Virus record (IMG/VR): IMGVR_UViG_3300043427_002668
Strand: one strand, 5' to 3'
Length of the DNA: 64,000 bases
DNA from: a virus
Lineage: Duplodnaviria > Caudoviricetes
Part shown: positions 1-64,000 of the stretch, piece after piece
Layout of the letters: each line of letters begins with the position of its first letter
Position numbering within the stretch: the first letter of the stretch is position 1
The notes under the pieces: generated by a model
Databases searched by the model: none
The model's input: the letters and a program-made list of their open reading frames with translations, nothing else
Told to the model about the DNA's origin: nothing
Program-made: the position numbers and the translations under genes

Positions 1-2
1 TT

Positions 3-509
3 CTTGAGGATGATGTTAATTTTGACATTGTTAGGTATTGGAATTTTACCTGGACTGATTTTTTTGTTGAAGTGCCATATGATTGGGATTGTGTTCAGTT
101 AACTACAATTTGTACTGGAGATATCCATGTTAAGTTGCACTTAAAATTCATCAACGATTTTTCTGCTGCAATTTATTTGATTACTCGTCACCACGCTGCA
201 AAGATGATGAAGCATCATATTCGTGGCGATAAGTACAAATTGGATAATGGTGTAAAACCTAGAGCGGTTTCTGAAGATACTATTTTAGAGACGGGTAAAA
301 CTTATACTATTCCTCTTTTCCTTTATAACCTTGAAATGGGATCTGCAATTCATCCAGAACATCTTGGAATTTTCCATAAGGCACCTCACGATGCTCTGTT
401 GAACTATTGGCAGCAAGCAGGATCTGATATTAATATTAAAGACTATATGAATTATGATCCTTACCTTGGGAGGATAACTGAAAACTCAGCAGCACAACAG
501 ACCACTTGA
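3..509 (+). CDS. 5'-truncated glycosyltransferase family 25-like protein
   Basis: The frame is open from base 3 (LEDDVNFDIVRYWNFTW...) into the tracked ORF 72..509. LEDD resembles the GT25 acidic motif. Confidence 0.55.
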   Translation, partial: LEDDVNFDIVRYWNFTWTDFFVEVPYDWDCVQLTTICTGDIHVKLHLKFINDFSAAIYLITRHHAAKMMKHHIRGDKYKLDNGVKPRAVSEDTILETGKTYTIPLFLYNLEMGSAIHPEHLGIFHKAPHDALLNYWQQAGSDINIKDYMNYDPYLGRITENSAAQQTT

Positions 510-539
510 CACCAGATCAAATCTGGCGTACAATAAATA
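506..539 (+). promoter_or_regulatory. sigma70-type promoter of porin gene with overlapping late-type ATAAATA
   Basis: TTGACA 506-511, 17-nt spacer, TACAAT 529-534, ATAAATA 533-539. The spacer contains the inverted repeat CCAGAT-caa-ATCTGG. Confidence 0.75.
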
Positions 540-648
540 CGTTCTGGTGACGATACCTCAAATACTTGTTGACTCACTGAATAAACGGAGTTATGTCGAA
601 ACTCCTTACATCCGCAGGAAAACTCTGCGAGAAAATATAGAGGTACTT

Positions 649-2121
649 ATGTTTAAATCCGCTTTCGCAGCAACCCTTGCTGCAACTCCACTGGTCGCTG
701 GTGCTGCGTTCGCAGAACCCTATGGCACTTATGGACCTTATGTAGAATCTCAAGTTACGAGCATCTCACAGTTCTCTGATGTTCGTCCTACCGATTGGGC
801 ATATCAAGCACTCAACAACCTTGTAGAGCGTTATGGTTGTGTTGCTGGTTATCCTAACGGCACTTATGGTGGTGGTCAGTCAATGACCCGTTATGAGGCA
901 GCTGCTCTTCTGAATGCTTGCCTGGATCGTGTGACTGAAGTTACCGATGAACTGAAGCGTCTTCAGGCAGAGTTCGCTCAAGAACTTGCCGTTATCCGTG
1001 GTCGTGTAGATAAACTGGAAGCACAAGTCGGTCAACTGGAAGCAACTCAGTTCTCTACCACTACGAAACTTCGTGGTGAGGCTACCTTTGTTCTGGGTGG
1101 AGTTCCTGGACTTGAAACTAATGACGGTGGAAACGTTGGCGACACCGCATTTAATTATGATGTCCGTCTGAACTTCGATACCAGCTTCACTGGTAAGGAC
1201 CTGCTCCGTACTCGTCTGCGTTCTTCTAACTTCAGCACGGATCCTTTTGCTTCTTCGGGTTCCCTTTTCAAACTGGATAAAGCAGATAACACTTCTAGCG
1301 AAGTTGGCGATAACGTAGTTATTGATCGTCTGTATTATCAGTTCCCTGTGTTTAACGACACTACCACCATCACTGCTGGTGCTAAAGTCCGTAACACTGA
1401 GATTGCTTGGGTTCCTTCCGCATATAAGTCGGAAATCCTTGACTTCTTTGCTACTGCTGGTACTCCTGGTGTATATAATAAGGCACTCGGTGCTGGTTTC
1501 GGTATTCAGTATGCTGGTAATGGTGGATTTGTTGCTGGTCTGAACTATGTCGCTCAGGACGGTGATAACTCTTCTACTGGCGTCTTCAATGAAGATGGTG
1601 CTCTGAACCTGCTGGGTCAAGTCGGTTATCGTGGTAAGAACTGGGGTGTTGGTGTTGGATACCGCTATGGTACTGAAGGCACCCGTCCTCGCTCCTACAA
1701 CGGTCTCCTGGGTGCTACTGGTACTCTTGTAGACGGTCAGACTTCTAATGGTCTTGCAGTTAACGCTTACTGGCAACCCGAACAGTCTGGTTGGATTCCT
1801 TCAATCAGTGCTGGTTACGGTTACAACTGGGTTAATGGTACTACTGGTGTTACTGATGCTACTGATAGTCAGTCCTGGATGGCTGGTCTTCAGTGGAGCG
1901 ATGTCTTCCTCAAGGGTAACTCTGCTGGAGTTGCTGTGGGTCAAGCACCTACTGCTGATACCAAAGGTGTAGATGACGCCACTCTTGTTGAAATCTTCTA
2001 CAAGTTCCAAGTGTCTGATAACATCAGCATCACTCCTGCTCTGTTCTACGTTGATAACAATCAGCGTTATCAGGACTCTGCTAAGTGGGGTGGTGTAATC
2101 CAGACCAAGTTCACGTTCTGA
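649..2121 (+). CDS. cyanobacterial SLH-domain outer-membrane porin (SomA/OprB-like)
   Basis: Signal peptide MFKSAFAATLAA..., SLH motif FSDVRPTDWAYQAL, coiled coil, beta-barrel ending in C-terminal Phe. GAGGT RBS precedes ATG 649; the tracked start at 547 is too early. Confidence 0.9.
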   Translation: MFKSAFAATLAATPLVAGAAFAEPYGTYGPYVESQVTSISQFSDVRPTDWAYQALNNLVERYGCVAGYPNGTYGGGQSMTRYEAAALLNACLDRVTEVTDELKRLQAEFAQELAVIRGRVDKLEAQVGQLEATQFSTTTKLRGEATFVLGGVPGLETNDGGNVGDTAFNYDVRLNFDTSFTGKDLLRTRLRSSNFSTDPFASSGSLFKLDKADNTSSEVGDNVVIDRLYYQFPVFNDTTTITAGAKVRNTEIAWVPSAYKSEILDFFATAGTPGVYNKALGAGFGIQYAGNGGFVAGLNYVAQDGDNSSTGVFNEDGALNLLGQVGYRGKNWGVGVGYRYGTEGTRPRSYNGLLGATGTLVDGQTSNGLAVNAYWQPEQSGWIPSISAGYGYNWVNGTTGVTDATDSQSWMAGLQWSDVFLKGNSAGVAVGQAPTADTKGVDDATLVEIFYKFQVSDNISITPALFYVDNNQRYQDSAKWGGVIQTKFTF

Positions 2122-2144
2122 TAAAACACTCATAGGTTGAGTGG

Positions 2145-2171
2145 AAGCACCCCTTTCTGGGGTGCTTTTTT
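2145..2171 (+). terminator. intrinsic terminator after porin
   Basis: AAGCACCCC-tttct-GGGGTGCTT followed by a T-run. A second hairpin CACTCA/TGAGTG lies at 2127-2143. Confidence 0.85.
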
Positions 2172-2195
2172 GTGGAAATCCGAACAAATACCTAC

Positions 2196-2224
2196 TTGAC
2201 TTTTCTTAACAATCCCTATATAAT
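2196..2224 (+). promoter_or_regulatory. sigma70-type promoter of hli operon
   Basis: TTGACT-17-TATAAT. Confidence 0.8.
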
Positions 2225-2250
2225 ATTGTTGTAAATCGTTACAAAAGAAA

Positions 2251-2445
2251 ATGACTGTAACTTCTAATGAGTACGGCCAACAAAATATGTGGGCGAAAGA
2301 ACCCGTAATGTACTATCAGAACTACGGAATGCTGACCCCCAATCAAGTCAAGGAGAGAACTAATGGACGCTGGGCGATGGTCGGTTTTGTTGCTGGTGTT
2401 ATTTCTTATGCTATCACTGGTAACTTCTTCTTCGGTGTCTTCTGA
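2251..2445 (+). CDS. hli: high-light inducible protein
   Basis: AKEP motif and chlorophyll-binding helix ERTNGRWAMVGF. Confidence 0.92.
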   Translation: MTVTSNEYGQQNMWAKEPVMYYQNYGMLTPNQVKERTNGRWAMVGFVAGVISYAITGNFFFGVF

Positions 2446-2531
2446 TGACTGAAACAATCTTCACCTTTACAGGGGTTGCTTTTTTAGTCCTCCTGAGTTA
2501 TGCTGTTGAGAAGGTCGTAGAAACTTACTGA
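2445..2531 (+). CDS. 28-aa membrane peptide (not in ORF track)
   Basis: MTETIFTFTGVAFLVLLSYAVEKVVETY; TGATG overlaps with both neighbours indicate translational coupling. Confidence 0.6.
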   Translation: MTETIFTFTGVAFLVLLSYAVEKVVETY

Positions 2532-2806
2532 TGAGTGCTAATATGTTGGGGCAGTTTGCTCTTGCCCTTGAAAAACTTGGATGGGATACCGATGATGAAC
2601 TTTCTGTTGAAATCGGTGGTGTAGCAGTAACTGGAACTGCAACTCATCCAGATGCTAATGCAAAGTGGGCGAAACCATTTGGGACAGTAACATATCAAAA
2701 TGATTCTTTCATTGTGATTAAAAATAAAACCAGAAGTCCTATGGTTTTCTCGCAACCTAATCCAGAACTTAAACAACAACATCCATATCAAGGAGAAAAC
2801 AAATGA
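2531..2806 (+). CDS. hypothetical protein
   Basis: 91-aa ORF coupled to neighbours in the hli operon. Confidence 0.7.
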   Translation: MSANMLGQFALALEKLGWDTDDELSVEIGGVAVTGTATHPDANAKWAKPFGTVTYQNDSFIVIKNKTRSPMVFSQPNPELKQQHPYQGENK

Positions 2807-2922
2807 ATAAACTGTTTACTGATGCTGCTGAAAAACTGAATGGTCGTGCTGCGATGATTGGTTTCATTGCTGCTACCGCTTCTTATCTCACGACAGGTCA
2901 AATCATTCCTGGTGTATTCTGA
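2803..2922 (+). CDS. hli: second high-light inducible protein, 39 aa (not in ORF track)
   Basis: MNKLFTDAAEKLNGRAAMIGFIAATASYLTTGQIIPGVF with AGGAG RBS. Confidence 0.92.
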   Translation: MNKLFTDAAEKLNGRAAMIGFIAATASYLTTGQIIPGVF

Positions 2923-2938
2923 TTACTAGATTTTAATT

Positions 2939-3514
2939 ATGTTTAATTTTTTCAATAAAAAAGAAGAAAATACTATGGAGGTTAAAATGCGTAGCGAAGG
3001 TTATCAAATTCCTCAAGTAGAATTTGTGTTCCGTGAGGCAGGTGAGTTTGTAACTCGCACTTCTTCCGAACTCTTCAACGGAAAGCGTGTTGTGATTTTC
3101 TCACTTCCTGGTGCATTCACTCCTACTTGCTCTGCATACCAACTCCCTGGTTTTGAAGAGAAGTTTGAGGAATTCAAAGCACTTGGTATTGATGAAATCT
3201 ATTGTATCTCTGTGAATGATGGTTTCGTGATGAACGCTTGGGCTCAAGACCAAAATATTCAAAACGTAAAACTGATTCCCGATGGAAATGCATACTTCAC
3301 CCGTTCGATGGGTATGCTCGTCCGTAAGTCAAATCTTGGCTTCGGTGAGCGCAGTTGGCGTTACGCTGCTGTGGTAGATAATGGTGTGATTGAGAAACTA
3401 TTTGTTGAAGCAGGTCAGCGTGATAATGCTGATACTGATCCTTATGAGGAAACAACTCCAACAGCAGTTCTGGATTATGTGAAATCTACAATTCTAGAAA
3501 AAGAACTTGTGTGA
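2939..3514 (+). CDS. type II peroxiredoxin (Prx5-like)
   Basis: LPGAFTPTCS, CISVNDGFVM and RSWRYA motifs. Confidence 0.92.
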   Translation: MFNFFNKKEENTMEVKMRSEGYQIPQVEFVFREAGEFVTRTSSELFNGKRVVIFSLPGAFTPTCSAYQLPGFEEKFEEFKALGIDEIYCISVNDGFVMNAWAQDQNIQNVKLIPDGNAYFTRSMGMLVRKSNLGFGERSWRYAAVVDNGVIEKLFVEAGQRDNADTDPYEETTPTAVLDYVKSTILEKELV

Positions 3515-3520
3515 TTTAGA

Positions 3521-3545
3521 AGGAGGGTTAAAACCCTCCTTTTTT
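3521..3545 (+). terminator. intrinsic terminator
   Basis: AGGAGGGTT-aa-AACCCTCCT plus T5. Confidence 0.85.
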
Positions 3546-3575
3546 AATAAATAAATTTACTGAATAGGTAAAGAT

Positions 3576-4277
3576 ATGAAAATAGATCTCCATAATTTCT
3601 TTTTACACTACGATCCTAAAAATCCAAAGCACGTTGCAGCAGTAGAGCAGTTTGAAAAGGATTTGGAATCTAAAAATCCAGACTTGCTTGATGATGAAAC
3701 GAGTTGGATAAAAATTTATAGATCAAAAGTAGAACCAGTAGTTCCAGGAGTTCTTAATGTTCCTTGGTTCCCACAAACAGATAATTACAGAGATGCACAA
3801 AGAACCTGTAATTCATCTTCTTGTGCGATGTGTCTAGAGTATTTCAAACCAGGCACACTTCAAGGAGCAACAGGCGATGATGCCTATATTCAAAAGGTAT
3901 TCGCAATTGGTGATACGACTGATCACACCGTCCAAACAAAAGTTTTGGAAGGTTATGGTATTAAGTCACGATTTGTTTACAATCTTTCTTTTGCTGATCT
4001 TGATCGTGAGCTTGCCGCTGGGAGACCTGTCGTTATCGGGATTCTTCATCGCGGTTCTTTATCTGCACCTACTGGCGGGCACTTACTTGTAGTGATCGGT
4101 AAGAAAGGTGATGATTATGTTGTAAATGATCCTTATGGTTCTCTCAACGATGGATATACGGGACCAGTTACAAATGGTAAAGGTGCTGTATATAAGAGAT
4201 CAGATCTAATGCAACGATGGTTGGATAAAGGAAAAGATAGAACTGGATGGGGTCGTATTTTTGATGCAAAAAAGTAA
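3576..4277 (+). CDS. peptidase C39-like protein
   Basis: QTDN...TCNSSSCAM (catalytic Cys), GGHLLVV (His) and VNDPYG (Asp). ATAAATA late promoter at about 3548-3554. Confidence 0.8.
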   Translation: MKIDLHNFFLHYDPKNPKHVAAVEQFEKDLESKNPDLLDDETSWIKIYRSKVEPVVPGVLNVPWFPQTDNYRDAQRTCNSSSCAMCLEYFKPGTLQGATGDDAYIQKVFAIGDTTDHTVQTKVLEGYGIKSRFVYNLSFADLDRELAAGRPVVIGILHRGSLSAPTGGHLLVVIGKKGDDYVVNDPYGSLNDGYTGPVTNGKGAVYKRSDLMQRWLDKGKDRTGWGRIFDAKK

Positions 4278-4310
4278 TTAGTTCTATTCCAGTTAAAGGG
4301 GTAGAACTGA
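4268..4310 (+). other. putative -1 programmed ribosomal frameshift signal
   Basis: Slippery heptamer A_AAA_AAG 4268-4274 directly before TAA, then an 11-bp stem AGTTCTATTCC/GGGGTAGAACT at 4280-4308. Confidence 0.7.
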
Positions 4311-4747
4311 TAAAAGTATTTGAAGGTTGTAAATTAAGAGCATATCCAGATCCTTTGACTGGAGGTGCTCCAATCACAATAGGTTGGGGTTCTACTAGCA
4401 GAAAAGATGGAACTGGATTTATAATGGGTAATACCATTACACAACAGGAAGCAGATGATCTGTTAATGTTTGATATTGAAACAAAATTTATTCCTGCACT
4501 ACAAAAAATCCCTTATTGGAATGAGATGAATGAAAATCAACAAGGAGCACTTCTTTCTTTTGCTTATAATCTTGGTGCTAATTTCTACGGGGGTCCCAAT
4601 TTTAATACCATAACTAGAGTATTAAAGAATAAGGAATGGGATAAAGTTCCTGATGCTTTATATCTTTACCGAAATCCTGGAAGTAATGTAGAGGCAGGAT
4701 TAGCAAGAAGAAGAAAAGCAGAGGGTGATCTTTGGAAAAGAACTTAA
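4274..4747 (+). CDS. GH24 lysozyme domain, probably translated as a -1 frameshift extension of the C39 protein
   Basis: The frame is open from 4265: ...ELIKVFEGCKLRAYPDPLTGGAPITIGWG... ARRRKAEGDLW. Catalytic E-x8-D lies upstream of the tracked TTG at 4355, and there is no ATG/GTG/TTG before it. Confidence 0.85.
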   Translation, partial: VISSIPVKGVELIKVFEGCKLRAYPDPLTGGAPITIGWGSTSRKDGTGFIMGNTITQQEADDLLMFDIETKFIPALQKIPYWNEMNENQQGALLSFAYNLGANFYGGPNFNTITRVLKNKEWDKVPDALYLYRNPGSNVEAGLARRRKAEGDLWKRT

Positions 4748-4784
4748 AATAAATAACAATAGACTTTATTGAGGTGTTATTATT

Positions 4785-6029
4785 ATGGATGAATTTCAAC
4801 TTGAAGAACTGCAAAAGTCAAATCAGCAAATACAGGATACTATCCCTTATGATCCTAATGCTGCATCTAGGTATCCTAATGGATATACACCTGTAGGAAT
4901 TGGTGAAGATAATACTCCAGTCGAACAGGTTGATCCTGTAAACGTTCCTGAAGTAGAAGTAACATCTCCAATATTAAACGACATTATTCCTCAGGACGTT
5001 TATGGGTCTTCTGGGGACAATATTTCCTTTGCGAATAGAAATATTCCAGAGATTGAAAATACAAGAATAGATTCAACAACTCCTATAAGAAACGCAAATG
5101 TCGTTATTAGCAGTTTACCTGGGAATAATATTGTTCCTGATAGTTCTAGCAATAGTGATGGACCACCTATCGAAGAAGATGTGGTAGATCCTCCAGTTGA
5201 TCCAGAGCCTCCTGTAGACCCCCCAGTTGATCCTGAAGATCCACCACCACCTCCACCACCTGAAGAACCTGAAGATCCAGAGGAACCTGAAGAACCTGAA
5301 GAACCTGAAGATCCAGAGGAACCTGAAGAACCTGAAGAACCTGAAGATCCAGAGGAACCAGAGGAACCAGAAGATCCTGAAGATCCTGAAGATCCAGAGG
5401 AACCTGAAGAACCTGAAGATCCAGAGGAACCTGAAGATCCAGAGGAACCTGAAGAACCTGAAGATCCAGAGGAACCTGAAGAACCTGAAGATCCAGAGGA
5501 ACCTGGTGGGGGTAATCCTGGTAATGATAAAGATGTAGGCAATTCCCCTTGGGATGGTGAGACAGGAGCATCAGACAATCCAGGCAAAGGTAATCACCAA
5601 GATGGACAAGATCCCGAACCAAACCAACCTCCAGGCGATTCAAAGAATGATGGAGGACAAAATAATGATCCAAAAGATCCTCCTGGTAATGGAGGAAATG
5701 CTGGAAATGGTGGAGGAAAACCTGATGAACAGCAAAATAATGGATGGGGGAACGGAGATGATGATGCTCCAGGTAATTCCCTCAATCACAATAACGCTGA
5801 AAATGATCAGTCTCCAAGTGAACATTATGATGATTTTGTTGGAAGATTCTTAGAAGAAAATCCAGTAGATCTAAATGTTATTAATACTCACGAAATTCCT
5901 AACGAGCATCCTCTTGATAATTTTGATACTCATATTCCTGATGTTGTATTAGATAATCTCCCAGAGGTTCACTTCGATCACTTTGATCTTCCTACAGATC
6001 ATTTCGATCACGGACCTCATAGTATGTAA
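4785..6029 (+). CDS. acidic low-complexity Pro/Glu-repeat protein
   Basis: 414 aa with a PEEPED array, Gly/Asn-rich segment and His/Asp-rich C-terminus. ATAAATA lies upstream. Confidence 0.75.
   Translation: MDEFQLEELQKSNQQIQDTIPYDPNAASRYPNGYTPVGIGEDNTPVEQVDPVNVPEVEVTSPILNDIIPQDVYGSSGDNISFANRNIPEIENTRIDSTTPIRNANVVISSLPGNNIVPDSSSNSDGPPIEEDVVDPPVDPEPPVDPPVDPEDPPPPPPPEEPEDPEEPEEPEEPEDPEEPEEPEEPEDPEEPEEPEDPEDPEDPEEPEEPEDPEEPEDPEEPEEPEDPEEPEEPEDPEEPGGGNPGNDKDVGNSPWDGETGASDNPGKGNHQDGQDPEPNQPPGDSKNDGGQNNDPKDPPGNGGNAGNGGGKPDEQQNNGWGNGDDDAPGNSLNHNNAENDQSPSEHYDDFVGRFLEENPVDLNVINTHEIPNEHPLDNFDTHIPDVVLDNLPEVHFDHFDLPTDHFDHGPHSM
5259..5504 (+). repeat. coding tandem repeat of 9-nt units (CCTGAAGAA / CCTGAAGAT / CCAGAGGAA)
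   Basis: Directly visible; encodes PEE/PED triplets. Confidence 0.95.
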
Positions 6030-6358
6030 GGATACGCAATACCTTCATTTAACATTCTTTCATTTACAGTGACTGGATCTCCAACACAATAAAGAACTCC
6101 AAGTATTCTTCCGTACTTGTCTTCTTTATGTGTTTCGATAATCCAGTCACCTTCTCTTGCAAGTTCTTTTTCTAACCAAAGTCTTGCATCAATACCTTTT
6201 TTCTTTTCTTCTAAGTCTTTAGTTCTTGTCTCTGCTGCATCAATATCTTTGAGACGAACTCTTTGTCTGAGTGTAATGCTAAATCCTAAATCAATATCAA
6301 CGTCAACAGTGTCTCCATCAATGACCCTGTGAATCTTCTTTATTTTGTACTGATACAT
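6017..6358 (-). CDS. thermonuclease (SNase-like) family nuclease
   Basis: RVIDGDTVDV, RVRLKDIDAAE and DKYGRILG motifs. ATG 6358 has an AGGA RBS; an alternative start at 6451 adds a hydrophobic N-terminus. Confidence 0.85.
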   Translation of the reverse strand: MYQYKIKKIHRVIDGDTVDVDIDLGFSITLRQRVRLKDIDAAETRTKDLEEKKKGIDARLWLEKELAREGDWIIETHKEDKYGRILGVLYCVGDPVTVNERMLNEGIAYPYIL

Positions 6359-6454
6359 TTTCCTGATTTGCGATGAGTAGGATTTTGTAGATAGCCCAAG
6401 CAACACCAACCAAACAAATACCAAGAAGAATATTAACAGACCAAACGACATCTT

Positions 6455-6646
6455 TCATTTTCCCTCTTGCTTATGAATCCAAGTTTTAAGTTCGTGTAAG
6501 TATTGTCTCAGCATATCTGCTTTATGTAGATGCCAAACATCACCACTCTTAAAGTATTCTTGAGTGTGATTATCTATTGCTTTTAGAATGTTATGTATCG
6601 GTGCGTTCCAAGGCTCACGCTTGGGAGTATTCCATTCTCGCGGCAA
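6455..6646 (-). CDS. hypothetical protein
   Basis: 63-aa ORF with TTG start and GAGGTG RBS. Confidence 0.7.
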   Translation of the reverse strand: MPREWNTPKREPWNAPIHNILKAIDNHTQEYFKSGDVWHLHKADMLRQYLHELKTWIHKQEGK

Positions 6647-6655
6647 GGTGACACC

Positions 6656-6757
6656 TCACTTTTTCTTACCACCATTTTTTGCTTTTTTCGCAGTCGCATT
6701 ACCTTGATTTTGTTTTGAAGGTCCTTTCTTGGACTTCTTGTTAGGCGACTTAGACAT
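6656..6757 (-). CDS. 33-aa Lys-rich basic peptide (not in ORF track)
   Basis: MSKSPNKKSKKGPSKQNQGNATAKKAKNGGKKK with an AAGGA RBS. Confidence 0.6.
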   Translation of the reverse strand: MSKSPNKKSKKGPSKQNQGNATAKKAKNGGKKK

Positions 6758-6792
6758 TAGTAGTCCTTATGATGCAAGAGTATTTAGGGGGG

Positions 6793-6826
6793 TTGACAGG
6801 TTCTTCACGAACTGTTATGATAAATA
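6793..6826 (+). promoter_or_regulatory. psbA promoter: sigma70 extended -10 plus late-type ATAAATA
   Basis: TTGACA 6793-98, 17 nt, TGn-TATGAT 6816-21, ATAAATA 6820-26. Confidence 0.8.
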
Positions 6827-6867
6827 CATCAACGGGTTAAGAAATGTAACAGGTTCTTAATCTTTGT

Positions 6868-6985
6868 GCTCCCGTTAACCGAGACCTATGGGAGGGTAAA
6901 TCACGTCTCTCATACCCACACTGGAGGGTGGTGTGGGGAATATTGTAACATCCAGAACCCCCTGGACTTTTACTTACCCTTTAAC
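6868..6985 (+). ncRNA. PhotoRC-II-like cis-regulatory RNA in psbA 5' UTR
   Basis: ACCGAGAC...GTCTCTCATA...GAGGGT pattern and hairpins (CCCACAC/GTGTGGG, TCCAG/CTGGA) upstream of a cyanophage psbA. Recognised from memory of the motif; boundaries approximate. Confidence 0.65.
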
Positions 6986-6990
6986 GAAAA

Positions 6991-8070
6991 ATGACTGCTA
7001 CAATTTCACAACAACGTTCTACTTCCACTTGGGATCAATTCTGCGAGTGGGTTACTTCAACGAACAACCGCCTCTATGTTGGTTGGTTCGGTACTCTGAT
7101 GATTCCAACGCTGCTTGCCGCAACGATTTGTTTCATCGTCGCCTTCATTGCTGCACCTCCTGTAGACATTGACGGCATCCGTGAACCAGTTGCTGGTTCG
7201 CTAATGTACGGAAACAACATCATTTCAGGTGCTGTTATTCCTTCAAGCAACGCCATTGGCTTGCACTTTTATCCCATCTGGGAAGCTGCCTCTCTTGATG
7301 AGTGGCTTTACAACGGTGGTCCTTACCAACTGGTAGTCTTCCACTTCCTCATCGGTATTTTCTCTTATATGGGACGTGAGTGGGAACTCTCCTATCGTCT
7401 TGGTATGCGTCCTTGGATTTGCGTAGCATATTCTGCACCTGTTGCTGCTGCTACTGCTGTTTTCCTGGTTTATCCTTTCGGTCAAGGTTCTTTCTCTGAT
7501 GGTATGCCTCTGGGTATCTCTGGTACTTTCAACTATATGCTTGTGTTCCAGGCAGAGCATAACATTCTGATGCACCCCTTCCATATGCTTGGAGTTGCTG
7601 GTGTCTTCGGTGGTTCTCTGTTCTCTGCGATGCACGGTTCACTGGTGACTTCCTCGCTGGTTCGTGAAACCACTGAGAATGAGTCGCAGAACTATGGTTA
7701 CAAGTTCGGTCAAGAAGAAGAGACTTATAACATCGTTGCCGCACACGGTTACTTTGGTCGTCTGATCTTCCAATATGCTTCGTTCAACAACTCTCGTTCG
7801 CTGCACTTCTTCCTCGCTGCCTGGCCCGTTGTAGGCATCTGGTTCACTGCTCTTGGTGTTTCTACGATGGCTTTCAATTTGAATGGTTTCAACTTTAATC
7901 AAAGTATTGTTGATAGTCAGGGTAAGGTAATCAATACCTGGGCTGATGTACTCAACCGTGCCAATCTCGGGATGGAGGTGTCCCATGAGAGAAACGCACA
8001 TAACTTTCCATTGGATCTTGCAAGCGTAGAAGCAACTCCTGTTGCTCTTACCGCTCCTACAATCGGTTGA
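6991..8070 (+). CDS. psbA: photosystem II D1 protein, intronless, Glu130 high-light type
   Basis: Full D1. D61, Y161, D170, E189, H190, H332, E333, H337, D342 and A344 are present; residue 331 is Ser. Confidence 0.99.
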
Positions 8071-8091
8071 TAAAAACTTCATAAGTTTTTT

Positions 8092-8117
8092 AGAGACCCG
8101 AAAGGGTCTCTTTTTTT
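8092..8117 (+). terminator. psbA terminator
   Basis: AGAGACCC-GAAA-GGGTCTCT plus a T-run. Confidence 0.9.
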
Positions 8118-8124
8118 ATAAATA
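8117..8124 (+). promoter_or_regulatory. T4 late promoter of homing endonuclease gene
   Basis: TATAAATA. Confidence 0.8.
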
Positions 8125-8150
8125 AGTATAGAAAATAAGCATTACAAAAA

Positions 8151-8522
8151 ATGAAAGTTTGTTCTAAGTGTAATCAATCTCTACCAGAAAGTTCTTTTCA
8201 TAAACGAACTTATTCTTCTGGTAGTGTTGGGTTGCAACCAAAATGTAAAAAGTGTTCTACTGAAAATCGTAGGCAATACTATAAACCTCACGAATTTATG
8301 CGTAGGAAGTTCAAACTTACCGAACAGCAATACGCAGAACTTATGAAAAATGAGAACTGTCAGATATGTAATGTGGAACTAACAAAGAAATGTATAGACC
8401 ACTGCCACTCTACAAATAAGGTTCGCGGTGTCCTCTGCAATAACTGCAATACTGCACTGGGTCTTGTTGGAGATAATATTCAAACACTTCAAAAAATGAT
8501 TGAATATCTAAATGCTTATTGA
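8151..8522 (+). mobile_element. free-standing homing endonuclease, EndoVII fold (F-CphI-like)
   Basis: CSKC/CKKC zinc pairs, CQIC, IDHCH, VRGVLCNNCNTALG; located directly downstream of psbA like F-CphI of S-PM2. Confidence 0.8.
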
Positions 8523-8575
8523 TATAAAACTTAATAACTGATATAATTAAGAGGGTATAACAACCCTCTTTTTTT

Positions 8576-8848
8576 ATGCTTTATCTTTTCTCAAAAACGG
8601 AATGCGGTCCTTGTATTCTAGTCAAAAAGTATTTCAAAACGATGAATGACCCAAGGACAGAACAAATTAAAGAAATTCTTCTTGATGATGGATGTGCCGA
8701 AGAAGATCTTCAATTTGCTAAAAAATATGGAGTTACCGCAACTCCTACTCTTCTAGTCATTAAAGATGATGAAGTAATCGAAGAGTATATTGGTGGAGTT
8801 CCTATTACACAGAACATTACCAAGATTTTAGGTAACTATACTGATTGA
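8576..8848 (+). CDS. thioredoxin-fold protein
   Basis: CGPC active site and YGVTATPTL. Promoter TTGATA-17-TATAAT at 8519-8547. Confidence 0.85.
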   Translation: MLYLFSKTECGPCILVKKYFKTMNDPRTEQIKEILLDDGCAEEDLQFAKKYGVTATPTLLVIKDDEVIEEYIGGVPITQNITKILGNYTD

Positions 8849-8878
8849 CTTCCTGATTAAGAAACATTACAATAAATA
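8845..8878 (+). promoter_or_regulatory. psbD promoter (sigma70 plus late-type)
   Basis: TTGACT-17-TACAAT with overlapping ATAAATA. Confidence 0.75.
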
Positions 8879-8901
8879 TTACAAATCATTACGGAGGATT
8901 G

Positions 8902-9963
8902 ATGGTTTCGTCAACACTTTCACAACCAATTTCACAAAGGGGGTGGTTCGATGTCTTGGATGACTGGCTTAAACGAGATCGCTTTGTATTTGTGGGCTGG
9001 TCTGGACTACTTCTTTTTCCCACTGCTTATTTGGCCCTTGGTGGCTGGCTTACTGGCACAACGTTTGTTACAAGCTGGTACACCCACGGGTTGGCGTCTA
9101 GTTACCTTGAGGGTGCTAATTTCCTCACAGCAGCTGTTTCGACGCCTGCAGATGCTATGGGTCATTCTCTTCTTCTACTTTGGGGTCCTGAGTCTCAAGG
9201 GGATTTCGTCAGGTGGTGCCAACTTGGGGGACTCTGGACTTTTGTGGCGCTCCACGGAGCCTTCGCTCTTATAGGTTTTATGCTTCGACAGTTTGAGATT
9301 GCTCGTCTTGTAGGCATCCGTCCTTACAATGCAATCGCATTCTCTGGTCCTATCGCTGTATTTGTTTCTGTATTCCTGATGTATCCACTGGGTCAATCCA
9401 GTTGGTTCTTTGCTCCATCCTTTGGTGTTGCTGCTATCTTTAGGTTCCTTCTGTTTCTTCAGGGTTTCCACAACTGGACCCTCAACCCCTTCCATATGAT
9501 GGGAGTTGCTGGTATACTGGGTGGAGCACTGCTCTGTGCGATTCATGGAGCAACTGTAGAAAATACATTATTTGAAGATGGCGAACAAGCAAACACTTTC
9601 AAGGCATTTGAACCGACTCAAGAGGAAGAGACTTATTCGATGGTTACTGCAAACCGATTCTGGTCGCAGATTTTTGGAATTGCTTTTTCCAATAAGCGTT
9701 GGTTACATTTTTTCATGCTTTTTGTTCCCGTTATGGGTCTCTGGACTAGTTCTATTGGCATTATTGGTTTGGCTCTCAATCTTAGGGCCTATGATTTTGT
9801 AAGTCAGGAAATTCGTGCTGCGGAAGACCCGGAATTTGAGACATTTTACACAAAAAATATATTATTAAACGAAGGCCTCCGTGCTTGGATGGCTCCTACA
9901 GATCAACCTCACGAAAACTTCCAGTTTCCTGATGAAATATTGCCGCGAGGAAATGCTTTATGA
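8902..9963 (+). CDS. psbD: photosystem II D2 protein
   Basis: Full D2 ending PRGNAL; GGAGG RBS (start at 8899 TTG or 8902 ATG). Confidence 0.99.
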
Positions 9964-9986
9964 TATAATTAGTATTACTTGCGGTA

Positions 9987-10571
9987 ATGCTAATGGTTTG
10001 GAATAAAGGATTAAAAAATGACCCCCGATTAAAAGGGGGTCGCCCTAAATCAAGTCTCTCATATGTCGGTCAGACTTGTGGGAGACTTACTATTTTAGAA
10101 CAGTATAGTGATAAGAAAAGCATTTATTTTAAATGTGAGTGTGAATGTGGTAATATAAAGGACAAAATTCGTAAGGATTATATAATAGGATCTAAAGCAG
10201 AAATAAAATCTTGTGGATGTAGATTAAAAGAACTTCATCAAGAAAGGAGGGAGAAAGGTATTGATGAAGTATCTGCCATGTGGTCTAGAGCAAAATATAG
10301 AGCAAAGCAGAAAGGATTAGACTTCGCAATAGAACAAAAAGATATTATTATTCCAGATAAGTGTCCTCTTCTTGGAATACCATTAGAATGTCATCGTGGT
10401 AAGGGAAGTCAGCAAGGAAATTCTCCATCTTTAGATCGTATTGACCCCTCAAAGGGATACATAAAAGGTAATGTGTGGGTCATAAGTAATAGAGCAAACA
10501 CTCTCAAAAATGACGCCACCCTACAAGAACTTCAAACACTTTTAGAAAACCTCAAATTTTATGTCTCATAA
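9987..10571 (+). mobile_element. free-standing HNH-like homing endonuclease
   Basis: WNKG N-terminus, GRLT...CECECGN...SCGC, and C-terminal SLDRIDPSKGYIKGNVWVISNRAN. Confidence 0.75.
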
Positions 10572-10680
10572 CCGCGATTACGAACCTATGGAGCCCTGGG
10601 TGGTTTGGGCTGGTGTAGGAATTATGATATTTACAGTTATTGTGTTTGTTGTATTCACTCTTTCGATGATGTACTTTTAA
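10561..10680 (+). CDS. 39-aa membrane peptide (not in ORF track)
   Basis: MSHNRDYEPMEPWVVWAGVGIMIFTVIVFVVFTLSMMYF; a 21-aa hydrophobic ORF follows at 10685..10750. Confidence 0.5.
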   Translation: MSHNRDYEPMEPWVVWAGVGIMIFTVIVFVVFTLSMMYF

Positions 10681-10805
10681 GCATATGTTCTTCATCCTTA
10701 CAGTCTTCATACTCTTTGGTATCTTTATGTTTGTAATTTCATTCATATGATATTGACAACTATGCAAAAATCGCATAGAATATCAACACTTCCCACAAAT
10801 GGGAC

Positions 10806-10834
10806 TTGCGCTATATCTAAAGGTTTGTTATACT
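10806..10834 (+). promoter_or_regulatory. sigma70-type early promoter
   Basis: TTGCGC-17-TATACT with TG extension. Confidence 0.65.
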
Positions 10835-10891
10835 ATGGTCAAGAAAGGGCACCAAGTGTAGTGTCTTTTTTATGTCCTTTACGATAAAAAA

Positions 10892-11317
10892 ATGAAACCT
10901 TTTTCATATTATCAAGAGACTTCGGTATCAATACCAAAGAAAGACGATTATATGACCATCTATTATTACCGAAAGGGAGTAATGGTAGGAATGAAAAGAC
11001 AGTTTGAAGATGATTTTGAACCTCCAAAGGGATGTGTAGAAGAGAAGGTTCTTGATGAGGTTTCATTTAATGCTCATATGAAACATTATCATGAAGAAAA
11101 CAAAAGATTGCAGGATGAGTTTCGTAGAGATCTCATTGAAGAATATGGAATGACAGGGCATCCAAAAGCAGATAAGATTTTTAATAAGGCTTGGGATATG
11201 GGATGCTCTTTGGGTTATCAAGCAATTCAAGATTACTTTGAAGATCTTGTAGAACTATTTGATAAAGAACTGGTGATTGACGAAAGCACAAATCTTTTTG
11301 AAGTAATGGTCAATTGA
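10892..11317 (+). CDS. hypothetical protein
   Basis: 141-aa ORF with phage-like codon usage. Confidence 0.75.
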   Translation: MKPFSYYQETSVSIPKKDDYMTIYYYRKGVMVGMKRQFEDDFEPPKGCVEEKVLDEVSFNAHMKHYHEENKRLQDEFRRDLIEEYGMTGHPKADKIFNKAWDMGCSLGYQAIQDYFEDLVELFDKELVIDESTNLFEVMVN

Positions 11318-11517
11318 TATGGAAAAAAAAACAAAAAGAAATTGTTAGAACCCTTCAAGTTCTATTATGGTTATGGTTTGGTGTTATGACTTCATTTGTT
11401 TCAACTAATGTTGTAAATATTGCAAGACTTGAAACTGAAGTAAAAGTCCTTCACAAGGACATAGAAGATTTACAAAATCGCATTATATCCTTAAAGCAAC
11501 ATACTACATCAAAATAA
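11314..11517 (+). CDS. small membrane/coiled-coil protein
   Basis: TM segment followed by a heptad region; start uncertain. Confidence 0.55.
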   Translation: MIWKKKQKEIVRTLQVLLWLWFGVMTSFVSTNVVNIARLETEVKVLHKDIEDLQNRIISLKQHTTSK

Positions 11518-11521
11518 AATT

Positions 11522-11833
11522 ATGTCTCTTACTATTGAACAAATCGAACAACAGATTTCGGATCTCCAAAAAACTTTGGATGAACTGAAAAACCAAAAAC
11601 TCAAAGTATCCCGACACTTCTCTGGGCAATACTTTGAACCTTATCAAGGTAGACTGTATAGGCGAATGGAATCTGACGGAGTACCTCTTTGGGAAACCTA
11701 TCTTGATATTAAAAAAGAATGGGTTATTCTTGATGCAAAAGAAATGATGGAACTTGAAAAGACTTATTTAAATGATTGTGTTTCCTTGAATAAGGAACCT
11801 TCTTCAGAAAGTCTTGAAGAATTTATGAAATAA
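11522..11833 (+). CDS. hypothetical protein
   Basis: 103-aa ORF with N-terminal coiled coil. Confidence 0.7.
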   Translation: MSLTIEQIEQQISDLQKTLDELKNQKLKVSRHFSGQYFEPYQGRLYRRMESDGVPLWETYLDIKKEWVILDAKEMMELEKTYLNDCVSLNKEPSSESLEEFMK

Positions 11834-11838
11834 AAAAT

Positions 11839-11870
11839 AAAGAGTGGTGCTGTAGCATCACTCTTTTAAA
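11839..11870. terminator. bidirectional terminator between convergent units
   Basis: A-run, AAAGAGTGGTGC-tgta-GCATCACTCTTT, T-run. Confidence 0.8.
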
Positions 11871-11873
11871 GTA

Positions 11874-12152
11874 TTAAGATACTGGAGGAATTGGTTCTAT
11901 TATCGGAACAACATCTGGTGGATTCTTAGAAGATTCTGGAGCAGGATGCATTGATTGATTAATCACAGAATCCTGAATTACATCAGTCATATCTCCAAAG
12001 TTATTAATACTTTGATCTACATCTGCAATCTGACTATCAATTATATTTTTTTGATAGTTGTAGTATGGATTGTAATAATATCTTCTATAATAATAAGGAT
12101 CAATATTATAATATCTCATATAATAAGGATATGGTTGATAGTGGTATTGCAT
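11874..12152 (-). CDS. 92-aa protein with Tyr-rich N-terminus
   Basis: MQYHYQPYPYYMRYYNIDPYYYRRYYYNPYYNY... has 16 Tyr in the first 33 aa; AGGAG RBS before ATG 12152. Confidence 0.75.
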   Translation of the reverse strand: MQYHYQPYPYYMRYYNIDPYYYRRYYYNPYYNYQKNIIDSQIADVDQSINNFGDMTDVIQDSVINQSMHPAPESSKNPPDVVPIIEPIPPVS

Positions 12153-12166
12153 TTTGAATCTCCTAC

Positions 12167-12304
12167 TTAGTAAGGATAGTACGGATAATAAGGATAATAA
12201 GGGCAATATCTATCGTAGTAAGGATAACGCCCATAATAATAAGGATCATAGTAGTCATAGTATCTTCTATGGCAATATGGGTAGTAAGGTCTCGGATAGT
12301 ACAT
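12167..12304 (-). CDS. 45-aa Tyr/Pro/Arg-rich peptide (51% Tyr)
   Basis: MYYPRPYYPYCHRRYYDYYDPYYYGRYPYYDRYCPYYPYYPYYPY; AGGAG RBS at 12311-15. Confidence 0.75.
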   Translation of the reverse strand: MYYPRPYYPYCHRRYYDYYDPYYYGRYPYYDRYCPYYPYYPYYPY

Positions 12305-13049
12305 TTGAGTCTCCTGTTTGGTTGGATATGTCAAAAGTCCAAATGTCGTATCCTTCTTGTTTGAGGTATTCAAAAGGAATCCAACAGTATCCCTTATCCC
12401 CCCAGCTAGTTCCAAAACTATTCTTTGCTAAGAATAATCTCTTTTCTAAATCATAACCAACCATACACATTGCGTGTCCACCAAGACTTTTTTCTTTTCT
12501 GGAAGGAAAATGTATAGTAGAAATACGTTCATTTAGATCCATAAAACTATCATAAATTTGCATTCCAAATACAACAGGTTTGTTGTTATTCAGCACTTCA
12601 GTAATATAATAAGCACTGATAAGTTTTTGATACTTTAGAACTGTTCTTTTCTTTGCGTCCTCATAGCATTCATCTGTTGGACGATCATCAAACTTGTCTA
12701 AATCATAAGGCCACAAAGATTCAGAACAAACTCCAAACTTTGCTAACGATTTCAAACCATCTCTGAGATAGATTCCATTATCTTCCTGAATATTTCCATA
12801 CTCAGCACGGGTGTTATAGTAAATAAACAACCGACTGAGATGTGTGAAATACTCTGGATATAATTGGTTTACTGATAGTTCATATGCATTAGTGAGTGCA
12901 TTGGAAGAACAACTGCTTAATGAATCTTGCGATTCAACAATCGTATCCCACTCACGAAGATCTACATATTCCCGAAAGGAACTTGTACTATCACTTCTAT
13001 AAATGTAATCTCTTTCATCTGGTTTAGATGGTTTGATGTTGAAGTTCAT
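12267..13049 (-). CDS. papain-like cysteine peptidase (C1A)
   Basis: Q-x5-C (QDSLSSCSSNA), GHAMCMVGY, KNSFGTSWGDKGY. Confidence 0.9.
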   Translation of the reverse strand: MNFNIKPSKPDERDYIYRSDSTSSFREYVDLREWDTIVESQDSLSSCSSNALTNAYELSVNQLYPEYFTHLSRLFIYYNTRAEYGNIQEDNGIYLRDGLKSLAKFGVCSESLWPYDLDKFDDRPTDECYEDAKKRTVLKYQKLISAYYITEVLNNNKPVVFGMQIYDSFMDLNERISTIHFPSRKEKSLGGHAMCMVGYDLEKRLFLAKNSFGTSWGDKGYCWIPFEYLKQEGYDIWTFDISNQTGDSNVLSETLLPILP

Positions 13050-13051
13050 TG

Positions 13052-13696
13052 TTATAATTTTGCTGAGATAATATACCAATCCCCTTCACGACAAAAAACA
13101 GTGATAACGCCATAAGGTGTAGTGATGATGTAATCATCAGCACCATCAATCAATGCTCCATCGGAAGTTGTGACGGTAACTTTACGATTTCCTAGTGGTG
13201 GTCCCATTTCTGCTTTTACAATGATCTCACAACAATCGGTACAGTTTTCAGGTAATGTAATAGTAACAGGTTCGTTGCTGTTGACGCCGATATAGTAATC
13301 ATCGCAAGTAGCAGCATAATCATCTGAAACCAAGATGCTTTTGCATTTGCAGGTACACACTCCTGGTTCCCCTGGGGGCCCCTGTGGTCCTGGTGGTCCT
13401 TGCTCCCCTGGAGGACCTTGTTCTCCTGCTTCTCCTGGTTCTCCTTGGGGTCCTGGAGGTCCTGGTGGTCCCTGCTCTCCTGGAGGTCCTGGTGGACCTG
13501 GAGGGCACTCATCGGGGCAGTTATCACCATCTATGACAATATTAATGTTGTCATTTCCACCACCACGACTATTCAGCATCTCCGTGATTTCTGCACGAAT
13601 AGACTGAATGTTTCCAAACAGATTTGGATCATTACTTCTCTGGTATTGTGCCAGAAGATTGTAAAGATCAATAAGTCTTCTTTCTGCTGAGTCCAT
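13052..13696 (-). CDS. collagen-like, Cys-rich protein
   Basis: About 15 Gly-X-Y triplets flanked by CPDEC and CTCKC; 10 Cys; beta-rich C-terminal domain; AGGAG RBS. Confidence 0.85.
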
Positions 13697-13710
13697 AGTT
13701 ACTCTCCTTT

Positions 13711-13744
13711 AAAAGAAGGGGGAGGAAGGTAAAAACCTCCCCCT
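13711..13744 (-). terminator. intra-operon intrinsic terminator
   Basis: Minus strand AGGGGGAGG-loop-CCTCCCCCT followed by TCTTTT. Confidence 0.75.
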
Positions 13745-13762
13745 GATAACTACTGAACTAAA

Positions 13763-14590
13763 TCAGCGTACAGCATTGCTGGTTGATGACTGACCAACAC
13801 CAGCCATGGTTCCGAAGTTAACCATACCCTGACGGGTCTCAGCAATCTGACTGTTTAAAGCATTTAACTGAGAGTTAACTTGTGAAGACAGTGCTGCGAA
13901 CTGGCTATTGAAGAGACCATCTCTGGCACCCCAATAGTCGTGGCGGCAGTGGTTGAGGTCAGTGTTACGCTCAATCAGCATACGATTGAGTTCATCATTC
14001 TTGAGAGAATTGATGAGGTCACGGGTCTTCTCATTTTCATAAGAAACCTGCTTGCTGAGATCATACTTGCTCTCAGCAATCTCTTTGCTGAGTTGTGACT
14101 GTCCAAGTGCTACAGCAGCAGCAACCTTAGCGGACTCAAGTGCAGCAGCAGTAGCAGTCTTCTCAGTGGCAAGAAGAATTTCACTGCTGAGTTTCTGAGC
14201 AGCAAGGTCTTGAGTTGCTCTTAAAGCAGCAAGATCACGGGATTGATCAAAATCTCTTGCCTGACCAGAAATATAGAAATCAGTAGCTCTTTGCTGAATT
14301 TTATCAGCAGCTTCGTCTACTTTAACTGCTGTGTTATGTCCTACGTTCAGAACATCACGGTTGGTTGCTTCTGAATGCTCAGCAATAGCGTATCTGGTAT
14401 CACCAAAACCATTTGCTAATTCTCTACGAATATCGCCTTGACCGATAGCATTAGCATAACGGTTGTCAGCGGAACGAGTAGCAACATCGTAACGGATCTC
14501 ACCACGCTCTACAGAACCTTCTCTACGGATGTCTGAGTGCTGTGCTGAGAGTGCTGCCCAAGGATCGGGCATATAAACTGGATCTGCCAT
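13763..14590 (-). CDS. 275-aa alpha-helical fibrous protein with 11-residue repeats
   Basis: D/E-x-R-R/Y at residues 20, 31, 42, 53 and 64; high-expression codon bias; AGGAG RBS. Confidence 0.85.
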   Translation of the reverse strand: MADPVYMPDPWAALSAQHSDIRREGSVERGEIRYDVATRSADNRYANAIGQGDIRRELANGFGDTRYAIAEHSEATNRDVLNVGHNTAVKVDEAADKIQQRATDFYISGQARDFDQSRDLAALRATQDLAAQKLSSEILLATEKTATAAALESAKVAAAVALGQSQLSKEIAESKYDLSKQVSYENEKTRDLINSLKNDELNRMLIERNTDLNHCRHDYWGARDGLFNSQFAALSSQVNSQLNALNSQIAETRQGMVNFGTMAGVGQSSTSNAVR

Positions 14591-14815
14591 TTTTTTCTCC
14601 TAAAGGTTAATCGGAGAGCAATACAATCCAATTCCTCCCTGACATAATGCCAGACGAATCGAGCCCACAGACGACCATAGGTGAATCGTCTGGGATTATT
14701 TCTCTTTGAAATCGGACTGTATTACCCGATTAGAGATGAAGCATTAATGAAAGAACCATTTTTGGAATCTTTTAGTAATACATCTTATCTCTAATGAGAG
14801 GATTGCTCCTCGCAA
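14591..14815 (-). other. long structured 5' leader
   Basis: About 220 nt non-coding between late promoter and ATG, with several hairpins including a GNRA loop. Confidence 0.55.
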
Positions 14816-14818
14816 GAT

Positions 14819-14825
14819 TATTTAT
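14819..14825 (-). promoter_or_regulatory. late-type promoter ATAAATA
   Basis: Forward TATTTAT. Confidence 0.6.
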
Positions 14826-14835
14826 GTAAATAAGA

Positions 14836-14979
14836 TTATAACCAAGAAATTTCTACTTCACGAGGAACTACTACAATTGATACTTCTGGAAGTTGAGATT
14901 TAGTATTTGCAAGTAAAGTTGCAATTTGTTCTGCAGTGTAAGTGTCTGGTACTTTAAGTACTAATGTTTTTGAATTCAT
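14836..14979 (-). CDS. 47-aa hypothetical protein (not in ORF track)
   Basis: MNSKTLVLKVPDTYTAEQIATLLANTKSQLPEVSIVVVPREVEISWL. Confidence 0.55.
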   Translation of the reverse strand: MNSKTLVLKVPDTYTAEQIATLLANTKSQLPEVSIVVVPREVEISWL

Positions 14980-15008
14980 AATTTTCAATAGAGTGTACAG
15001 ATTATATA

Positions 15009-15299
15009 TTAAGTTGAACGGTTTTTACGCTCACTTTGCCACTTTAAAAAACCTTCCATATTATTGGGATATTTTGGTTTCCCTCTACCTCTTGGTTTCT
15101 TCTGATTTTTCATTGCAATTTCATAGTTACTCCAACATAATTCAAGTTCTTCTGGACCATTATCGAAGTTATAAAAACCATCTATCCAAAAGTCAAACTG
15201 AGATTCGTTTTTCATATAATTGCACCACAATTTAAATGATGCAAATACGTATAACCATCCAAGTCTGAGTTTTGAAAAGAAGTCTTTGAGTGTAATCAT
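15009..15299 (-). CDS. hypothetical protein
   Basis: 96-aa ORF with AGGAG RBS. Confidence 0.65.
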   Translation of the reverse strand: MITLKDFFSKLRLGWLYVFASFKLWCNYMKNESQFDFWIDGFYNFDNGPEELELCWSNYEIAMKNQKKPRGRGKPKYPNNMEGFLKWQSERKNRST

Positions 15300-15400
15300 A
15301 GATACTCCTTTAAACTCAGTATTATATATTTGCAGATCAAAACATAACAGTGCATTATAGGTATAACTTCTTATAATTACTTATGAGTTCTTTTTCTTTT

Positions 15401-16063
15401 ATGAAGATCTTTTTAGACACAGCAGATGTTTCGTTAATTGGTTCAGCATATGATACTGGACTATTGGATGGAGTCACCACAAATCCCACTTTGATTCTTA
15501 AAAGTGGAAGACAATTAAAAGAAGTTATCGAAAATATATCACAAGCATTTCCAGAGTTAGAAAGCATTTCCGCAGAAGTTGTCGCAGATGAAGCAGAGGA
15601 AATGCTTTCACAAGCACAAAAGTATTACTCAATTGCACCAGCAGTTACAATCAAAGTTCCTTGTACTGTAGAAGGACTGAAAGCGTGTAACTTCTTATCA
15701 AAGCAAGGTATCAAAACAAATGTAACTCTGGTGTTCTCTGTAGCACAAGCAATACTTGCTTCAAAGGCAGGAGCAACGTATATCTCACCATTCGTTGGTC
15801 GTTGGATGGATAATTCGATTGATGGTATTGAACTCATCAAGAATATTCGTAAAGCATTTGATTACTCAGGGACTAGCACACAGATTCTTGCAGCATCTCT
15901 TCGTGATGTGAGGCAGGTAGAACAATCCGCTCTTGCTGGTGCTGATGTAGTTACGATTCCTCCGACAGTATTTTGGGGAATGTATAAGAACATTATGACT
16001 GAAAAAGGTCTTGAATTGTTTCAAAAAGATTGGAATGAGGTACTAAAAAATGAAGAAGTTTAA
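15401..16063 (+). CDS. talC: transaldolase (TalC/MipB type)
   Basis: MKIFLDTAD, GVTTNPT, IKVP, TNVTLVFS, SPFVGR. Confidence 0.96.
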   Translation: MKIFLDTADVSLIGSAYDTGLLDGVTTNPTLILKSGRQLKEVIENISQAFPELESISAEVVADEAEEMLSQAQKYYSIAPAVTIKVPCTVEGLKACNFLSKQGIKTNVTLVFSVAQAILASKAGATYISPFVGRWMDNSIDGIELIKNIRKAFDYSGTSTQILAASLRDVRQVEQSALAGADVVTIPPTVFWGMYKNIMTEKGLELFQKDWNEVLKNEEV

Positions 16064-16550
16064 TAATTTTATTCTTAACATTACAATAGGAATTATTGAT
16101 TTTCTTTATTATGGATTACCAATTGAAAGGTTTTGGGTTCTTGAAACGATTGCAAGAGCGCCTTATTTTTCTTTTCTAAGTGTTCTTCATCTAAAAGAAT
16201 CACTGGGACTTAGAACAGAAGAGCATTATGATCTAATGAGAGAACACTTTGAGCAGACAGTCAATGAAACGGAACACCTCAGGGAAATGGAGTTACGTGG
16301 TGGAGCAGATCGCTGGTTTGATCGCTTTTTCGCTTATCATTTGGTTCTCATCTACTATTGGGTTATGGTTGTCTATTATCTTCTTGATCCTGTTTCTGCT
16401 TATCACCTGAATGCTGGTGTTGAACTTCATGCAACAGAAACATATCTAAACTATCTTTGGTTCCACCCAAAGGATGAAAAGATTTCTCAAATTGCTGTAG
16501 ATGAAATGAACCACTATATTGAACTTAAAAAAGCAATGGAGTTGGTATGA
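16050..16550 (+). CDS. ptox: plastoquinol terminal oxidase
   Basis: RFWVLETIARAPYF, NETEHL, VELHATETY, DEMNH di-iron motifs. Confidence 0.93.
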   Translation: MKKFNNFILNITIGIIDFLYYGLPIERFWVLETIARAPYFSFLSVLHLKESLGLRTEEHYDLMREHFEQTVNETEHLREMELRGGADRWFDRFFAYHLVLIYYWVMVVYYLLDPVSAYHLNAGVELHATETYLNYLWFHPKDEKISQIAVDEMNHYIELKKAMELV

Positions 16551-17872
16551 AGGGGTTAGTTATATTCGGAGCAACTGGAGATCTTTGTAAAAAGAAATTG
16601 ATTCCAGCATTGTATTCTTTACATAAGAAAAGTCTTTTGCCAAAAGGACTAAAGATCATCGGTGCCTCCAGAACCCAACACACCAAAGAAAGTTGGGTAG
16701 AAGTATTGGGAAGCTATTCTCAAGAGTTTATCAAAAGACTTGAATATGTTCCCTGTGATTTAAGTGATGCCGAATCTCTTAAGTCATTACACGATTATGG
16801 GGATATGACATACTTTCTGTCAGTTCCTCCAGAACGATATGCTGATGCTATTACAAACCTAAAAGAAGCAGGTAAGTTAGATGACGCAGAAAAATCTAGA
16901 GTTATTATTGAGAAACCTTTTGGCACCGATCTTCAATCTGCTAATTATTTACAATCTGTGGTTTCTGGATATCTACGCGAAAAACAAGTTTATCGCATTG
17001 ACCATTATCTTGGTAAAGATACTGTTAATAACATTCTTGCCACTCGTTTTAGCAATATTCTTTTGGAACCACTATGGAATCGAAATTTTATAGAGGAAGT
17101 CCAAATCTTCGCAACTGAAACAATTGGATGTGAAGGTCGAGCACAGTATTACGATACTGCTGGTGCCGTAAGAGATATGCTCCAGAACCATATGCTTCAG
17201 GTTCTGGCACTGATTGCTATGGAACCACCTTGTAGAAATGATGCAAGGGAAATCCGTAGAGAGAAAGTTAAGGTTCTAGCAGCCACCAGATTAGGTGATA
17301 ATGTGGTCCTAGGACAATATGATGGATACAAGAGTGAGGAAGGTGTGAAGTATGACTCACAAACACCAACCTTTGTTGCTGGTGAGTTGTATATCGATAA
17401 CTGGAGATGGAAAGGAGTTCCTTTTCACTTTATGACTGGTAAGAAAATGCCAGTTGGATGTGTGGAAGTTGTGATTAAATTTAAAGCACCTCCACAACAA
17501 TTGTTTGAGGGTCACGAATGTAATGATCGAATTGTAATGAGATTACAACCAGATCCACACCTAGATATGCGTATTGATATTAAATCTCCAGGACTAAATG
17601 ATATGGTAGAACCAGCACTTCTTCAGTATCATTATCCTGTAGAGAAAGCAATTGATGGTTATGTGAAACTGTTTTATGATGCGATTAATGAAGATCAATC
17701 ACACTTTGTTCATGCGGATGAAGTGCTGGAGTCTTGGCGAATTGTTGATGATCTTCTTTGTACGGGAGATTATTGCCCTATTAATACAAGACCTTATTCT
17801 TATAAGGAAGGTGTTTGGGGACCAGAAGAAAAAGCAATTACAAAGTGGGATTATCCACTCAAATTAAAATAG
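16547..17872 (+). CDS. zwf: glucose-6-phosphate dehydrogenase
   Basis: GATGDL, EKPFG, RIDHYLGK, RDMLQNH. Confidence 0.97.
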   Translation: MKGLVIFGATGDLCKKKLIPALYSLHKKSLLPKGLKIIGASRTQHTKESWVEVLGSYSQEFIKRLEYVPCDLSDAESLKSLHDYGDMTYFLSVPPERYADAITNLKEAGKLDDAEKSRVIIEKPFGTDLQSANYLQSVVSGYLREKQVYRIDHYLGKDTVNNILATRFSNILLEPLWNRNFIEEVQIFATETIGCEGRAQYYDTAGAVRDMLQNHMLQVLALIAMEPPCRNDAREIRREKVKVLAATRLGDNVVLGQYDGYKSEEGVKYDSQTPTFVAGELYIDNWRWKGVPFHFMTGKKMPVGCVEVVIKFKAPPQQLFEGHECNDRIVMRLQPDPHLDMRIDIKSPGLNDMVEPALLQYHYPVEKAIDGYVKLFYDAINEDQSHFVHADEVLESWRIVDDLLCTGDYCPINTRPYSYKEGVWGPEEKAITKWDYPLKLK

Positions 17873-17882
17873 GAGAAAGACT

Positions 17883-18905
17883 ATGAAAGTAGGAATGATC
17901 GGACTGGGACGGATGGGAGAAGGAATGTCTCGTCGTATGATGAAGGCAGGTATTGAAGTTTGGGGATACCGCAGGAACTATGGGAAAGCAAAAGAAGCAT
18001 TTGAGAAAGGATATGTAAATGGGGTTACGACAACGATTGAAACTTTAGTTAGAGTTGTTAAAACAGAGAATAAACCAGGAATTTTCCAGATGGTAGTTCC
18101 TGCCGAAACAGTAGAGGAAACAATCAATGAGTTACTACGATTTTGTGGTGAAGGAGATATTATTATTGATCATGGCAATAGCAATTTTAAAGACAGTCGG
18201 AAGAGAGCAGAACGTTTGGCAAAGTTGGGTATCCAATATATTGATTGTGGCACTAGCGGGGGTGTTTATGGTCTGGATCGTGGATACTGTCTTATGGTTG
18301 GCGGTGGAGATACTGCAGTCGCCACTTGTAAAAGCATTTTTAATGCCCTCGCTCCAGGAGTACACGCTGCCGAGAGGACTGAGTTTGACTCACCTGTAAC
18401 CTCAGCAGAGCACGGTTGGTTGCACTGTGGTGGTCCAGGAGCAGGGCATTTTGTAAAGATGGTGCATAATGGCATTGAGTATGGTATTATGCAAGCATAT
18501 GCAGAAGGATTTAACATTATCAAGAATGCTAATAATGGAGCACAGTATGTTAGAGAAGGAGACGCTGAAGTTGCCCCTATGGCGGATCCAGAAAGTTACT
18601 GCTATGATATTGATGTTGCTGAGGTTGCTGAGTTATGGCGTCGTGGTAGCGTTGTTGGTTCTTGGTTACTTGACCTTACTGCTTCTGTGTTGCGCCACAG
18701 CCCACAGCTTTCTAACTTCTCTGGAGGGGTATCCGACAGCGGTGAAGGTCGCTGGACGGTTAATGCTGCTGTGGATCTGGGGGTTCCCGCTCCTGTTATC
18801 ACCACTGCTCTTTATGAAAGATTTAATTCACGCAATCTGGGTACTTTCGCAGCCAAGATTCTAAATGGTATGAGGTATATGTTTGGAGGACATCACGTTA
18901 GATGA
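17883..18905 (+). CDS. gnd: 6-phosphogluconate dehydrogenase (short type)
   Basis: GLGRMG, DHGNS, DCGTSGG, KMVHNGIEYG, DSGEGRWT. Confidence 0.97.
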   Translation: MKVGMIGLGRMGEGMSRRMMKAGIEVWGYRRNYGKAKEAFEKGYVNGVTTTIETLVRVVKTENKPGIFQMVVPAETVEETINELLRFCGEGDIIIDHGNSNFKDSRKRAERLAKLGIQYIDCGTSGGVYGLDRGYCLMVGGGDTAVATCKSIFNALAPGVHAAERTEFDSPVTSAEHGWLHCGGPGAGHFVKMVHNGIEYGIMQAYAEGFNIIKNANNGAQYVREGDAEVAPMADPESYCYDIDVAEVAELWRRGSVVGSWLLDLTASVLRHSPQLSNFSGGVSDSGEGRWTVNAAVDLGVPAPVITTALYERFNSRNLGTFAAKILNGMRYMFGGHHVR

Positions 18906-19027
18906 TTACATCAACAACACCATATAAACTTGCTGAGATTATTCGGGATACTTGGCCTGGTCTTTACAGGAAACCTCAAGCGTCCTATAATACCCAAAAG
19001 ACTTCTAAAAATGAAAAAATACAATGA
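18902..19027 (+). CDS. 41-aa hypothetical protein (not in ORF track)
   Basis: MITSTTPYKLAEIIRDTWPGLYRKP...; ATGA overlap with the gnd stop. Confidence 0.6.
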   Translation: MITSTTPYKLAEIIRDTWPGLYRKPQASYNTQKTSKNEKIQ

Positions 19028-19343
19028 AGAATATTTTTCTGTAATTGAAACCAAAACTGGCAGAAAGATTGTTGATTGTGGATTAGAGGAAGATGCACTC
19101 GCAATGGTTGCTCTTGATCCACAAAACAGAACTTATACTAGAAATAAGTTTTTGATGGGACCCGTGGTAGACATTGAAATACCAAAAGCATTACCAACAA
19201 ATGAAATTGTTGACTTAGGTGGTAAATGGGATGATCCAATCCCAGAGGGTATTGATCCTTATAATTTAAGGGGGAGACAACCTTTGCAACCAGTTAAAAA
19301 ACAATTACCAGAAGATCAACGAATTCCAGTAAATCCTAAATAA
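19011..19343 (+). CDS. hypothetical protein
   Basis: Tracked ORF 18930..19343; likely ATG at 19011. Confidence 0.7.
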   Translation: MKKYNEEYFSVIETKTGRKIVDCGLEEDALAMVALDPQNRTYTRNKFLMGPVVDIEIPKALPTNEIVDLGGKWDDPIPEGIDPYNLRGRQPLQPVKKQLPEDQRIPVNPK

Positions 19344-19363
19344 TTTTCAGATTAATAAGAAAT

Positions 19364-19600
19364 ATGAAGTTCACAGTTTATTCCAAAGAAGGTTGTCCTT
19401 ATTGCACTAAAGTACAACAAGTATTGCAATTAGCAAGTCTTGATCATGTTGTTTATAAACTTAATAAAGATTTTACAAGAGATCAATTTTATGCAGAATT
19501 TGGTCATGGATCTACTTTCCCTCAAGTAATTGTAAACGATCAACATATTGGCGGATGCACTGACACGGTTCAATATCTAAAGGAACAAAATTTGGTTTAA
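19364..19600 (+). CDS. nrdC: glutaredoxin (NrdC-like)
   Basis: CPYC, TFPQV, IGGC. Confidence 0.92.
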   Translation: MKFTVYSKEGCPYCTKVQQVLQLASLDHVVYKLNKDFTRDQFYAEFGHGSTFPQVIVNDQHIGGCTDTVQYLKEQNLV

Positions 19601-19959
19601 TGGAAAGCACTCTTAATGAAATTTATAATGACGTAGAAAAGGCAATCGACTATGCCTTTCAAGGACATTTTGTATTGAAGTTTTATGATTATCTAAAAAT
19701 TCGCGGAACAAAAAGAATAGAAGTAAAGGAGTTTATTGAAAGCTCAACCGCAAGTGAAATAAGTAGTCTTGTAATGGACTTAGATGATTACTTAGAGGGA
19801 GGATCTGACGAGATCCATAAACAACTTCGTGAAGGTTACGGACATATTCCAAAGCCAGAAGCAAGAAAAATAAGAAATTATCTTTATAATATACTTGAAG
19901 ATGCGTGGAAATATGACCATGACAAAAAACCAGGGCGGCGGAAAAAGAAAACTAAATAA
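19600..19959 (+). CDS. conserved cyanophage hypothetical protein
   Basis: 119-aa ORF coupled to nrdC. Confidence 0.75.
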   Translation: MESTLNEIYNDVEKAIDYAFQGHFVLKFYDYLKIRGTKRIEVKEFIESSTASEISSLVMDLDDYLEGGSDEIHKQLREGYGHIPKPEARKIRNYLYNILEDAWKYDHDKKPGRRKKKTK

Positions 19960-20125
19960 CTCAGAACCTCAAATTAATAGAGGTGTTGAGTTATTACTTA
20001 GGAATAGGAGAAGAAAATCAGAAAAACCAAAGACTTTTCAAGTGAAATTTGGTAAAATGATTTCTCTTTTCCGTAGAGAGTTTCATTTTTTTATAGAATT
20101 TCACTTTGATGTTAGGAAAAAATAA
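19895..20125 (+). CDS. basic hypothetical protein
   Basis: 76-aa ORF; start uncertain. Confidence 0.6.
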   Translation: MKMRGNMTMTKNQGGGKRKLNNSEPQINRGVELLLRNRRRKSEKPKTFQVKFGKMISLFRREFHFFIEFHFDVRKK

Positions 20126-20143
20126 ACTCTCTGGAGAAAACAA

Positions 20144-20374
20144 ATGGAAACAGCATATGTAATTACATTCACCGTAATGTTTACCTTGCTCTTTTTTATG
20201 GTAGGTAGTATAATAGGTTGGTTAACATATAGGCATTTACTTGAATCAAGACCTCCATATTTACATCCAGAGTTTTTTGATGAAAACGGACAAGTAATAC
20301 CGGACGAAATTGTATCAGTGAGATTTGAAAACGATTATGACTACACCGACGAAGACGAGGAAGAAGACAACTGA
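20144..20374 (+). CDS. small membrane protein
   Basis: N-terminal TM helix, LHPEFFDENG, acidic tail; GGAG RBS. Confidence 0.75.
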   Translation: METAYVITFTVMFTLLFFMVGSIIGWLTYRHLLESRPPYLHPEFFDENGQVIPDEIVSVRFENDYDYTDEDEEEDN

Positions 20375-20909
20375 AAACTCAGTTAATACTCTTCCAGTAA
20401 ATCCATTTGCATTTGAGGTTCTAGAATTTGCCTCAAAGCAAAGAAGTAATGCAAAAAAAGTAGAAGTCCTTAAGACATACGAACATGATTCTCTTAAGGC
20501 TATTTTTATTTGGAATTTTGATGATAGTGTTATTTCTCTACTTCCTGAAGGAGAAGTTCCTTATGCAAACGTAGATGAACAGTCTGTATATTCAGGAACT
20601 CTTTCTGAAAATCTTAGGATGGAAGCATCTGGAGGTGAGTTAGCCACAGGTCAAGATCTTGATGGCAGAGGAAAAACATCTCTTCGTAAAGAATGGCAAA
20701 ATCTTTATCATTATGTGAAAGGTGGAAATAATAGTCTTACTTCTATCCGTAGAGAAATGATGTTTATTAATCTTCTTAGAGGTCTTCATCCCAGAGAAGC
20801 TGATTTGTTGGTTCTTGTTAAGGATAAGAAGTTGACTGATAAATATAAGATCACTAAAGAAATCGTGAGCGAAGCATACCCAGACATTCAATGGGGAGGA
20901 CGTTCATGA
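20325..20909 (+). CDS. conserved T4-like hypothetical protein
   Basis: 194 aa; REMMFINLLRGLHPREA motif typical of T4-like phages. Confidence 0.75.
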   Translation: MKTIMTTPTKTRKKTTENSVNTLPVNPFAFEVLEFASKQRSNAKKVEVLKTYEHDSLKAIFIWNFDDSVISLLPEGEVPYANVDEQSVYSGTLSENLRMEASGGELATGQDLDGRGKTSLRKEWQNLYHYVKGGNNSLTSIRREMMFINLLRGLHPREADLLVLVKDKKLTDKYKITKEIVSEAYPDIQWGGRS

Positions 20910-21244
20910 CAGTAGTTGTGGGGGAAAGAAAAAAAATGGCAGGATCATCAAAAAAAGAAAATCAAGTTCTGCCACATGAGTATGGATGTGAAGTTTTACT
21001 TGAAAAAACAACTATTGATAAAGTCAAGGATCCATCTTTTCCAAATGATGCATATTTAATTTGGTATACTTCTGATGGAGAAACTCATATAGATCTTGTC
21101 AGATGCCCCAAAAGAGTAAATTTATTTGATATGTACTATGACAAATATGGTCCAGGTGCAGTTCAAAAAATTGATTTTGGATATGGCAGAATAAATCCCA
21201 AACTTTGGGGATATAAACAACCTGAGAAAAAGAAAAGAAAATGA
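20906..21244 (+). CDS. hypothetical protein
   Basis: Tracked ORF 20891..21244; ATG 20906 overlaps the upstream stop. Confidence 0.7.
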   Translation: MTVVVGERKKMAGSSKKENQVLPHEYGCEVLLEKTTIDKVKDPSFPNDAYLIWYTSDGETHIDLVRCPKRVNLFDMYYDKYGPGAVQKIDFGYGRINPKLWGYKQPEKKKRK

Positions 21245-21453
21245 GTGCTGGATTTGGTGGAGATCCTAATCAAGGTAGACTTGGAAAGGATGCAAAAATT
21301 ACTATTGATTTAGATAACATTGATCATGTTCTAAAAAAATATAAAAAGATTAAAAAATATATGAAGTCTCCTTTATATGCTGTTAAAACAATGGACGGCA
21401 CAGAAGAGATTGTGAGTTCATTGATTAAGGAAGCGGAGGAGAATCCACTGTAA
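21241..21453 (+). CDS. hypothetical protein
   Basis: 70-aa coupled ORF. Confidence 0.7.
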   Translation: MSAGFGGDPNQGRLGKDAKITIDLDNIDHVLKKYKKIKKYMKSPLYAVKTMDGTEEIVSSLIKEAEENPL

Positions 21454-21454
21454 A

Positions 21455-21781
21455 ATGGGGAAGCATTACTTACTTAACTTGTATGGATGCTCGTTTGTCC
21501 TTTTGGACGACGAGCGTTGTCTTATAGACTTATTAGAAAACGCAGCAGCTGCAAGTGGTGCTACTGTAGTTCAGACCATTTCAAAGAAGTTTCATCCACA
21601 GGGAGTCACTGTGATTTGCTTGTTGTCTGAAAGTCATATCAGTATCCATACATGGCCTGAGGAAGGTAAAGCAGCAGTGGATGTTTATACTTGTGGTGAT
21701 TGTAATCCAAAGATTGGTTGTGATATTATCATTCAGCAACTTTATGCATCTAATCATACATTGAGTTACATAGAACGGTAA
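21455..21781 (+). CDS. speD: S-adenosylmethionine decarboxylase proenzyme
   Basis: GKHYLLNLYGC, LSESHISIHTWPE, VDVYTCG. Confidence 0.93.
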   Translation: MGKHYLLNLYGCSFVLLDDERCLIDLLENAAAASGATVVQTISKKFHPQGVTVICLLSESHISIHTWPEEGKAAVDVYTCGDCNPKIGCDIIIQQLYASNHTLSYIER

Positions 21782-21791
21782 CAAATGTTAC
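21778..21791. promoter_or_regulatory. NtcA-type palindrome GTA-N8-TAC
   Basis: GTAACAAATGTTAC, a perfect 6-2-6 palindrome. Confidence 0.65.
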
Positions 21792-21799
21792 AAAGTTAG

Positions 21800-21828
21800 T
21801 TGCATATATAAACCAACGGGTCTATAAT
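21800..21828 (+). promoter_or_regulatory. sigma70 promoter of riboswitch-led transcript
   Basis: TTGCAT-17-TATAAT; the predicted start (about 21835) coincides with the aptamer 5' end. Confidence 0.8.
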
Positions 21829-21835
21829 GATCCTA

Positions 21836-21919
21836 CGTTCATCCCTATGGGACGGAAGTAAGCCGACGCGGAACGGAACGTTCATCGGGAAACCGACGCA
21901 AACGCCGACTGAAGGAACG
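21836..21919 (+). ncRNA. glutamine riboswitch (glnA / Downstream-peptide family), tandem or nested
   Basis: Two CGTTC openers (21836, 21879), GGAAGTA, a GAAA-capped hairpin and GAAGGAACG closer, upstream of a DUF4278-like gene. Confidence 0.8.
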
Positions 21920-21952
21920 CTCTTTAACCTAAAAAACTAAGGAGAAAACCTA

Positions 21953-22090
21953 ATGTCTAAAGTAGTATATCGTGGCGTTGAATATGATACGCAAAAGCGT
22001 ATTGCATATCAACAGCAAATGATGCAACAACCCCAACAATACAACGAAACCTATCGTGGTGTTAAGTTTGTAAAGGAGGGACACAAATGA
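21953..22090 (+). CDS. 45-aa DUF4278-like peptide (not in ORF track)
   Basis: MSKVVYRGVEYDTQKRIAYQQQMMQQPQQYNETYRGVKFVKEGHK with two YRGV motifs; AAGGAG RBS. Confidence 0.85.
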   Translation: MSKVVYRGVEYDTQKRIAYQQQMMQQPQQYNETYRGVKFVKEGHK

Positions 22091-22188
22091 ACACTTACTT
22101 CGTTCGTTACCTTAAGAAAAAAGCAAAGAAGGAACAACTCCTTCATAACGCACAATTGAATATGGCTAAGCAACCACAAGTTGCTTAA
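22087..22188 (+). CDS. 33-aa basic peptide (not in ORF track)
   Basis: MNTYFVRYLKKKAKKEQLLHNAQLNMAKQPQVA; ATGA coupling; terminator follows. Confidence 0.65.
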   Translation: MNTYFVRYLKKKAKKEQLLHNAQLNMAKQPQVA

Positions 22189-22194
22189 TAAATC

Positions 22195-22233
22195 AGAGAG
22201 GGACTTGACTCCCTCTCTTTTTTTATGTATAAT
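22195..22233 (+). terminator. terminator interleaved with the next promoter
   Basis: AGAGAGGGA-cttgac-TCCCTCTCT plus T-run; TTGACT 22205-10 begins in the loop, then 17 nt, then TATAAT 22228-33. Confidence 0.8.
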
Positions 22234-22253
22234 TACCTTTGTGAGGGTTAATC

Positions 22254-22493
22254 ATGATGGATAAAGAAAATCTTAAGTTAATCATCAGAAACCTAGAGTC
22301 TCTTGTAGACTGTTTGAAGTCAGAAGTCTATTCTGATGTTAATTCATATAAACCTCAGTATGAGGAGATTGCTCCTTATATTGATGATTATGATGAAGTC
22401 TTTTATGATGAAGAGGAAGATGATGTATTTGGATCAGTAAGGGTCAACAAAAAATACAAACTAACAAACGACGATGATGGAGATGGACTGTGA
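22254..22493 (+). CDS. conserved cyanophage hypothetical protein
   Basis: LKLIIRNLESLVDCLKSEVYSD, acidic C-terminus. Confidence 0.7.
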   Translation: MMDKENLKLIIRNLESLVDCLKSEVYSDVNSYKPQYEEIAPYIDDYDEVFYDEEEDDVFGSVRVNKKYKLTNDDDGDGL

Positions 22494-23212
22494 AGGACAT
22501 GTTTGAAGAATTCGAATTTATGAAACCAGAGGTAAAACTGGTGTCTGTTACCCCAGATGCAGAGAAACACATGGCGTATTGTGCCCGCGTTTCTAACCCA
22601 AAGAATCAGGACAATGAAAGTTTTGATGGATTGCTTAAGTATTGTATTAAACATCAGCACTGGAGTATCTTCGAGCAAGCATCTATGACTGTAGAAATCA
22701 ATACTACAAGAGGTATTGCAGCTCAGATTTTGCGTCATAGGTCATTCACTTTTCAGGAGTTTTCTCAACGCTACGCTGATACCAATCTTCTAAACGAATC
22801 TATCCCTCTTCCTGAACTTCGTCGTCAAGATACGAAGAACCGTCAGAACTCAATTGACGACCTTCCAGACTACATGAAGCTTACTCTACTGGAAGATATC
22901 CGCGTTCTATTCGAACAGTCTCAGAGGGTCTACAACCGCCTTCTGGAGAAGGGAGTAGCAAAGGAGTGTGCTAGGTTCGTACTACCCTTAGCGACCCCTA
23001 CACGCCTCTATATGACGGGTTCTGTGAGGTCTTGGATTCACTACATTGATTTGAGAGCAGGTCATGGTACACAGAAGGAACATATGGATATTGCTGAGGC
23101 AATTCGTTGTATTTTTACTTGTCAATTCCCAGCAGTTTCTGCTGCTCTTAATTGGAATCGTGATAACTGTGCTGATTGTGAAAGTATTCAACCATCAGTT
23201 CGTATAGACTAA
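22490..23212 (+). CDS. thyX: flavin-dependent thymidylate synthase
   Basis: HWSIFE, QILRHRSFTFQEFSQRY, GHGTQKEH. Confidence 0.96.
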   Translation: MKDMFEEFEFMKPEVKLVSVTPDAEKHMAYCARVSNPKNQDNESFDGLLKYCIKHQHWSIFEQASMTVEINTTRGIAAQILRHRSFTFQEFSQRYADTNLLNESIPLPELRRQDTKNRQNSIDDLPDYMKLTLLEDIRVLFEQSQRVYNRLLEKGVAKECARFVLPLATPTRLYMTGSVRSWIHYIDLRAGHGTQKEHMDIAEAIRCIFTCQFPAVSAALNWNRDNCADCESIQPSVRID

Positions 23213-23241
23213 ATACTGACATATAAAATGGAGGAATAGAG

Positions 23242-23484
23242 TTGGCAATTTATCCAATCATTCATAAAGAAACGGGTGAAAAGAAAGTAATTGAAATGAG
23301 CGTTCATGAAATTACTCAATGGTATAAAGACAATCCAGAGTGGCAACGGGATTGGTCTGAAGGATGTGCGAGTCCAGGAGAAGTTGGAGATTGGCAAAAT
23401 AAGCTAATCTCCAAAAATCCTGGATGGAATGAAGTTCTTGGTCGTGCTGCCAAGATGCCTGGTTCAAAAGTCAAAAAAATCTAA
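23242..23484 (+). CDS. conserved T4-like hypothetical protein
   Basis: 80 aa, TTG start with GGAGG RBS. Confidence 0.7.
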   Translation: MAIYPIIHKETGEKKVIEMSVHEITQWYKDNPEWQRDWSEGCASPGEVGDWQNKLISKNPGWNEVLGRAAKMPGSKVKKI

Positions 23485-23490
23485 TTACAT

Positions 23491-24246
23491 ATGGCAAGAA
23501 GAAAAAGAGTAGAAGACCAACCAATTGGTGTTGGACTTACCGCAAAACAAATGAAGCGTAAGAAACCAATCAATGCTGATTTGATACGAGAGATTGAACC
23601 TCTTACGGATAATCAAAAACTTCTCTACAAAGCATATGAAGCAAATCAAAATATCGTTGCTTATGGATGTGCTGGAACAGGTAAAACTTTCATCACACTC
23701 TATAATGCTCTCTGTGATGTATTGGACGAAAGAAGTCCTTATGAAAAAATTTATATCGTAAGGTCTCTTGTTGCCACCCGTGAGATTGGATTTCTTCCTG
23801 GAGATCATGAAGACAAGTCCTCTCTTTACCAAATTCCTTATAAGAATATGGTGAAGTATATGTTCCAACTCCCCACAGACGCAGATTTTGAGATGCTCTA
23901 TGGAAACCTCAAAACTCAAGGAACGATTAGTTTTTGGAGTACTTCTTTTATTCGCGGAACTACTCTGGATAATGCAATTATAATCGTAGATGAATTCCAA
24001 AATCTTAACTTCCATGAACTTGACTCTATCATCACTCGTGTTGGAGAAAACTCCAAGATTATGTTCTGCGGTGATGCAACTCAATCAGACTTGATTAAGT
24101 CAAATGAGAAGAATGGCATCGTTGACTTTATGAAGATTCTTCGGGTGATGCCCTCGATTGATATTATTGAATTTGGTGTTGAAGATATTGTTCGCTCTGG
24201 ATTCGTGAAGGAATATATTCTTGCAAAAATGGAAATGAATCTATGA
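23491..24246 (+). CDS. phoH: PhoH-family ATPase
   Basis: GCAGTGKT, IGFLPG, FIRGTT, DEFQN, GDATQSDL. Confidence 0.95.
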   Translation: MARRKRVEDQPIGVGLTAKQMKRKKPINADLIREIEPLTDNQKLLYKAYEANQNIVAYGCAGTGKTFITLYNALCDVLDERSPYEKIYIVRSLVATREIGFLPGDHEDKSSLYQIPYKNMVKYMFQLPTDADFEMLYGNLKTQGTISFWSTSFIRGTTLDNAIIIVDEFQNLNFHELDSIITRVGENSKIMFCGDATQSDLIKSNEKNGIVDFMKILRVMPSIDIIEFGVEDIVRSGFVKEYILAKMEMNL

Positions 24247-24923
24247 CATTTATTCATCATAATTTTCTAGGTGATATTGAATTAGAAAAGAAAGAACAGA
24301 ATGGCATCCGCCTCTACCATCTTCCTGACGGGCAGTGGGTGCCTTCTATCACTTCGGTCACTTCATTTTATAATCGTCAGATCTTTATTAACTGGCGAAA
24401 GAGAGTTGGACTAGAAGAAGCAAATCGTATTACGAAGAGAGCAACAACAAGAGGAACTGATTTTCACCAAGTCTGTCAAGACTATCTTGAAAACAAAGAA
24501 CTGAACTGGGATGATTATCAACCTCTGACAAAGTTTATGTTTCATCATTTGAAACCTGAACTTGATAAGATAAATAATATTCACGCAATTGAAAGAACTT
24601 TATACTCTCAGTATTTTGGACTTGCTGGACGAGTTGATTGTATCGCTGAGTATGAAGGTGAACTTGCGGTTATAGACTTTAAAACTTCAGAAAAAATTAA
24701 ACCAGAAGAATGGATTGAGAACTATTTCGTCCAAGAGATGTTTTATGCATCTGCTTATTATGAAATGACTGGTAAACCAATTAAAAAGTTAATCACATTA
24801 ATGGTGACTCCTGGTGGAGAAGTGAAAGTATTTGACAAAAGAAACAAAGGCGAGTATATTAAACTACTAGTTCGCTATATTAAAGAATTTGTATCTCACA
24901 GTACTAGGCCAGATGGAGAATGA
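24243..24923 (+). CDS. PD-(D/E)XK exonuclease (exonuclease A type)
   Basis: PSITSV, RGTDFH, AGRVDCI, IDFKTS. Confidence 0.88.
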   Translation: MTFIHHNFLGDIELEKKEQNGIRLYHLPDGQWVPSITSVTSFYNRQIFINWRKRVGLEEANRITKRATTRGTDFHQVCQDYLENKELNWDDYQPLTKFMFHHLKPELDKINNIHAIERTLYSQYFGLAGRVDCIAEYEGELAVIDFKTSEKIKPEEWIENYFVQEMFYASAYYEMTGKPIKKLITLMVTPGGEVKVFDKRNKGEYIKLLVRYIKEFVSHSTRPDGE

Positions 24924-25170
24924 GTTAGAGAAAGTACTAGAAAGTAAATTTTTCTGTCCTTCGCGGTTCGCTCAGGAGATTGAGAATCTCGTTCAGGTGA
25001 ATATCGAAATGAATTATATTGACGCGATTATTCATTTTTGCGAACATAATAATATCGATTTGGAATCAGTTCCTAAACTCATTTCAAAACCCCTGAAAGA
25101 AAAAATTAAGTATGAAGCAATGGAACTCAACTTCTTAAAAAAGAGTTCCCGTGCAAAACTACCTCTTTGA
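24913..25170 (+). CDS. g33: late promoter transcription co-activator gp33
   Basis: YIDAIIHFCE, LKEKIKYEAMELNFL. Confidence 0.85.
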   Translation: MENELEKVLESKFFCPSRFAQEIENLVQVNIEMNYIDAIIHFCEHNNIDLESVPKLISKPLKEKIKYEAMELNFLKKSSRAKLPL

Positions 25171-25173
25171 TGA

Positions 25174-25770
25174 ATGATGCCATTCGATTCTTATAAAACT
25201 TATCTGTCCTTGAAGAATCATTTCACCAAGGACAGTTATGATTACTTTAAATATTGTGGTAAAAGTCGTGCCACTCTTCAATCTTTTTACAAACGAAAAG
25301 ACCGAATGTGGTTTGAGAAAGTTGCAAGACAAAAAACAGATCAGGAAGTTGTAGATTTTTTTGTTGCTAATTTCGTCTCCTGTAATGATCCAGAAACTCT
25401 CTGGATTGGTGAGATGATTAAAGAAGGAGAAGATAGATATCAAAATTGGCAAAAGAAAATTCAATCTCTTTCTTATCTCTTTAAAGAAGAAAGTGAATCT
25501 TTATTTGAAGAAAATAAATTTCAAGAAGTTTTTAGTTGTTCCAAAGGACATCCTCCTCTTCTTAAAAAGTTTCTAACTGGTAAAGTAAGTTTGGAAACAC
25601 TTGTCATCTACGATAAAATCTTTTCTTACTCAAAGAATTTTGATAAGAAACTTAAGGATCCAGTGTGGGAAACCGTCAGTCGTAGGGTTAAAAAATATAA
25701 TCCATTTCTAAATATTGATGTATTTCGGTTTCGTAAAATTTTAAAAGAAATCGTTTTGGAGGGTTCATGA
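25174..25770 (+). CDS. g59: helicase loader gp59
   Basis: YLSLKNHF...YDYFKY, FYKRKD, position between g33 and g32. Confidence 0.88.
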   Translation: MMPFDSYKTYLSLKNHFTKDSYDYFKYCGKSRATLQSFYKRKDRMWFEKVARQKTDQEVVDFFVANFVSCNDPETLWIGEMIKEGEDRYQNWQKKIQSLSYLFKEESESLFEENKFQEVFSCSKGHPPLLKKFLTGKVSLETLVIYDKIFSYSKNFDKKLKDPVWETVSRRVKKYNPFLNIDVFRFRKILKEIVLEGS

Positions 25771-26108
25771 GTTTCTTTAGTTCAGAAGTTGTCCGTGCTG
25801 AGATGACTGAAATATCAGAGATGCAAGAAGAAATTTATTCGAACATCTTCAAGTTTCCTACAATGACTAAGGAAGAACGACTGGATCATGTTGAACTTCT
25901 TGAACGTCTTTTAGAAAAACAAAAAGTTCTCTATACGAGAATGAGTTTGTCTGATGACCCCGAAGCACAGCAGATGAAAGATCGTATTGTTGAATCTGCA
26001 ATGATGATGGGTATGCCTCCGGGTACTGATATGAATATCATTCTTAACAATATGTCTAGGATGCTTGAGATGATGAAGGAACAGATTGACAAGCACGACC
26101 CAGACTGA
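25767..26108 (+). CDS. DUF1825-like conserved protein
   Basis: MSFFSSEVVRAEM, LLEKQKVLYTRMSLSDDPEA. Confidence 0.7.
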   Translation: MSFFSSEVVRAEMTEISEMQEEIYSNIFKFPTMTKEERLDHVELLERLLEKQKVLYTRMSLSDDPEAQQMKDRIVESAMMMGMPPGTDMNIILNNMSRMLEMMKEQIDKHDPD

Positions 26109-26114
26109 TAGAAT
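26086..26114 (+). promoter_or_regulatory. sigma70 extended -10 promoter of g32
   Basis: TTGACA-17-TAGAAT with TG. Confidence 0.75.
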
Positions 26115-26178
26115 ATGGGCTGGACGATCCCTTAAGCAAAGTCCCAAAAGCCAAATCCAATTAATACGGAGAAATCTA

Positions 26179-27123
26179 ATGTCTTTTTCAGATCTAAAAA
26201 AGCAATCCAAACTTGGTTCTTTGACTGCTAAACTAGTCAAAGAAGTTGAAAAAATGAGTGCCACCAGCGGTGGTGAAGATGATCGTCTCTGGAAACCCGA
26301 ACTTGATAAAACTGGAAACGGTTTTGCAGTGATTCGTTTCCTTCCTGCTCCTGAGGGTGAAGATGTTCCCTGGGCAAAGATTTATTCTCATGGTTTTCAA
26401 GGTCCTGGTGGTTGGTACATTGAAAACTCTCTGACTACTCTAGGTCAGAAAGATCCTGTTTCCGAATACAATCGCAAACTGTGGAACAGTGGTAGCGATA
26501 AAGATAAAGAAACTGTTCGTAAGCAGAAGCGTAAACTGTCTTATTACAGCAACATTTATGTTGTAAAAGACCCTACCAATCCTCAAAACGAAGGTAAAGT
26601 CTTCCTGTTTAAATACGGCAAGAAGATCTTTGACAAGATTATGGAAGCAATGCAACCTGAGTTTGAGGATGAAACTCCTATCAATCCTTTTGACTTCTGG
26701 CAGGGTGCGAATTTCAAACTCAAAATCGTTAAGAAAGATGGGTACTGGAATTACGACAAGTCAGAATTTGGTTCTGTTGAACCACTACTGGATGATGACG
26801 ATGCTCTGGAAGCCATCTGGAAGAAAGAGTATTCTCTGGCAGCAGTAACTGCTCCCGATCAGTTTAAGTCCTATGAAGAACTGGAAGCACGTATGAACGT
26901 TGTTCTGGGTCTTCAAACTTCTTCTCCTGCACGTTCCCGTGCTGTAATGGAGGAGGAAGATGAGTATGAATCTTATGCAGAAAAACCGACTGCTGAGAGT
27001 CGTGTCGTAGAGGAACTGGAGCAATCTTATGCTCGTTCTAAGTCTCCTTCACTTCCTAAGATCGCTCAGGATGATGATGAGGATGATGCTCTCTCTTACT
27101 TCCAGCGTCTTGCTGAAGAGTGA
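26179..27123 (+). CDS. g32: single-stranded DNA-binding protein gp32
   Basis: GNGFAVIRFLP, WYIENSLTT, FKYGKKIF, acidic tail; GGAG RBS before ATG 26179. Confidence 0.96.
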   Translation: MSFSDLKKQSKLGSLTAKLVKEVEKMSATSGGEDDRLWKPELDKTGNGFAVIRFLPAPEGEDVPWAKIYSHGFQGPGGWYIENSLTTLGQKDPVSEYNRKLWNSGSDKDKETVRKQKRKLSYYSNIYVVKDPTNPQNEGKVFLFKYGKKIFDKIMEAMQPEFEDETPINPFDFWQGANFKLKIVKKDGYWNYDKSEFGSVEPLLDDDDALEAIWKKEYSLAAVTAPDQFKSYEELEARMNVVLGLQTSSPARSRAVMEEEDEYESYAEKPTAESRVVEELEQSYARSKSPSLPKIAQDDDEDDALSYFQRLAEE

Positions 27124-27789
27124 TTATTCAAAGAGTCTAATATTATCTCCTTTCTTAAGGTTCTCAGCAACATACTGCTGAGAACCTTTTTTGTATGGCA
27201 TAATCTCTGCAATATCATCAAATACAATACTTAAGTATCTTGATTTGAGAACGTAGATATTTCTTTTCTTTTCTTCCAACTCAACTTCATACTCGTAATT
27301 TGTGACTGGAATCGCAAAATCTTTTGCATCCTTATATTCACCGTTATCATAGTATTGAAGACTGAATTTTTCATCAACAATTAGACCTTCTGGAATAATT
27401 ATAGTTCCATTGGAGTCTATAATTTCTGTAGTCTTATAATATTTAATTCCATTATAAAGAGTATTATAGTCATTGTATTTGTCTAGGACATACTTATCAA
27501 ATGTTCTTTGAGTCATGGGCCATTCTGTTTTTACGTCAAGTATGTTATTGGAAAGAAGAACTATCCAATCTAGGGTTTCATCATCATAAATTTTGAATGC
27601 AACATTATCGGGTCTTTCATCTCCAATAATTTGATATTTTTCAAAGTATGCTAGATTTTGAAAAATATCATCACGAAGTTTTGCTCTTTTGAAAAGATTT
27701 TTTACAACAGTGTAATCTGAAAGATTTTTTTCATCTTTTACTCGATTAATATAAGCGAAGTTTGGAACTGATCTGAAGTAGAATGCCAT
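27124..27789 (-). CDS. g53: baseplate wedge subunit gp53
   Basis: YFRSVPN, KNLFKRAKL, ERPDNVA, WIVLLSN. Confidence 0.88.
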   Translation of the reverse strand: MAFYFRSVPNFAYINRVKDEKNLSDYTVVKNLFKRAKLRDDIFQNLAYFEKYQIIGDERPDNVAFKIYDDETLDWIVLLSNNILDVKTEWPMTQRTFDKYVLDKYNDYNTLYNGIKYYKTTEIIDSNGTIIIPEGLIVDEKFSLQYYDNGEYKDAKDFAIPVTNYEYEVELEEKKRNIYVLKSRYLSIVFDDIAEIMPYKKGSQQYVAENLKKGDNIRLFE

Positions 27790-27791
27790 TT

Positions 27792-29165
27792 TTAGTAACC
27801 TATTTCTGATTCAAATGTTGTTGATCCCTTACCATAGTCATCATCATAAACCGGTTCAAGTTCTGAGAATTGCATTGATATATCGTATTGCGTCATTGCA
27901 CCATCATAAAAAGTTGCATAGTTTCCTGCAGGAGTATAATTGACATTGAATGAAGTGAGAGCACATTCTTTGATTTTGTTAATCCAAGGATGTTCTTTTG
28001 TTCCTATCATATATTTAATCTCAAATGTGTTAGGTGATTTCAAGAATAGTCCAGTGCTTGCTCTTTTTACTGACATTCCTTGTTTAAAAAATCTAATAAT
28101 ATTTCTAATTCTTTTTGCTTCATCTGGTTCTCTAGCAGATAAACTGAATGTAAAGTTAAACCCTCTTAAATTTGGACCTTGGAATAAAAGTTCCATATTT
28201 GGATTTATAATTCCACCAGTGGTTCTTGTTAGAAGACCTTTTGTTCCTGCTGCTTTATCTGCAAAACCTGCAGCAAATGCAGTTTTTATATCTTGAGATG
28301 CTCCAGTTAAAAGATCTGCAGATGCTTGAATTGCTTGACCAGCTCCTTCTGCTCCTCCCGTAATTGTTCCTAAAGCACCTGCTGCAGCGATTGCCTGTGC
28401 GGCGTTCATTTCATCAGATCCCCATTGAACTGTATTTGAATCTGAAATACTTGGTTGAATTGGGAGAATTACTGAACTTCCTCTTCTTTTTCCTTCAGTT
28501 GATCTTTCTCCGAAAGGGTCTCCTTTTGCAATTCCAGTTAAATTTATATTTTTTGGAGCATATTCCAACATTGTAAATCTTATATAATCTTGTTTATTTG
28601 TATCTAAACCTATTGGGTACTTTAAGTATAGACCTGCTGGATATTCAGAAACTTTTCTTGTTTCACTGCTGTCTCCAATTGTTAATTTTTTCAAATTATC
28701 TTGAGCCTGATTTAAATCTACTGTTTGTTGAGGTTCATTCGTTGCTCCAGTACCTTCTGCAGTTGCTGCTGCATTCCCATTACTTAGTTGATTTAACTGT
28801 TGGGGAGAAGCACCATTTGCCTTTGCATCTATCTGAGCGGTGCTTTTTACTGCATTATTTAAAGCACCTCCTGGTTGAAGTGATTTTAATTGATCTTGTG
28901 TTAAAATATTATTTCCACTTGCGTCTTTTGTGGGAGACCATGATTTTCCTCCATCAGTAGAAGTAGCTAATGCTCTATCAGTCTTTCCGCTTCTTGCAGT
29001 AACACTGTCCTGAAGAGTTAATTTTGACGCTCCTACTTGACTGTTTGTTATATTGGTTTCTGTCTTTACTGTATAAATTGTTGTAGAGTTTCCTATTTTT
29101 AACGGAAATGGTTTGCTAGTACTTGTTTTAGAACCTTCAGAATTCCATTGTTGGCTACTAGGCAT
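27792..29165 (-). CDS. g48: baseplate tail-tube cap gp48
   Basis: LKYPIG...DYIRFT, NPNMELLFQGPNLRGFNFTF, MQFSELEP; start uncertain (29165 or 29180). Confidence 0.85.
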   Translation of the reverse strand: MPSSQQWNSEGSKTSTSKPFPLKIGNSTTIYTVKTETNITNSQVGASKLTLQDSVTARSGKTDRALATSTDGGKSWSPTKDASGNNILTQDQLKSLQPGGALNNAVKSTAQIDAKANGASPQQLNQLSNGNAAATAEGTGATNEPQQTVDLNQAQDNLKKLTIGDSSETRKVSEYPAGLYLKYPIGLDTNKQDYIRFTMLEYAPKNINLTGIAKGDPFGERSTEGKRRGSSVILPIQPSISDSNTVQWGSDEMNAAQAIAAAGALGTITGGAEGAGQAIQASADLLTGASQDIKTAFAAGFADKAAGTKGLLTRTTGGIINPNMELLFQGPNLRGFNFTFSLSAREPDEAKRIRNIIRFFKQGMSVKRASTGLFLKSPNTFEIKYMIGTKEHPWINKIKECALTSFNVNYTPAGNYATFYDGAMTQYDISMQFSELEPVYDDDYGKGSTTFESEIGY

Positions 29166-29244
29166 CAACCTCTCCTCCAAATTTCTGAAGGATTAAAGAT
29201 CTCAATTTTTTGTAGAGTATGAGACATTTATATGGAGAGGACTT

Positions 29245-29634
29245 TTATTTATTTAGACGGAATTTTCCATATTGCAATGAGACTAATTCGTCCAACTCGT
29301 TATACTTAACGACGTGAAGTTTTCCGATAACTTCCTCCCAAGTATATTGTCTTGCCTGTCTCCAGTGAAAATTAAATCCTTTAAATCCCCATCCATAAAG
29401 TTCAGTGCAAGCAATTAATGGATGTTGATCGTATTCAATATCTGGTGTTTTTGGGTTATAGATGAAAGTATAAAACTTTCCTGGTTCTGGATATAGAACT
29501 TCTTCTTTGAAGATATCCATAATAATTAACATGATATCTTCTGGATCTCCACTTCCCAATTGCTCTACTTTTTTTAAGAGTTCTTTTGTTCTTACTGTTC
29601 CAGTTCCTACGTACTTTCCAAAACCTTCTGCCAT
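29245..29634 (-). CDS. conserved cyanophage hypothetical protein
   Basis: YTFIYNPKTP, YDQHPLIA. Confidence 0.75.
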   Translation of the reverse strand: MAEGFGKYVGTGTVRTKELLKKVEQLGSGDPEDIMLIIMDIFKEEVLYPEPGKFYTFIYNPKTPDIEYDQHPLIACTELYGWGFKGFNFHWRQARQYTWEEVIGKLHVVKYNELDELVSLQYGKFRLNK

Positions 29635-30077
29635 TACTTAATACCTAAGTCTTCTTCGGTGATTACTTTGAATTCTAACATTCTATCCGCACACCACTCT
29701 TGTGCCGCTTTCCACTTTGCTTGATTTACCGCATAAGTTTTACATTCGTGCAGATAAGATTTAGTTACTCTTGACTTTTGTTTTGGTGGGACGGTTTGTT
29801 TTTTCGGTTTTACCTCAATCACGTAAGTTTTAATTTTTCCAGACGCTTCTTTAACTTTGATTAAGTAATCTGGAAAATATCTATGCACTCTATTATCAAC
29901 CGGAGACACATACCCTATACAAAACTCTTCAGAAGCCCAAGAAATTATGCTTGGATTGTGGTCGCACCAATAACAGAACCTACGTTCCCAACTGCTTCTG
30001 CAGATAATATTGTTTGCGTCACCTTGATATTTTTCTGGATACGATGGTTTGTAGATACTTTTAATACTTTCTGCCAT
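29634..30077 (-). CDS. g4: head completion nuclease gp4 (TnsA-like)
   Basis: YKPSYPEKYQG, RSSWE, HRYFPD, IEVKP, NQAKW. Confidence 0.92.
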   Translation of the reverse strand: MAESIKSIYKPSYPEKYQGDANNIICRSSWERRFCYWCDHNPSIISWASEEFCIGYVSPVDNRVHRYFPDYLIKVKEASGKIKTYVIEVKPKKQTVPPKQKSRVTKSYLHECKTYAVNQAKWKAAQEWCADRMLEFKVITEEDLGIK

Positions 30078-30115
30078 TTCCAGCATACATAATATAACAG
30101 TAAAAATATTTATAA

Positions 30116-31021
30116 ATGCCAGCTCCAACTCCAAGAGTAAGGGACGTATCGTTTTTAAAAACGAAGATAATGCAACCTGCATTAACTTCGAATTTTGAAT
30201 GTCATTTTGTCATACCACCAGAAGTAAACAAGCAGCTTGGATATAATGGAATATCTGGATCATCTCCTTTTACTACAGAGACATTAACAATTTCTTGTTC
30301 TGATGCGTCTCTTCCAGGTTCATCTCTTACAACTCATGAATTAAATAATGATTTTACTGGTGTTACACAAAGACATGCATATAGAAGATTATATGATGAT
30401 AGGGCAGATTTTACTTTTTATGTAAATAGAGATTACCTTCAGATAAGATTATTTGAAATTTGGATGAGGTATATTGCCGGAGAACAAGCATCATTTGGGG
30501 AAAGTAATACCGTATCATATAGAGTAAATTACCCAAAAAATTATAAAGCAAGTGCAATCTATATTACTAAATTTGAAAGAGATCTTGGATCAAAAAGTTC
30601 TCCTAATAATAAAACCTTAGTTTATACATTTGTAAATGCATTTCCAATTTCTATAACTTCAATCCCCGTTTCTTATGATAGTTCTCAACTTTTAAAGTGT
30701 ACTGTTTCCTTTACTTATGATAGGTATTTTGTGGGTAATGTGAAGGATAAATCGCCTACAGGAGACCCATCACAATCACTAGCAACTGGTGTTCCTAATC
30801 CAAATGATGTTACTTATTCCAGTGGTGTGGATCAAAATGCATTTACTGGAGATGCATCACTTACTAAAGATGTTACAAATACTTTAAATAATGTTTCTCC
30901 AAATCAATTAAATAGGCAACCAGCATTTACTCAATCCGAGATTACTAGTGCAATAGATGCTGAGAGACAACTTCAGTTAAATGGAGTTCCTGCAGATAGC
31001 GGTGCTTTAAACCTCTTTTGA
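30116..31021 (+). CDS. g54: tail-tube-fold baseplate protein (gp54/gp19 family)
   Basis: CSDASLPGSS, AFPISI, VSFTYDRY. Confidence 0.7.
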   Translation: MPAPTPRVRDVSFLKTKIMQPALTSNFECHFVIPPEVNKQLGYNGISGSSPFTTETLTISCSDASLPGSSLTTHELNNDFTGVTQRHAYRRLYDDRADFTFYVNRDYLQIRLFEIWMRYIAGEQASFGESNTVSYRVNYPKNYKASAIYITKFERDLGSKSSPNNKTLVYTFVNAFPISITSIPVSYDSSQLLKCTVSFTYDRYFVGNVKDKSPTGDPSQSLATGVPNPNDVTYSSGVDQNAFTGDASLTKDVTNTLNNVSPNQLNRQPAFTQSEITSAIDAERQLQLNGVPADSGALNLF

Positions 31022-31062
31022 TCTTTTAATAAATAGTCACACCTGAATTGTTTTAGGAGATT

Positions 31063-31782
31063 ATGCCTTTACCAAAAATTGCAACTCCAACATATGAGTT
31101 GGAATTACCTTCGACTGGGGAAACAATTAAGTATCGTCCATTCTTAGTTAAAGAAGAAAAACTTTTAGTCATTGCCCTAGAATCTGAAGATACGAAACAG
31201 ATTACTACAGCAATAAAGACGGTTATTAAAAACTGTATTGAGACGAAGGGAATTAAAGTAGAAACTCTTCCAACATTTGATATTGAATATTTGTTTTTAA
31301 ATATTCGTGGTAAGTCCGTTGGAGAAGAGATAGAAGTTAATATTATCTGTCCTGATGATGGGGAGACTACAGTTCCTATTAAAATTAATGTTGATGATAT
31401 CAAAGTTCAAAAGAATGAAGATCATAATAATAAAATTAAATTAGATTCTCATTTGATGATGGAAATGAAGTATCCTTCATTGGATCAATTCATTAAAAAT
31501 AATTTTGATTTATCCAACAATAATGCATTGGAACAATCTTTTGAACTTGTTGCATCATGTGTAGATAAAATTTATAATGAAGAAGATGTTTGGTCTGCTG
31601 CAGATGTAACGAAGAAAGAACTTATGGAGTTTTTGGATCAAATGAATACGACTCAATTTAAACAGATTGAAAAGTTCTTTGAGACAATGCCTAAACTTTC
31701 TCATAAAGTTATGGTGAAAAATCCAAAGACAGAAGTTGAAAGTGAAGTCGTATTAGAGGGTCTCTCAAGTTTTTTCGCATAG
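31063..31782 (+). CDS. g26: baseplate hub assembly protein gp26
   Basis: MPLPKI, YRPFLVKEEK, FLNIRGKSVGE, FETMPKL; ATAAATA upstream. Confidence 0.93.
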   Translation: MPLPKIATPTYELELPSTGETIKYRPFLVKEEKLLVIALESEDTKQITTAIKTVIKNCIETKGIKVETLPTFDIEYLFLNIRGKSVGEEIEVNIICPDDGETTVPIKINVDDIKVQKNEDHNNKIKLDSHLMMEMKYPSLDQFIKNNFDLSNNNALEQSFELVASCVDKIYNEEDVWSAADVTKKELMEFLDQMNTTQFKQIEKFFETMPKLSHKVMVKNPKTEVESEVVLEGLSSFFA

Positions 31783-31793
31783 CACTGATCCAT

Positions 31794-31967
31794 ATGGATC
31801 TTGAAAACTATTTTCGTCTTAATTTTTCGTTGATGCAGTATCATAAATACTCATTGACGGAAATTGAAAATATGATTCCTTGGGAAAGAGACATTTATGT
31901 TGAACTTCTCAAGCAACATATAGAAGAAGAAGAGTTTAAACAAAAGCAACAAAGTAATGGCTGGTAA
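31794..31967 (+). CDS. g51: baseplate hub assembly catalyst gp51, 57 aa (not in ORF track)
   Basis: NFSLMQYHKYSLTEIENMIPWERDIY. Confidence 0.88.
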   Translation: MDLENYFRLNFSLMQYHKYSLTEIENMIPWERDIYVELLKQHIEEEEFKQKQQSNGW

Positions 31968-34395
31968 TCCTACTTTACCTACAGAGAATATAGATGAGGT
32001 AATTTTAAGATTACTGGCCTTAGAACCTAATGAAGTTGATGAACTTGACTATGATACTTATAAATCACTCCTAAGAGAACTTTTAGTAGAAGTCACTGCA
32101 TCAAAAAGAAAAATCGGTGATACTGAGTTCTCTTTTGTGAAGGATGAATTCAAAAGAGTGAGAGGAAAAAAAGGAAGATTTCGAATTAAAAAAACTAAGA
32201 TAACTGCAAGTGGTCTTGGTCTTGGTGGAATACGAAAACAAGTAAAAGGCACTCAGCAACGATTGATGTTGGTTCCTGTTGGAGGAATTCCAAAACAAAC
32301 TGAAGTTGTATCTAAAGGAAAAGGATCCGATACTGATGTTTTGTCGCGCATCAGTCAAACTCTTGATTCAATATTATCAACTTTAGTTTCTATTAATAGA
32401 GAAAATAGAAATAGAATTGAAAGAGAAAGAAAAGATGCTGAGAGTAGAAAAAGATCATCAAGAGAAAAGGAATTAGAATCGAAACCAATTGAAGGTCTCA
32501 AGAAGGCAATATCTGCAATTACAAAACCATTTCAATCTATCTGGGATAGAATAGTACAATTTATTACTAATATTATTCTTGGGAGAATTGTATTAAAATT
32601 AATTGATTGGTTTGCTAATCCAGAAAATCAAAAGAAAATCAGAAGTCTAGTTAGATTTTTTAAGGATCATTGGCCTACTTTACTGGCATTGTATTTGAGA
32701 TTTGGAACTGGTATAGGTAGATTTGTTGGTAAGTTAAGTAGTATATTAATTAAAGGTGCAATAAAGTTAGGAGCAATCACTGCAAATCTTGCTGCCCGAG
32801 CAGGTCTTAAAGGTGCAGGAAGACTTGGTAGATTTCTTGGTGGTCGTGGTGGAAAACTTTTGGGTGCAGGATTAGCAATCGGCACTGATGTTGCATTGAC
32901 GATGGGCGCTTCAAAAACAATTGAAGGACTTTCTAATGGTGATGTAAAAGTTCCTGGGTTTTCTGGTGGTGGGTGGAATAAAGGATTTGGTAATTTCTTT
33001 GGAAAGATGTTTAGTGGTCTTGTAAAGGGACCAAAGGGAAGAGATAAAGTTCCTGCGATGCTTACTGATGGTGAGTTTGTTGTGTCTGCTGGCGCAGTTA
33101 AAAAGTATGGTGTTGATACTTTCGAAGCAATGAATGCTGCTGGGGGAGGAACTAATGTTCCCCAAATAACAAATGGAATGACTTATGCTGAGGGTGGTGG
33201 ATGGATTGGAAGAGGTGAACCTGGAGCAAGATACGATGCAAGATATGGTTCTGGTGCATATGCTAGAGAATCTGCAAGAAGAGCGGCAGCAGCAAATGCA
33301 GCACCTTTAGTTCCAAATATGCTACCACCAATAAAAACTGGTAGCAGATATCATCAGGAAAGTAAATCAAGAGTAGGTCAAGGAACAAAAACAACATCCA
33401 TAAATGGATTGAGTGTTCCAATTGGAATAAATGCATCAGGCATAACTTCTCCATTTAAACCTTCTTCTGCAAGTAGAAAAGCACAATTTACGCCAGAGCA
33501 GCAGAGAAGAATAGCACAAGATAATGCTGAACGAAATAGAATTATGCAAAGAGGTCAGCAGAGAAGATCTTCTGATGATGCAATAAGAAGAGAATGGAGC
33601 AAAGCATTCAGTGATCCTACCAATCCACTCTATCAAAAAGCAGCATTTGATGAGAATTATAATTACCAAAAGTTTAAAAAAGATTATCTTGCAAGACAAT
33701 CGAAAGCATCGGGAACAGGATACACTCCGTATCAATCAAGATTTTCTGGTTCCCGTGATTCTGCTTTTAGAAGAGCTCAAGGAATAACAGGTGCTTCAGT
33801 AAGTTCTGGAAGAACTAAATCTCAACTTATGGGTGGTGGTGGAGGATTATCAAAACCAAGTGGAATTTATAGAGGTGCTGGCGCAAAAATGGTCGGTGGA
33901 TATGGTTTGAAGCAGCAATCTTTTGGTGATGCACCTTCATCTCAAATCATAAAGAATGATAAGGGGCAGAATGTAGTTGGTTATAAGGCAATGAAAGGTG
34001 GTAAATTAACTTACGTTCAGGGTCCAAAACCTGGAACTGGAACTACAAATATTTTTGAAAGGATTGGAAGAACAATAAATCCAAATGCATATAAAGCAAG
34101 TGATGCTGCAGCAGCACAAAGAAAATATCAGCAAGCATCTGCTGGTTCAATTGCTTCTTTAAAAGCAAGAGGTGCAAGTCAAGCAACAATTGCAAGAAGA
34201 CAAGCAGAATTAAAGAAAGGAGTAAAACCGTTACCAAAGCCAAGAACAAAGGCAGATGTTATTGGACGTGGTGGAGGTGGAGGAAGAAGTAGTGGAGCAA
34301 GACCTACATCTCCTTCCAAACCACCAAGTTTCTCACCCACTCATAAGAAGGGGACAAGAACCGCACAAGCAGCACTGGGGGTTAAGAAGAAATAA
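31957..34395 (+). CDS. tape-measure / baseplate hub-like protein 1
   Basis: 812 aa, helical and Gly/Ala-rich, DKVPAMLTDGEFV motif, directly after g51. Confidence 0.6.
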   Translation: MAGNPTLPTENIDEVILRLLALEPNEVDELDYDTYKSLLRELLVEVTASKRKIGDTEFSFVKDEFKRVRGKKGRFRIKKTKITASGLGLGGIRKQVKGTQQRLMLVPVGGIPKQTEVVSKGKGSDTDVLSRISQTLDSILSTLVSINRENRNRIERERKDAESRKRSSREKELESKPIEGLKKAISAITKPFQSIWDRIVQFITNIILGRIVLKLIDWFANPENQKKIRSLVRFFKDHWPTLLALYLRFGTGIGRFVGKLSSILIKGAIKLGAITANLAARAGLKGAGRLGRFLGGRGGKLLGAGLAIGTDVALTMGASKTIEGLSNGDVKVPGFSGGGWNKGFGNFFGKMFSGLVKGPKGRDKVPAMLTDGEFVVSAGAVKKYGVDTFEAMNAAGGGTNVPQITNGMTYAEGGGWIGRGEPGARYDARYGSGAYARESARRAAAANAAPLVPNMLPPIKTGSRYHQESKSRVGQGTKTTSINGLSVPIGINASGITSPFKPSSASRKAQFTPEQQRRIAQDNAERNRIMQRGQQRRSSDDAIRREWSKAFSDPTNPLYQKAAFDENYNYQKFKKDYLARQSKASGTGYTPYQSRFSGSRDSAFRRAQGITGASVSSGRTKSQLMGGGGGLSKPSGIYRGAGAKMVGGYGLKQQSFGDAPSSQIIKNDKGQNVVGYKAMKGGKLTYVQGPKPGTGTTNIFERIGRTINPNAYKASDAAAAQRKYQQASAGSIASLKARGASQATIARRQAELKKGVKPLPKPRTKADVIGRGGGGGRSSGARPTSPSKPPSFSPTHKKGTRTAQAALGVKKK

Positions 34396-37343
34396 TGGCT
34401 AACCTAGTTCCCTATAAAAAAACAAATAATGCTATTATTAAAGCAGACAAATTTTTACCAAGGATAAAGACTTCTTTTATTTCTTCTGGAAAAGATTTCA
34501 CTAAACTTTCTGAAAGTCCTTTATTAAAAATTGAAAGAAAGTTTATTAAGATTGATAGTCTTTTGAAGGATTCTTTATTACTTTCTAAAAAGGAAAATGA
34601 AAAAGGTAGAGTAAAAAAAGAAGAGAAGAAATTCGAACAAAGAGAAAAGGAATTAGAAAATAAAAAAGCAAAATTACCAAGTGGTGTTAAAGTTCCTTCT
34701 TTACCTGGAGTTGGTATTTTAGGGTGGATTAGAAACTTCATCGTTCAGACTGTTTTAGGATTTCTTGCGGTAAGATTAATCGATCATCTTCCAAAACTTT
34801 TAAAAGTCTTACCTGTAATTGTTAAAGTTAGTGATTTCTTCATTGATATGGGAGGAAAACTTTTAGATGGATTAGTGACTTTTGTTGATAAGGCATATGA
34901 TGTAGTAGATAATACTCGCAAGTTTACTAAGCAACTTGGTGGTGAAGGTCTCGCACAGAACTTTGATAAGTTTGCTGGTGCATTAAGCACGATGCTAGAT
35001 GTTGCTGTTATTGCAGCATTGTCTGCTGCAAGTATGGGTGATGATTTTGGAGGTTCTGGTGGTCCTACTTCAAAAACAAAACCTGCGTTGGGATCAAAAC
35101 CGAAGGTAACAACGGGGTCTGGTGGAAAATTTAAATTCAGAATACCTGGAACTGGTCCTAAAATTACAGGTACTAAAGGTATTCTTTCCTTTGTAAGACC
35201 ATTCTTAAAAAGAATACCCATACCTGTTATTGGTGCATTAATTGACTTTGGATTATCTTGGGCTCTTGGAGAAGATCCAGGTAGAGCAGCATTTAGGGCA
35301 ATTGGTGCTGGTATATTAGGTTCTATTGGTACTGGATTAGCAGGAGCATTGGGTCTTGCTGGTGGTCCTTTAGCAATTGCTACTGCTGCTCTCGGGGGTC
35401 TTGCTGGTGGTGCTTTAGGCGATATGGCTGGTGGTGCTTTATATGACTTGTTCTTTGGTGGTAAGAAGACACAGAAAGGTAAAGTTGCAAAGGCAGCAGG
35501 TGGAGGGCAACCAACAACTCGCGGAGGAAAATTAGTTGGTGGTCCTGCAAAGAGATCTGTTAAGAAAAAGAAAACTCCTAGAACACTTACTGTTACTCCT
35601 AAAAAATTAAAACCAGGATCTGCTGTTGGTGGAGAGAATAAAGTAAAACAACTTTTCCCAGAAACAAAAGATAAAACAAAGATGAGTCCTTTTGATGTTT
35701 TAAAAAATGCTTATGATGGTTTTTCTAAATCTTCTGGTCTTGGTTCTCTTATTGCTCTTGCAATTAAACCATTGATGGGAGATAGACCATCATATGCAGA
35801 CTATAAGAATGCTGGAATTGGTGTGAATAACTGGATGAATCAATCAGTTGCAACCGGAACTTATGGATATGCTGGTGGTGGTGAAGTTAAAATTGAGAGC
35901 ATTGTATCTGGGGAAGATTATAGCGATGTGATTGCAAAGTCATTGCAAGATTCTGTAACTCCACAGGTTGATAAAACCATTCAAGATTTGATGAGGCAAT
36001 TAAATTTAAAACAACCTACGAAAAAAGAACCAGATAAAACAGATCCAACACTAAAAGAAGAGGGTGGTGGTGGAGTTGATGGGGGAGGAATGACTGGCGG
36101 GCAGTGGGGTCCACTATTAGATCTGATTGCTGGAAAGGAATCCGGTGGAAATTATGAGGCAATGTATCCAAGCACAACTTTACCCGGAGCAACAAAAATG
36201 ACAATCTCTGAAGTTGCACGGAGAGCTACTGGAGCAGTTGGAAAATATCAACAATTACCTCAATATCTTGTTAATAGAGCAAGAGCTGCGGGTCTTAATC
36301 CAGATAAAGATCTTTATAGTCCAGAAAATCAAGAAAAAATTATTATTAATGTTAATATTAAAGGAAGGGGTGGGGAAAAGTGGTTGAAGGGAGAAATAAG
36401 TGACGAACAATTTATGCAAGGTTTATCTCAAGAATTTGCTTCTCTTCCAAATGCAGATGGTAAATTTTATTATCCAGGTCAAAGAAGCGCAATGACTCCG
36501 GAAAAAGTTAAATCAGCACTTTCTAAAGTTAAGCGTGGTGGATATTCTCAACAAGAACTCGCAGCAGGTATGGGGCGTGGACCATCTGGTGCAACAAGAG
36601 GTAGTATTGGTGGATCAGTTGTAGAGTACATTACTGGAGATCCAAATACTCCATTTGGGAGATTCGATAGAGCGGGTCATGGAACTACAGATAATTATCA
36701 TGACCACATTGCGTTTAAAGATAGAAGCACTGCTGTCAGAGCTTACAATTTCTTTAAATCTAAGGGCATTCAAGTTACAGAATTTAAGGGTTATGGTCCT
36801 GTTGGAGGTCATGCTTCTGGATCATATCACTATTCCGGACTTGCTTTTGATATTCCCGGAGCACAATGGGGTGGATCTGGAGCAATTGGCGCAAGAGATT
36901 ATGCTGGATCGGCAAAGGTTAGAAGACTTCTAAAAGAATTTATGGGTGGAGGATCAACTCAAATTGCATCGAAGTTTCATGGTGGAATTGGATATGCGAA
37001 TAAAGATGGAATGACTTTAAAACTTCATAAAGGTGAGATGTATAAAGTAGTTGATAAAGACTCTGTAGATTTATTTGGAAGAGACTTTATTGAAGATATT
37101 ATTAATGTAGAAAATAAAGCACAACTAGTTGCAAAAGCACCATCAATTATTGAAAAACTTAAATTAATTTCTGGATATACTGATTATGAAAGACCAGAAC
37201 CAGAGGTTGTTTATGTTCCTAGTCCAGTTGAATATCTACCACTTCCTATGGGTAGTGGAGGTTCTACCATAATTGCTGGTGGAGGTGGTGGAGATGATTA
37301 TGTAAATAGTAGTATGGAACAAACACTTGCTCAAATAGGATAA
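34395..37343 (+). CDS. tape-measure-like protein 2 with lysozyme-like and M15-like muralytic domains
   Basis: LIAGKESGGNY...AVGKYQ; S-x-H-x2-G-x-A-x-D motif. Confidence 0.65.
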   Translation: MANLVPYKKTNNAIIKADKFLPRIKTSFISSGKDFTKLSESPLLKIERKFIKIDSLLKDSLLLSKKENEKGRVKKEEKKFEQREKELENKKAKLPSGVKVPSLPGVGILGWIRNFIVQTVLGFLAVRLIDHLPKLLKVLPVIVKVSDFFIDMGGKLLDGLVTFVDKAYDVVDNTRKFTKQLGGEGLAQNFDKFAGALSTMLDVAVIAALSAASMGDDFGGSGGPTSKTKPALGSKPKVTTGSGGKFKFRIPGTGPKITGTKGILSFVRPFLKRIPIPVIGALIDFGLSWALGEDPGRAAFRAIGAGILGSIGTGLAGALGLAGGPLAIATAALGGLAGGALGDMAGGALYDLFFGGKKTQKGKVAKAAGGGQPTTRGGKLVGGPAKRSVKKKKTPRTLTVTPKKLKPGSAVGGENKVKQLFPETKDKTKMSPFDVLKNAYDGFSKSSGLGSLIALAIKPLMGDRPSYADYKNAGIGVNNWMNQSVATGTYGYAGGGEVKIESIVSGEDYSDVIAKSLQDSVTPQVDKTIQDLMRQLNLKQPTKKEPDKTDPTLKEEGGGGVDGGGMTGGQWGPLLDLIAGKESGGNYEAMYPSTTLPGATKMTISEVARRATGAVGKYQQLPQYLVNRARAAGLNPDKDLYSPENQEKIIINVNIKGRGGEKWLKGEISDEQFMQGLSQEFASLPNADGKFYYPGQRSAMTPEKVKSALSKVKRGGYSQQELAAGMGRGPSGATRGSIGGSVVEYITGDPNTPFGRFDRAGHGTTDNYHDHIAFKDRSTAVRAYNFFKSKGIQVTEFKGYGPVGGHASGSYHYSGLAFDIPGAQWGGSGAIGARDYAGSAKVRRLLKEFMGGGSTQIASKFHGGIGYANKDGMTLKLHKGEMYKVVDKDSVDLFGRDFIEDIINVENKAQLVAKAPSIIEKLKLISGYTDYERPEPEVVYVPSPVEYLPLPMGSGGSTIIAGGGGGDDYVNSSMEQTLAQIG

Positions 37344-37344
37344 T

Positions 37345-38871
37345 ATGTCTGTAAACGAAAGTAATATACCTATTTTTAAAGTATATTCAAATGCAACTGG
37401 AAAAGAACTTCCATTCAATGGTGGAGTTGCTGAGTTGCATTATTATGAAAATATATTATCTGAGACTGTAAGAATGTCGATAAGTGTTGTTGATACCGGT
37501 CAAGGAGATCAAGGAACAACAGGATCGGAGAGTGTAAAACTCACCGGAACTGAAAAGGTTCATATTGAATTGGAAGATACTCAAAAACAAAAGATTTCTT
37601 TCACTACGAGTACAAATGAACTTCATATTACTGGAAGAGAAAGAATTACTGAAAAATTAAAAGATATTGAATTCTTAGAGTTGGTATCGAAAGAGTACCT
37701 GAAAAATGAAAGTGTGAGAGTTGATAAGAGATATGATGGAAAAATATCGGATTCTCTAACTAAAATTCTTAAAGAAGTTCTAAGCACGCAAAAGAAATTA
37801 GATATAGAATCTACAAAAAATTCACGTTCATTTATTGGAACTTTAAAGAAACCTTTTTGGTTTATTATGTGGTTAGCAGGACAATCCATTCGTGAGGATA
37901 CAAGTGCTCTTGGATTGAGTGCCGGATATTTCTTCTTTGAAACTAAATCTGGGTATAAGTTTAAATCTATTGATACTTTATTTGGACAAACACCAGTTAA
38001 AAAATATATCTATAATAATACAGTATCTACTAAAATACCCACTGGATATGATGGAAAAATTTTAGAATATAATTTTGTTGATAGTGCTGATATGAAAGAT
38101 CAGATGATGATGGGTACATTCAATACCTCCGTAAATCTTTTTAACTCTTTTGAGAGTGCTTTTGGTTGTAATCCTTTAGATATTTCCACTCAGGAATCTG
38201 CAATTACTGCAGCTGGAACTGAGTATGGTAAGAATTTATTTAAAGATTTTATAACAAAACCTTCAAGATTTTTTACTGGTAATCAATCAATAGGTGGATA
38301 TACTCCTGTAGATCAGTCTCACGAATTGGATACTGATAAAGCAAAGTATCTTTCATCTTCTACAGCAAGATACAATCAAGCGTATACTGTTAAAGTAAAT
38401 ATCACTATTTTTGGTGACTTTAGTTTAGAAGCGGGTCAATTAATTTATTGCGATTTTCCCGAACAATCCACTAAATCAACTAAGGAGGCAAATCCTAGGA
38501 TGAGCGGTGTCTATATGATTTCTGCACTATGTCATCGTATTGATCCTATTAAACAGTGCTATACATCGTTGGAATTGATTCGTGATTCTTATGGTAGAAA
38601 ACCAATGGCAGCTTCTGCCACTGCAGCAGGAAATCAAAAATCATCAGTACAAAAAGCGTCTGATGGAGCATCTGCAAATAATAAGGGTGTTACTGATGAA
38701 GATATTGCAAGCGAATTAAACAACGAAAATCAACTTATGTCTCAGCAAGAACAGGCAATAGCAGAAACTCCTCCAGATGGAACTAAATATGATGATGAAG
38801 GATATCCTGCAGATGCTGGTAGTGAATTTGAATATAATCCAGTTACAGGAAGACTTGATCCTAAAGATTAG
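37345..38871 (+). CDS. baseplate hub protein (gp27-like)
   Basis: LHYYENILS, YFFFETKSG, SGVYMISALCH; position before g5. Confidence 0.6.
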   Translation: MSVNESNIPIFKVYSNATGKELPFNGGVAELHYYENILSETVRMSISVVDTGQGDQGTTGSESVKLTGTEKVHIELEDTQKQKISFTTSTNELHITGRERITEKLKDIEFLELVSKEYLKNESVRVDKRYDGKISDSLTKILKEVLSTQKKLDIESTKNSRSFIGTLKKPFWFIMWLAGQSIREDTSALGLSAGYFFFETKSGYKFKSIDTLFGQTPVKKYIYNNTVSTKIPTGYDGKILEYNFVDSADMKDQMMMGTFNTSVNLFNSFESAFGCNPLDISTQESAITAAGTEYGKNLFKDFITKPSRFFTGNQSIGGYTPVDQSHELDTDKAKYLSSSTARYNQAYTVKVNITIFGDFSLEAGQLIYCDFPEQSTKSTKEANPRMSGVYMISALCHRIDPIKQCYTSLELIRDSYGRKPMAASATAAGNQKSSVQKASDGASANNKGVTDEDIASELNNENQLMSQQEQAIAETPPDGTKYDDEGYPADAGSEFEYNPVTGRLDPKD

Positions 38872-38905
38872 TAATAAATAATAAAAACTATTTTAGTGTG
38901 TTCAT

Positions 38906-39121
38906 ATGGACAGAACACTTCAACAACATATTAACGATGATAGAGATGAACTGGATAACCCAAATACCAGTGGTCAACGTCGTCGTCACTTAGAAGATGA
39001 ACTTGATGCTTTAGAACAGTATCAAGTTAATCATCCAGACGAAAATCACGATCCAACTTCTTTGGAATTATATTGTGACACTCATCCCGATGCTCTTGAA
39101 TGTAGAGTTTATGAAGATTAA
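38906..39121 (+). CDS. cp12: CP12 Calvin-cycle inhibitor, C-terminal Cys pair only
   Basis: LELYCDTHPDALECRVYED; ATAAATA at about 38874. Confidence 0.9.
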   Translation: MDRTLQQHINDDRDELDNPNTSGQRRRHLEDELDALEQYQVNHPDENHDPTSLELYCDTHPDALECRVYED

Positions 39122-39123
39122 TT

Positions 39124-40995
39124 ATGTCTGATGTAACTACAGGATCTGCTTTTAATCCTCAATTCTTTATGAATCCTCCTTGGTGGATTGGAAGAGTTGA
39201 GGATAAAGAAGTATGGAAAGATAATATTAAAGGTGAAACTTTTAATAGTGTAGCAGAAATAAAGGGTTGGGGTCAAAGATATAAAGTAAGAGTTTTTAAT
39301 TGGCACACTGGGGATGTAAATAAACTTCAACCAGATCAAGTTGCATTTTGTCAGGTTTTGATGCCGGTAACTGCTGGTTCCGGGCATGGTGGAGCATCAA
39401 TTACTCCTGCTATCGAATCTGGATCCGTGGTATTCGGGTTCTTTATGGATGGAATGGCAGGACAGGAAGGATATATTGTAGGACTTCTTGGAAACTCTAA
39501 CAATAATGTCCCCAAAGAAAGAGCAGAACCTGCACCAAATCAACCAACAACAACTGTTCCTCCAACATCAACAACCGGAGGAAAACCAACACCAACTGTA
39601 GTCAATCCACCTACACCACCAACAGGTCCTGGTAGTTTAGCAACTAAACCAGTACCCGACAATGTAGACCAACTGAGTACAGACCAATTAAAAAAACTTT
39701 TAGATCCATCTAAGACTCCATCTTCTGCAGTTTTTAAAGCAGCATCGGAGGCAAGGCAAAAAGCAAAAGCAGCAGGACTCCCTACAAATGAAGTTGAAAG
39801 ACTGGTTCTTGCAGCAACAGTAAAAGCATCAAGACAACCAGGTGCTGATGCTGGTGGAAGTGCAAATTGCAATAAAGGATATCAACAGTTTAATAATACC
39901 TATACTGATGGGAGTCCTCAAACTGCAGCAAAAGTTCCTGACGATAGAATCATTGGAGGAACTCCTTTATCAACTATCGAAGCACTTCATATTGGGGTTA
40001 AGTCACAAGACCAGCACGATAAGTCCAGTAAAATAAAAATTCCTTTACTTGATGTCACTAAAAAGAATAATAGTGATATGAAAGGAATTCAACGTACTAT
40101 GAAAAATTTAATTAATAGTGTAGAAGAACTTAAAAAGACTTACAATCAAGTCTCTGCTTTTGCATCTGATGTAACTGAATTTTCTAGTCAAATTCAAAAT
40201 GAAATTAGTGGAGCTGTTACAGAACTTTCTGGATTTACTAAAAATATAATGGGAGGTATTCGTGCCTATACACTAACCAAACTTTCTGATGCTACTAAAA
40301 AAGTAACACCCAATCTTTTCCCATCAGAAATACCTAGGTTCTATAGAAAAGTGGAAAAAGGGATAAAATCTTTAAATTGTGCTTTTAATAAAATTACTTC
40401 TAATATGCCTAATTTATTGAATTCTATTATTAAAGATACTTTAGATAATATGATTAATACTCCTTTGTGTGCTATTGAAAGTATGGTTTCTAATATTTTA
40501 GATAATGTTCTGAATGAAGTTACTGGAATTATGGATGATGTTTTTTCAACATTTAATTCTACACTTGGATCTATTGCTGGTACTTTAGGCGCGGCAGGTG
40601 GCGCAATCAATCAAGCAGGGGGTGTTCTGGGTTCTGTCAGTGGGGCTTTAGATTCTATTGGTGGTATTGGTGGAAATATGTTTAATTCTCTGGAATATGT
40701 AAATGGAATTAAGCAATTCTTTGCTTGCGATGATATAGAAAGTCCAGTAAAATATAATGAATTGGCTTACGGATATCCTGCTCTTCCTGGTGGAGATGCT
40801 TCACCAGTTCCAGGTGCCGCAAATGAATCTCCTACAGGTAAGGGTGCAGTTGCTTCTCAAGCACCTTCTGGAAATATTGTAAATAGTAGAAGCACCACTG
40901 TTACTCCAACTGCTCCAACTGCCCCAAAGATAAGAGAACAGATACAAAGTCCGGAGGATGATAACAGTGGAACATCGACATTTACTTTATTCTAA
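39124..40995 (+). CDS. g5: baseplate hub/spike gp5 N-terminal OB-fold protein
   Basis: WWIGRVE, RYKVRVFNWH, VFGFFMDG. Confidence 0.8.
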   Translation: MSDVTTGSAFNPQFFMNPPWWIGRVEDKEVWKDNIKGETFNSVAEIKGWGQRYKVRVFNWHTGDVNKLQPDQVAFCQVLMPVTAGSGHGGASITPAIESGSVVFGFFMDGMAGQEGYIVGLLGNSNNNVPKERAEPAPNQPTTTVPPTSTTGGKPTPTVVNPPTPPTGPGSLATKPVPDNVDQLSTDQLKKLLDPSKTPSSAVFKAASEARQKAKAAGLPTNEVERLVLAATVKASRQPGADAGGSANCNKGYQQFNNTYTDGSPQTAAKVPDDRIIGGTPLSTIEALHIGVKSQDQHDKSSKIKIPLLDVTKKNNSDMKGIQRTMKNLINSVEELKKTYNQVSAFASDVTEFSSQIQNEISGAVTELSGFTKNIMGGIRAYTLTKLSDATKKVTPNLFPSEIPRFYRKVEKGIKSLNCAFNKITSNMPNLLNSIIKDTLDNMINTPLCAIESMVSNILDNVLNEVTGIMDDVFSTFNSTLGSIAGTLGAAGGAINQAGGVLGSVSGALDSIGGIGGNMFNSLEYVNGIKQFFACDDIESPVKYNELAYGYPALPGGDASPVPGAANESPTGKGAVASQAPSGNIVNSRSTTVTPTAPTAPKIREQIQSPEDDNSGTSTFTLF

Positions 40996-40997
40996 TT

Positions 40998-42152
40998 ATG
41001 TTTTCTAGAAATATTCCTCAAGATACTGCTATTAAGGTTGCTTTCTTTGATGATGATGGGAAGAAAGTAGGTGGATTAACTGTCGAAGAAGCTAATAGAG
41101 TTCATCAGATAGATCCTACAAAACTATTTTACTTTCAAAATGGTGATGGAACTGAAGAAGAACTTACAATAGTAGAAGTCAATCAATTAACTCCAGAAAA
41201 AGATTTACTTCCAACAACTTCTGATTGTCCTACACAACCTCAAGTTTGTGGGCCACCATTGGTTAAGTTTTTTGGGGGTGGGGCTGGATTTGGTGCTGCT
41301 GCGAATGCTGTGATTAGTCCAATCTCATCTTCTGTAATTGGATTTGATATTGTAAATCCGGGAAAGGGATTTGAATCACCTCCAAATGCAGAGTTAATTG
41401 ATAACTGTGGTAAAGGTGCTGGAGGAAATCTTACTGTAAATATGAATTCCGATGGTAAGTCGGTTAAAAATATAACTATCAATGCACCTGGTGATGGATA
41501 TCTTGCTGCTCCTGATGGCAGTCTAGGTGGAAATGAGAGAGTATGGAAAGAACCTGATGAGGGTTATGTCAGAACTCCAATTAGTGGATATCACGTCGTT
41601 CAACCTTTAAGGCCTATAGGAGTAAAATCGGGAAGTACTTATTATCCACCAAATGGTTCACCGAGAGTTCTGGAACGAGATGAGGTCATTACCTTACCAT
41701 TAGTTCCAGTAAAACCAAAAGATCCTACATCATTTGGAACACCATATTCGGTTATTCTTTGCATTGAAGAGATAAAGGTTTTAGATCAAGGATTTGGTTA
41801 TAGACCTGGAGATGAACTAATTATCACTCCTGATAATGGAACTAAAACCGAATTAGTAATCAATGAGTTTGGGAGTATTACCTCAGTAAAAATTATTCAA
41901 GGTGGATGTGGATATGATGATTTGCCTGAAATTAGAACAAATTCTCCTACAGGATTTAATGCTACATTTAGTCCAATCTTTAAGGTTACACGAATTGATC
42001 CAACTAAGCCAATAGAATCTCAGGTTTCTCCCGTTACACCTTCTACAACAGTGGAACAAATAAGTGTTGTTCCTCAAGAAGTTCGTTTAGTGACAGTTAT
42101 TGATTGTGTAGGTAAAATTCCACAAACAAGTACTTTTAATGTGCCGAGGTAA
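40998..42152 (+). CDS. baseplate-associated structural protein
   Basis: Repeated I-x2-PG-x-GY motifs seen in cyanophage tail proteins. Confidence 0.6.
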   Translation: MFSRNIPQDTAIKVAFFDDDGKKVGGLTVEEANRVHQIDPTKLFYFQNGDGTEEELTIVEVNQLTPEKDLLPTTSDCPTQPQVCGPPLVKFFGGGAGFGAAANAVISPISSSVIGFDIVNPGKGFESPPNAELIDNCGKGAGGNLTVNMNSDGKSVKNITINAPGDGYLAAPDGSLGGNERVWKEPDEGYVRTPISGYHVVQPLRPIGVKSGSTYYPPNGSPRVLERDEVITLPLVPVKPKDPTSFGTPYSVILCIEEIKVLDQGFGYRPGDELIITPDNGTKTELVINEFGSITSVKIIQGGCGYDDLPEIRTNSPTGFNATFSPIFKVTRIDPTKPIESQVSPVTPSTTVEQISVVPQEVRLVTVIDCVGKIPQTSTFNVPR

Positions 42153-42157
42153 TTAAA

Positions 42158-42754
42158 ATGGGAAAATCTTTAAATTTAGAAACAAAAGATATAAGAACTA
42201 AAGATGGAAATTTGAGGTTAGGTCATATTCACCTGGACCAAGTAAAGTCATCGATTATGATGCAGGGTCAGGGTGGATTGGAGTATATTACCATAGACCA
42301 AACTGCACCTAGAAATGGATGGATTACGTCGAGGTGCAGGGGAAGATATCAAGTTATTTGCGGAGATAATATTCCTGATGGTGATGTAGCAATGTATCTT
42401 AATTCTTGCGGTGACAAAGGATTAAGTAGAGGAAATATTGAGATCATTACAAAGGGAGTATTTAAAGTTAATGCAAGAGATATTCAATTGATTGCCACTG
42501 GAACTGATAATAGTACTGGAAGAATAACATTACAATCAAATGAAGAAATTAAGTTAAAGTCAAAACAAATTAATCTCAATGCTGAAGAAGCAATGAGTTT
42601 GTTTTCTGATGGGGAACTAAATACTACAGCAAAAAATATTATGAAAATGACTGCAGGAGCATTTCAAAAATTGAGTACATCAAGTTCATTAAAACCTCCT
42701 GTACTTTCTATCAATCCAAGAGCACTTGGATCTGTAAAACCTGGATCAATTTAA
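42158..42754 (+). CDS. gp5 C-terminal-like beta-helix spike protein
   Basis: Alternating I-x-L-x-A/S repeats; cluster context. Confidence 0.55.
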   Translation: MGKSLNLETKDIRTKDGNLRLGHIHLDQVKSSIMMQGQGGLEYITIDQTAPRNGWITSRCRGRYQVICGDNIPDGDVAMYLNSCGDKGLSRGNIEIITKGVFKVNARDIQLIATGTDNSTGRITLQSNEEIKLKSKQINLNAEEAMSLFSDGELNTTAKNIMKMTAGAFQKLSTSSSLKPPVLSINPRALGSVKPGSI

Positions 42755-42769
42755 TAAGGAGATATACTT

Positions 42770-43471
42770 ATGTCGTCATTCAGTGATTCTGAATATATTC
42801 AAAGATGTTTTATTGCAAAGGATGAAGTAAAACCAGAATCTTTAGGTAGAGGTGCAGCTGCAATTCGTGGTTCTTCATATCTCCAAGGACCAGTTCATGG
42901 AGGAGATGATGAAGAATACAATGATATAAAAGCAACTATGATGCTTGCTCCTCTTGAAAATAGTGATACTGTCAAACCTTTATATTCTTTATGGCTTCGT
43001 TTTTATGCTAGAATACAAAGTTATTTGAGAGTCGATATTTTAATTAAAACTAAGTTTCTTCGTGCCTTTAGAATTCGTACTACTAAACTTCGTGCAGTTG
43101 AGATTAAAACTGTAATTCTGAGAGCAAGTATCAAAAACTTTCAGATACCTCATCCCCTCAAAAAGGATAAAGATCTGGTTCACTCTTGTTTAGAAGGACC
43201 AGAAAACGGGGTTTATTTCAGGGGTAGATTGAGAAATAAAAATGTAATTGACCTTCCCGACTATTGGACTGAACTAGTACATGAAAATAGTATCACAGTT
43301 CAATTACAACCAATCGGAGCACATCAAGATATAATTATAAAAAGAATAGGAGAAAATCAAATACATTTACAATCTAGAGGTGGAATGCCTATAGATTGCT
43401 TTTATCATGTTTATGGTGAAAGAAAAGATGTTGAAAAATTAAAAATTGAGGTAGATAAGGAAAATGGATAA
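42770..43471 (+). CDS. tail protein with intramolecular-chaperone-like C-terminus
   Basis: KNFQIPHP...LVHSCLEGPENGVYFRG. Confidence 0.6.
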   Translation: MSSFSDSEYIQRCFIAKDEVKPESLGRGAAAIRGSSYLQGPVHGGDDEEYNDIKATMMLAPLENSDTVKPLYSLWLRFYARIQSYLRVDILIKTKFLRAFRIRTTKLRAVEIKTVILRASIKNFQIPHPLKKDKDLVHSCLEGPENGVYFRGRLRNKNVIDLPDYWTELVHENSITVQLQPIGAHQDIIIKRIGENQIHLQSRGGMPIDCFYHVYGERKDVEKLKIEVDKENG

Positions 43472-44534
43472 GGATAATCAATTTGAAGATAAGTTTGATG
43501 AGAGTACTTATTATAAGGTTTCTGAAGACACTGTACTATTAAATAATCTTTGGACCAATGCTGTAAAGACAAGTGGATCTTTCGTAGGAATTCCTAACTC
43601 TGGATTGAATTCTTTTGATGATAATGATTATCTGAGTCAAGATTACCTTGATAATAATAATTTTAGTCCAGAATTATACAATCGAGATGATCTTGCGAAC
43701 ATGAATTTCTTTAGGGATGATAATGTATCAATGGTTCTATATAATAATCCATTTGATTACATAAATTTACGTCTTGAAAAATCAGATACAAATTATGTAA
43801 AACTGGAAAAAATCCAAACAAGTATTGTTTCTCCTGGAATTACAAGCAGTAATATAGCAATAGCTTCTTCTGATATAAAAAGTATACTTTCATATTCTAT
43901 TCTTCCTGTCGATGTTTTTACTTTTAATGTAAATACTCTTAATGTTGGGTATACTACTGCTTATAATACTATAGTTGGATATGGAACAACGAGTGTTGTT
44001 GGGTATAGTAGTATTACTTTTGGTAGAGGAGATACAAATGTTTTTGGTGATTTTACTGTCAATGTAAATCAATTTACCGTAGATTCTTCAACTGGAGATA
44101 CTTATGTTAATGGAGATTTAGTAGTAAATGCAAATAAATTTGGAGTAGATTCTGTTACCGGAGATGCATATATTGATGGAAATCTTGAGATAAATGGATG
44201 CTTGAATGTCACTGAATTTTGTGACTATACTTGGTTAAATACGTATCTAAGTTCTTCTCCAGTTGGTGTTAGTACTCTACTGGTTGGAGTTGCTGGAACT
44301 ACAATTATTACGACTGCTGATGGTCTTGTCGGCATCGGAACAACAGTTCCTCAAGCAAAACTTCATGTTGTTGGCAATACTCTAATCACTGGTATTGCTA
44401 CTGTTGGATTGGGAACCACTTCCTCACCAGCAAATTCTCAACTTTCTTTTGATCTTACAAGTAACACTAACTTGAGGATAAGAGTAAGAGGAACTGATGG
44501 TGTTATGAGGACTGCAAATATTACTCTGACATAA
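43464..44534 (+). CDS. tail-fibre-like structural protein
   Basis: VGIGTTVPQAKLHV, GDxxVxG repeats. Confidence 0.65.
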   Translation: MDKDNQFEDKFDESTYYKVSEDTVLLNNLWTNAVKTSGSFVGIPNSGLNSFDDNDYLSQDYLDNNNFSPELYNRDDLANMNFFRDDNVSMVLYNNPFDYINLRLEKSDTNYVKLEKIQTSIVSPGITSSNIAIASSDIKSILSYSILPVDVFTFNVNTLNVGYTTAYNTIVGYGTTSVVGYSSITFGRGDTNVFGDFTVNVNQFTVDSSTGDTYVNGDLVVNANKFGVDSVTGDAYIDGNLEINGCLNVTEFCDYTWLNTYLSSSPVGVSTLLVGVAGTTIITTADGLVGIGTTVPQAKLHVVGNTLITGIATVGLGTTSSPANSQLSFDLTSNTNLRIRVRGTDGVMRTANITLT

Positions 44535-44537
44535 CCC

Positions 44538-44566
44538 TTGACGCCAGCCCCCTACCGTGCTATGAT
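44538..44566 (+). promoter_or_regulatory. sigma70 early promoter
   Basis: TTGACG-17-TATGAT with TG. Confidence 0.75.
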
Positions 44567-44592
44567 ACTTGGGTAATCACGGAACGAACCGA

Positions 44593-44775
44593 ATGCAAGA
44601 TGAGTACCTGACGCGATGTGTCGTTGATCCAATTAAACGAACCGTGTATCTTTACTCCAGTGAGGGGTCAGAACGTGAAGTGGTCTGTGATACGGTTGAT
44701 GAGTTTATGAACGTGCTAGAATTCGTACGTTCGACGGTGGATGAGAAAACACTTTCATACGCAAATCCACTTTAA
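44593..44775 (+). CDS. conserved hypothetical protein
   Basis: MQDEYLTRCVVD...; in frame with tracked ORF 44569. Confidence 0.7.
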   Translation: MQDEYLTRCVVDPIKRTVYLYSSEGSEREVVCDTVDEFMNVLEFVRSTVDEKTLSYANPL

Positions 44776-44833
44776 GTTTCATTTAGGGTGGAAAAATTTT
44801 CCCGGTAAAAATTGCCCTTATTACTTTTTTCAA

Positions 44834-45013
44834 ATGCGTCCAGAAACAAGAGAATCAATGGAAATGCTGTTCTCAGCAAAATGGAATGTTCCAAAAGCAG
44901 CAGCAAACTGTAATCTTACAAACAAAGAAATGAAGATTACGTTTAATGAATACTGCACTTTACATCCTCCGACTTATACGGTAGAATCTGATAGTCAACT
45001 CAGTCTTCTCTGA
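44834..45013 (+). CDS. conserved hypothetical protein
   Basis: MRPETRESMEMLFSAKWNVPKAA... Confidence 0.7.
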   Translation: MRPETRESMEMLFSAKWNVPKAAANCNLTNKEMKITFNEYCTLHPPTYTVESDSQLSLL

Positions 45014-45022
45014 GTTTTTTAT

Positions 45023-45106
45023 GGGCGTGTGACGTAATTGGTAGCCGTACCGAACTTAAAATTCGTTGGGAGTAATCCCGTGGGGGTTCGAGTCCCCCCA
45101 TGCCCA
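45023..45106 (+). tRNA. trnL: tRNA-Leu(UAA), intronless, CCA not encoded
   Basis: Acceptor GGGCGTG/CATGCCC, loop CT-TAA-AA, variable arm GGGA-GTAA-TCCC, TTCGAGT. Confidence 0.92.
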
Positions 45107-45158
45107 TTAGAGGTTATAAACGACTTCTAAATAAAACAAAAGTATAAGGAACTATTCT

Positions 45159-45428
45159 ATGAAATACAGAATAGATGCCAGATATGTTTGGTACAACAGA
45201 GGAACACAACTTGTTCTGATGTATTTCATACAAAGTTTACCTTTTACTTTTGACGATGTTCCTGATAGTTACATTTACGATCCGGAAGTCCTTGAATGTG
45301 CAGACAACGAAAGACGATTTGAACCAGAGGATTTATATCAAGCATCTTACTATCTTATGATGGAAGAATGTCATCCTCTGATGTTTGAAGTCGATCTGGA
45401 AAATCCAGAAATGATGCCTGCAGATTAA
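45159..45428 (+). CDS. hypothetical protein
   Basis: 89 aa with AGGA RBS. Confidence 0.7.
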   Translation: MKYRIDARYVWYNRGTQLVLMYFIQSLPFTFDDVPDSYIYDPEVLECADNERRFEPEDLYQASYYLMMEECHPLMFEVDLENPEMMPAD

Positions 45429-45429
45429 T

Positions 45430-45501
45430 GCCCTTGTAGCTCAGTGGTAGAGCAATGGTTTTGTAAACCATTTGTCGCAAGTTCGACTCTTGTCGGGGGC
45501 T
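45430..45501 (+). tRNA. trnT: tRNA-Thr(UGU), CCA not encoded
   Basis: GCCCTTG/CGGGGGC acceptor, ATGGT-TTTGTAA-ACCAT, TTCGACT. Confidence 0.95.
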
Positions 45502-45521
45502 CTTAAAACCTAAGTTTTAAA

Positions 45522-45692
45522 ATGAAGATAAATCTCTGGTACTGCAAAGATATGCAACAATGGCGTTGGACTCTTACCGACGACTCAAGACCTATTCTTA
45601 AGCAAGAATCAGGTCAGCAACCAGATCTTCGTACAGCAATGAATGACGTTGCAAATACCGTAGAATATATGATGAAATCCTCACAAGAATGA
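45522..45692 (+). CDS. 56-aa conserved hypothetical protein (not in ORF track)
   Basis: MKINLWYCKDMQQWRWTL...; ATGA overlap with the next gene. Confidence 0.7.
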   Translation: MKINLWYCKDMQQWRWTLTDDSRPILKQESGQQPDLRTAMNDVANTVEYMMKSSQE

Positions 45693-46324
45693 GTAAAAAT
45701 ACTCAGTACTTTATAGATAGAGTAGGTAAAGAAGAAATCAAAAATCTTCTTTATACCTATCATTATCTTAAAGACGAATCAAAAGATTTTAAAAGTGGGA
45801 ATAATTACGGTCTTTTCCGATCATCTGTTACTGATGTCCTTCATATTGATAAGTGCTTGGGTTGTTGTGTCTTTACTAAGATCCCCGTCCCAGAGATAGC
45901 AGTTGGGGCATTTGGATTACAAAGACACGAACAGGAAGGTCTTTATGAACTTTCAAGACTTTGTATTCATCCTGATATTCAGAAAACAGAGTATAACATT
46001 ACCTCTTGGTTCGTCAGTCGTTGTATAAAGAGGTTCCGAAAAGATGCCCGCGTTCGTGCTATTCTTAGTTACGCTGATGCTAATCACCACTCTGGAGTTA
46101 TATACAGAGCTTGTAATTTTACTTACTACGGTCTAACAGCACCCAAAAAAGACTTTTACTATGCTGATGGTACAAAGCATTCAAGGGGAAGTGTGAAGGG
46201 TGCTGAAGGTGAGTGGAGAGAAAGAAGTCGTAAACACAGGTATTTGATGATCTTTGATAAAGAACTCAAGAAACGCTTGACTTGGAAAGAGGAGAAGTGG
46301 TATAATAGTCAAGGCGATACTTAA
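45689..46324 (+). CDS. mom: Mom-like GNAT DNA-modification protein
   Basis: YELSRLCI, SWFVSRCIK, ILSYAD...HSGVIYRACNF. Confidence 0.7.
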   Translation: MSKNTQYFIDRVGKEEIKNLLYTYHYLKDESKDFKSGNNYGLFRSSVTDVLHIDKCLGCCVFTKIPVPEIAVGAFGLQRHEQEGLYELSRLCIHPDIQKTEYNITSWFVSRCIKRFRKDARVRAILSYADANHHSGVIYRACNFTYYGLTAPKKDFYYADGTKHSRGSVKGAEGEWRERSRKHRYLMIFDKELKKRLTWKEEKWYNSQGDT

Positions 46325-46372
46325 CCAGTCCCTTCCGTGTGCTTCAGAACCCTCCTTTGTGAGGGTTTTGTT
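46277..46372 (+). ncRNA. candidate sRNA of about 60 nt with its own promoter and terminator
   Basis: TTGACT-18-TGG-TATAAT (46277-46306) and hairpin AACCCTC/GAGGGTT plus TTTG (46348-70); no ORF between. Confidence 0.4.
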
Positions 46373-46414
46373 GTATGATAAATAATCCATAACGGAACTA
46401 TAAGTATTAATAAG

Positions 46415-49400
46415 ATGGGTCTCTCCAGATTAGATAATTTTCTGAAGTCAGCAAGAGGAACAATTCTTTATGTTGATCCAAACGCTTTAGATTCAACCGA
46501 TAGTATAGAAAATCAGGGAAATTCTCTTGCAAGGCCATTTAAAACCATTCAAAGGGCATTAATAGAGGCAGCAAGATTTTCGTATCAAAGGGGAAAAGAT
46601 AACGATAGATTTGGAAAGACCACTATTTTACTATATCCTGGCGAGCATATTGTAGATAATCGTCCTGGATGGATTCCCATAGGCAGCGGACAATATCAAT
46701 TAAGAAGTAGTCAAACTTCTACTGATTTTTCTGATTGGGACCTAACATCCAATTTTGATGTTACTGCAGAAAATAACGTACTTTATAAATTAAATTCGGT
46801 TCATGGTGGTGTCATAGTACCTAGAGGAACTTCAATCGTCGGATTAGATCTTCGTAAGACAAAAGTTCGTCCAACATACGTTCCAAATCCAGAGAATGAT
46901 AATATTGAAAGATCTTGTATTTTCCGTCTAACTGGTGCTTGTTACTTATGGCAATTTACTGTTCTTGATGCAGATCCAAATGGACAGTGTTATTATGATT
47001 ATACGATTAATAAGGTTGTTCCTAATTTTTCTCACCACAAATTAACTGCATTTGAATATGCTGATGGTGTTAATAATGTTGTAATTGATGATGATTTTAT
47101 TTCAAAGACTGATTATGGTCGTACAGACCTCGATATGTATTATGAAAGAGTTGGATTAGTTTACGGTCAATCATCTGGTAGAGAAATATCAAACGATTAT
47201 CCACCTTCATCTGTTGTTGATATTGAACCAGTTATTGATGAGTATAGGATTGTAGGTTCCAGAGGTTCTGAAGTAGGAATTACAAGCATTCGTGCTGGGG
47301 ATGGAATCACTGCAACAAATACAATTACAGTAACAACTGCAGAAAGTCTTGAAGGAATTAGTGTTGATACTCCAATTCAAATTTCTGGTGTAAGTGAAGT
47401 TGGTTATGATGGTAAATTTGTTATTTTCTCTATTACAAGTGATACTGAATTTGTATATAAAGCATCCACCATTCCAAATAGTCCAATAGGATCAGTTTCA
47501 AGTGCCACTGCAAGTATATCAGTTGATACTGTAACCTCAGCATCTCCATATATCTTTAATATTTCTCTACGTTCTGTTTATGGAATGTGTGGATTGCTTG
47601 CTGATGGAGATAAAGCAACTGGATTTAAGAGTATGGTTGTTTCCCAATTTACTGGGGTAGGTTTGCAGAAGGATGATAATGCATTCGTAAAATACGATAG
47701 CTCAACTGGAACATATAAAGATTCTACATCAAACTTTACTAACTTATTTGCAGATTCTAATGCAAAATATAAACCGGCATATGAAAACTTCCATATTAAG
47801 GCAACAAACGATGCTTACCTTCAGTTAGTATCTGTATTTGCTATTGGATACGCACAACATTTTGTTGCGGAGAATGGTGGAGATATGTCCATCAACAACT
47901 CCAATTCTAATTTTGGTTCTAAAGCACTTGTTTCATCTGGATTTAAGAGGGAGGCATTTTTAAGAGATAATACTGGATATATTACTCATGTTATTGCTCC
48001 ACAGGAAATCGAAGCAGAAGAGGGATCGGTTGAGTTCATTGCGATTGATGTTGATAAAACTGTAGGAGTTGCAAGTACAAATAGACTTTATTTGTATAAT
48101 TATACTGATTTAAATAATCCACCAACAAATGTCATTGATGGATTTAGAATTGGTGCTAAAGTAGATGATGAACTATACGTTCAGGTTGTATCGAGTGGCA
48201 TTTCATCAGAATATTCTGCTCGAATTATTATGCCAAGTACGGAGTTTTCTTCAAATGAAACTTCGTATCAAAAATCATTTAACGTCCTAAAGACTTCTGC
48301 GTCAGAAAATAGTATTGTTGATAAAATTGTATCATTTGGTGTACCACACTCATTTAAGACTGGAGAATCAATAAGAATTATTAGTGATGATGGTAATCTC
48401 CCCAGTTCAATTTCCCCATCAAAAGTCTATTATGTAATTGCAAATGATCTTGCTGGAGTTGGCATAGGATCTACTCAGATTAAAATAGCTCAAACATTTA
48501 CGGACGCTTTCCAAGATATTGCAATTTCACCAAGTAAAAAGGGCGGAAATCTTACAGTTTTAAGTAGAGTATCTGATAAGAATTCTGGAGATGTAGGACA
48601 TCCAGTTCAATGGGATTCTTCAGAAGGGCAGTGGTATATTAATGTTGCAACTGCATCTACTGAAAATACAATTTACGATACAGTTGTTGGTTTGGGAACT
48701 ACTTCTCTTGGGTATGCCACCCCAAGAACTTATATTAAAAGAAAAACGGATTTTAGAAATCTTTCAGACACTATTTACAAAGTTCGTTATGTAATTCCAA
48801 AGTCTTCTTCAGTTACTGCAAGACCTCCTCTTGATGCATTTGTTCTTCAGGATGCAAGTTCTGGTATTGGTACTGGAACCGCAGAAATTTCTAAGTATTT
48901 TGATCTAACAAATACATTATCTTTATCTAATGAAAACGAACTTAGAAATCCAAGATTTATTGCAACTTGTACCTGGTCTTCTTCTGGCATTACTACTGTT
49001 ACAACAGAACTTCCTCATGACTTAAAAGTTGGGAATACCGTTGAGATTGTCAGCGTTCAGAGTAGCCCAAACAATTTAACAGGAATTGCAAATACTGGAT
49101 TTAATGGTACATTTACTGTTACTGCAATTAAAAACACCAGACAGTTTACTTATCAACTTTCTGATAATCCAGGTGCTTTCTTTAATAATACTTCAATTAG
49201 AGATGCGGATCTTCCAAGGTTTTCGAGAAAATCTTTAACTGGTACATATCAACTTTACAGAAGTCAAGAAGTTCAAGAGTATATTCCAAACGTACAAGAT
49301 GGTGTTTATCATCTTTTACTTATTGACGCTTCAAATTCACCGTCAATAGAACCATTCACTGATTTAAAATTCTCTCAACCAATACAATATCTTTATCCTC

Positions 49401-52400
49401 AGTTTAATAGAGACAATCCAACGTCAGATCCAGAAGCATCAAAATCTTTTGCAGTATCCGACATTATTGGTAAGGTTGTTATTAATGAACCTCAAAAATC
49501 ACTTACAAAAGAAGCACTTGGAAATCTTTTAGATGATATTAACGTTGGATTTGGAATCACAAATATTGCATCAAATTCTGCAGGAACAGCGCATACAATT
49601 TATACTACGTATGATCATGGATTTGCTGGTATTACTTCAGTAAGTATTACTGGTGCTGGATCTACTTATGCCACAGGAACATATTATAACGTTCCTCTTG
49701 TCGGAGCTGCTGGTTCTACTACAGGTGATTATGCAACTGCTGCCGTAACTGTAAGTGTTGCCGGAACTATCAGTAAAGTTGTTATAATGAATAGAGGTAG
49801 TGCTTATGGAATAGGAAATACTCTTGCTATCCTAGATGTTCCAAGAAATGCTGGATCAATTGCTGCTTATGTAACGGTTCAACAAATTCAGAACAATGTC
49901 GGTGATACTTTAGTTGTTTCTGGAGTAAGTTCTTCTCAATATAATGGTGTTTATAATATTACTCAAGTACCCATTGGGTCTACAAAAGCAATTTTAGTTG
50001 GATCTGCAAACTCTATTTCAAGTCCATCAACAACTGGTATTGGAGTTACTGCAACATCTTCTGCAAATGTAGTTGTAAGTGGATCATCAATCGGCATATC
50101 AAGCATCACATATGATGCTGCAACTGGTATTTCTACAGTATCTTTCAGTAGAGCACACGGATTTAGAGTAAATGATAAGATTAGGATTGGTGGAGCATCG
50201 GACAGTATTTTTAATAATGAATTTATTGTAAAGACTACACCTTCTGTTGCTGTTGCATCTACACAACTTACAATAAACACTGGTGTTAAAAATGCATCTC
50301 CAATTTATGGAGGAACTCTAACTGCATATCCACTCTTCTTAAATTCTTATGGTGGAGATTTAACACTAGAAAATGAAAAGACCTCTTCTCGACTTGTGGC
50401 GCAGTATGCTGGAATTACAACTGTTTCTACAGCATTAATTGATATTACATCAACAAATAATGATCCACTTACTATTCAGAACGCAGTTGCTTGTGGACTG
50501 AGAATGGGTGATTATATTCAGATTGATAATGAAATTTTCCGTATTCGCTCTGCTGTTACAAGCGATCAAGTTTATGTTTTTAGATCAGTTCTTGGAACTC
50601 AGAAACAAACTCACTTAGACAACTCAGTTGTTAGAAAGGTTAAACCAATTCCAATTGAATTCCGCAGAAACTCAATTATTCGCGCATCGGGACACACCTT
50701 TGAGTATATGGGATTTGGTCCTGGAAACTACTCAACAGCACTTCCAGAAAGACAAAATCGCATTATCACAGGTCAGGAAGAAATTCTTTCGCAGGCAACA
50801 AAAGTTGATGGTGGTGTTGCAATCTTCACTGGTATGAATAGTGATGGAGATTTCTACACTGGAAACAAGAAGATTAACTCTTCAACAGGTCAAGAAGAAA
50901 TCTTTGATGCACCAGTTCCAACTGTTACTGGCGAAGAGCCAAGTGTAAGTGTTGTAAATATTGGATTTGACGTTCTCACTCCTCTCGAAATTTCAGTTAA
51001 TAGATCTATTAGAGTTGAGGGTGGACCAGATTCAACATTAATTTCTGAGTTTGATGGTCCTGTTGTCTTTAATAATAAGATTACTTCTACTTCATCTAAG
51101 GGAATTGAAGCAGCGTCTCTATATCTTCAAGGTGATGCATTTGTTTCTAGAAAATTAACTGTTGGTATTTCAACTCCAACTCAAGCAGGAAATCCCGGAG
51201 ATATAGTTACACGCACGGAACCACAAAGTGGTAATAGTGTTGGGTGGGTTTATACTACAAACAATCGTTGGGAACAGTTTGGAACTATTGGTGATGAAGG
51301 AAAAGATCCATCCATCAGAATTGGAATTTCTTCTAATGGAAATTTTGTAGGACTTTCTACGTTAATTGACTTTAAGGCAGTTGGAGATGTTGAAATATCA
51401 ACAGAACATGATGATATTGTTGGTATTACTTCATTGACTATTTCTAATGTCAATAAGATTGAAGTCTCTAGGAATGTAACTAATAATTTTATTGGAACTG
51501 CCACACAACTTAATTTCGTTGGTATTGGTATTACCGTTACTTCTGATTTTGATGTTTCTTCTGGAATTGCTACGATTAGTTTTGATGGTTTATCTCTTAA
51601 TGAATTGCCAGATATTGCTCCTCCTGGTGGAAATATTGGAGAACTTCAATATAATTTAAATGGAGTTCTCTTTGGTGGAGTCACGGGTTCTTCCTATGAT
51701 TCAGTAATTAATCAACTTAATGTTGCCTCAACACTGAATGTTGCAATTTCTACATCATCTTCAGCATTAGTAGTTACTCAAACTGGAACTGGAAATGCAC
51801 TTTTAGTTCAAGATGAAACAAATGATGCATCTCCATTTGTAATTTCAAACAATGGTGGTGTCGGAATTGGAAGAGCAATACCTCAAGCAAGACTTGATAT
51901 TACTTCTACTGATGAAACTTCCCTGAGAATTAGATCAACGTATGGTGGAGGTCCTGTTGTAAGAATTGATAGTTCCTTAGATGACACCTCACCATTCATT
52001 ATTGATGCATCAGGAAGTGTTGGTATTAATACTCTTACTGTTGCTTCTGGTATTTCTCTGGATGTTGTTGGTAATGCTGGAGTAACTGGAGAAATTCGTT
52101 ATTATAATTCTACTAGAACAAACTATGTTGCATTTAAGGCACAAGAAACTATCGCATCAAACGTTGTCTGGTCTCTACCAAATGTAGTTGGAGCAGCAAA
52201 TAGCATTCTATATTCTGTAACACCAGGAGTTCTTGGTTGGACCTCAATTAAGAATGCCCTTTCATTGGCAACAACTGATGATCTTCCAGAAGGAAATACG
52301 AATAAGTATTATACTGATGCGAGAGTTGTGAATAAGGTTAAGACTTTAATTGGAGATCAGTGTGGAATTAATGTTACCTTTAATGAAGCAACACAAAAAA

Positions 52401-52477
52401 TCGACTATGAAGTTATTGTAACTCAAGAATATGCTCCATTCCCATATTCAACTCGTGGATTTGCTATTCCTCTCTGA
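46415..52477 (+). CDS. 2020-aa virion structural / tail-fibre protein
   Basis: MGLSRLDNFLK start typical of cyanomyovirus fibre proteins; IxxxGxxY repeats; ATAAATA 46378-84. Confidence 0.8.
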   Translation: MGLSRLDNFLKSARGTILYVDPNALDSTDSIENQGNSLARPFKTIQRALIEAARFSYQRGKDNDRFGKTTILLYPGEHIVDNRPGWIPIGSGQYQLRSSQTSTDFSDWDLTSNFDVTAENNVLYKLNSVHGGVIVPRGTSIVGLDLRKTKVRPTYVPNPENDNIERSCIFRLTGACYLWQFTVLDADPNGQCYYDYTINKVVPNFSHHKLTAFEYADGVNNVVIDDDFISKTDYGRTDLDMYYERVGLVYGQSSGREISNDYPPSSVVDIEPVIDEYRIVGSRGSEVGITSIRAGDGITATNTITVTTAESLEGISVDTPIQISGVSEVGYDGKFVIFSITSDTEFVYKASTIPNSPIGSVSSATASISVDTVTSASPYIFNISLRSVYGMCGLLADGDKATGFKSMVVSQFTGVGLQKDDNAFVKYDSSTGTYKDSTSNFTNLFADSNAKYKPAYENFHIKATNDAYLQLVSVFAIGYAQHFVAENGGDMSINNSNSNFGSKALVSSGFKREAFLRDNTGYITHVIAPQEIEAEEGSVEFIAIDVDKTVGVASTNRLYLYNYTDLNNPPTNVIDGFRIGAKVDDELYVQVVSSGISSEYSARIIMPSTEFSSNETSYQKSFNVLKTSASENSIVDKIVSFGVPHSFKTGESIRIISDDGNLPSSISPSKVYYVIANDLAGVGIGSTQIKIAQTFTDAFQDIAISPSKKGGNLTVLSRVSDKNSGDVGHPVQWDSSEGQWYINVATASTENTIYDTVVGLGTTSLGYATPRTYIKRKTDFRNLSDTIYKVRYVIPKSSSVTARPPLDAFVLQDASSGIGTGTAEISKYFDLTNTLSLSNENELRNPRFIATCTWSSSGITTVTTELPHDLKVGNTVEIVSVQSSPNNLTGIANTGFNGTFTVTAIKNTRQFTYQLSDNPGAFFNNTSIRDADLPRFSRKSLTGTYQLYRSQEVQEYIPNVQDGVYHLLLIDASNSPSIEPFTDLKFSQPIQYLYPQFNRDNPTSDPEASKSFAVSDIIGKVVINEPQKSLTKEALGNLLDDINVGFGITNIASNSAGTAHTIYTTYDHGFAGITSVSITGAGSTYATGTYYNVPLVGAAGSTTGDYATAAVTVSVAGTISKVVIMNRGSAYGIGNTLAILDVPRNAGSIAAYVTVQQIQNNVGDTLVVSGVSSSQYNGVYNITQVPIGSTKAILVGSANSISSPSTTGIGVTATSSANVVVSGSSIGISSITYDAATGISTVSFSRAHGFRVNDKIRIGGASDSIFNNEFIVKTTPSVAVASTQLTINTGVKNASPIYGGTLTAYPLFLNSYGGDLTLENEKTSSRLVAQYAGITTVSTALIDITSTNNDPLTIQNAVACGLRMGDYIQIDNEIFRIRSAVTSDQVYVFRSVLGTQKQTHLDNSVVRKVKPIPIEFRRNSIIRASGHTFEYMGFGPGNYSTALPERQNRIITGQEEILSQATKVDGGVAIFTGMNSDGDFYTGNKKINSSTGQEEIFDAPVPTVTGEEPSVSVVNIGFDVLTPLEISVNRSIRVEGGPDSTLISEFDGPVVFNNKITSTSSKGIEAASLYLQGDAFVSRKLTVGISTPTQAGNPGDIVTRTEPQSGNSVGWVYTTNNRWEQFGTIGDEGKDPSIRIGISSNGNFVGLSTLIDFKAVGDVEISTEHDDIVGITSLTISNVNKIEVSRNVTNNFIGTATQLNFVGIGITVTSDFDVSSGIATISFDGLSLNELPDIAPPGGNIGELQYNLNGVLFGGVTGSSYDSVINQLNVASTLNVAISTSSSALVVTQTGTGNALLVQDETNDASPFVISNNGGVGIGRAIPQARLDITSTDETSLRIRSTYGGGPVVRIDSSLDDTSPFIIDASGSVGINTLTVASGISLDVVGNAGVTGEIRYYNSTRTNYVAFKAQETIASNVVWSLPNVVGAANSILYSVTPGVLGWTSIKNALSLATTDDLPEGNTNKYYTDARVVNKVKTLIGDQCGINVTFNEATQKIDYEVIVTQEYAPFPYSTRGFAIPL

Positions 52478-52481
52478 GGAA

Positions 52482-53132
52482 TTAGCAACCACCTTCTGGC
52501 ATAACTAATACATTATAAGTGATTTGCTGAACCGTTGGAGAAATTGTAGTATTTTTTCTATCAGTCTTTGAAGTTTTCTTTCTCGTTAGAAACTGTAAAG
52601 ACTGATTTGGTTTTAGATAAAGTTCAACAGGGAAAGGAACTTCCATAATTCTATTATTTTTTCTCCACCAGTTGTCAGAACTTCCAAAGAAATAATAACT
52701 TGAACCTGTTACGACTTCTGAAGAATAGATAAACATATATCCATTATTTCCAGGTCTTGCACTAACGGCATTATTCCACCACAGAGAAGGGAAGTTTCTC
52801 CATCTTCCCCAGTACCAACTATAATTAAATGAAGTAGATGAAAGTTGTTTTCCTACAATACCTTCCATCCAGTCCGTATCTATATCTGGAATGTTTGGAA
52901 TTTGGACGTATGATGCCGGAACAACTGTTTCTGTAACGATTGCATTACCTGCGTTATCATATGATGGAGTTTGATTGGTCTGTGCTGGAGTTACAATACG
53001 AACCTCACTTGTACCAGTTCCCTCAAGAGAAAGATAATTGAATATAACTCTTACGTTCTGTCCTGTATTATTTGCATATAATGTAAAATCCTCATTTTTT
53101 GCAAAATATCCAGTAAGTACTTCAGTTGCCAT
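52482..53132 (-). CDS. hypothetical, Trp-rich, inverted within fibre cluster
   Basis: 216 aa containing SWYWGRWRNFPSLWW. Confidence 0.7.
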   Translation of the reverse strand: MATEVLTGYFAKNEDFTLYANNTGQNVRVIFNYLSLEGTGTSEVRIVTPAQTNQTPSYDNAGNAIVTETVVPASYVQIPNIPDIDTDWMEGIVGKQLSSTSFNYSWYWGRWRNFPSLWWNNAVSARPGNNGYMFIYSSEVVTGSSYYFFGSSDNWWRKNNRIMEVPFPVELYLKPNQSLQFLTRKKTSKTDRKNTTISPTVQQITYNVLVMPEGGC

Positions 53133-53210
53133 TTTTTTATAGTGTTATCTTTTTTATTATTTAGAATACATAAATAATAGAAGCAAATTATCGGTGGATA
53201 GGGAAACCGA

Positions 53211-53687
53211 ATGGCAAATAAAAACTTTGTAGTTAAGCACGGGTTAGAGGTTGATACTAATCTAATTTTTGCGGATCAAGGTACAAACAAAGTTGGTATT
53301 GCAACAACCGTCGCAAATTATACTCTACACGTTAATGGTGGCATTGGTGCAACAACTGCGGTTATTTCAGGAATAACCACAGTTAATAATTTGGTTATTC
53401 AAGGAACTCTAAAAGCAAATACTTCCACAGGATCCACTGGAAATTATTTGGTTTCCACTGGAGTTGGAGTAACTTGGATTTCTCCAAGAGTTTCTACTGT
53501 TTTTACTGCAACTTCAGGTCAAACAACATTTAGTGTAAATTATACTGTTGGATTGGTAGATGTTTATATCAATGGTATTCGTTTAATTCCAAGTGAATTT
53601 ACTGCAACAAATGGAACGTCGGTTATTTTGAATGATGCTTGTTTTGGTGATGAAACTGTCGAACTTGTTGTATATTCATCAATCTAA
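53211..53687 (+). CDS. short tail-fibre-related protein
   Basis: NFVVKHGL; ATSGQTTF...VDVYINGIRL module. Confidence 0.75.
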   Translation: MANKNFVVKHGLEVDTNLIFADQGTNKVGIATTVANYTLHVNGGIGATTAVISGITTVNNLVIQGTLKANTSTGSTGNYLVSTGVGVTWISPRVSTVFTATSGQTTFSVNYTVGLVDVYINGIRLIPSEFTATNGTSVILNDACFGDETVELVVYSSI

Positions 53688-53698
53688 GGAGAAGATAA

Positions 53699-55015
53699 AT
53701 GCCAATTCCAAACAGGGAACTATCACAATTTGGTTCTTTTCTCTATGTTGACAATACAACAAGAAATATTGGTATTGCTACGACAGCAACTCCTTATGTT
53801 GGTATAGGAACTACAAATCCATCTGTAAAATTTACAGTCATTGGAGATACAAACATATCTGGTGTTGTTTCTGCAACTGGATATTATCTGAACGGAAGTC
53901 AATTAGTAAGTGCTGCTCTTCAGACTTGGGATTTTTCTGGGTCTGATATCTATCGTTCTACTGGTAATGTTGGTATTGGTAGTACAATACCAGCACAAAA
54001 ACTTGATGTTATTGGAAATATTACTGCAACTGGTACAATTACTGGAAGTAATATAAGTGCAAATGGAATCTCAATTAGTAGTGGTATCATCACTGCTTCT
54101 CGATTTGTTTCTACAGTAGCATCAGGAACTTCTCCATTAACTGTTACTTCAACTACTCTTGTTACAAACTTAAACGCAGATTATTTAAGAGGAAAATTAC
54201 CACCATCTGGAGATATTGTAGGAACAACAGATACTCAAACTCTTACAAATAAAACTTTAACATCACCAGTATTAACCTCTCCAGTAGTTTCTTCTGCTGG
54301 TATTGCATTTTCTGGATCTACTTCAGGATCAACAACATTAAGAGCATCTGCAGTTGCTACTGGTATTGCAACTCTTCCTACAATTAGCACAAGTGATACT
54401 TTAGTTGCAAGAAACACCACAGATACTTTAACTAACAAGAATATTTCTGCTGGTTCCAATACAATTAGTGGACTAACAAATTCTAATTTGTCTGGTTCTG
54501 CTGGAATTACAAATGCAAACCTTGCAAATTCTACTATTTCTGGAGTTTCTCTTGGTGCTAATTTAAACAATTTGATAGCAGGTTCATATATTAACTATAG
54601 CTCTGGAACGACTTATAATGGATCTGCTGCGATTACAGTTTCTGTTGCAGCAACAACTTTAAACACTGCTAATACAGTTGTTGCTCGTGATCCTTCTGGA
54701 GATTTTACTGCAGGAACAATTACAGCATCAAATTTTAATTCAACATCAGATATATCAGTTAAAGAGAACATTTATACGATTGAAAATAGTTTAGAGACAA
54801 TTAATAATATTCGTGGAGTGAATTTTACTTGGAAAAATGATGGAAAATCTTCTTTGGGTGTTATAGCTCAGGAAATCGAAGAAGTATTACCTCAACTTGT
54901 TAACGATGGTGAAGTAAAATCAGTTAACTATAATGGTCTGATTGGAGTTCTAATTGAAGCAGTTAAAGAACTATCTGCTGAAGTAGAGCAACTCAAACAG
55001 CAACTAAATAAGTAA
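53699..55015 (+). CDS. tail fibre with C-terminal S74 intramolecular chaperone
   Basis: TSDISVKENI, GVIAQEIE, VNYNGLIGVLIEAVKEL. Confidence 0.88.
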   Translation: MPIPNRELSQFGSFLYVDNTTRNIGIATTATPYVGIGTTNPSVKFTVIGDTNISGVVSATGYYLNGSQLVSAALQTWDFSGSDIYRSTGNVGIGSTIPAQKLDVIGNITATGTITGSNISANGISISSGIITASRFVSTVASGTSPLTVTSTTLVTNLNADYLRGKLPPSGDIVGTTDTQTLTNKTLTSPVLTSPVVSSAGIAFSGSTSGSTTLRASAVATGIATLPTISTSDTLVARNTTDTLTNKNISAGSNTISGLTNSNLSGSAGITNANLANSTISGVSLGANLNNLIAGSYINYSSGTTYNGSAAITVSVAATTLNTANTVVARDPSGDFTAGTITASNFNSTSDISVKENIYTIENSLETINNIRGVNFTWKNDGKSSLGVIAQEIEEVLPQLVNDGEVKSVNYNGLIGVLIEAVKELSAEVEQLKQQLNK

Positions 55016-55034
55016 AAGCCGAGTGTAAACGAAG

Positions 55035-55967
55035 ATGGCTATCAAGGTTAATAATATTAATGTTATTGATGATACTAGACAGTTTATTCCAGTTACAATT
55101 TCTGCAGGTTCAACAACAGGAACATCGGGTCAAGTTCTTCAATCGACGGGTGTTGGTGTTACCTGGGCCGCAGCAGGAGGATCGGGAACTTTTGATACTG
55201 GAATTACGACATCCATATATGTTTCAGTAACTTCTGGTATTGCTACTGGTATTGGTACAACTGCCGCACAAATTACTGCATCTCAAATTTTTAGAAACAA
55301 TGATATATTCATAGGTCCGGGAATTGCATATTCCTTCCCATCAACTGCTGGATATGAATATATAATCGAATCTATGCACGTTACAAATAAATCTGGAGCA
55401 AATTTATATCTCTCAGGAAGACACGATTTTAATGGAGGACAGAATACACCAATTTGCAATAAAGTCCTAATACCATATCAAGGTGCTCTTGAACTTCTGG
55501 AACAACCAAGAGTCGCAAACCCTTCAGATATTATTCGTCTACAAGCACTTACTGGACTTGGAACAGATGCATCAGGAATGGATGGTGGTCTTGATGCATT
55601 CATTACGATTTCAAGAAAAACTGATACAACTTATGTTGGAATTGGAACAACAGTAAGAACAACAGATCAGGAAATTTTTACATCTGTAACCTATTCATCA
55701 GTTATTCAATCGATTAATCTTGCAAATTATAATAATAATGTAGATGTTGATGTAACTGTTTCTGTTTTTCGAGGTGGAACTGTCGGGGGAATTAGTACAA
55801 CAGGTGTGAGGTTGGGATATCTAGCATATAATCTCACTATTCCAAAAAATAGTGTCGTTGAAATATGTCAGAAACCAAAACAACTCTCAGTTGGTGACTC
55901 CATTCTTGTCACAACAACTCCAGCAAACTCTGTAGGCATTGTTCTTGCAGGTAAATATATAGTCTGA
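55035..55967 (+). CDS. virion structural protein with two similar beta-rich domains
   Basis: Duplicated I-x-S-x3-N ... IP-x5-E-x3-P pattern. Confidence 0.65.
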   Translation: MAIKVNNINVIDDTRQFIPVTISAGSTTGTSGQVLQSTGVGVTWAAAGGSGTFDTGITTSIYVSVTSGIATGIGTTAAQITASQIFRNNDIFIGPGIAYSFPSTAGYEYIIESMHVTNKSGANLYLSGRHDFNGGQNTPICNKVLIPYQGALELLEQPRVANPSDIIRLQALTGLGTDASGMDGGLDAFITISRKTDTTYVGIGTTVRTTDQEIFTSVTYSSVIQSINLANYNNNVDVDVTVSVFRGGTVGGISTTGVRLGYLAYNLTIPKNSVVEICQKPKQLSVGDSILVTTTPANSVGIVLAGKYIV

Positions 55968-55994
55968 TAGAATTAATTTATTTGAAAAAATCTT

Positions 55995-56573
55995 ATGTTT
56001 AATATTAAATGTCGTGGTCTTTTCCCGACTGATTTGTACTTTGTTGATATTTACGATCAAAAAGAAAACGAAAGTTATAAACAAGAACTTTTAAAACTTT
56101 CAAAAGAAAGTCCTGGAGAAATTAAAAGTAATCGTAATGGATGGCAGAGTGATATTACACTTTGGCAGAATGAGACCTTTAAACCATTGTTAGAAAAGTC
56201 TTCTACAATCGTTCAATCAATCATTGCAGACCTTTCTACCAACAAACCAGAGTTCGTCATTCGTGCAATGTGGGGAAATGTCAATCCTCAAGGTGGTTAT
56301 AATTTCACACACGTTCATCCCAGTGGTTGGATGAGTGCCGTTTATTATGTTGCACTTCCAGAAGGTGCTCCTGGTATTACCTTTGAAGATCCAAGACCTT
56401 CAAAGATTATGGACTTTCAAGGTAGTTGTTTAAGAGATACAAACTATCATAATCACACTCCAAAGGTTGGAGAGTTGGTATTATTTCCTTCTTGGTTACC
56501 TCATTTTGTGAATCCAAATCCAATTAACGAAAATCGTATTTCAATCTCATTTAATGTAGAGTTACTTGTATGA
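55995..56573 (+). CDS. 2OG-Fe(II) oxygenase (TIGR02466-like)
   Basis: HVHPSGWMSAVYY, LFPSWLPHFV, RISISFN. Confidence 0.88.
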   Translation: MFNIKCRGLFPTDLYFVDIYDQKENESYKQELLKLSKESPGEIKSNRNGWQSDITLWQNETFKPLLEKSSTIVQSIIADLSTNKPEFVIRAMWGNVNPQGGYNFTHVHPSGWMSAVYYVALPEGAPGITFEDPRPSKIMDFQGSCLRDTNYHNHTPKVGELVLFPSWLPHFVNPNPINENRISISFNVELLV

Positions 56574-57232
56574 CTTCAGTATTAATCGCAATGCCCTGTT
56601 ATGGGGGAATGGTAAGTGATAAAACCGCAAAGGGATTATTCAATTTAGGAAAGGCACTGAATAAAAACGGAATCGATCACGGTCTTTTGACTATGGCAAA
56701 TGAAAGTCTTGTTACGAAAGCAAGATCAAGAATTGCTAACTTCTATATGAATAATACCGAGTATGAGAAGATTTTGTTTATTGATGCTGATGTTGGATTT
56801 ACACCAGAAGATGCCCTGAAGGTTATTCTTGCAGATAAGGATATTGTTTGTGGTGCATATCCAATGAAGGGTATTCCACTTCGTTACAATTATAATATCT
56901 CATCTCCTCCAGTTGCAGAAGAAGGATTAGTTCAGATTGAAAATATTGGATTTGGATTTTGTTGTATTAAACGGCAAGTATTTCGGGAAATTCAAAATCG
57001 TTATGGTGAAGAATTAAAGTATTATCCTGCACTAAATAATTCTAGTTATCCACCAACAGAACAGGAATATCATAACTCATATCATTACTTTCTTGAAATG
57101 AAAAAAGATATGTCTTTTCTACCTGAAGATTTTTCATTCTTTGAAAGAGCATCAAGTGTAGGATACAAATCTTGGTTAGATACAAGTATTCGTCTGTGTC
57201 ATGTTGGTTCTCATGTTTATCAAGAAGAGTAA
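56570..57232 (+). CDS. GT-A fold glycosyltransferase-like protein
   Basis: VLIAMPCYGG, LFIDADVGF (DxD), PEDFSFFER, LCHVG. Confidence 0.75.
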   Translation: MTSVLIAMPCYGGMVSDKTAKGLFNLGKALNKNGIDHGLLTMANESLVTKARSRIANFYMNNTEYEKILFIDADVGFTPEDALKVILADKDIVCGAYPMKGIPLRYNYNISSPPVAEEGLVQIENIGFGFCCIKRQVFREIQNRYGEELKYYPALNNSSYPPTEQEYHNSYHYFLEMKKDMSFLPEDFSFFERASSVGYKSWLDTSIRLCHVGSHVYQEE

Positions 57233-57237
57233 ATCAA

Positions 57238-60054
57238 ATGGCAGGAGTATTCGGTCTTAAAAAAGTCTATAAAAAACAGATCGAAAATACTGATCCTGGA
57301 TTGCAACTGGATATTGAGGGTCTTTTTTATGGTTACTTTGGTGGTGGATATTTTATTCCTCCTACTCCTACTGCTAGTATATTTTATTCCACTATAGATC
57401 GTTTAGATTTCACGACAGAAACTGTAACATCATCGATCGATCTACCGGTAGCAAAATCATATGTAGCAGCAACCTCAAGTAGTTCTTATGGTTACTTTGG
57501 TGGCGGACTTACTTCACCATCAACAAGTGTTTGCACCATAGATCGTCTAGATTTCTCCTCAGAAACCCTATCAACACCAACACCTAAGTTATCTCAATCA
57601 AGAGGTTATTTAGCAGCGACTTCAAGCAGTTCTTATGGTTACTTTGGTGGAGGTGCTGGATCCTCCACTGTAGATCGTTTAGATTTTGATACTGAAACGA
57701 CAACACCACTTCCAAATATATCTATTTCGCGAGGATATTTAGCAGCAACCTCAAGTAGTTCTTATGGTTACTTTGCTGGTGGAACTTCTCCAGGATTTGT
57801 TACGTATTATTGTACTATTGATCGTTTAGATTTTTCCATAGATACATTTTCAGTTCCTCCCCAACAATTACCAACATCTACGGTTTATCCTGGGACAGTA
57901 AAAAATGATCTTTATGGTTATTTTGGTGGTGGTGTTACTCCTCTTGGATATGTCTGTACTATAAATCGTTTAGATTTCTCCACAGAAACCCTATCAACAC
58001 CAGCACCTAAGTTACCTCAAGCAAGATATGCTTTAGCAGGAACTTCGAGTAATTTTTTTGGATACTTTGGTGGTGGTTTTTATGCTCCTCTTGTTTTTGT
58101 TTGCACTATTGACCGTCTAGATTTCTCTACAGAAACCGTATCAGTACCAGGACCTCAGTTATCTCAAAGAAGAGCGGCTTCAACAGCAGTCCAAGTCAAC
58201 CGCAATCCAATCTTCCAGTCATCTCCTAAGTTCACTAACTGGCCTGAGAGTGCTAATGTTGGTTACTTTGGTGGAGGAGCAACTCCTCCTGGAGTTATAG
58301 TATTAAGTAGTTTTAATCGATTAGATTTTTCTACAGAAACTGTGGCAACACCAGCACCTAAATTAACTGAAGCAAGATATCATTTGACATCATTGTCAAA
58401 TAATCAGTATGGTTATTTTGGTGGAGGAGCAACCTCACCTCTTCCTTCTCCTTTTATTCGTTCTACTACTGAACGATTAGATTTTTCTACAGAAAATACA
58501 ATAAGACTCGGTAGTTCATTATCTATATCAAGAAGGTTTTTGAATTCAGTATCAAGTAGTTCTTATGGTTACTTTTGTGCTGGTATTACTTTACCTAGTC
58601 CTAATATTAGGGTTTCCACTATAGATCGATTAGATTTCTCTACAGAAACAATAACAACACCAACACCTAAGTTGGCTGGTGATAGAAGTGGATATAATAC
58701 TGTATCAACTAGTTCTTATGGTTACTTTGCTGGTGGTTCAATTTATGCTGTTCCATCGGATATTTATCAACTTGGTATAGATCGTTTAGATTTTTCTACA
58801 GAAACTGTGGCAACATTAGGATCTAATCTTTCTTCAATAAGAGCCGATTCCACAACTGTTTCAAATTCTTATTATGGTTATTTTGGTGGTGGAGGTAATT
58901 TTATTGGACCAGGAGCACTATCTACTATAGAACGTTTTGATTTTTCTACCGAAACTGCAAATTTGTTAGGATCTAGGTTCACTACATCTAGAACCTCAAC
59001 ATCGGGAGCTTCAAGTAGTTCTTATGGTTATTTTGCTGGTGGTAATACTCCTCCCGATACTTCCAGTATAAATCGTTTAGATTTCTCAACGGAAACAATA
59101 GGAGATCTAACATCTACATTATCTAGTTTTAGATATGGTGGAACTGGAGTATCAGGAGCAATAGGAACTCGTAGAGTTGGTTCTGCGACTTATGGTTATT
59201 ATGGTGGTGGTGCTATTCCTACTGCTGTTTCTACCATAAACCGTTTAGATTTCTCTACAGAAACAGTAACAACACCATCTCCTAAGTTATCTCAAGCAAG
59301 ACAACAATTAGCAGCAACCTCAAGTAGTTCTTATGGTTACTTTGGTGGTGGTGGTCTTACTCCCAGTTCCACTATAGATCGTTTAGATTTCTCTACAGAA
59401 ACAGTATCAGTCCCAACACCTAAGTTATCTCAAACAAGACAACAATTAGCAGCAACCTCAAGTAGTTCTTATGGTTACTTTGGTGGTGGTGCTATTCCTA
59501 CTGCTGTTTCTACTATAGATCGTTTAGATTTCTCAATAGAAACAGTATCAGTCCCAACACCTAAGTTATCTGATTTGAAAAGGGGAGTGGCAGCAACTGC
59601 AAGTAGTTCTTATGGTTACTTTGGTGGTGGTTATGCTTTTTTTCCAGGTCGTGTTTCTACTATAGATCGTTTAGATTTCTCCACAGAAACAGTATCAGTA
59701 CCAACACCTAAGTTATCTCAAGCAAGAGAAAGTTTATCAGCAACCTCAAGTAGTTTTTATGGTTACTTTGGTGGTGGTGCTACTAGCCCAACTACTGTTG
59801 TTTGCACCATTGATCGTTTAGATTTCTCCACAGAAACAGTATCAGTACCAACACCTAAGTTATCTCAAGCAAGAGAAAGTTTATCAGCAACCTCAAGCAG
59901 TTCTTATGGTTACTTTGGTGGTGGTTTTGCTCCTACTCCTGCCGTTTATTCAACAATTGATCGTTTAGATTTCTCCACAGAAACCGTATCAGTTCCATCA
60001 CAAAAACTCACTTCAGAAAGATCTGCTCCAGCTGCAGTCTCAAACGCAAACTAA
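57238..60054 (+). CDS. Kelch-like repeat protein, 18 blades (3 x 6)
   Basis: 18 YGYFGGG...IDRLDFSTET repeats; ATG 57238 follows the upstream stop. Confidence 0.85.
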   Translation: MAGVFGLKKVYKKQIENTDPGLQLDIEGLFYGYFGGGYFIPPTPTASIFYSTIDRLDFTTETVTSSIDLPVAKSYVAATSSSSYGYFGGGLTSPSTSVCTIDRLDFSSETLSTPTPKLSQSRGYLAATSSSSYGYFGGGAGSSTVDRLDFDTETTTPLPNISISRGYLAATSSSSYGYFAGGTSPGFVTYYCTIDRLDFSIDTFSVPPQQLPTSTVYPGTVKNDLYGYFGGGVTPLGYVCTINRLDFSTETLSTPAPKLPQARYALAGTSSNFFGYFGGGFYAPLVFVCTIDRLDFSTETVSVPGPQLSQRRAASTAVQVNRNPIFQSSPKFTNWPESANVGYFGGGATPPGVIVLSSFNRLDFSTETVATPAPKLTEARYHLTSLSNNQYGYFGGGATSPLPSPFIRSTTERLDFSTENTIRLGSSLSISRRFLNSVSSSSYGYFCAGITLPSPNIRVSTIDRLDFSTETITTPTPKLAGDRSGYNTVSTSSYGYFAGGSIYAVPSDIYQLGIDRLDFSTETVATLGSNLSSIRADSTTVSNSYYGYFGGGGNFIGPGALSTIERFDFSTETANLLGSRFTTSRTSTSGASSSSYGYFAGGNTPPDTSSINRLDFSTETIGDLTSTLSSFRYGGTGVSGAIGTRRVGSATYGYYGGGAIPTAVSTINRLDFSTETVTTPSPKLSQARQQLAATSSSSYGYFGGGGLTPSSTIDRLDFSTETVSVPTPKLSQTRQQLAATSSSSYGYFGGGAIPTAVSTIDRLDFSIETVSVPTPKLSDLKRGVAATASSSYGYFGGGYAFFPGRVSTIDRLDFSTETVSVPTPKLSQARESLSATSSSFYGYFGGGATSPTTVVCTIDRLDFSTETVSVPTPKLSQARESLSATSSSSYGYFGGGFAPTPAVYSTIDRLDFSTETVSVPSQKLTSERSAPAAVSNAN
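59170..60010 (+). repeat. near-identical coding tandem units of about 140-150 bp
   Basis: Blades 13-18 share long identical DNA stretches (gatcgtttagatttctccacagaaacagtatcagtaccaacacctaagttatctcaagcaagag). Confidence 0.9.
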
Positions 60055-60079
60055 ATAACTTTAACTACATCATTTTGAT

Positions 60080-61756
60080 ATGAAGTCTGGAGCAACTGAA
60101 AGTTCTTTTTATTATCTTTCGCAATATTATACATTTCCTGAAAATGTAGATGTAAGAAGAACCACACACGAAATCATACAATCAGATAAGCAATATAAGG
60201 TCATCTGGGCACACGATAATTGCGACCAAGCAGGACACCGAGACCTTCCACAGCACATAGACAAGATTGATAAAATTGTCTGTGTATCAAACTGGGAACG
60301 AGAGCAATACATCAAGTATAACCGAGCACCCGCAGAGAAACTGACGGTCATTCCAAATGGTGTGGATGATATGTTCCGACCATCAGGAAAACCAAAATCA
60401 AAAACCTGTATCTTTTTCTCCGCACCACATAAGGGTATCACACCATTAGTACCCATCTGGAAAGAAGTCATCAAACATCATCCAGATGCAAAACTCAAAG
60501 TGTTTTCTTCAATGTCTCTGTATGGTGCAATTCAACCAGGAGAAGGAGAAAATGAGACTATCACAACTGATAAGGGACTAGAACCTTCACCATTCATTCC
60601 TATCTACAAGGAACTTCAAGCACTTCCAGGTGTGGAGTATTCACCTTGTATTGACCGTGAAGAACTACTACTTCATATTCAAGATGCTGCTTTTTATATT
60701 CATTCAAATGTGTGGGAAGAAACCTTCTGTGTTTCTCTTGCAGAAGCAATGAGTTGCGGATGCTTTCCTATCACTACAGATATGGGAGCACTTCCAGAAA
60801 CATCAAACGGAATGGGTAAGTATATTCCAATGTCAGGGCAAAATACTCCCAGAGGTTGGATTACTGATGACACATTCCACCAGAACTTTGCAGAAGAAAT
60901 CATAAGAGCACTTCATTTCTTTGATGTTGCTAGAGATGAATACGAACAAGCATCCTCAGCAATCTCAAAGTTTGCAATAGAAACTTATAATTGGAGAAGA
61001 GTTGCAAAGTTATGGGAAAATGAAATCAATAGTCTGACTCAAAAGATAGACCTCTTTGAAGGAAGAATGAAGACCTTAGAGGAATATTATGAGTGGTCTT
61101 CAAGTATCAATATGGTTCCAGCACAACACATTGACTATCTTTACAGACTAAAGTATCATCATAATTTTGAACCAAAAGTGGTTTATGACATTGGTTCGGC
61201 AGTTCTTCATTGGTCTAAGTTTGCTTCTTGTGTGTGGAATGAAGCAGAGTTCTATCATATTGATGGATTTGATGGATATCATTCGTTATACCAAAAGAAT
61301 AGAATAAACTATGCAATTGAAGTTCTAAGTGATAGGGAAAAAGAAGTTACTTTCTATGAGAATGTTAAGGATAGTGGAAGTTCCTCATATTATGAAATGA
61401 ATTTCCAAGAGTTTCCACACAATCTAGCATTTAAGACCAGTCCTTTTTACAGAGAAAGAACAGTTAGAACAAAAACTTTAGATGCAGTAGTTGCAGAAAG
61501 AAATTGGAAACTTCCGGATTTAATTAAAATGGATATTCAAGGATGCGAATTGGATGTTCTCAAAGGAGCAGAAAGAACTCTTGAATATTGTAATCATCTG
61601 ATATTAGAATTGCAAAATAAGCAGTATATGAAAGATGCCCCTCTTAATCAAGAGGTTATTCAATACTTAGAGAATAAAGGATATATTCTTATTTCACACT
61701 TCGTACAAAATCCAAGTTGTGCTGACGGAGATTACCACTTCTTTAGATCGAAATAA
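60080..61756 (+). CDS. GT-B (GT4-like) glycosyltransferase fused to FkbM methyltransferase
   Basis: VIPNG...EETFCVSLAEAM; YDIGS...IKMDIQGCELDVL. Confidence 0.88.
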   Translation: MKSGATESSFYYLSQYYTFPENVDVRRTTHEIIQSDKQYKVIWAHDNCDQAGHRDLPQHIDKIDKIVCVSNWEREQYIKYNRAPAEKLTVIPNGVDDMFRPSGKPKSKTCIFFSAPHKGITPLVPIWKEVIKHHPDAKLKVFSSMSLYGAIQPGEGENETITTDKGLEPSPFIPIYKELQALPGVEYSPCIDREELLLHIQDAAFYIHSNVWEETFCVSLAEAMSCGCFPITTDMGALPETSNGMGKYIPMSGQNTPRGWITDDTFHQNFAEEIIRALHFFDVARDEYEQASSAISKFAIETYNWRRVAKLWENEINSLTQKIDLFEGRMKTLEEYYEWSSSINMVPAQHIDYLYRLKYHHNFEPKVVYDIGSAVLHWSKFASCVWNEAEFYHIDGFDGYHSLYQKNRINYAIEVLSDREKEVTFYENVKDSGSSSYYEMNFQEFPHNLAFKTSPFYRERTVRTKTLDAVVAERNWKLPDLIKMDIQGCELDVLKGAERTLEYCNHLILELQNKQYMKDAPLNQEVIQYLENKGYILISHFVQNPSCADGDYHFFRSK

Positions 61757-61761
61757 TTTTT

Positions 61762-64000
61762 ATGAAAAAAGTCATTGATAGTTTTATGTTCTTCAACGAG
61801 TTTGATGTTCTCAAACTTCGTTTGTCTTATTTGAATGATATTGTAGATCACTTTATCATTGTAGAAAGTAATTACACACATTCGGGAAAACCAAAACCTT
61901 ATTACCTAGATGAAATTTGGAATGAAATTCCGAAAGAAATTCAAAGGAAAATCATTAGATTAAAGTATGAACCTGATATCTCAAAATTTAAACTTCCTGA
62001 AGTTGTGATTGAAGGAGAGGTTAAGAACTATGATAATGACTATTGGAAGTTAGAAAGAGAACAAAGAGATTTGATTACTCAACATCTTTCTCATTTTTCT
62101 TTAGATGACTTTTTTATGGTGAGTGATGTTGATGAAATTCCAAGAAAGGAAATCATTACATCATTACTTAATAATAACTTTGTTGAAAATGTAGCATCTT
62201 GTGAGATGTTCTACTATAACTTTAAGTCTTATTGTCCGAATTACTGGCCTGGTACAGTATTTTCTACCGTTTCAAATGCAATCAAAAAAGGTTGTGATTA
62301 TTTTAGAAGCAATCGGTTCTCACTAACTCCTATTCCAAATGCAGGATGGCATTTTACATACTTTGGTGGAGTTGAAAGAATTAAACATAAGTTAGAGTGT
62401 TACGCACATCAGGAATACAACCGCGATGAATATAAGAACGAACAGAATATCGAAGATCTTATCAAAAGTAAGAAACATTTTTTAAGAAGAGGTGAAGAGT
62501 TTGGTGATGACTTTATTGATTATTCATTTACTAAGTATCCAGAAGATCTTCGTAAATTAATTATCAACATTTTTCCTCAAGAAACTTATACCGACCATCC
62601 TATCAATGTTTCATTTTCAATCATTCCCTCAAGGTTTAATAATCTTGAAATGATTATCCGATCATTCTTATCTCAAACACTAAGACCAAATAAAATTATT
62701 GTTACTATCCCAAAGCAATATCATAAGTTTTCATATCAACCAGAAGAGATAGAAAATATCTGCAAAAAATATTCAGGACTAGTTGATTTACTTTATGTTG
62801 ATATGGATTATGGGCCAGCAACTAAAATTTATGGAGCATTGAAATCACTAGAGATGTATCCAAACTCAAATGTGATTGTATGTGATGATGATGTTGTCTA
62901 TGATGAAAGATTAATCGAATGTTATCTGAAATCTTTTGAAGTTGATGGTGAGTGTGCATGGTCTACTGGAACTGAAACTTTAAAAGGAAATTATCTTCAC
63001 TTTCTGAGTAATTCTGTTCCCAAACTTCAAGGTGTTGGTTCTTTCTTCTTTAATCGTAAGATATTAGAAAAATTAAATTCATCTAATTTTGAAGAACATT
63101 ATATTAACTTTCTTTCTAAGAATACTAATATTAAATCTTTAGATGATGTATTCTTACATGATGATTATTTTATTTCTATTCTACTTTATGAACTTCAAGT
63201 TCCCGTCAAGTTTTTCTACTTGAGAGATCCTGTTTATGATGGAATAGGAGGAGAGAATCAAATCCACGAATCTATTAAATGTCACTCTGATGAAATTCAA
63301 CTCATTCAAAAAATTTATCATAACTATGAAAACTCATATCCAATTATTCAATGCATTTTTACTAAAGTAAATGGAGAAAAGATCGGAGAATATTTGGTAA
63401 AGGGGGAGTTGGATGTAAATGACTATCACAGTCGCATTATAGATATTAATAAGCAATATGGACCTTTTAAGATTGCAATTGAAATTAATTCAAAGAAACC
63501 TATGAATACTCTATTAGATAAGAAGACCAGTGACTTGCAAGAGTTTTATGACTGGCAAATTAAATATGATAAGATGTATGATGATCATGTTGATTATCTT
63601 TTTAGATTGAAGTATTGGAATAACTTTCATCCAAAGGTCATTTATGATATTGGTTCCAACTATCTTTCTTGGTATAAGTTAGCATCAAATGTTTGGAGAG
63701 ATGCAAAGATTTATTGTGTCGATGCTTGCTCTGAGTTTGCAAATACTTATCCAAGATATAATGTTGACTATGCGATTGAACTTCTAAGTGATAGAAAAGA
63801 ACAGATTGAATTTTGGGAAAATCCAATGTGCCCTGGACTTTGTACGATGTATCCTGTGAATGAAAATTATGATGATGCAAGAGTTTTTCATAACGAACAT
63901 CTAAGAAAAACAATTCGTCAAACAAAAACTCTTGATGAACTTGTAAATGAGAAAGGATGGATGAAACCAGATCTGATTAAGATTGACGTTCAAGGTGCAG
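61762..64000 (+). CDS. 3'-truncated GT17 + GT-A + FkbM triple-domain fusion (not in ORF track)
   Basis: Open frame to the window end: IDSFMFFNEFD, SDVDEIP, GWHFTY (GT17); IPSRF, GPATK, CDDD (GT-A); YDIGS, IKIDVQG (FkbM). Confidence 0.88.
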   Translation, partial: MKKVIDSFMFFNEFDVLKLRLSYLNDIVDHFIIVESNYTHSGKPKPYYLDEIWNEIPKEIQRKIIRLKYEPDISKFKLPEVVIEGEVKNYDNDYWKLEREQRDLITQHLSHFSLDDFFMVSDVDEIPRKEIITSLLNNNFVENVASCEMFYYNFKSYCPNYWPGTVFSTVSNAIKKGCDYFRSNRFSLTPIPNAGWHFTYFGGVERIKHKLECYAHQEYNRDEYKNEQNIEDLIKSKKHFLRRGEEFGDDFIDYSFTKYPEDLRKLIINIFPQETYTDHPINVSFSIIPSRFNNLEMIIRSFLSQTLRPNKIIVTIPKQYHKFSYQPEEIENICKKYSGLVDLLYVDMDYGPATKIYGALKSLEMYPNSNVIVCDDDVVYDERLIECYLKSFEVDGECAWSTGTETLKGNYLHFLSNSVPKLQGVGSFFFNRKILEKLNSSNFEEHYINFLSKNTNIKSLDDVFLHDDYFISILLYELQVPVKFFYLRDPVYDGIGGENQIHESIKCHSDEIQLIQKIYHNYENSYPIIQCIFTKVNGEKIGEYLVKGELDVNDYHSRIIDINKQYGPFKIAIEINSKKPMNTLLDKKTSDLQEFYDWQIKYDKMYDDHVDYLFRLKYWNNFHPKVIYDIGSNYLSWYKLASNVWRDAKIYCVDACSEFANTYPRYNVDYAIELLSDRKEQIEFWENPMCPGLCTMYPVNENYDDARVFHNEHLRKTIRQTKTLDELVNEKGWMKPDLIKIDVQGA

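Follow-up and report, generated by a model that had tools for sequence, protein, structure and literature searches.

A predicted −1 frameshift at the junction of a C39-like peptidase and a GH24 lysozyme in T4-like cyanophages

The E. coli dnaX gene yields tau and gamma, two products with a common N-terminus, by way of the slippery heptamer A_AAA_AAG and a stem-loop a few nucleotides downstream; there the shift truncates the protein to give gamma, and an upstream Shine-Dalgarno (SD)-like stimulator is established. In E. coli, tRNA-Lys(UUU) is the only tRNA-Lys, which makes A_AAA_AAG very shifty. The orfA-orfB pairs of the IS3 family (IS911, IS150) often use the same heptamer with a 3′ structure, their downstream ORF lacks an efficient start, and the transposase is the OrfA-OrfB fusion made by the −1 shift. 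These elements are the closest topological analogue of the locus described here, although they encode another protein family with another biology, and their 0-frame stop usually lies some codons past the heptamer rather than adjoining it. The lambda tail chaperone G/GT and T7 gene 10A/10B are likewise conserved phage −1 shifts that produce, at a set ratio, a short and a long protein sharing an N-terminus, but their products are structural or chaperone proteins.

T4-like cyanophages are major agents of picocyanobacterial mortality, and their lysis genes are poorly understood. The PRFect paper counts lysins among the genes known to contain a frameshift and cites a 1994 Lactococcus phage study by Shearman (PMC10885494). 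The lysin of that study, which reportedly has a frameshift, may be a precedent, although it concerns another phage group and another enzyme. Our literature search, which reached little of the subscription journals, returned no description of a frameshifted lysin for cyanophages or T4-like phages. Several cyanophage lysins (the 405-aa protein of ACG-2014f, S-CREM1, phrog_3617) carry the same two domains as the present locus in one in-frame polypeptide without recoding, with the domain order reversed in S-CREM1; the existence of such in-frame two-domain lysins indicates that the fusion is a functional unit.

We analysed a window of 64,000 nt, the whole stretch of DNA considered here, which belongs to a 95.9-kb IMG/VR virus record with an estimated completeness of 48% (CheckV). 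The source virus is a T4-like cyanomyovirus from freshwater. The closest cultured relatives of the record are Kyanoviridae (e.g., S-PM2, S-SRM01, and DSL-LC02/03), at ~70–77% nucleotide identity, and its DNA was present in 19 runs, most of them metagenomes of fresh water, belonging to 15 studies. Within the window, a peptidase ORF whose 3′ end reads GAT GCA AAA AAG TAA abuts a lysozyme encoded in the −1 frame (Table 1). Whereas the dnaX shift truncates its product, a shift at this locus would add a whole enzyme domain; moreover, the 0-frame stop follows the heptamer directly, and the upstream G-run lacks specificity for frameshift junctions. On re-reading the sequence, we confirmed the coordinates, the anatomy, and the 233- and 390-aa products that had been put forward in an earlier, sequence-only reading of this DNA. 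Our results indicate that the lysozyme is most likely made only via a −1 slip at A_AAA_AAG, in the source phage as well as in ~74 distinct relatives including S-PM2.

Table 1 Features of the peptidase-lysozyme locus (positions in the window).
Feature	Position	Strand	Description
Terminator-like hairpin and T-run	3520..3545	+	arms AAGGAGGG / CCCTCCTT, read directly from the sequence
Late-promoter-like motif AATAAATA	3546..3553	+	22 nt before the ATG; resembles T4-type late promoter
C39-like peptidase ORF, 233 aa	3576..4277	+	N-terminal helical module (~50 aa) and papain-fold cysteine peptidase
N-terminal module, residues 1 to ~52	3576..3731	+	also N-terminal in stand-alone lysozyme genes of split-type relatives
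TGA in −1 frame	4262..4264	+	closes the −1 frame just 5′ of the shift site
Slippery heptamer A_AAA_AAG	4268..4274	+	0-frame register
−1 frame continuation, 157 codons and stop	4274..4747	+	linker VISSIPVK, then complete GH24 lysozyme domain
0-frame stop TAA	4275..4277	+	adjoins the 3′ end of the heptamer
Stimulatory hairpin (predicted)	4277..4311	+	14 bp; 11-bp core 4280-4290/4298-4308; 7-nt loop

The peptidase ORF matched PF13529 (Peptidase_C39_2, Pfam) over residues 60–187 with 50.5 bits (cut-off 24). Its AlphaFold model, for which we used the version computed with a 35-sequence alignment (pLDDT 86.7; prediction from the single sequence gave a pLDDT of 40.7), comprises a small helical N-module and a papain-like domain. 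The solved structures nearest to this model are C39-like peptidases (3erv, 6mpz, 5xe8; PCAT/ComA peptidase domains), and C83, H169, and D185 are invariant across 35 homologues. The −1 frame is open from 4265 to its stop at 4745–4747, and since the TGA at the shift site closes it on the 5′ side, the lysozyme frame can be entered only between 4265 and the catalytic Glu codon. This frame matched PF00959 (Phage_lysozyme) with 80.9 bits (cut-off 22.3) over profile positions 2–125 of 125, the sole such match across the 95.9-kb record, and phrog_3617, a family of 405 aa, spans both the peptidase and the lysozyme halves. The catalytic motif (E-x8-D and the Thr of TIGWG) is encoded at 4322–4324 (Glu), 4349–4351 (Asp), and 4376–4378 (Thr). 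As the sequence-only reading had claimed, the Glu and Asp codons both precede any ATG, GTG, or TTG of the lysozyme frame, the first of these being the TTG at 4355. The lysozyme domain is full length, keeps its catalytic motif, and is 70–78% identical to its relatives; with the catalytic motifs intact in both the peptidase and the lysozyme, both domains look active.

We then compared this junction with related loci. We scanned IMG/VR three times, with the ACG-2014f fusion, the peptidase ORF, and the lysozyme half as queries, and added GenBank phages, obtaining 231 loci in which both halves are encoded. A lysozyme abutting the peptidase ORF was in the −1 frame in 110 loci (75 distinct junctions) and in the +1 frame in none (0 distinct junctions); the two halves were separate genes in 95 loci (61 distinct junctions) and an in-frame fusion in 26 loci (18 distinct junctions). 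Three of the "separate" junctions were re-read as −1 junctions with a long linker, giving corrected distinct counts of 78 −1 junctions and 58 split-gene junctions. An in-register X_XXY_YYZ heptamer no more than four codons from the 0-frame stop was found at 74 of the 78 distinct −1 junctions (A_AAA_AAG in 72, A_AAA_AAA in one, and T_TTT_TTT in one, that of S-CAM7) and at 0 of the 58 distinct split-gene junctions (Fisher p = 1e-29, computed on the pre-correction counts). In each of the four −1 junctions that lack a heptamer, the stop overlaps an ATG or GTG (ATGA/GTGA). Because A_AAA_AAG by itself is no more frequent in the window than expected by chance (38 copies observed versus 38.0 expected), the significance of the heptamer rests on this comparison with related loci.

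The sequence around the heptamer varied among these loci in a characteristic manner. The codon preceding AAA is GCA, GTA, ATA, or ACA, such that its third base is invariably A while the encoded amino acid (A/V/I/T) varies, and the comparison indicates that the heptamer is conserved at the nucleotide level and not at the amino-acid level. Of the 44 distinct junctions in the first census, 40 had a stop codon directly after the heptamer. The lysozyme is reached through a linker whose sequence varies and whose length changes by multiples of three, with the −1 frame open throughout in every case.

One missing A in a homopolymer would give the same picture as a programmed frameshift, and in-frame variants with A7 exist; the junction could thus be read as an error of assembly or sequencing, or as a fusion gene in decay (a pseudogene). 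However, 74 distinct junctions, drawn from many samples, share this frame arrangement. The 1-nt error that the sequence-only reading had cautioned about is contradicted by independent records, isolates, and contigs: the junction is identical in the Sanger-era S-PM2 record and in a resequenced deletion mutant, the T8 junction is common to three S-CAM7 isolates, and contigs from runs X3 and X9 (from two other studies, and 1.3–1.6% divergent from the window) bridge 4268–4277 without indels. Decay is equally at odds with a full-length lysozyme that retains its catalytic motif and, among the abutting pairs, is never in the +1 register and never interrupted by internal stops. We therefore regard the probability of an error or a pseudogene as negligible.

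The heptamer is followed by a predicted hairpin with a folding energy of −17.1 kcal/mol (z = −7.1; 0 of 200 shuffles were equally stable). Its 3′ arm lies within the lysozyme codons for G-V-E-L (conserved as G-V/I-E-L), and its 5′ arm lies in the variable linker and tracks the 3′ arm. Among 71 distinct junctions examined for a stem after the heptamer, 67 (94%) have an unbroken one of 8 bp or longer (median 11) that starts 2–8 nt past it, against 18% of shuffles, 26% of split-gene peptidase stops, and 22% of in-frame fusions by the same measure; since the sequences are related, these and the following hairpin counts are not to be read as probabilities, and the argument is carried by the independent stem families. 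We observed 39 distinct 5′-arm 8-mers, which fall into several unrelated stem families (e.g., AGTTCTAT, GCCAACTA, CAACACCA, and GACATCAC). The mean pairing energy of the arms was −13.3 kcal/mol for native partners versus −7.1 kcal/mol for swapped partners, and the native value was reached in 0 of 10000 permutations.

Covariation was evaluated in the window's own stem family (alignment A2, 11 sequences including S-PM2). Pair counts were taken from this alignment alone, since the MAFFT alignment that combined every stem family (A1) was out of structural register. In alignment A2, 97.5% of cells were paired, compensatory double changes occurred in 4 of 11 pairs (matched by 0 of 500 shuffles), and sliding the partner by 1–3 columns lowered pairing to 29–50%. 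Folding energy alone was uninformative: over the 70 nt 5′ of the Glu codon, split-gene loci gave −17.8 versus −15.7 for frameshift loci, because split-gene linkers are GC-rich Ala/Pro coding sequence and fold as stably. This control was accordingly replaced by the position-specific stem, arm-swap, and covariation tests. The conservation of a heptamer together with a covarying hairpin in homologous loci, which the sequence-only reading had suggested as a check, was thus borne out by the 74 of 78 distinct −1 junctions with the heptamer, the 67 of 71 with the stem, and the compensatory changes.

That reading had also pointed to an SD-like G-run upstream of the heptamer. The run (GGATGGGGT) is indeed present at 4245–4253, 14 nt 5′ of the heptamer, but a role as a stimulator was not supported by the comparison. 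It encodes an invariant GWGR motif, and its pairing with the anti-SD was −6.40 kcal/mol in frameshift junctions versus −6.37 kcal/mol in non-frameshift junctions; coding for GWGR and pairing equally in both junction types, the G-run provides no evidence for a stimulator. A dnaX-like upstream SD stimulator is therefore not supported, as the G-run occurs alike in other junctions of the family.

The hairpin also bears on whether the lysozyme could be made independently, from a non-canonical start (CTG 4307 or ATA 4310) behind AAAGGGG, or by termination-reinitiation. A purine-rich run of K-G codons (AAAGGRG) precedes the Leu-Ile codons, and the heptamer-less relatives use ATGA/GTGA overlaps, which shows that coupling occurs in the family. 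The purine run, however, is the 3′ arm of the hairpin, and the candidate start codon, five codons before the catalytic Glu, varies among CTG, CTA, CTC, CTT, TTA, and TTG. CTG 4307, which the sequence-only reading had named as a start that would undo its proposal, is a Leu codon, CTN or TTR in relatives, and not a conserved start. Forty-nine distinct junctions have no ATG, GTG, or TTG at all upstream of the Glu codon, and the −1 frame of 19 distinct junctions contains an occasional GTG or TTG. Independent initiation would furthermore leave the heptamer, its register, and the covarying 5′ arm unexplained, and we consider it very unlikely.

Several natural variants of the junction were informative. 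At the S-CAM7 junction, T_TTT_TTT lies within a T8 run, with its own hairpin, in the same place as the A-run elsewhere. In five loci (L187–L191), A7 replaces A6, and the resulting in-frame fusions encode the exact predicted trans-frame protein (…FDVKK-VE…). ACG-2014f with its close relatives L169–L172, and also L192, are in-frame fusions that retain GCA/GTA AAA AAG and the downstream hairpin, and in these the −1 frame ends after one codon (V, stop). This arrangement corresponds to the dnaX topology, in which a shift would yield the peptidase alone. None of eleven more distant in-frame junctions carried the heptamer. The series S-SRM01, L225, L236, and L231 leads from the heptamer, through the heptamer with an ATGA/GTGA overlap, to loss of the heptamer with GTGA. 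The sequence-only reading had expected in-frame fusions, or homologues with an ATG of their own, to speak against a frameshift. Both kinds do exist, but those that lack the heptamer or carry A7 support the frameshift reading; the ACG-2014f group and L192, described above, keep the heptamer.

The A7 variants also show that the length of the run changes at the DNA level, a point in keeping with transcriptional slippage, whereby RNA polymerase would add an A in A6 (or a U in the T8 of S-CAM7) such that some mRNAs encode the fusion, with the same proteins as the outcome. The shift site is a homopolymer run, and for S-CAM7, whose run is T8, slippage is more plausible. Efficient polymerase slippage in bacteria nevertheless requires runs of ~8–9 or more, for which A6 is short. 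Slippage would also have no need for the G at position 7 of the heptamer, for the 0-frame register, or for the covarying hairpin, whereas ribosomal frameshifting predicts all three. With respect to RNA, the sole metatranscriptome match was a 178-nt contig inside the lysozyme, and the A-run lies outside it. We consider transcriptional slippage improbable as the source of the fusion.

Taken together, the exclusive −1 register, a heptamer conserved at the nucleotide level, the lack of start codons, and the covarying hairpin, over 74 distinct junctions, strongly support the sequence-only proposal that a programmed −1 frameshift yields a peptidase alongside a peptidase-muramidase. It is highly probable, in our assessment, that two tRNA-Lys slip in tandem by −1 on A_AAA_AAG with stimulation by the hairpin, and that unshifted ribosomes stop at the adjacent stop codon. 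Ribosomes translating the peptidase ORF would meet A_AAA_AAG while the hairpin 2–5 nt downstream resists unwinding, and the two tRNA-Lys would re-pair from AAA-AAG to AAA-AAA. Shifted ribosomes would then stay in the −1 frame (…FDAKK-VISSIPVKGVELIK…) to produce a protein of 233+157 = 390 aa composed of the N-module, the C39-like peptidase, and the GH24 muramidase; unshifted ribosomes would end at the next codon, releasing the 233-aa peptidase alone. That the shift takes place we infer from these features of the sequence, and the fixed product ratio put forward in the sequence-only reading is likewise an inference.

The N-module may account for the tolerance of a lysozyme without a start codon. 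Split-type lysozyme genes carry their own copy of this ~50-aa module, and most split-type loci gave a second tblastn match to it, corresponding to the copy in the lysozyme gene. In one such relative, L019, the separate lysozyme gene has an N-terminus 52% identical to the N-module of the peptidase ORF (E = 9e-15); no Pfam family matched the N-module, even at E = 10. The fusion would supply the module that split-type lysozymes carry themselves, which suggests why a start-less lysozyme is tolerated; for such a lysozyme, the shift would be the sole route both to expression and to the N-module.

The neighbours of the locus are a peroxiredoxin gene upstream and an acidic repeat protein, and no holin was identified among them. 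The peroxiredoxin gene is closed by the terminator-like hairpin, so that the lysin locus appears to start its own unit; our promoter/terminator pattern scan called nothing relevant, this hairpin included. The consensus of T4-type late promoters is TATAAATA. We found NATAAATA or TATAAATA no more than 120 nt upstream in 36 of the 74 frameshift-type loci, and the late-promoter-like motif upstream of the peptidase ORF fits late expression, which is suggestive only. Two families matched at the locus, phrog_10051 and phrog_7, carry the annotation endolysin. Together with the lysin context, this annotation suggests that both products would act on peptidoglycan, and the locus may provide a lysis enzyme (endolysin) rather than a virion enzyme.

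The −1 frameshift at the peptidase-lysozyme junction is unannotated in GenBank. There the lysozymes of S-PM2 (S-PM2p157, since 2005) and S-CAM7 are entered as a "putative lysin", a short protein whose start lies far 3′ of the catalytic residues, and the frameshift reading explains why reference genomes contain such a truncated protein without catalytic residues. Annotation pipelines should merge the peptidase and lysozyme CDSs at such junctions. The predicted mechanism is a known one, a −1 frameshift of the dnaX/IS3 type, while its gene context is, by these comparisons, new, widespread, and unannotated. The ~74 distinct variants of heptamer and hairpin enlarge the short list of conserved −1 frameshift cassettes from bacteria and phages, and the set is suited to studying how the stem sequence, the spacer (2–8 nt), and the adjacent stop tune frameshifting.

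The frameshift reading predicts that one locus provides a bifunctional peptidase-muramidase together with free peptidase. As a speculative extension, to which we attach a low probability, the junction may be an evolutionary switchboard and the frameshift a tunable valve for the ratio of peptidase alone to bifunctional lysin, helping to time lysis. The switchboard would have four modes: two genes each with an N-module, ATGA/GTGA coupling, a −1 frameshift that extends the peptidase, and an in-frame fusion with heptamer and hairpin retained, which the shift would truncate. The ratio set by such a valve could follow the translational state of the infected cell, through tRNA-Lys modification, nutrients, or light.

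In-frame fusion of the peptidase and the lysozyme, with the heptamer site retained, was observed in Synechococcus phage ACG-2014f and its close relatives (L085:1009-2226; L169-L172), and likewise in locus L192. These fusions keep GCA/GTA AAA AAG, followed by TCT GA, with a GC-rich hairpin (GGAGGG/CCCTCC) after AAA AAG. A −1 shift here would lead to a stop after one codon and a peptidase-only product, a topology like that of dnaX.

Five IMG/VR contigs (L187-L191) carry an A7 run in place of A6 at the same site, and their in-frame fusion is identical to the predicted trans-frame protein, the peptidase–lysozyme product of a −1 shift; the hairpin is still present. These A7 runs could be genuine sequence variation, or those assemblies may have miscalled the homopolymer.

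Synechococcus phage S-CREM1 (L087:1159-2340) has one 393-aa ORF with the domain order reversed, running from lysozyme through the N-module (the ~50-aa N-terminal segment of the peptidase ORF) to the C39-like peptidase. L008, L021, L036, L052 and similar IMG/VR loci show a third arrangement: the lysozyme start and peptidase stop overlap at ATGA, and the lysozyme N-terminus is a different segment of ~48 aa (MTIKFIDA…).

An extremely acidic composition and long Pro/Glu/Asp repeats (PEEPED-like) mark the 414-aa ORF directly 3′ of the lysin locus; the ORF matched no Pfam family, and its conservation is limited to a few close relatives.

Coordinates of neighbouring genes and of annotated S-PM2 lysins
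Feature	Location	Strand	Remark
Cyanobacterial-type porin (SLH + OprB)	window 547-2121	+	neighbour gene
Peroxiredoxin (Redoxin/AhpC-TSA)	window 2939-3514	+	neighbour gene
414-aa ORF	window 4785-6029	+	
Staphylococcal-nuclease-like protein	window 6017-6451	-	neighbour gene
S-PM2p157	L004:2457-2675		'putative lysin', model phage S-PM2
S-PM2d154	L250:1157-1375		'putative lysin', S-PM2

Three isolates of Synechococcus phage S-CAM7 (L086:1690-1760; L251, L252) have a T8 run at the corresponding peptidase–lysozyme junction, with T_TTT_TTT in register and an 8-bp hairpin of their own (arms GTAGAACC/GGTTCTAC); their lysin is annotated as a fragment of 72 to 90 aa. In the S-PM2 reference annotation, the catalytic Glu lies ~200 nt upstream of the 'putative lysin' start, and the S-PM2 lysin CDS should be joined to p156 via a −1 shift.

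Follow-up and report, generated by a model that had tools for sequence, protein, structure and literature searches.

[quoted passage not shown] The window analyzed here is a stretch of 64,000 nucleotides taken from a 95.9-kb IMG/VR record (IMGVR_UViG_3300043427_002668) of a T4-like freshwater cyanophage, which is estimated to be ~48% complete and to which isolated phages show only ~76% identity. The psbA gene of the window shows 80–84% nucleotide identity with the psbA genes of Synechococcus phages. Most of what follows comes from comparing it with L109 (IMGVR_UViG_3300046777_002703), an environmental close relative with the same locus but without the nuclease gene. The features of the locus are as follows.

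6857..6951, + strand: PhotoRC-II element of the psbA leader, already known from phage psbA genes (RNA motif RF01717 of Rfam, 80 bits, E 1.8e-13)
6991..8070, + strand: psbA (D1, 359 aa), intronless
7861..8066, + strand: divergent psbA 3' tract, codons 291-359, putative co-conversion tract
7972..8001, + strand: codons 328-337, variant form of the region presumed to be the nuclease target, inside the 60-bp F-CphI substrate
7981..7983, + strand: codon 331, TCC (Ser for Met), beside the Mn ligand His332
7990..7992, + strand: codon 334, AGA, whose 3' edge is the insertion site of the S-PM2 group I intron
8067..8519, + strand: endonuclease cassette, ~453 bp, absent from L109, its ends ambiguous within ~20 nt
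8092..8117, + strand: hairpin with a T run, resembling a terminator, within the cassette (psbA terminator of the donor type)
8117..8124, + strand: TATAAATA, T4-type late-promoter motif, 26 nt before the nuclease ATG
8151..8522, + strand: EndoVII-type homing endonuclease gene, free-standing, F-CphI / DHHRN family, 123 aa
8549..8577, + strand: native terminator, common to the window and L109
8576-8848: thioredoxin-like gene, between the nuclease gene and psbD
8899-9963: psbD, 3' of the thioredoxin-like gene
9987-10571: free-standing 194-aa endonuclease-like gene directly 3' of psbD, HNH-related (phrog_3322, E 4e-38)

The last of these ORFs has no match with ORF180 of S-PM2; it lies beyond the reach of L109, whose sequence stops within psbD. 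On the other side of psbA, upstream and on the - strand, a 144-aa gene (6017-6451) encodes a staphylococcal-nuclease-like protein (E 3e-10 to Pfam SNase) whose N-terminal part includes a hydrophobic segment, and ~90% identical DNA is found in L109.

The preliminary description of this DNA had placed an EndoVII-type endonuclease, kin to F-CphI of phage S-PM2, immediately behind psbA. Both points are borne out: the ORF at 8151-8522 is intact, lies behind TATAAATA, and matches Pfam Endonuclease_7 (PF02945) with an E value of 3e-18 over residues 50-121 of 123, as well as phrog_2633. BLASTP against F-CphI gives 31% identity over residues 2-123 (E 8e-19), i.e., a full-length relationship, N-terminal region included. 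Residues C70/C73, D83, H84, H86, R92, C96/C99, and N100 are conserved and make up, in the C-terminal part of the protein, the CX2-4C ... DH(D)H ... R ... CX2C-N catalytic motif of the DHHRN family, while in the N-terminal part C4, C7, C32, and C35 are invariant. The F-CphI residues matching D83, H84, H86, R92, and N100 were shown to be essential (PMC6083498), and by this comparison the catalytic residues of the window nuclease are intact. Among solved structures, the best relative is Hpy99I (PDB 3fc3/3gox). The 3fc3 chain aligns with residues 2-123, nearly the whole query (E 1e-6), and the alignment takes in the catalytic core. Hpy99I is, however, a restriction enzyme with a paired methylase, whereas the window nuclease has no linked methylase and sits in a mobile cassette. 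Since it is only 31% identical to F-CphI, the window nuclease has a putative target, deduced from its context.

The psbA gene that precedes the nuclease changes character toward its 3' end. Its 11 Arg codons are CGT (nine) and CGC (one), AGA being used only at codon 334, so that a count codon by codon upholds the earlier statement of CGY in 10 out of 11. Codon 331 is TCC, differing from ATG at 3/3 bases, and D1 reads MEVSHERN, as had been reported, at a position where Met is near-invariant (114/117 randomly hit IMG/VR psbA genes). The atypical codon choices described for this region are also there: the sole GGG codon of the gene is codon 327, and TTT339, CCA340, and TTG341 follow in the same stretch. 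When scored on the usage of codons 1-290, codons 291-359 have a codon adaptation of -0.87, which is beyond the within-gene range (-0.33 ± 0.10 for windows of the same length inside the gene, with a minimum of -0.49); the psbA 3' end of L109 scores -0.45. An Rfam search finds no group I intron in this psbA, which is a single open frame of 359 codons. Logan contigs from two freshwater metagenomes cover 7846-8121 with zero differences from the window, although they possibly come from the source sample and are then not independent.

The comparison with L109 shows both an insertion polymorphism and a tract boundary. Over codons 1-290, the two psbA genes are 93–97% identical, and over codons 291-359, only 72–76%; base by base, the mismatches are ~5% over 7001-7850 and ~27% over 7851-8067. 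The breakpoint falls at 7861, within 12 bases of position 7873, where the anomaly had been said to start. L109 lacks the ~453 bp of the nuclease cassette (8085-8518 are missing from it), and the flanks of this optional gene are 96% identical, the identity being restored from 8519 onward. The divergent tract abuts the cassette on its left side, and none is present on its right side, as is expected of co-conversion. At codons 328-334, L109 has ATG GAA GTG ATG CAT GAG CGT, i.e., the canonical sequence. Cassette-less forms were also encountered in Logan freshwater contigs, with joints 8066->8519 and 8072->8526, one of them in a run that also contains the filled form; this observation is consistent, though weak, because the short sides of these joints measure only 28-30 letters. 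Among 98 full-length psbA genes, no second filled/empty pair as clean as that of the window and L109 was found.

The cassette has a layout of its own. Direct repeats are found at its ends (8073-8084/8526-8537 and 8108-8119/8566-8577), and psbA and the nuclease gene share the same 3' arrangement, TGATA-AAAACTT-ATAA, a hairpin, and CTCTTTTTTTAT (8067-8119 vs 8519-8577). The cassette is thus flanked by two diverged copies of a psbA 3'UTR/terminator, and it is this direct repeat that makes the insertion boundary ambiguous within ~20 nt. The late-promoter motif is not peculiar to the window: a [T/A]ATAAATA motif stands ~33 nt 5' of the start in 30/41 distinct upstream regions of homologues, F-CphI included.

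We also followed the best match of the window along the locus. It is L109 up to 7860, L024 over 7861-7940, L224/L028 over 7941-8060, L002/L005 over 8061-8180, and L109 again from 8501. All the best matches inside the divergent tract are endonuclease-bearing loci, and the tract is contiguous with the cassette, which points to the recoded segment being an imported tract, itself a mosaic. As the 3' end of L109 fits the codon usage of its own gene and that of the window does not, the foreign tract would be the one in the window. To judge from these comparisons, the psbA 3' tract is the footprint of homing with co-conversion, imported with the cassette and not changed in place. The direction of the event (probably a gain in the window and not a loss in L109) rests on codon usage, with no outgroup. 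Moreover, since psbA genes of this phage group generally diverge more at their 3' end than in their middle, part of the contrast between the window and L109 is background rate variation. The preliminary description had supposed that this phage recoded its own target. The variant target is indeed present, but L109 and the best matches indicate that it was not made in this phage and arrived as a foreign mosaic tract.

Homologues 63–91% identical to the window nuclease are found directly 3' of psbA in ~40 IMG/VR loci and in phage S-SKS1. Some of these loci (L003, L007, L023, and L026) have an intron in psbA, and the intron-bearing alleles keep the canonical exon ATG GAR GTN ATG CAY GAG CGT. Three insertion sites are used: one splits codon 331 (between AT and G), one follows codon 334, and one is located around codon 336/337. 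Intronless endonuclease-bearing alleles whose other Arg codons are CGN show AGR334 in 21/26 cases, and such alleles are also found with L or F at position 328, or with S, I, V, or Q at position 331. By comparison, AGR334 occurs in ~10/45 CGN-preferring psbA genes without a close-clade nuclease. Among 46 psbA-adjacent nucleases placed in a tree, L026 and L023 have identical proteins, beside a codon-331 intron in the former and a codon-337 intron in the latter, and a nearly identical nuclease lies, in L024, beside LEVM and AGA. From these sequences, intron and substitutions look like interchangeable protections for a single enzyme. There are, on the other hand, about four other-clade EndoVII homologues beside CGY334 (L100, L171, L200, and L044/45), three of them with fully canonical codons 328-334 and L044/45 with L328. 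We considered that the homologues beside canonical sites might be catalytically dead and rejected this idea, since only L145 is degenerate and these four are intact. The simple rule thus does not hold for all homologues.

Several psbA genes of this set are more complex. In L004, L009, L010, and L042, several group I introns interrupt the gene, near codons 61, 185, 298, 331, and 334. Site 334 hosts two unrelated introns, the S-PM2 type in L042 and a type beginning with TTTGTGAACGC in L003, L005, L007, L009, and L043. In other contigs (L011/L213, L013, L126, L206, L265, L268, and L269), an EndoVII-type gene is carried on the opposite strand and ends at, or overlaps, the psbA 3' end. Further endonuclease-like ORFs, of the HNH with NUMOD3, weak HNH, and HTH/NUMOD3 types, are located behind psbA genes with S, V, or Q at position 331 (L221:2925-3497, L207:182-796, L226:288-923, L212:10717-11397, and L172:6570-7226). 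Several nuclease families may converge on the same psbA stretch.

How rare is the replacement of Met331? Three exhaustive pattern scans of IMG/VR returned only 53 contigs with another residue. In genome_contigs, where each species has one genome, a scan for 331 codons not starting with A returned 18 contigs, mostly with the FEVL of Leptolyngbya-type genomes. The cell genomes with a non-Met331 (L236 and others among L237-L253) have either MEVQ, in a Synechococcus MAG (L236, on a 2.1-Mb contig), or FEVL, in ~15 Leptolyngbya-type genomes, and all of them have CGY334. Two short contigs with a cyanophage-type psbA, L242 (Acidibacter MAG bin) and L250 (Microbacteriaceae bin), probably represent phage DNA that was binned with bacterial MAGs by mistake; the nuclease of L242 is 89% identical to F-CphI.

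Ser331 is rare but recurrent, with 12 alleles including the window. The TCC alleles are those of the window, of nine IMG/VR contigs, and of the "Acidibacter" contig, and AGC is used in one contig (L269). Both codons are found beside EndoVII genes, and Ser331 arose at least twice. The possibility that all TCC alleles are recent copies was rejected, for they differ from one another at synonymous sites, both in the core and around it. All 12 S331 alleles have AGR334. Downstream of psbA, they have an EndoVII-type gene in eight cases (from at least four clades), an HNH-NUMOD3 gene in one case, and no endonuclease gene in three, which are near-identical contigs. Hence, the co-occurrence of S331 and endonuclease that the preliminary description called for is found insofar as an endonuclease gene adjoins 9/12 alleles, but S331 is not specific to the nuclease of the window. 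Of the two, AGR334 is the broader mark. It is present in ~43/53 of the non-Met331 alleles. Alleles with AGR334 or S331 and without a nuclease gene may have lost this gene after fixation.

Endonuclease genes 3' of psbA are, more generally, strongly associated with variant codons at 328, 331, and 334. An endonuclease-like ORF lies downstream of psbA in 25/35 non-Met331 alleles, against 10/99 in a random sample of Met331 alleles; when only ORFs supported by Pfam or homology are counted (EndoVII-type and HNH-NUMOD3), the figures are 13/35 and 10/99, shared ancestry being ignored in both comparisons and the endonuclease query set being partly drawn from the variant sample itself. The ORFs behind the variant psbA of L217, L226, L230, and L211 belong to no clear family by Pfam or PHROG and enter only the looser count of 25/35. 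A purine is found at the third base of codon 334 in 26/30 endonuclease-positive haplotypes vs 38/99 negative ones (p 2.5e-6, shared ancestry again ignored). Within codons 326-343, amino-acid changes occur only at the two Met codons, 328 and 331. As Met is the only residue there with a single codon, and all other positions have synonymous codons, this is the pattern expected from selection on the DNA sequence.

These observations can be assembled into the following scenario. A relative of the window nuclease would have cut a canonical psbA near codons 328-337, and the break would have been repaired from the genome of a phage carrying the nuclease. The repair would have copied the ~453-bp cassette, with its own terminator, late promoter, and nuclease gene, together with the last ~210 bp of the donor psbA. 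This donor tract would have brought the variant target, i.e., TCC331 for ATG, AGA334 for CGY, and many synonymous changes. Such a target most likely renders the carrier refractory to its own and related enzymes, and it would stand in for the role played by the intron in S-PM2. Since only ATG encodes Met, any alteration of the DNA there changes D1, which is how the amino-acid change would arise. The site of cleavage, the immunity of the carrier, and the drive of the window nuclease are the predicted parts of this scenario. Group I introns normally require a U at the 5' exon end. With AGA, the T just before the intron site is lost, so the AGR allele should likewise be ill-suited to receive the intron.

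To our knowledge, F-CphI is the only homing endonuclease of a cyanophage to have been characterised, and its protection comes from an intron. S-PM2 practises collaborative homing, in which a free-standing nuclease is associated with a protective group I intron (PMC6083498); in the window, the target gene of the carrier has no such intron. Like the window nuclease, F-CphI (Fang et al. 2018, PMC6083498) carries a Cys4 region at its N terminus and an EndoVII motif (D, H, H, R, N) at its C terminus. Its gene is located directly 3' of psbA and before psbD, with a terminator and TATAAATA upstream, and the same psbA stretch is concerned. The order psbA, F-CphI, ORF178, psbD of S-PM2 is also that of the window. 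Apart from the 31% identity, the differences lie in psbA, which is intronless in the window and whose presumed target would be altered by substitutions, one of them non-synonymous. The substrate used for F-CphI was a 60-bp S-BM4 oligonucleotide (Fang et al. 2018, PMC6083498), and it is solely through this substrate that the F-CphI cleavage region is placed here. The oligonucleotide corresponds to psbA codons 325-344, in agreement with the earlier statement that F-CphI acts in this region of psbA; the window differs from it at 19/60 positions and L109 at 5/60. The intron of S-PM2, previously given as near codon 334, maps exactly between CGT (Arg334) and AAT (Asn335).

Intronless homing by free-standing endonucleases is described for SegF, SegG, and MobE of T-even phages (Belle et al. 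2002, Liu et al. 2003; via PMC6083498, PMC3037559). As far as these systems are presented there, they share with the window an optional endonuclease gene between conserved genes, a polymorphic target next door, and the co-conversion of flanking markers. In the same accounts, their fold is GIY-YIG or HNH, whereas it is EndoVII here, and the presumed target belongs to an auxiliary gene of photosynthesis. The window variant alters a residue beside a metal ligand, and the case for the window is a comparative one. We infer that the window combines an F-CphI-family nuclease with the substitution-type immunity of the T-even Seg/Mob enzymes, in place of the intron of S-PM2. A literature search that did not extend to Zeng et al. 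2009 returned no description of substitution-protected psbA alleles or of endonuclease-linked D1 replacements.

Other readings of the locus have to be weighed. Ordinary mosaic recombination could have brought in the psbA 3' end with the nuclease, S331 and AGA being neutral passengers and the true target or immunity determinant lying elsewhere, e.g., in the intergenic region. The general hypervariability of the psbA 3' end in this group would suit such an origin, and so would the several sources of the window tract, the intact homologues beside canonical sites, and the occurrence of S331 without an endonuclease gene. We nevertheless consider it improbable, because the tract starts ~120 bp 5' of the known family target and stops at the cassette, after which the identity is 96%, and because the variants cluster at the codons where relatives have their intron sites and show an association with several families of endonuclease genes. 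That the protein is a phage junction resolvase or another housekeeping nuclease, and not mobile, is scarcely credible. It is the sole Endonuclease_7 match in the 95.9-kb record (itself only ~48% complete), and it has a late promoter, as does T4 gene 49. However, the gp49-type architecture, with an N-terminal catalytic and a C-terminal dimerisation domain, is not found here, the motif being C-terminal. F-CphI and Hpy99I align over the whole length, while the T4 EndoVII match is confined to residues 55-106 (E 0.007). The architecture is that of the 'endonuclease clade' of Fang et al. 2018 (PMC6083498), and the gene is missing from the same locus in L109.

The replacement could also be an adaptive D1 variant, in which the oxidation-prone Met328 and Met331 of the C-terminal tail are exchanged for the sake of PSII performance during infection, the linkage to the endonuclease being incidental. 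M328 and M331, beside H332, are reported sites of oxidation and photodamage (PMC13478394), and oxidation data are all that we found in the literature on D1-M331 mutants. Ser arose twice, with different codons, and the L331 of Leptolyngbya-type cells and the Q331 of the Synechococcus MAG indicate that position 331 tolerates change. Yet the replacements travel with the synonymous AGR334 and with endonuclease genes, they are absent from the intron-protected alleles of the same nuclease family, and the two single-codon Met positions are the only ones to vary in the region, as selection at the DNA level predicts. For these reasons, we regard an adaptive origin as very unlikely, and homing of the nuclease with a protective variant target stays our preferred reading.

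A broader reading, for which we see the chances as even, is that the psbA stretch of 25 bp encoding D1 residues 328-337 is a battleground of selfish elements, where three intron sites coincide with the targets of no fewer than two nuclease families, EndoVII-type and HNH-NUMOD3, and perhaps of others. Escape would then repeatedly force the replacement of M328 or M331, beside His332 and Glu333, ligands of the Mn4CaO5 cluster, and Ser331 would have arisen twice in this way.

The window thus extends the F-CphI story, as the same family would also use the classic substitution route and identical enzymes adjoin either solution. The filled allele of the window and the empty allele of L109 form a natural pair for mapping a new specificity, with codons 331 and 334 as the predicted resistance positions. 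For diversity studies that use psbA as a marker, mosaicism of the 3' end driven by nucleases is to be expected. D1-M331S, as well as the L, V, I, and Q replacements, are natural variants of interest for the oxygen-evolving complex. In one of the most conserved segments of photosystem II, a non-synonymous change may be imposed by a selfish element and, if this is true, selfish DNA shapes the sequence of the water-splitting site of phage-encoded D1.

Follow-up and report, generated by a model that had tools for sequence, protein, structure and literature searches.

The locus at positions 11,874 to 14,825 raises the question of what a phage would make from a long helical protein, a collagen-like protein, a papain-family protease and two tyrosine-rich products encoded side by side. 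An earlier note on the 64,000-nt stretch of viral DNA analysed here (IMG/VR record IMGVR_UViG_3300043427_002668; "the window") had read these genes as a minus-strand unit with a late promoter, a structured leader and two terminators, and had likened the products to those of a spore coat. The layout was confirmed, with all five genes, the late-promoter box, the leader and both terminators found at the coordinates given below.

14819..14826, minus strand: T4-type late promoter box CATAAATA, matching the late box at 7/8 positions
14591..14818, minus strand: structured 5' leader RNA of ~220 nt with a 5'-proximal hairpin, strongly conserved among relatives
13763-14590, minus strand: gene 1, rod protein, 275 aa = 25 x 11 residues; AGGAG 7 nt upstream
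13766..13852, minus strand: C-terminal tail motif of gene 1, SQ-x5-Q-x3-N-x-G-x-M-x2-V-x-Q-x-S ... NNVR, from the family alignment
13721..13743, minus strand: internal intrinsic terminator (attenuator) separating genes 1 and 2, a hairpin plus U-run, from terminator scan and folding
13052-13696, minus strand: gene 2, collagen-like fibre protein, trimeric, 214 aa; AAGGAG ribosome-binding site
13055..13366, minus strand: gp9/gp10-type beta-sandwich, gene 2 residues 111-214; AF2 pLDDT 90.6
12267-13049, minus strand: gene 3, C1A (papain-family) cysteine protease, 260 aa; lacks its own ribosome-binding site
12167-12304, minus strand: gene 4, Tyr-rich peptide, 45 aa; AGGAG site
11874-12152, minus strand: gene 5, Tyr-rich protein, 92 aa; AGGAG site
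11829..11866, both strands: bidirectional terminator hairpin between convergent genes, from folding

As the earlier note had described, AGGAG-type ribosome-binding sites precede four of the five genes and the protease ATG lies 2 nt past the collagen stop codon; the gene without a site is the protease gene, which is translationally coupled to gene 2. The gene 4 ORF overlaps the 3' end of the protease gene by 38 nt. A by-eye reading of the five translations, made with no predictor, found no membrane-spanning or hydrophobic N-terminal stretch in any of them.

The sequence upstream of gene 1 conforms to a T4-type late unit, with a box of the TATAAATA type suitably placed and no -35 element. Most relatives carry the full 8/8 box TATAAATA at the same aligned position, and in 9 relatives the box reads TATAAATA or CTAAATA at the identical aligned column. 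Similar late boxes precede structural genes within the window, where, by our own reading, 13 of the 17 ATAAATA boxes are located 14-250 nt upstream of a co-oriented ORF start. The late box and its conservation in relatives support the proposal that the cassette is a co-transcribed late unit, in which transcription would begin at this box and pass through the leader. The leader that follows has 60 predicted pairs, 15 of them with compensatory changes in an alignment of 13 sequences. An Rfam search of the leader and the region returned no family match, and the 220-nt leader is a structured RNA not yet described. Freshwater metatranscriptome contigs of relatives reach ~14794 in the leader, with DNA carry-over being possible in such data.

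Both proposed terminators were recovered. The terminal hairpin (11839-11866) folds well on either strand, at -12.9 kcal/mol (z -5.2) followed by a U-run on the minus strand and at -17.1 kcal/mol (z -6.5) on the plus strand. The internal terminator was detected by the terminator scan. Of 23 non-redundant relatives, 17 have an equivalent hairpin and U-run in this position, the sequences themselves being unrelated. Since the arrangement with a leaky terminator behind gene 1 is conserved, the gene 1 product should exceed the products of genes 2-5.

Whether these genes form a system can be judged from their distribution. Among 30 non-redundant viral contigs that carry gene 1, the collagen gene is directly downstream in 30/30, a Tyr-rich ORF is present in 23/30 and the papain-like protease in 17/30. 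The genes therefore co-occur in many other viral genomes, and the objection that they might not, which the earlier note had raised against its own proposal, does not hold. It is most improbable that five unrelated accessory genes merely travel together. The protease family does occur alone, as in Burkholderia phage FLC9, where the homologue is a lone gene and the cassette is absent, and some relatives lack the protease and the Tyr-rich ORFs. However, cassette order and spacing hold down to 35% gene 1 identity, relatives retain the internal terminator, translation of gene 3 is coupled to that of gene 2, and genes 1 and 5 have a motif in common.

The carriers are phages of 240-400 kb with a T4-type (Gp23-type) capsid gene. 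The psbA gene is limited to the cyanophage clade of carriers, and the cassette is also found in T4-like phages without photosynthesis genes. The cassette recurs only in large T4-like freshwater phages. No gene 1 relatives were found in 185,579 prokaryote genomes, and a search of 50,697 deposited phage records (INPHARED) gave no match to the gene 1 protein, and so no cultured carrier, and no match to the DNA of the cassette region. The accessory proteins of extended cassettes in distant relatives had no Pfam or PHROG assignment except for a LuxR-type regulator and a DUF7201 coiled coil, and no description of the gene set was found in the literature. We conclude that what is seen here is the five-gene form of an accessory cassette conserved among jumbo freshwater myoviruses of the T4 superfamily. 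It is positioned in an auxiliary-gene region (psbA, psbD, talC, PTOX, zwf, gnd) far from the structural clusters, and in complete relatives it is likewise distant from them. This placement among auxiliary genes was counted against a virion fibre.

The earlier note had described gene 1 as a helical repeat protein. The helical part of that description stands, as the AF2 model is a single helix over residues 10-254 (~245 residues) followed by a disordered tail; the modelled helix would be ~37 nm long if straight. The generic repeat does not stand, and the model and the periodicity point specifically to a hendecad (11-residue) rod. The 11-residue periodicity in hydropathy was matched by 3/1000 shuffles, compared to 240/1000 for heptad periodicity. 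Length is divisible by 11 in 66 of 120 family members, and the number of 11-mers differs between relatives. Public metagenomes hold >900 homologues of gene 1, all unnamed, and an Atlas search returned only unnamed viral clusters. As a single sequence gene 1 matched no solved structure, and its profile matched only a designed spike construct and, weakly and non-significantly (E 0.025-0.05), apolipoprotein A-IV. A GvpC-like rod was considered and dropped, with no family match and the cassette also present in non-cyanophages.

Lipid-binding amphipathic helices typically show an 11-residue periodicity too, and this was also counted against a virion fibre. Gene 1 might act inside the infected cell rather than in the virion, where its amphipathic 11-mer helix would cover membranes or lipid bodies in the manner of apolipoproteins, LEA proteins or perilipins, or it might organise a late assembly compartment with phase-separating Tyr/Arg peptides, the collagen protein and the protease being helpers. 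The absence of a heptad signal, the apolipoprotein A-IV matches, the disordered Tyr/Arg-rich peptides and the placement among host-metabolism genes are all consistent with such a role. It is nevertheless quite improbable, given that a fibre-type collagen protein invariably accompanies gene 1, that the Pro-punctuated 22-mers of apolipoproteins are absent from the rod, and that the PDB matches of gene 1 are non-significant. The presence of the cassette in phages without photosynthesis genes, moreover, implies no tie to thylakoids.

No segment of the gene 1 family is better conserved than its near-invariant 25-residue tail, also where overall identity falls to 35%. A profile of the tail motif matches only two protein classes among 1.84 billion representatives, and among 15,628 six-frame ORFs the tail HMM matches the gene 5 family alone (E 4e-7 to 1e-3); genes 1 and 5 align jointly over the motif. 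From its N-terminus, gene 5 runs from a segment rich in Tyr, Pro and Arg through a second copy of the motif (11931-12065) to a Pro-rich end. Tyrosine makes up 17% of the protein, mostly in the first 33 residues. Its Atlas model is disordered (pLDDT 0.39), and an Atlas search with gene 5 gave no usable match. The sharing of a short motif by neighbouring genes is reminiscent of amyloid-signalling motif pairs, where an NLR-type receptor is matched with a membrane-targeting effector, but here there are no NB-ARC, NACHT or effector domains and the partners are a rod and a Tyr-rich peptide. A complex prediction of three rod tails (residues 215-275) with three collagen C-terminal domains, run with no controls, scored 0.00, which speaks neither for nor against a contact between them.

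Gene 2 matches the Pfam Collagen family (PF01391, E 8e-11, 42 bits against a cut-off of 27.2) through 16 G-X-Y triplets at residues 65-112, an uninterrupted Pro-rich run of the kind that forms a collagen triple helix; the triplet count varies among relatives in the family alignment. An N-terminal helix and a Cys pair precede the triplets, which are followed by a C-x-C-x-C knot and a C-terminal beta-sandwich, with 10 Cys in the whole protein. Phage tail fibres are known to contain collagen motifs (PMC4621102). The NCBIfam search gave only collagen-repeat adhesin models, far under their cut-off.

The modelled beta-sandwich has the gp9/gp10-type fold seen in the gp10 domains and the XD domains of TSP4. 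Its VIA Z scores are 12.1-12.2 to CBA120 TSP4 residues 71-179 (7rej_A; Z 12.1, rmsd 2.9 over 101 residues) and Solidus gp83, 11.7 to the baseplate protein of Klebsiella phage KP1 and 10.2 to the capsid spike of Pseudomonas phage Pa223; the top value of ~12 stands well above the next unrelated rows. Foldseek matched the domain to T4 gp10 (E 1.7e-3) and gp9 (E 1.3e-2), and BFVD yielded 347 viral matches, including "Baseplate Gp9/Gp10", tail-fibre and collagen-repeat proteins. A profile of 29 gene 2 sequences gave E = 1 against T4 gp10, so that no sequence-level relationship was found. An INPHARED search with the domain returned one weak match, and one with the second collagen-domain paralogue of relatives returned none; a second copy of the domain was not found in the phage's own record. 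The fold is also present in cellular proteins without an assigned role, which we counted against a virion fibre.

The gp9/gp10-type domain in T4 gp10 and CBA120 TSP4 is a docking platform for other trimeric fibres. Gene 2 shares the beta-sandwich with these proteins and the KP1 and Pa223 ones at Z 10-12, and its combination of a collagen segment with this domain recurs in many uncultured phage and giant-virus proteins. Unlike gp10-type fibre proteins, gene 2 is short (214 aa), has Cys knots flanking its triple helix, is encoded away from the baseplate and tail clusters, and has a hendecad rod gene as its constant partner. Disulfide stapling through these knots is plausible. A fibrous product, as the earlier note had supposed, is likely. 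The gp9/gp10-type domain does not fit the BclA-type collagen protein of the spore-coat comparison. The fold is not of the C1q/TNF type, no C1q or BclA chain was among the structural matches, and BclA (1WCK) matches gene 2 only through the collagen repeats (E 0.009).

The C1A assignment of gene 3 was borne out. The protein matches Peptidase_C1 (PF00112) at E 1.6e-12 and 48.4 bits, above the cut-off of 20.7, and PHROG 16701 "peptidase" at E 1e-15. The closest solved structure is 3OIS (E 8e-37, residues 7-238), deposited as "Cysteine protease", which we take to be xylellain of Xylella fastidiosa. The catalytic Gln, Cys, His and Asn of 3OIS all align with gene 3 (Q41, C47, H192, N210) and are kept in 29-30 of 30 homologues. 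The alignment begins at query residue 7 and chain residue 37; gene 3 thus starts ~30 residues later, and the N-terminal segment of 3OIS is absent from it. The pro-region and secretion signal that are usual, if not universal, in C1A proteases are missing from gene 3, the signal being judged from the translation with no predictor. In contrast to 3OIS, gene 3 has no signal peptide by eye and sits in a fibre-gene cassette. Judged by its sequence, it is a xylellain-like protease with an intact catalytic set and no pro-region.

A protease coupled in translation to the collagen gene could be part of a fibre-assembly aid that is not retained in the particle; the rod would then serve as a scaffold or chaperone for tail-fibre attachment, like T4 fibritin, and the protease would remove assembly domains. 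The length and helicity of the rod, the conservation of its C-terminal end and late expression would suit this role. Fibritin itself is a trimer, long and helical, that carries a small conserved folding unit at the C-terminus. We find the proposal decidedly unlikely, because neither fibritin nor a known tail-fibre chaperone was matched in Pfam or PHROGs, the high expression expected of gene 1 better suits a structural component than an assembly catalyst, and the Tyr-rich peptides are left unexplained. As late, dispensable additions to T4-type particles with a patchy distribution, the fibritin/Wac whiskers, Hoc and Soc do resemble the cassette. Gene 1 has no sequence or family match to them, and its periodicity is of 11 residues instead of seven; its conserved tail, unlike the folding unit of fibritin, is predicted to be disordered in the monomer.

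Gene 4 is composed of 51% Tyr, 20% Pro and 11% Arg, with 2 Cys that are conserved. Its relatives are 42-53 aa long and retain the ORF, the ribosome-binding site and the composition, so the reading frame is kept across length differences; in the relative L024 the Tyr-rich peptide is Gly/Tyr/Trp-rich. Pfam, PHROGs and NCBIfam gave no family match for gene 4. Neither the hendecad rod nor the Tyr-rich peptides can be placed in a described family. A reading of the peptides as RiPP precursors was dropped, with no modifying enzyme nearby and a protease of the C1 and not the C39 type.

With such compositions, the products could form a cross-linked coat or occlusion matrix around the particles, hardened by disulfides or dityrosine, for persistence or UV shielding. 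This would accommodate the Tyr content of gene 4, the 10 Cys of gene 2, the conserved Cys of gene 4 and an excess of gene 1. Also in its favour, the close relatives L049 and L051, which lack the Tyr-rich peptides and the protease, have 2-3 Cys in the collagen C-terminal domain versus 8; this Cys loss may reflect one single lineage. The Bacillus spore surface kit (BclA, CotY/ExsY, CotC/CotU), to which the earlier note had compared the cassette, likewise has collagen-like, Cys-rich and small Tyr-rich proteins made late, but the parallel proved to be one of composition. Searches of Pfam, NCBIfam and PHROGs and the structural comparison brought up no relation to spore-coat or exosporium families, Pfam and NCBIfam placed no protein of the cassette in CotY/ExsY or CotC/CotU, and gene 1 homologues, unlike the Bacillus kit, are absent from all the prokaryote genomes searched. 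A search of the 96-kb record found no oxidase, peroxidase or tyrosinase, in a search where tyrosinase controls also gave no signal. The collagen C-terminal domain is, moreover, of the type found in discrete fibres and spikes, and we hold a coat or matrix to be unlikely. By analogy, a helical rod in excess with small Tyr-rich, Cys-containing peptides may also be compared to keratin filaments with their high-glycine-tyrosine and high-sulfur matrix proteins; this likeness is purely compositional, homology being absent and the organisms different.

Our tentative preference, held at a little less than an even chance, is that the cassette is an accessory virion fibre set. Its product would be an addition to the virion outside the core tail machinery, in the form of a whisker, head fibre or "hair", with the rod as shaft and the collagen protein as adaptor or knob. 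Through the shared tail motif, rod and Tyr-rich peptide may dock at a single site, and the Cys knots may lock by oxidation after lysis. As a guess, the Tyr-rich peptides would serve as filler or glue or would lie at the surface. The protease may trim one component during assembly, the choice of substrate being a guess as well. A more specific version of the virion fibre set, which we regard as doubtful, is a composite "hair" of a kind of appendage not seen before, in which hendecad rods and Tyr-rich peptides would be mounted on disulfide-stapled collagen adaptors through the one C-terminal docking motif and matured by the papain-type protease. Evolution would then tune rod length by gain or loss of 11-residue units, and the cassette would be a mobile accessory module of T4-like freshwater phages that alters particle sticking, persistence or host finding.

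Few viruses in lakes are more abundant than T4-like cyanophages and their jumbo relatives. The cassette is common in lakes, to judge from the metagenomic homologues of gene 1, yet its proteins are unnamed and it is absent from deposited phages. Experimental handles are offered by the shared docking-type motif, the rod-in-excess design and the rod length quantised in 11-residue steps. If the product is a virion appendage, it would represent a new accessory layer on the best-studied phage architecture, and it could affect adsorption, aggregation, survival in light or host range.

Every feature that the earlier note had listed for this five-gene operon, at window positions 11874-14825, was found on the minus strand, including the genes, the box, the leader and the terminators. 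The elements are as follows.

14826-14819, minus strand: late box CATAAATA, upstream of gene 1
14591-14818, minus strand: leader RNA of ~220 nt, conserved and structured
13763-14590, minus strand: gene 1, 275-aa ORF
13052-13696, minus strand: gene 2, 214-aa collagen-like ORF, collagen repeats confirmed by Pfam
12267-13049, minus strand: gene 3, 260-aa papain-family ORF, Peptidase_C1 confirmed by Pfam
12167-12304, minus strand: gene 4, 45-aa ORF with 51% Tyr
11874-12152, minus strand: gene 5, 92-aa ORF with a Tyr-rich head

AGGAG-type ribosome sites are present for four of the five genes, and only 2 nt separate the collagen stop from the protease ATG. A terminator scan detected a hairpin and U-run 3' of gene 1; the hairpin at the end of the operon gives a strong fold on either strand.

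The box upstream of gene 1 fits a T4-type late promoter. The same aligned column holds TATAAATA or CTAAATA in nine relatives, and the window has 17 ATAAATA boxes, 13 of which are followed at 14-250 nt by a co-oriented ORF start, in some cases that of a large late-type gene. It is noted that the TATAAATA box is missing from the non-cyanophage relatives (loci L064-L081). In its place, 60-90 nt before the gene 1 homologue, these loci share a TTTAAGTA-like box and, after it, a hairpin (ATGAGAG...CTCTCAT), possibly a late-promoter variant of their own with a 5' stabilising stem. The ~220-nt leader is conserved above the level of the flanking DNA. Its fold comprises a hairpin near the 5' end, another stem-loop and a long composite stem, with compensatory changes at 15 of 60 pairs; the leader matched no Rfam family. 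An invariant box in the leader contains ATG-TAT-TAC-TAA, a Met-Tyr-Tyr-stop mini-ORF. Between gene 1 and the collagen gene, a terminator-like hairpin and U-run is kept in 17 of 23 non-redundant loci despite unrelated sequences, which argues that an excess of rod over the downstream products is a conserved design, as predicted from these elements. Four freshwater metatranscriptome assemblies have contigs that match the leader and gene 1 at 80-95% identity; one also extends over gene 4, the protease and the C-terminal domain of the collagen protein. These contigs of relatives, while no proof of transcription or of gene ranking, are compatible with an expressed unit starting near the late box.

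Searches of IMG/VR with the protease and with gene 1 gave 82 loci, to which the five proteins were compared by tblastn. Within the cyanophage clade the gene order is identical and the spacing nearly so, with gene 1 identities of about 45% to 88%, mostly 61-88%. Among 30 contigs with gene 1 and at least 5 kb downstream, near-identical copies being collapsed, gene 1 is followed by the collagen gene in every one (30 of 30); 23 of them have a Tyr-rich ORF and 17 the protease. The shared order and co-occurrence across relatives speak against the possibility, raised in the earlier note, that these genes do not occur together elsewhere; on this sequence comparison the cassette is a real conserved unit. 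Distant relatives (35-48% identity) have an enlarged gene set. The additions include a paralogue that has no Cys but shares the C-terminal domain of the collagen protein, other paralogues, a helical protein that is conserved and 'MYKK' paralogues; some have a LuxR-type regulator upstream. In many close relatives (L038:7501-8112, L044, L054, L055, L056, L059), an extra 203-aa Cys-free gene lies between the collagen gene and the protease; its product starts with a Gly-rich part of beta type and ends in the C-terminal domain seen in the collagen protein, and the gene is absent from the window. The carriers tested, 240-400 kb in size, encode a major capsid protein of the Gp23 type, and psbA was found only in the cyanophage representative. 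Gene 1 has >900 metagenomic homologues, none of them named; neither the 185,579 prokaryote genomes nor the 50,697 deposited phage records searched contain a relative. Just downstream of the cassette copy in one T4-like phage contig, a P-II nitrogen regulator (PF00543, E 3e-32) adjoins an ammonium transporter (PF00909, E 5e-103; L064:9234-10795).

Gene 1 is predicted to be a hendecad rod. The AlphaFold2 model, built from 34 sequences, is one helix from residue 10 to 254 followed by a disordered tail. The hydropathy has an 11-residue periodicity equalled by only 3 of 1000 shuffles; no heptad signal was found, the observed value being reached by 240 of 1000. The protein is exactly 25 x 11 residues long, and for 66 of its 120 best homologues the length is likewise a multiple of 11. 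Recognisable 11-mers of the D-I-R-R-E type make up the N-terminal third, in numbers that differ among relatives, and the last ~25 residues (the rod tail) are almost invariant down to 35% overall identity. No family or structure match explained gene 1.

The gene 2 family has a conserved N-terminal helix, a Cys pair, a variable collagen run (16 triplets in the window), a C-x-C-x-C knot and a highly conserved C-terminal domain of ~100 residues. The model of this domain (pLDDT 90.6) best matches the Solidus tailspike (Z 12.2) and the gp10-like adaptor region of CBA120 TSP4 (Z 12.1), followed by a KP1 baseplate protein (Z 11.7) and the Pa223 capsid spike (Z 10.2); T4 gp10 and gp9 were also matched by Foldseek. 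A search of BFVD gave 347 viral matches at E <= 0.001; among them, from phages and giant viruses, are proteins named 'Baseplate structural protein Gp9/Gp10' as well as tail-fibre, minor-tail and collagen-repeat proteins. At the sequence level, no significant similarity to gp10 was found. The earlier note had likened the operon to a spore-coat or matrix kit, for a cross-linked outer coat, fibre or occlusion matrix. Gene 2 matches BclA of Bacillus through the collagen repeats only, and no C1q-type fold is among the structural matches of the C-terminal domain. The spore-coat reading is an analogy of composition.

The closest solved relative of gene 3 is 3OIS (E 8e-37), deposited as 'Cysteine protease', which we take to be xylellain of Xylella. 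Each residue of the catalytic set (Gln, Cys, His and Asn) aligns with 3OIS, and the set is conserved in 29-30 of the 30 homologues linked to the cassette. The enzyme has no counterpart of the N-terminal segment of 3OIS. The L047/L026 relative has a shortened protease copy without the Cys region, and the protease family is also found outside the cassette.

Genes 4 and 5 are disordered and have no family match. Across the cyanophage clade, the gene 4 ORF persists with its ribosome site, and its product retains two Cys and 41-53% Tyr at lengths of 42 to 53 aa. When a profile built from the tail of gene 1 was run against 15,628 six-frame ORFs, it found the gene 5 family (E 4e-7 to 1e-3) and nothing else; the two align cleanly, and Q, N, G and Q positions are invariant. 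Searched against 1.84 billion representatives, the tail-motif profile returned 172 proteins in two classes only: proteins of 180-450 aa with the motif at the extreme C-terminus, and proteins of 45-130 aa in which a Tyr/Arg/Pro-rich head precedes it. In one distant relative, a 59-aa Gly/Tyr/Trp-rich peptide (L024:689-868; 36% Gly, 24% Tyr) adjoins the rod gene and is similar in composition to the high-glycine-tyrosine matrix proteins of hair. Two related loci, L049 (6730-7272) and L051 (3810-4364), have 77-84% identical rod genes without the protease and Tyr-rich ORFs, and their collagen C-terminal domains keep only 2-3 of 8 Cys. The loss of Cys alongside the missing peptides and protease hints at disulfides between peptide and fibre; the two loci are possibly one lineage.

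The window comes from a 95.9-kb IMG/VR virus record estimated by CheckV to be 48% complete, and freshwater metagenomes of two studies contain near-identical DNA. The cassette is surrounded by psbA, psbD, transaldolase, a PTOX-type oxidase, zwf and gnd, and its neighbourhood is the auxiliary-gene region of a T4-like cyanomyovirus. Large ORFs farther downstream have tblastn matches mostly to unnamed or lysozyme/endolysin ORFs of Synechococcus and Prochlorococcus myoviruses. ATAAATA boxes at 6820-6826 and 8872-8878 precede psbA and psbD; in this phage, transcription of these photosynthesis genes may start at late-type promoters. The 194-aa ORF at 9987-10571, which separates psbD from the cassette region, has Cys pairs and a C-terminal motif and looks by eye like a homing-type endonuclease; no Pfam family matched it at E <= 0.01. 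Elsewhere in the same record, outside the window, a P4H-type (prolyl-hydroxylase-type) 2OG-Fe(II) oxygenase (G000:C1:90030-90323; PF13640, E 8e-18) would be compatible with hydroxylation of collagen prolines, though not specific to it.

The best-supported reading of the cassette, which we regard as quite possible and hold tentatively, is an accessory virion fibre. Several features suggest association with the particle: the late box, a distribution confined to viruses, the gene 2 domain of fibre type, a rod length that varies by unit number, and the five translations, in which no signal or membrane segment is visible. In T4 gp10 and TSP4, domains of the gp9/gp10-type fold, which the gene 2 C-terminal domain matches, hold the ends of other trimeric fibres. 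Since the two most conserved segments of the cassette are the gene 2 C-terminal domain and the rod tail, the rod tail may dock on the collagen protein, and gene 5 could potentially occupy the same docking site. Cys clusters flank both ends of the gene 2 triple helix, and it is suggested that the collagen protein would be covalently stapled through them under oxidising conditions. Of the parts, the collagen protein and the protease belong to known kinds, and the rod and the motif-tagged Tyr-rich peptides are undescribed, as is the combination as a whole.

Follow-up and report, generated by a model that had tools for sequence, protein, structure and literature searches.

Positions 21834-21923 of the DNA analysed here, a 64,000-nucleotide stretch (the window) from a freshwater T4-like cyanomyovirus, contain a type-1 glutamine riboswitch whose P3 is a long-range helix around 34 nt, with no capped hairpin, and the enclosed segment forms a second glutamine core in circularly permuted order. 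Sequence comparison and RNA folding show this nested architecture and its choice of pairing partners. The explanation of the whole that we regard as probable is a single unit of nested glutamine cores that would act as an ON switch, take up a second ligand and couple its two cores. By analogy with the Synechocystis gifB leader, the RNA would most likely function as a translational ON switch for a 45-amino-acid putative DUF4278 (IF17-like) peptide.

Re-reading of the sequence located every motif listed in an earlier note on 21836-21919 at its position. The first half contains CGTTC (21836-40), a TCCC/GGGA hairpin (21842-45/21849-52), GGAAGTA (21854-60) and GAACG (21871-75). The second contains CGTTC (21879-83), TCGG-GAAA-CCGA (21885-96), CGCAAACGCCGACTGAAG (21897-21914) and GAACG (21915-19). 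The type-1 glutamine riboswitch model RF01739, applied with cmscan, matched 21834-21923 with 43.3 bits against a gathering score of 35 and E = 4e-6 over the whole window. The model treats this stretch as one aptamer carrying a 46-nt insert in P3, and the match is the sole one in the 96-kb virus record. The arrangement of motifs is beyond chance, given this score, this E value and its recurrence in at least 220 distinct sequences.

The earlier note had described the two halves as two glutamine aptamers, A and B, the latter resembling the class II Downstream-peptide RNA. Scored alone, A (21815-21882) reached 31.4 bits with RF01739 and B (21874-21960) reached 30.9 bits, both below 35. The model deleted the 3' GAAG of A, whose score is sub-threshold because GAAG is absent after the first GAACG, and it skipped GGAAGUA and P3 in B. 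Thus, neither half is complete; only the 5' half of A joined to the 3' half of B is complete. Two aptamer-like cores are therefore retained from that description, whereas A and B as aptamers in series are not. The resemblance of B to class II was not upheld: the type-2 model RF01704 (Downstream-peptide) gave 13.2, 12.2 and 13.4 bits against 33 for the whole stretch and the two halves, and no 3' hairpin with GGAACG in its loop, hence no type-2 pseudoknot with a 5' CGUUC, flanks B. Accordingly, of the two Infernal models that the note had named, glnA (RF01739) recognizes the element at 43.3 bits and Downstream-peptide, at about 13 bits against 33, does not. The features of the element and its surroundings are listed in Table 1.

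Table 1 Features of the nested glutamine riboswitch and its surroundings (window coordinates).
Feature	Position	Strand	Basis
GTA-N8-TAC palindrome GTAACAAATGTTAC, matching the NtcA-box consensus, upstream of promoter	21779..21792	+	Sequence; NtcA binding inferred
Promoter region: TATATA 21805-10; TATAAT 21823-28 with TTGCAT 21800-05 at 17 nt	21805..21828	+	Sequence
Possible 5' hairpin GGGUC-UAUAAU-GAUCC before the aptamer	21818..21833	+	TATAAT flanks complementary in relatives
Outer P1, 5' strand CGUUC	21836..21840	+	Rfam alignment; partner 21915-19; invariant in 44/44
Outer P2 hairpin UCCC-UAU-GGGA	21842..21852	+	Double changes in 3/4 pairs; 100% of cells paired (n = 44)
Outer junction CGGAAGUA	21853..21860	+	Fits RF01739 consensus
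P3, 5' strand AGCCGACG, common to both cores	21861..21868	+	Partner 21903-10; covaries
Inner GGAACG plus G21876 (long-range partner)	21870..21876	+	GAACG 21871-75 pairs with CGUUC 21879-83 in unguided RNAalifold
AA, with G21876 the 3-nt loop capping inner P1	21877..21878	+	Loop counts in relatives
Inner P1, 3'-side strand CGUUC plus A	21879..21884	+	Alignment of 44; RNAalifold
Inner P2 hairpin UCGG-GAAA-CCGA	21885..21896	+	Double changes in 5/9 alignment pairs; 99% of cells paired
Inner junction CGCAAA; G21898, pocket G; C21899, long-range C	21897..21902	+	C21899 covaries with 21876
P3, 3' strand CGCCGACU	21903..21910	+	Partner 21861-68; covaries
GAAG, outer E-loop half	21911..21914	+	RF01739 consensus
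Outer P1, 3' strand GAACG, plus long-range-pair C21920	21915..21920	+	Rfam alignment; RNAalifold; relatives
Anti-Shine-Dalgarno CUCUUUA, starting at C21920	21920..21926	+	7 pairs with 21938-44 in minimum-energy fold of leader
Shine-Dalgarno region UAAGGAG	21938..21944	+	Sequence; 8 nt before ATG at 21953
45-aa peptide gene, two YRG motifs, DUF4278/IF17-like	21953..22090	+	Predicted ORF
33-aa basic ORF, ATGA overlap with 45-aa peptide gene	22087..22188	+	Predicted ORF from list
Intrinsic terminator closing the small operon	22195..22226	+	Nine-pair stem, then T run

Relatives of the element were found by blastn in 196 phage records and by pattern scans of IMG/VR at several hundred loci, which after parsing gave 220 distinct members, most of them gathered by patterns with fixed core letters. 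They comprise viral contigs and cultured cyanophages, and include S-PM2, P-SSM4, S-CREM1, ACG-2014f and DSL-LC02. The subset used for covariation consists of 44 short relatives. The common plan begins with CGUUCA, a hairpin, ACG(G/C)AAGUA, P3a, (N)CGGAACG and x followed by 2-5 nt, and continues with CGUUCA, a hairpin, ACG(y)AAA, P3b, GAAG, GAACG and z. A scan anchored on the outer core, with the inner letters free, returned 79 distinct inserts: the inner GGAACG-N2-6-CGTTCA was present in 54, 22 were true doublets, and the remainder were one plain long P3, one chance match and one relative, L387, in which P3 is kept and a simple hairpin replaces the inner core. Among members with a P3 of the long-range type, the inner motif thus occurs in 54 of 55, and its loss in L387 indicates that the inner core is dispensable at least there. 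Relative L050 is symmetric in that the full AAGUA/GAAG E-loop is found in its inner core as well.

In gene-bearing relatives, the inner P2 stem closes around an ORF of 49-64 codons. This nested ORF runs through ACGCAAA-P3b and ends at a UGA over the P3b/GAAG border in 117 of the 124 gene-bearing relatives; since the segment also codes for the protein end there, part of its conservation may not be for a ligand. The window and 70-odd other distinct members have no nested gene, and in these GGAACG-G, CGUUCA and ACGC are unchanged. The 91-nt gene-free form in the window is the simplest member found. A genome scan with the exact pattern found the nested arrangement in no cyanobacterial genome; it returned three 33-nt matches on short contigs of non-cyanobacterial MAGs, which by appearance are phage DNA. 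Contigs of relatives from four metatranscriptome studies cover 21842-22090, and one of 83 nt differs from the window at a single position over 21851-21933. As these contigs give no starts, strand or level and could stem from DNA, they document presence in RNA libraries only.

The outer core contains all the parts that define the type-1 glutamine riboswitch (RF01739, for example the gifB leader, PMC6212724), and it agrees with type 1 in every sequence and structure property tested, namely score, P1/P2 junction, E-loop, P3 and long-range pair. The structure of type 1 (Ren et al. 2015) is taken as described in PMC6698751. The junction CGGAAGUA supplies the pocket G (G21854), the G of the long-range pair (G21855) and one half of the E-loop (AGUA 21857-60), the roles of the type-1 junction residues being those given in PMC6698751 and PMC6212724. 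The E-loop halves AGUA and GAA(G) flank P3 and are present in the outer core only. In the 44 short relatives, P3 has double changes in 5 of its 8 pairs. Over the 220 members, P3 position 8 is U:A in 96, G:C in 35 and A:U in 7, and position 1 is A:U, G:C, C:G or G:U. Variants of the whole helix still pair (AGUCG/CGACU, AGUCA/UGACU, AAACGAC/GUUGUUU and GGACGG/CCGCCC), and positions 3 and 6 hold conserved C.A and A.C mismatches, in the window as well. All 220 members form a Watson-Crick pair at the outer long-range position (G21855:C21920 in the window); 107 have G:C there and 113 have C:G. The solved structures have G23:C60 (type 1) and C19:G41 (type 2) as the corresponding pairs (PMC6212724, PMC6698751).

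In the inner core, the strands of a three-way junction are connected as in type 1, with P1 capped by a loop and P3 left open, which amounts to a circular permutation. C21869 precedes the inner GGAACG (21870-75). Among the first 223 distinct relatives to be parsed, 171 close inner P1 with a loop of 3 nt, 43 with one of 4 nt and 9 with one of 5-6 nt. The inner long-range pair G21876:C21899 is G:C in 203 of the 220 members, C:G in 3 (L006, L128 and L268) and non-canonical in 14; its polarity is that of type 2 (C19:G41, PMC6698751). In the window this core has no E-loop. According to PMC6698751, the glutamine pocket is formed by the C:G and G:C pairs that open P1, together with the G that follows P2, and by sequence reading all pocket nucleotides of types 1 and 2 described there are found in both cores. 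The earlier note had B enclosed by the outer fold; the enclosed segment is instead a permuted core, in which GGAACG-G comes from the 3' end of A and CGUUCA-hairpin-ACGC from the 5' half of B.

The P1 letters are invariant and show no covariation, so the choice of partners rests on P3 and the two long-range pairs. For the 44 short relatives, the nested structure leaves 93% of the alignment cells paired and has 14 pairs with double changes, which none of 500 shuffles reached; the outer long-range pair is kept in 44 of 44 and the inner one in 39 of 44. RNAalifold, run unguided, returned outer P1 together with the inner GAACG/CGUUC helix. The minimum-energy fold of the aptamer region calculated with ViennaRNA is nested, at -22.6 kcal/mol versus -20.5 kcal/mol with tandem P1s forced (-17.5 versus -13.3 when the nested and in-series structures are given explicitly). 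The proposal that the outer CGTTC pairs with the distal GAAG-GAACG in one class-I fold is thus supported by the above-threshold Rfam match, by unguided RNAalifold and by covariation.

Two other readings of the pairing partners were weighed against these data. If 21836-75 and 21879-919 were two in-series aptamers, each binding glutamine independently as an ordinary pseudo-cooperative tandem, their long-range pairs in the window would be G.G and C.C. Among the 44 short relatives, 4.5% and 2.3% form these in-series pairs, and over all 220 members about 50% do; the base after the first GAACG is a constant G that does not follow the outer G:C/C:G switch across the 220. A G-to-U change at P3 position 8, which is compensated in the long-range helix, breaks the local mini-hairpin that A would need as its P3 in 19 of the 44. 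In genuine doublets, moreover, each aptamer possesses a P3 hairpin and a full E-loop, and linkers measure 6-8 nt. The in-series reading draws some support from the roughly 31 bits of each half, although both fall short of the Rfam cut-off, from a tandem-constrained fold only about 2 kcal/mol above the minimum, and from marine relatives of the ACGC type, where both partner choices satisfy the long-range pairs. Taken together, we consider it extremely improbable. The second reading is a partner-exchange switch: the RNA would pass between the nested and in-series folds, with the nested state chosen by glutamine and regulation brought about by the exchange as such. The two folds are about 2-4 kcal/mol apart in nearest-neighbour terms, their P1 helices are identical in sequence, and in this lineage both long-range pairs exist only in the nested fold. 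In addition, the minimum-energy fold of the full leader opens outer P1 and pairs 21906-26 with the Shine-Dalgarno and start region, with GAC 21907-09 and AGG 21913-15 pairing with the start region; no covariation for these start-region pairs was found in the leaders of relatives. However, GAACG 21915-19 is paired in both folds, so exchange alone would leave the anti-Shine-Dalgarno segment unchanged, and the 44 relatives conserve none of the helices that only the in-series fold would have. Partner exchange is therefore quite improbable as the regulatory step.

The riboswitch stretch lies between speD (21455-21781, identified by a family scan), its upstream neighbour, and the 45-codon ORF. Immediately downstream are thyX-like and phoH-like ORFs, as judged from translations alone. 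The 33-aa ORF (22087-22188) had no family match in Pfam and PHROG profile searches. The Rfam scan of the window also placed a PhotoRC-II RNA at 6857-6951. Of 115 relatives, 106 have a GTAN8TAC box no more than 75 nt upstream of the element, and 71 have TATAAT within 20 nt of it. The promoter was not listed by the promoter scan because its -35 hexamer matches at only 3 of 6 positions. The sequence offers two candidate -10 boxes, TATATA and TATAAT, and either may be used. The flanks of TATAAT differ among relatives yet remain complementary (AGGTC/GACCT, AGAGG/CCTCT, GGAG/CTCC and GGTGC/GCACC); the possible 5' hairpin that they form would belong to the transcript only when the upstream -10 box directs transcription.

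The 45-aa peptide scored 19.6 bits with Pfam DUF4278 (PF14105), below the gathering cut-off of 25.3, and matched phrog_5049 with E = 1e-10. Among 18 orthologues encoded behind the same RNA, 16 match DUF4278 at E <= 0.01, the best at 1.8e-13, and the two YRG motifs are invariant among the orthologues. In the glutamine synthetase inactivating factor IF17, DUF4278 makes up the N-terminal part, and the short picocyanobacterial DUF4278 proteins lack the C-terminal residues of IF17 required for binding glutamine synthetase (PMC6212724). In the mechanism proposed for the Synechocystis gifB leader, the ribosome-binding site is masked by the long-range C with the bases 3' of it, and glutamine binding would melt this helix (PMC6212724). 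An equivalent role is inferred here for CUCUUUA by analogy with that leader. A CUCUUUA-type leader is present in most relatives, and a minority has a CACC-type leader with no obvious anti-Shine-Dalgarno; pairing between anti-Shine-Dalgarno and Shine-Dalgarno had no covariation support in the relatives' leaders. A preQ1 riboswitch match at 21908-46 reached 17.5 bits against 39 and covered only the A-rich Shine-Dalgarno region, and was taken as chance.

In the mechanism we propose, glutamine bound in the outer core would lock C21920 into the long-range pair and so remove it from the anti-Shine-Dalgarno helix (CUCUUUA 21920-26 with UAAGGAG 21938-44). Loss of this helix would free the ribosome site of the 45-aa peptide gene, giving an ON switch as proposed for gifB. 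The inner core, having kept all pocket nucleotides, probably binds a second glutamine. Both cores would stack on the ends of one helix, P3, and the P1 strands of each core would be the only mis-pairing partners of those of the other. Through this stacking and mutual mis-pairing, filling of one core would favour the other, and the response would be steeper. The conserved NtcA-type box suggests that the phage carries a copy of the host's two-layer gifB control, NtcA plus glutamine riboswitch.

Cooperative glutamine sensing by the nested cores is plausible. The fullest form of this idea, in which both cores bind glutamine cooperatively as a 'domain-swapped' permuted dimer in one chain and sense host nitrogen in a switch-like manner, is put forward tentatively, as a possibility we judge somewhat short of even; if both cores do bind, the common helix and the exchanged P1 strands are what would make binding cooperative. 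The main rival to a nested double sensor is an inner core that is a non-binding insert or relic. On that account the RNA is a single type-1 aptamer, and the structured insert in P3 binds no ligand, having persisted as a scaffold, as the relic of a doublet, or for other reasons, which in the relatives could include the ribosome-binding site and C-terminal codons of the nested gene. The outer parts indeed suffice for Rfam, the inner core is without the type-1 E-loop, and in L387 this P3 encloses a plain hairpin. Nested ORFs that read through ACGCAAA-P3b to UGA, in 117 of 124 gene-bearing relatives, and the 14 of 220 inner long-range pairs that are non-canonical point in the same direction. Nevertheless, GGAACG-G, CGUUCA and ACGC are still kept in the gene-free window and the 70-odd members like it, and the inner pair flips from G:C to C:G on both sides in L006, L128 and L268. 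Every pocket nucleotide of PMC6698751 is there, and the inner core of L050 has the full AAGUA/GAAG E-loop. A single aptamer with an inert insert is thus rather unlikely.

The element resembles the gifB leader in the predicted anti-Shine-Dalgarno that starts from the long-range C, the DUF4278-like gene downstream and the NtcA-type box. Unlike known type-1 riboswitches, its P3 is long-range and encloses a permuted core instead of a loop, and its host is a virus. With type 2 (RF01704, PMC6698751) it shares the inner CGUUCA-hairpin-CGC, the polarity of the inner long-range pair (C...G) and a regulated gene that is DUF4278-like; unlike type 2, it has neither a 3' hairpin with GGAACG in its loop nor an H-type pseudoknot, and GGAACG lies 5' of CGUUC.

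Tandem glutamine riboswitches are known (PMC2864571), with 157 doublets in PMC9481103. In-series doublets were also found here, in phage contigs L028, L061, L164 and L182 and in SAR86/SAR92 genomes L198-L214. The aptamers of these doublets are complete in themselves: each pairs its P1 internally and has a P3 hairpin and a full E-loop, and a linker of 6-8 nt separates the two. The nested element has in common with them two glutamine cores in one leader before one gene, and the likely purpose of a sharper response. It differs in that the P1 partners are swapped, one P3 is made from both halves, there is one E-loop, and a 3-nt loop stands in place of the linker. The tandem glycine riboswitch (cited in PMC9481103 and PMC5066625) likewise joins two amino-acid-binding domains in one unit with a single expression platform, and structural coupling of the domains would be expected here too. 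Its aptamers follow one another and meet by tertiary contacts, whereas in the nested element a helix of one core houses the other core and is common to both.

Glutamine riboswitches, their tandem forms (treated as in series) and their presence in cyanophages were known already, and glnA RNAs of phages have been reported (PMC5473149, PMC9964418, PMC9004378). What is added here is the interlacing of two cores, one permuted inside a helix of its partner; at least 220 distinct cyanophage sequences show it, those of the model phages S-PM2 and P-SSM4 among them. No description of interlaced glutamine cores was found in the riboswitch literature covered, which did not extend to Ames & Breaker 2011 and Ren et al. 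2015. The paper on S-CREM1 (PMC9964418) lists, without comment, a 99-nt match of 44.0 bits that is the same nested form. Since the standard models return either one long match or two sub-threshold halves, the annotation of such elements should change; automatic counts could log them as one long match, as for S-CREM1, or as doublets. The findings support a view in which NtcA-plus-riboswitch control of an IF17-like peptide has been copied by cyanophages from the host, which would tie infection to the nitrogen state of the host. The 91-nt gene-free form offers a compact natural system in which to ask whether helix-coupled amino-acid-binding cores are cooperative, and in relatives the scaffold can also house whole genes in its hairpins.

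Many relatives of the nested glutamine riboswitch enclose an entire small gene within one or both aptamer hairpins, and all four combinations of short and long hairpins are found among them. The gene within the first hairpin, P2 of the outer core, encodes a ~68-residue protein with what looks like a signal peptide, while that within the second hairpin, P2 of the inner core, encodes a two-cysteine protein of 49–64 residues. Of 125 long inserts, 124 have the ATG of the second-hairpin gene in the 5' stem strand, and in 117 of 124 the ORF continues across ACGCAAA and the P3b strand of the shared helix to a UGA stop over the P3b/GAAG border. The window's element is the gene-free form, and its GACGCAAACGCCGACTGA is a leftover of the end of this ORF.

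Coordinates of features in the window and of gene-bearing hairpins in example relatives
Feature	Position	Remark
NtcA-type box	21779-21792	GTA-N8-TAC
Inverted repeat	21818-21833	TATAAT in loop, immediately before aptamer
P3 mismatch, C.A	21863/21908	symmetric with A.C
P3 mismatch, A.C	21866/21905	symmetric with C.A
Putative basic 33-aa ORF	22087-22188	ATGA overlap with stop of 45-aa peptide gene
Gene-bearing aptamer hairpin	L022:5043-5249	
Gene-bearing aptamer hairpin	L001:1554-1706	
Gene-bearing aptamer hairpins	L223 (P-SSM4) 204-404 and 444-617	

The P3 helix shared by the two cores carries GCCGAC on both strands and is therefore nearly two-fold symmetric. Its C.A and A.C mismatches are kept in most long-P3 members (137/220 and 125/220, respectively). 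Two viral contigs carry variants of the inner core. In L387 a plain hairpin replaces it, with the outer core and P3 retained. In L050 the inner core has an AAGUA/GAAG E-loop of its own, making the two ends of P3 equivalent.

Of 115 relatives, 106 have an NtcA-type box 5' of the element, its start falling at two favoured distances, 58 or ~39 nt ahead of CGUUCA. The box ends ~13 nt upstream of a TATATA box, a gap shorter than the ~22 nt of NtcA-activated promoters, and such a spacing would point to repression, as with the Synechocystis gene gifB. The arms of the inverted repeat around TATAAT vary in sequence across relatives yet remain complementary, so this segment may form a transcribed 5' hairpin, instead of or besides serving as a -10 box.

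On the downstream side, the putative 33-residue ORF that follows the DUF4278 peptide gene gave no family match. A few relatives, L048, L111, L115 and L196, have a gene other than that for the DUF4278 peptide downstream of the nested riboswitch; its ORF begins MALIL... and is similar to the small second-hairpin protein of other relatives.

The type-1 glutamine riboswitch class is given as exclusive to cyanobacteria in PMC6212724. Canonical in-series type-1 doublets, each of two self-contained aptamers, occur in genome contigs of the Gammaproteobacteria SAR86, SAR92 and Porticoccaceae (L198-L214).
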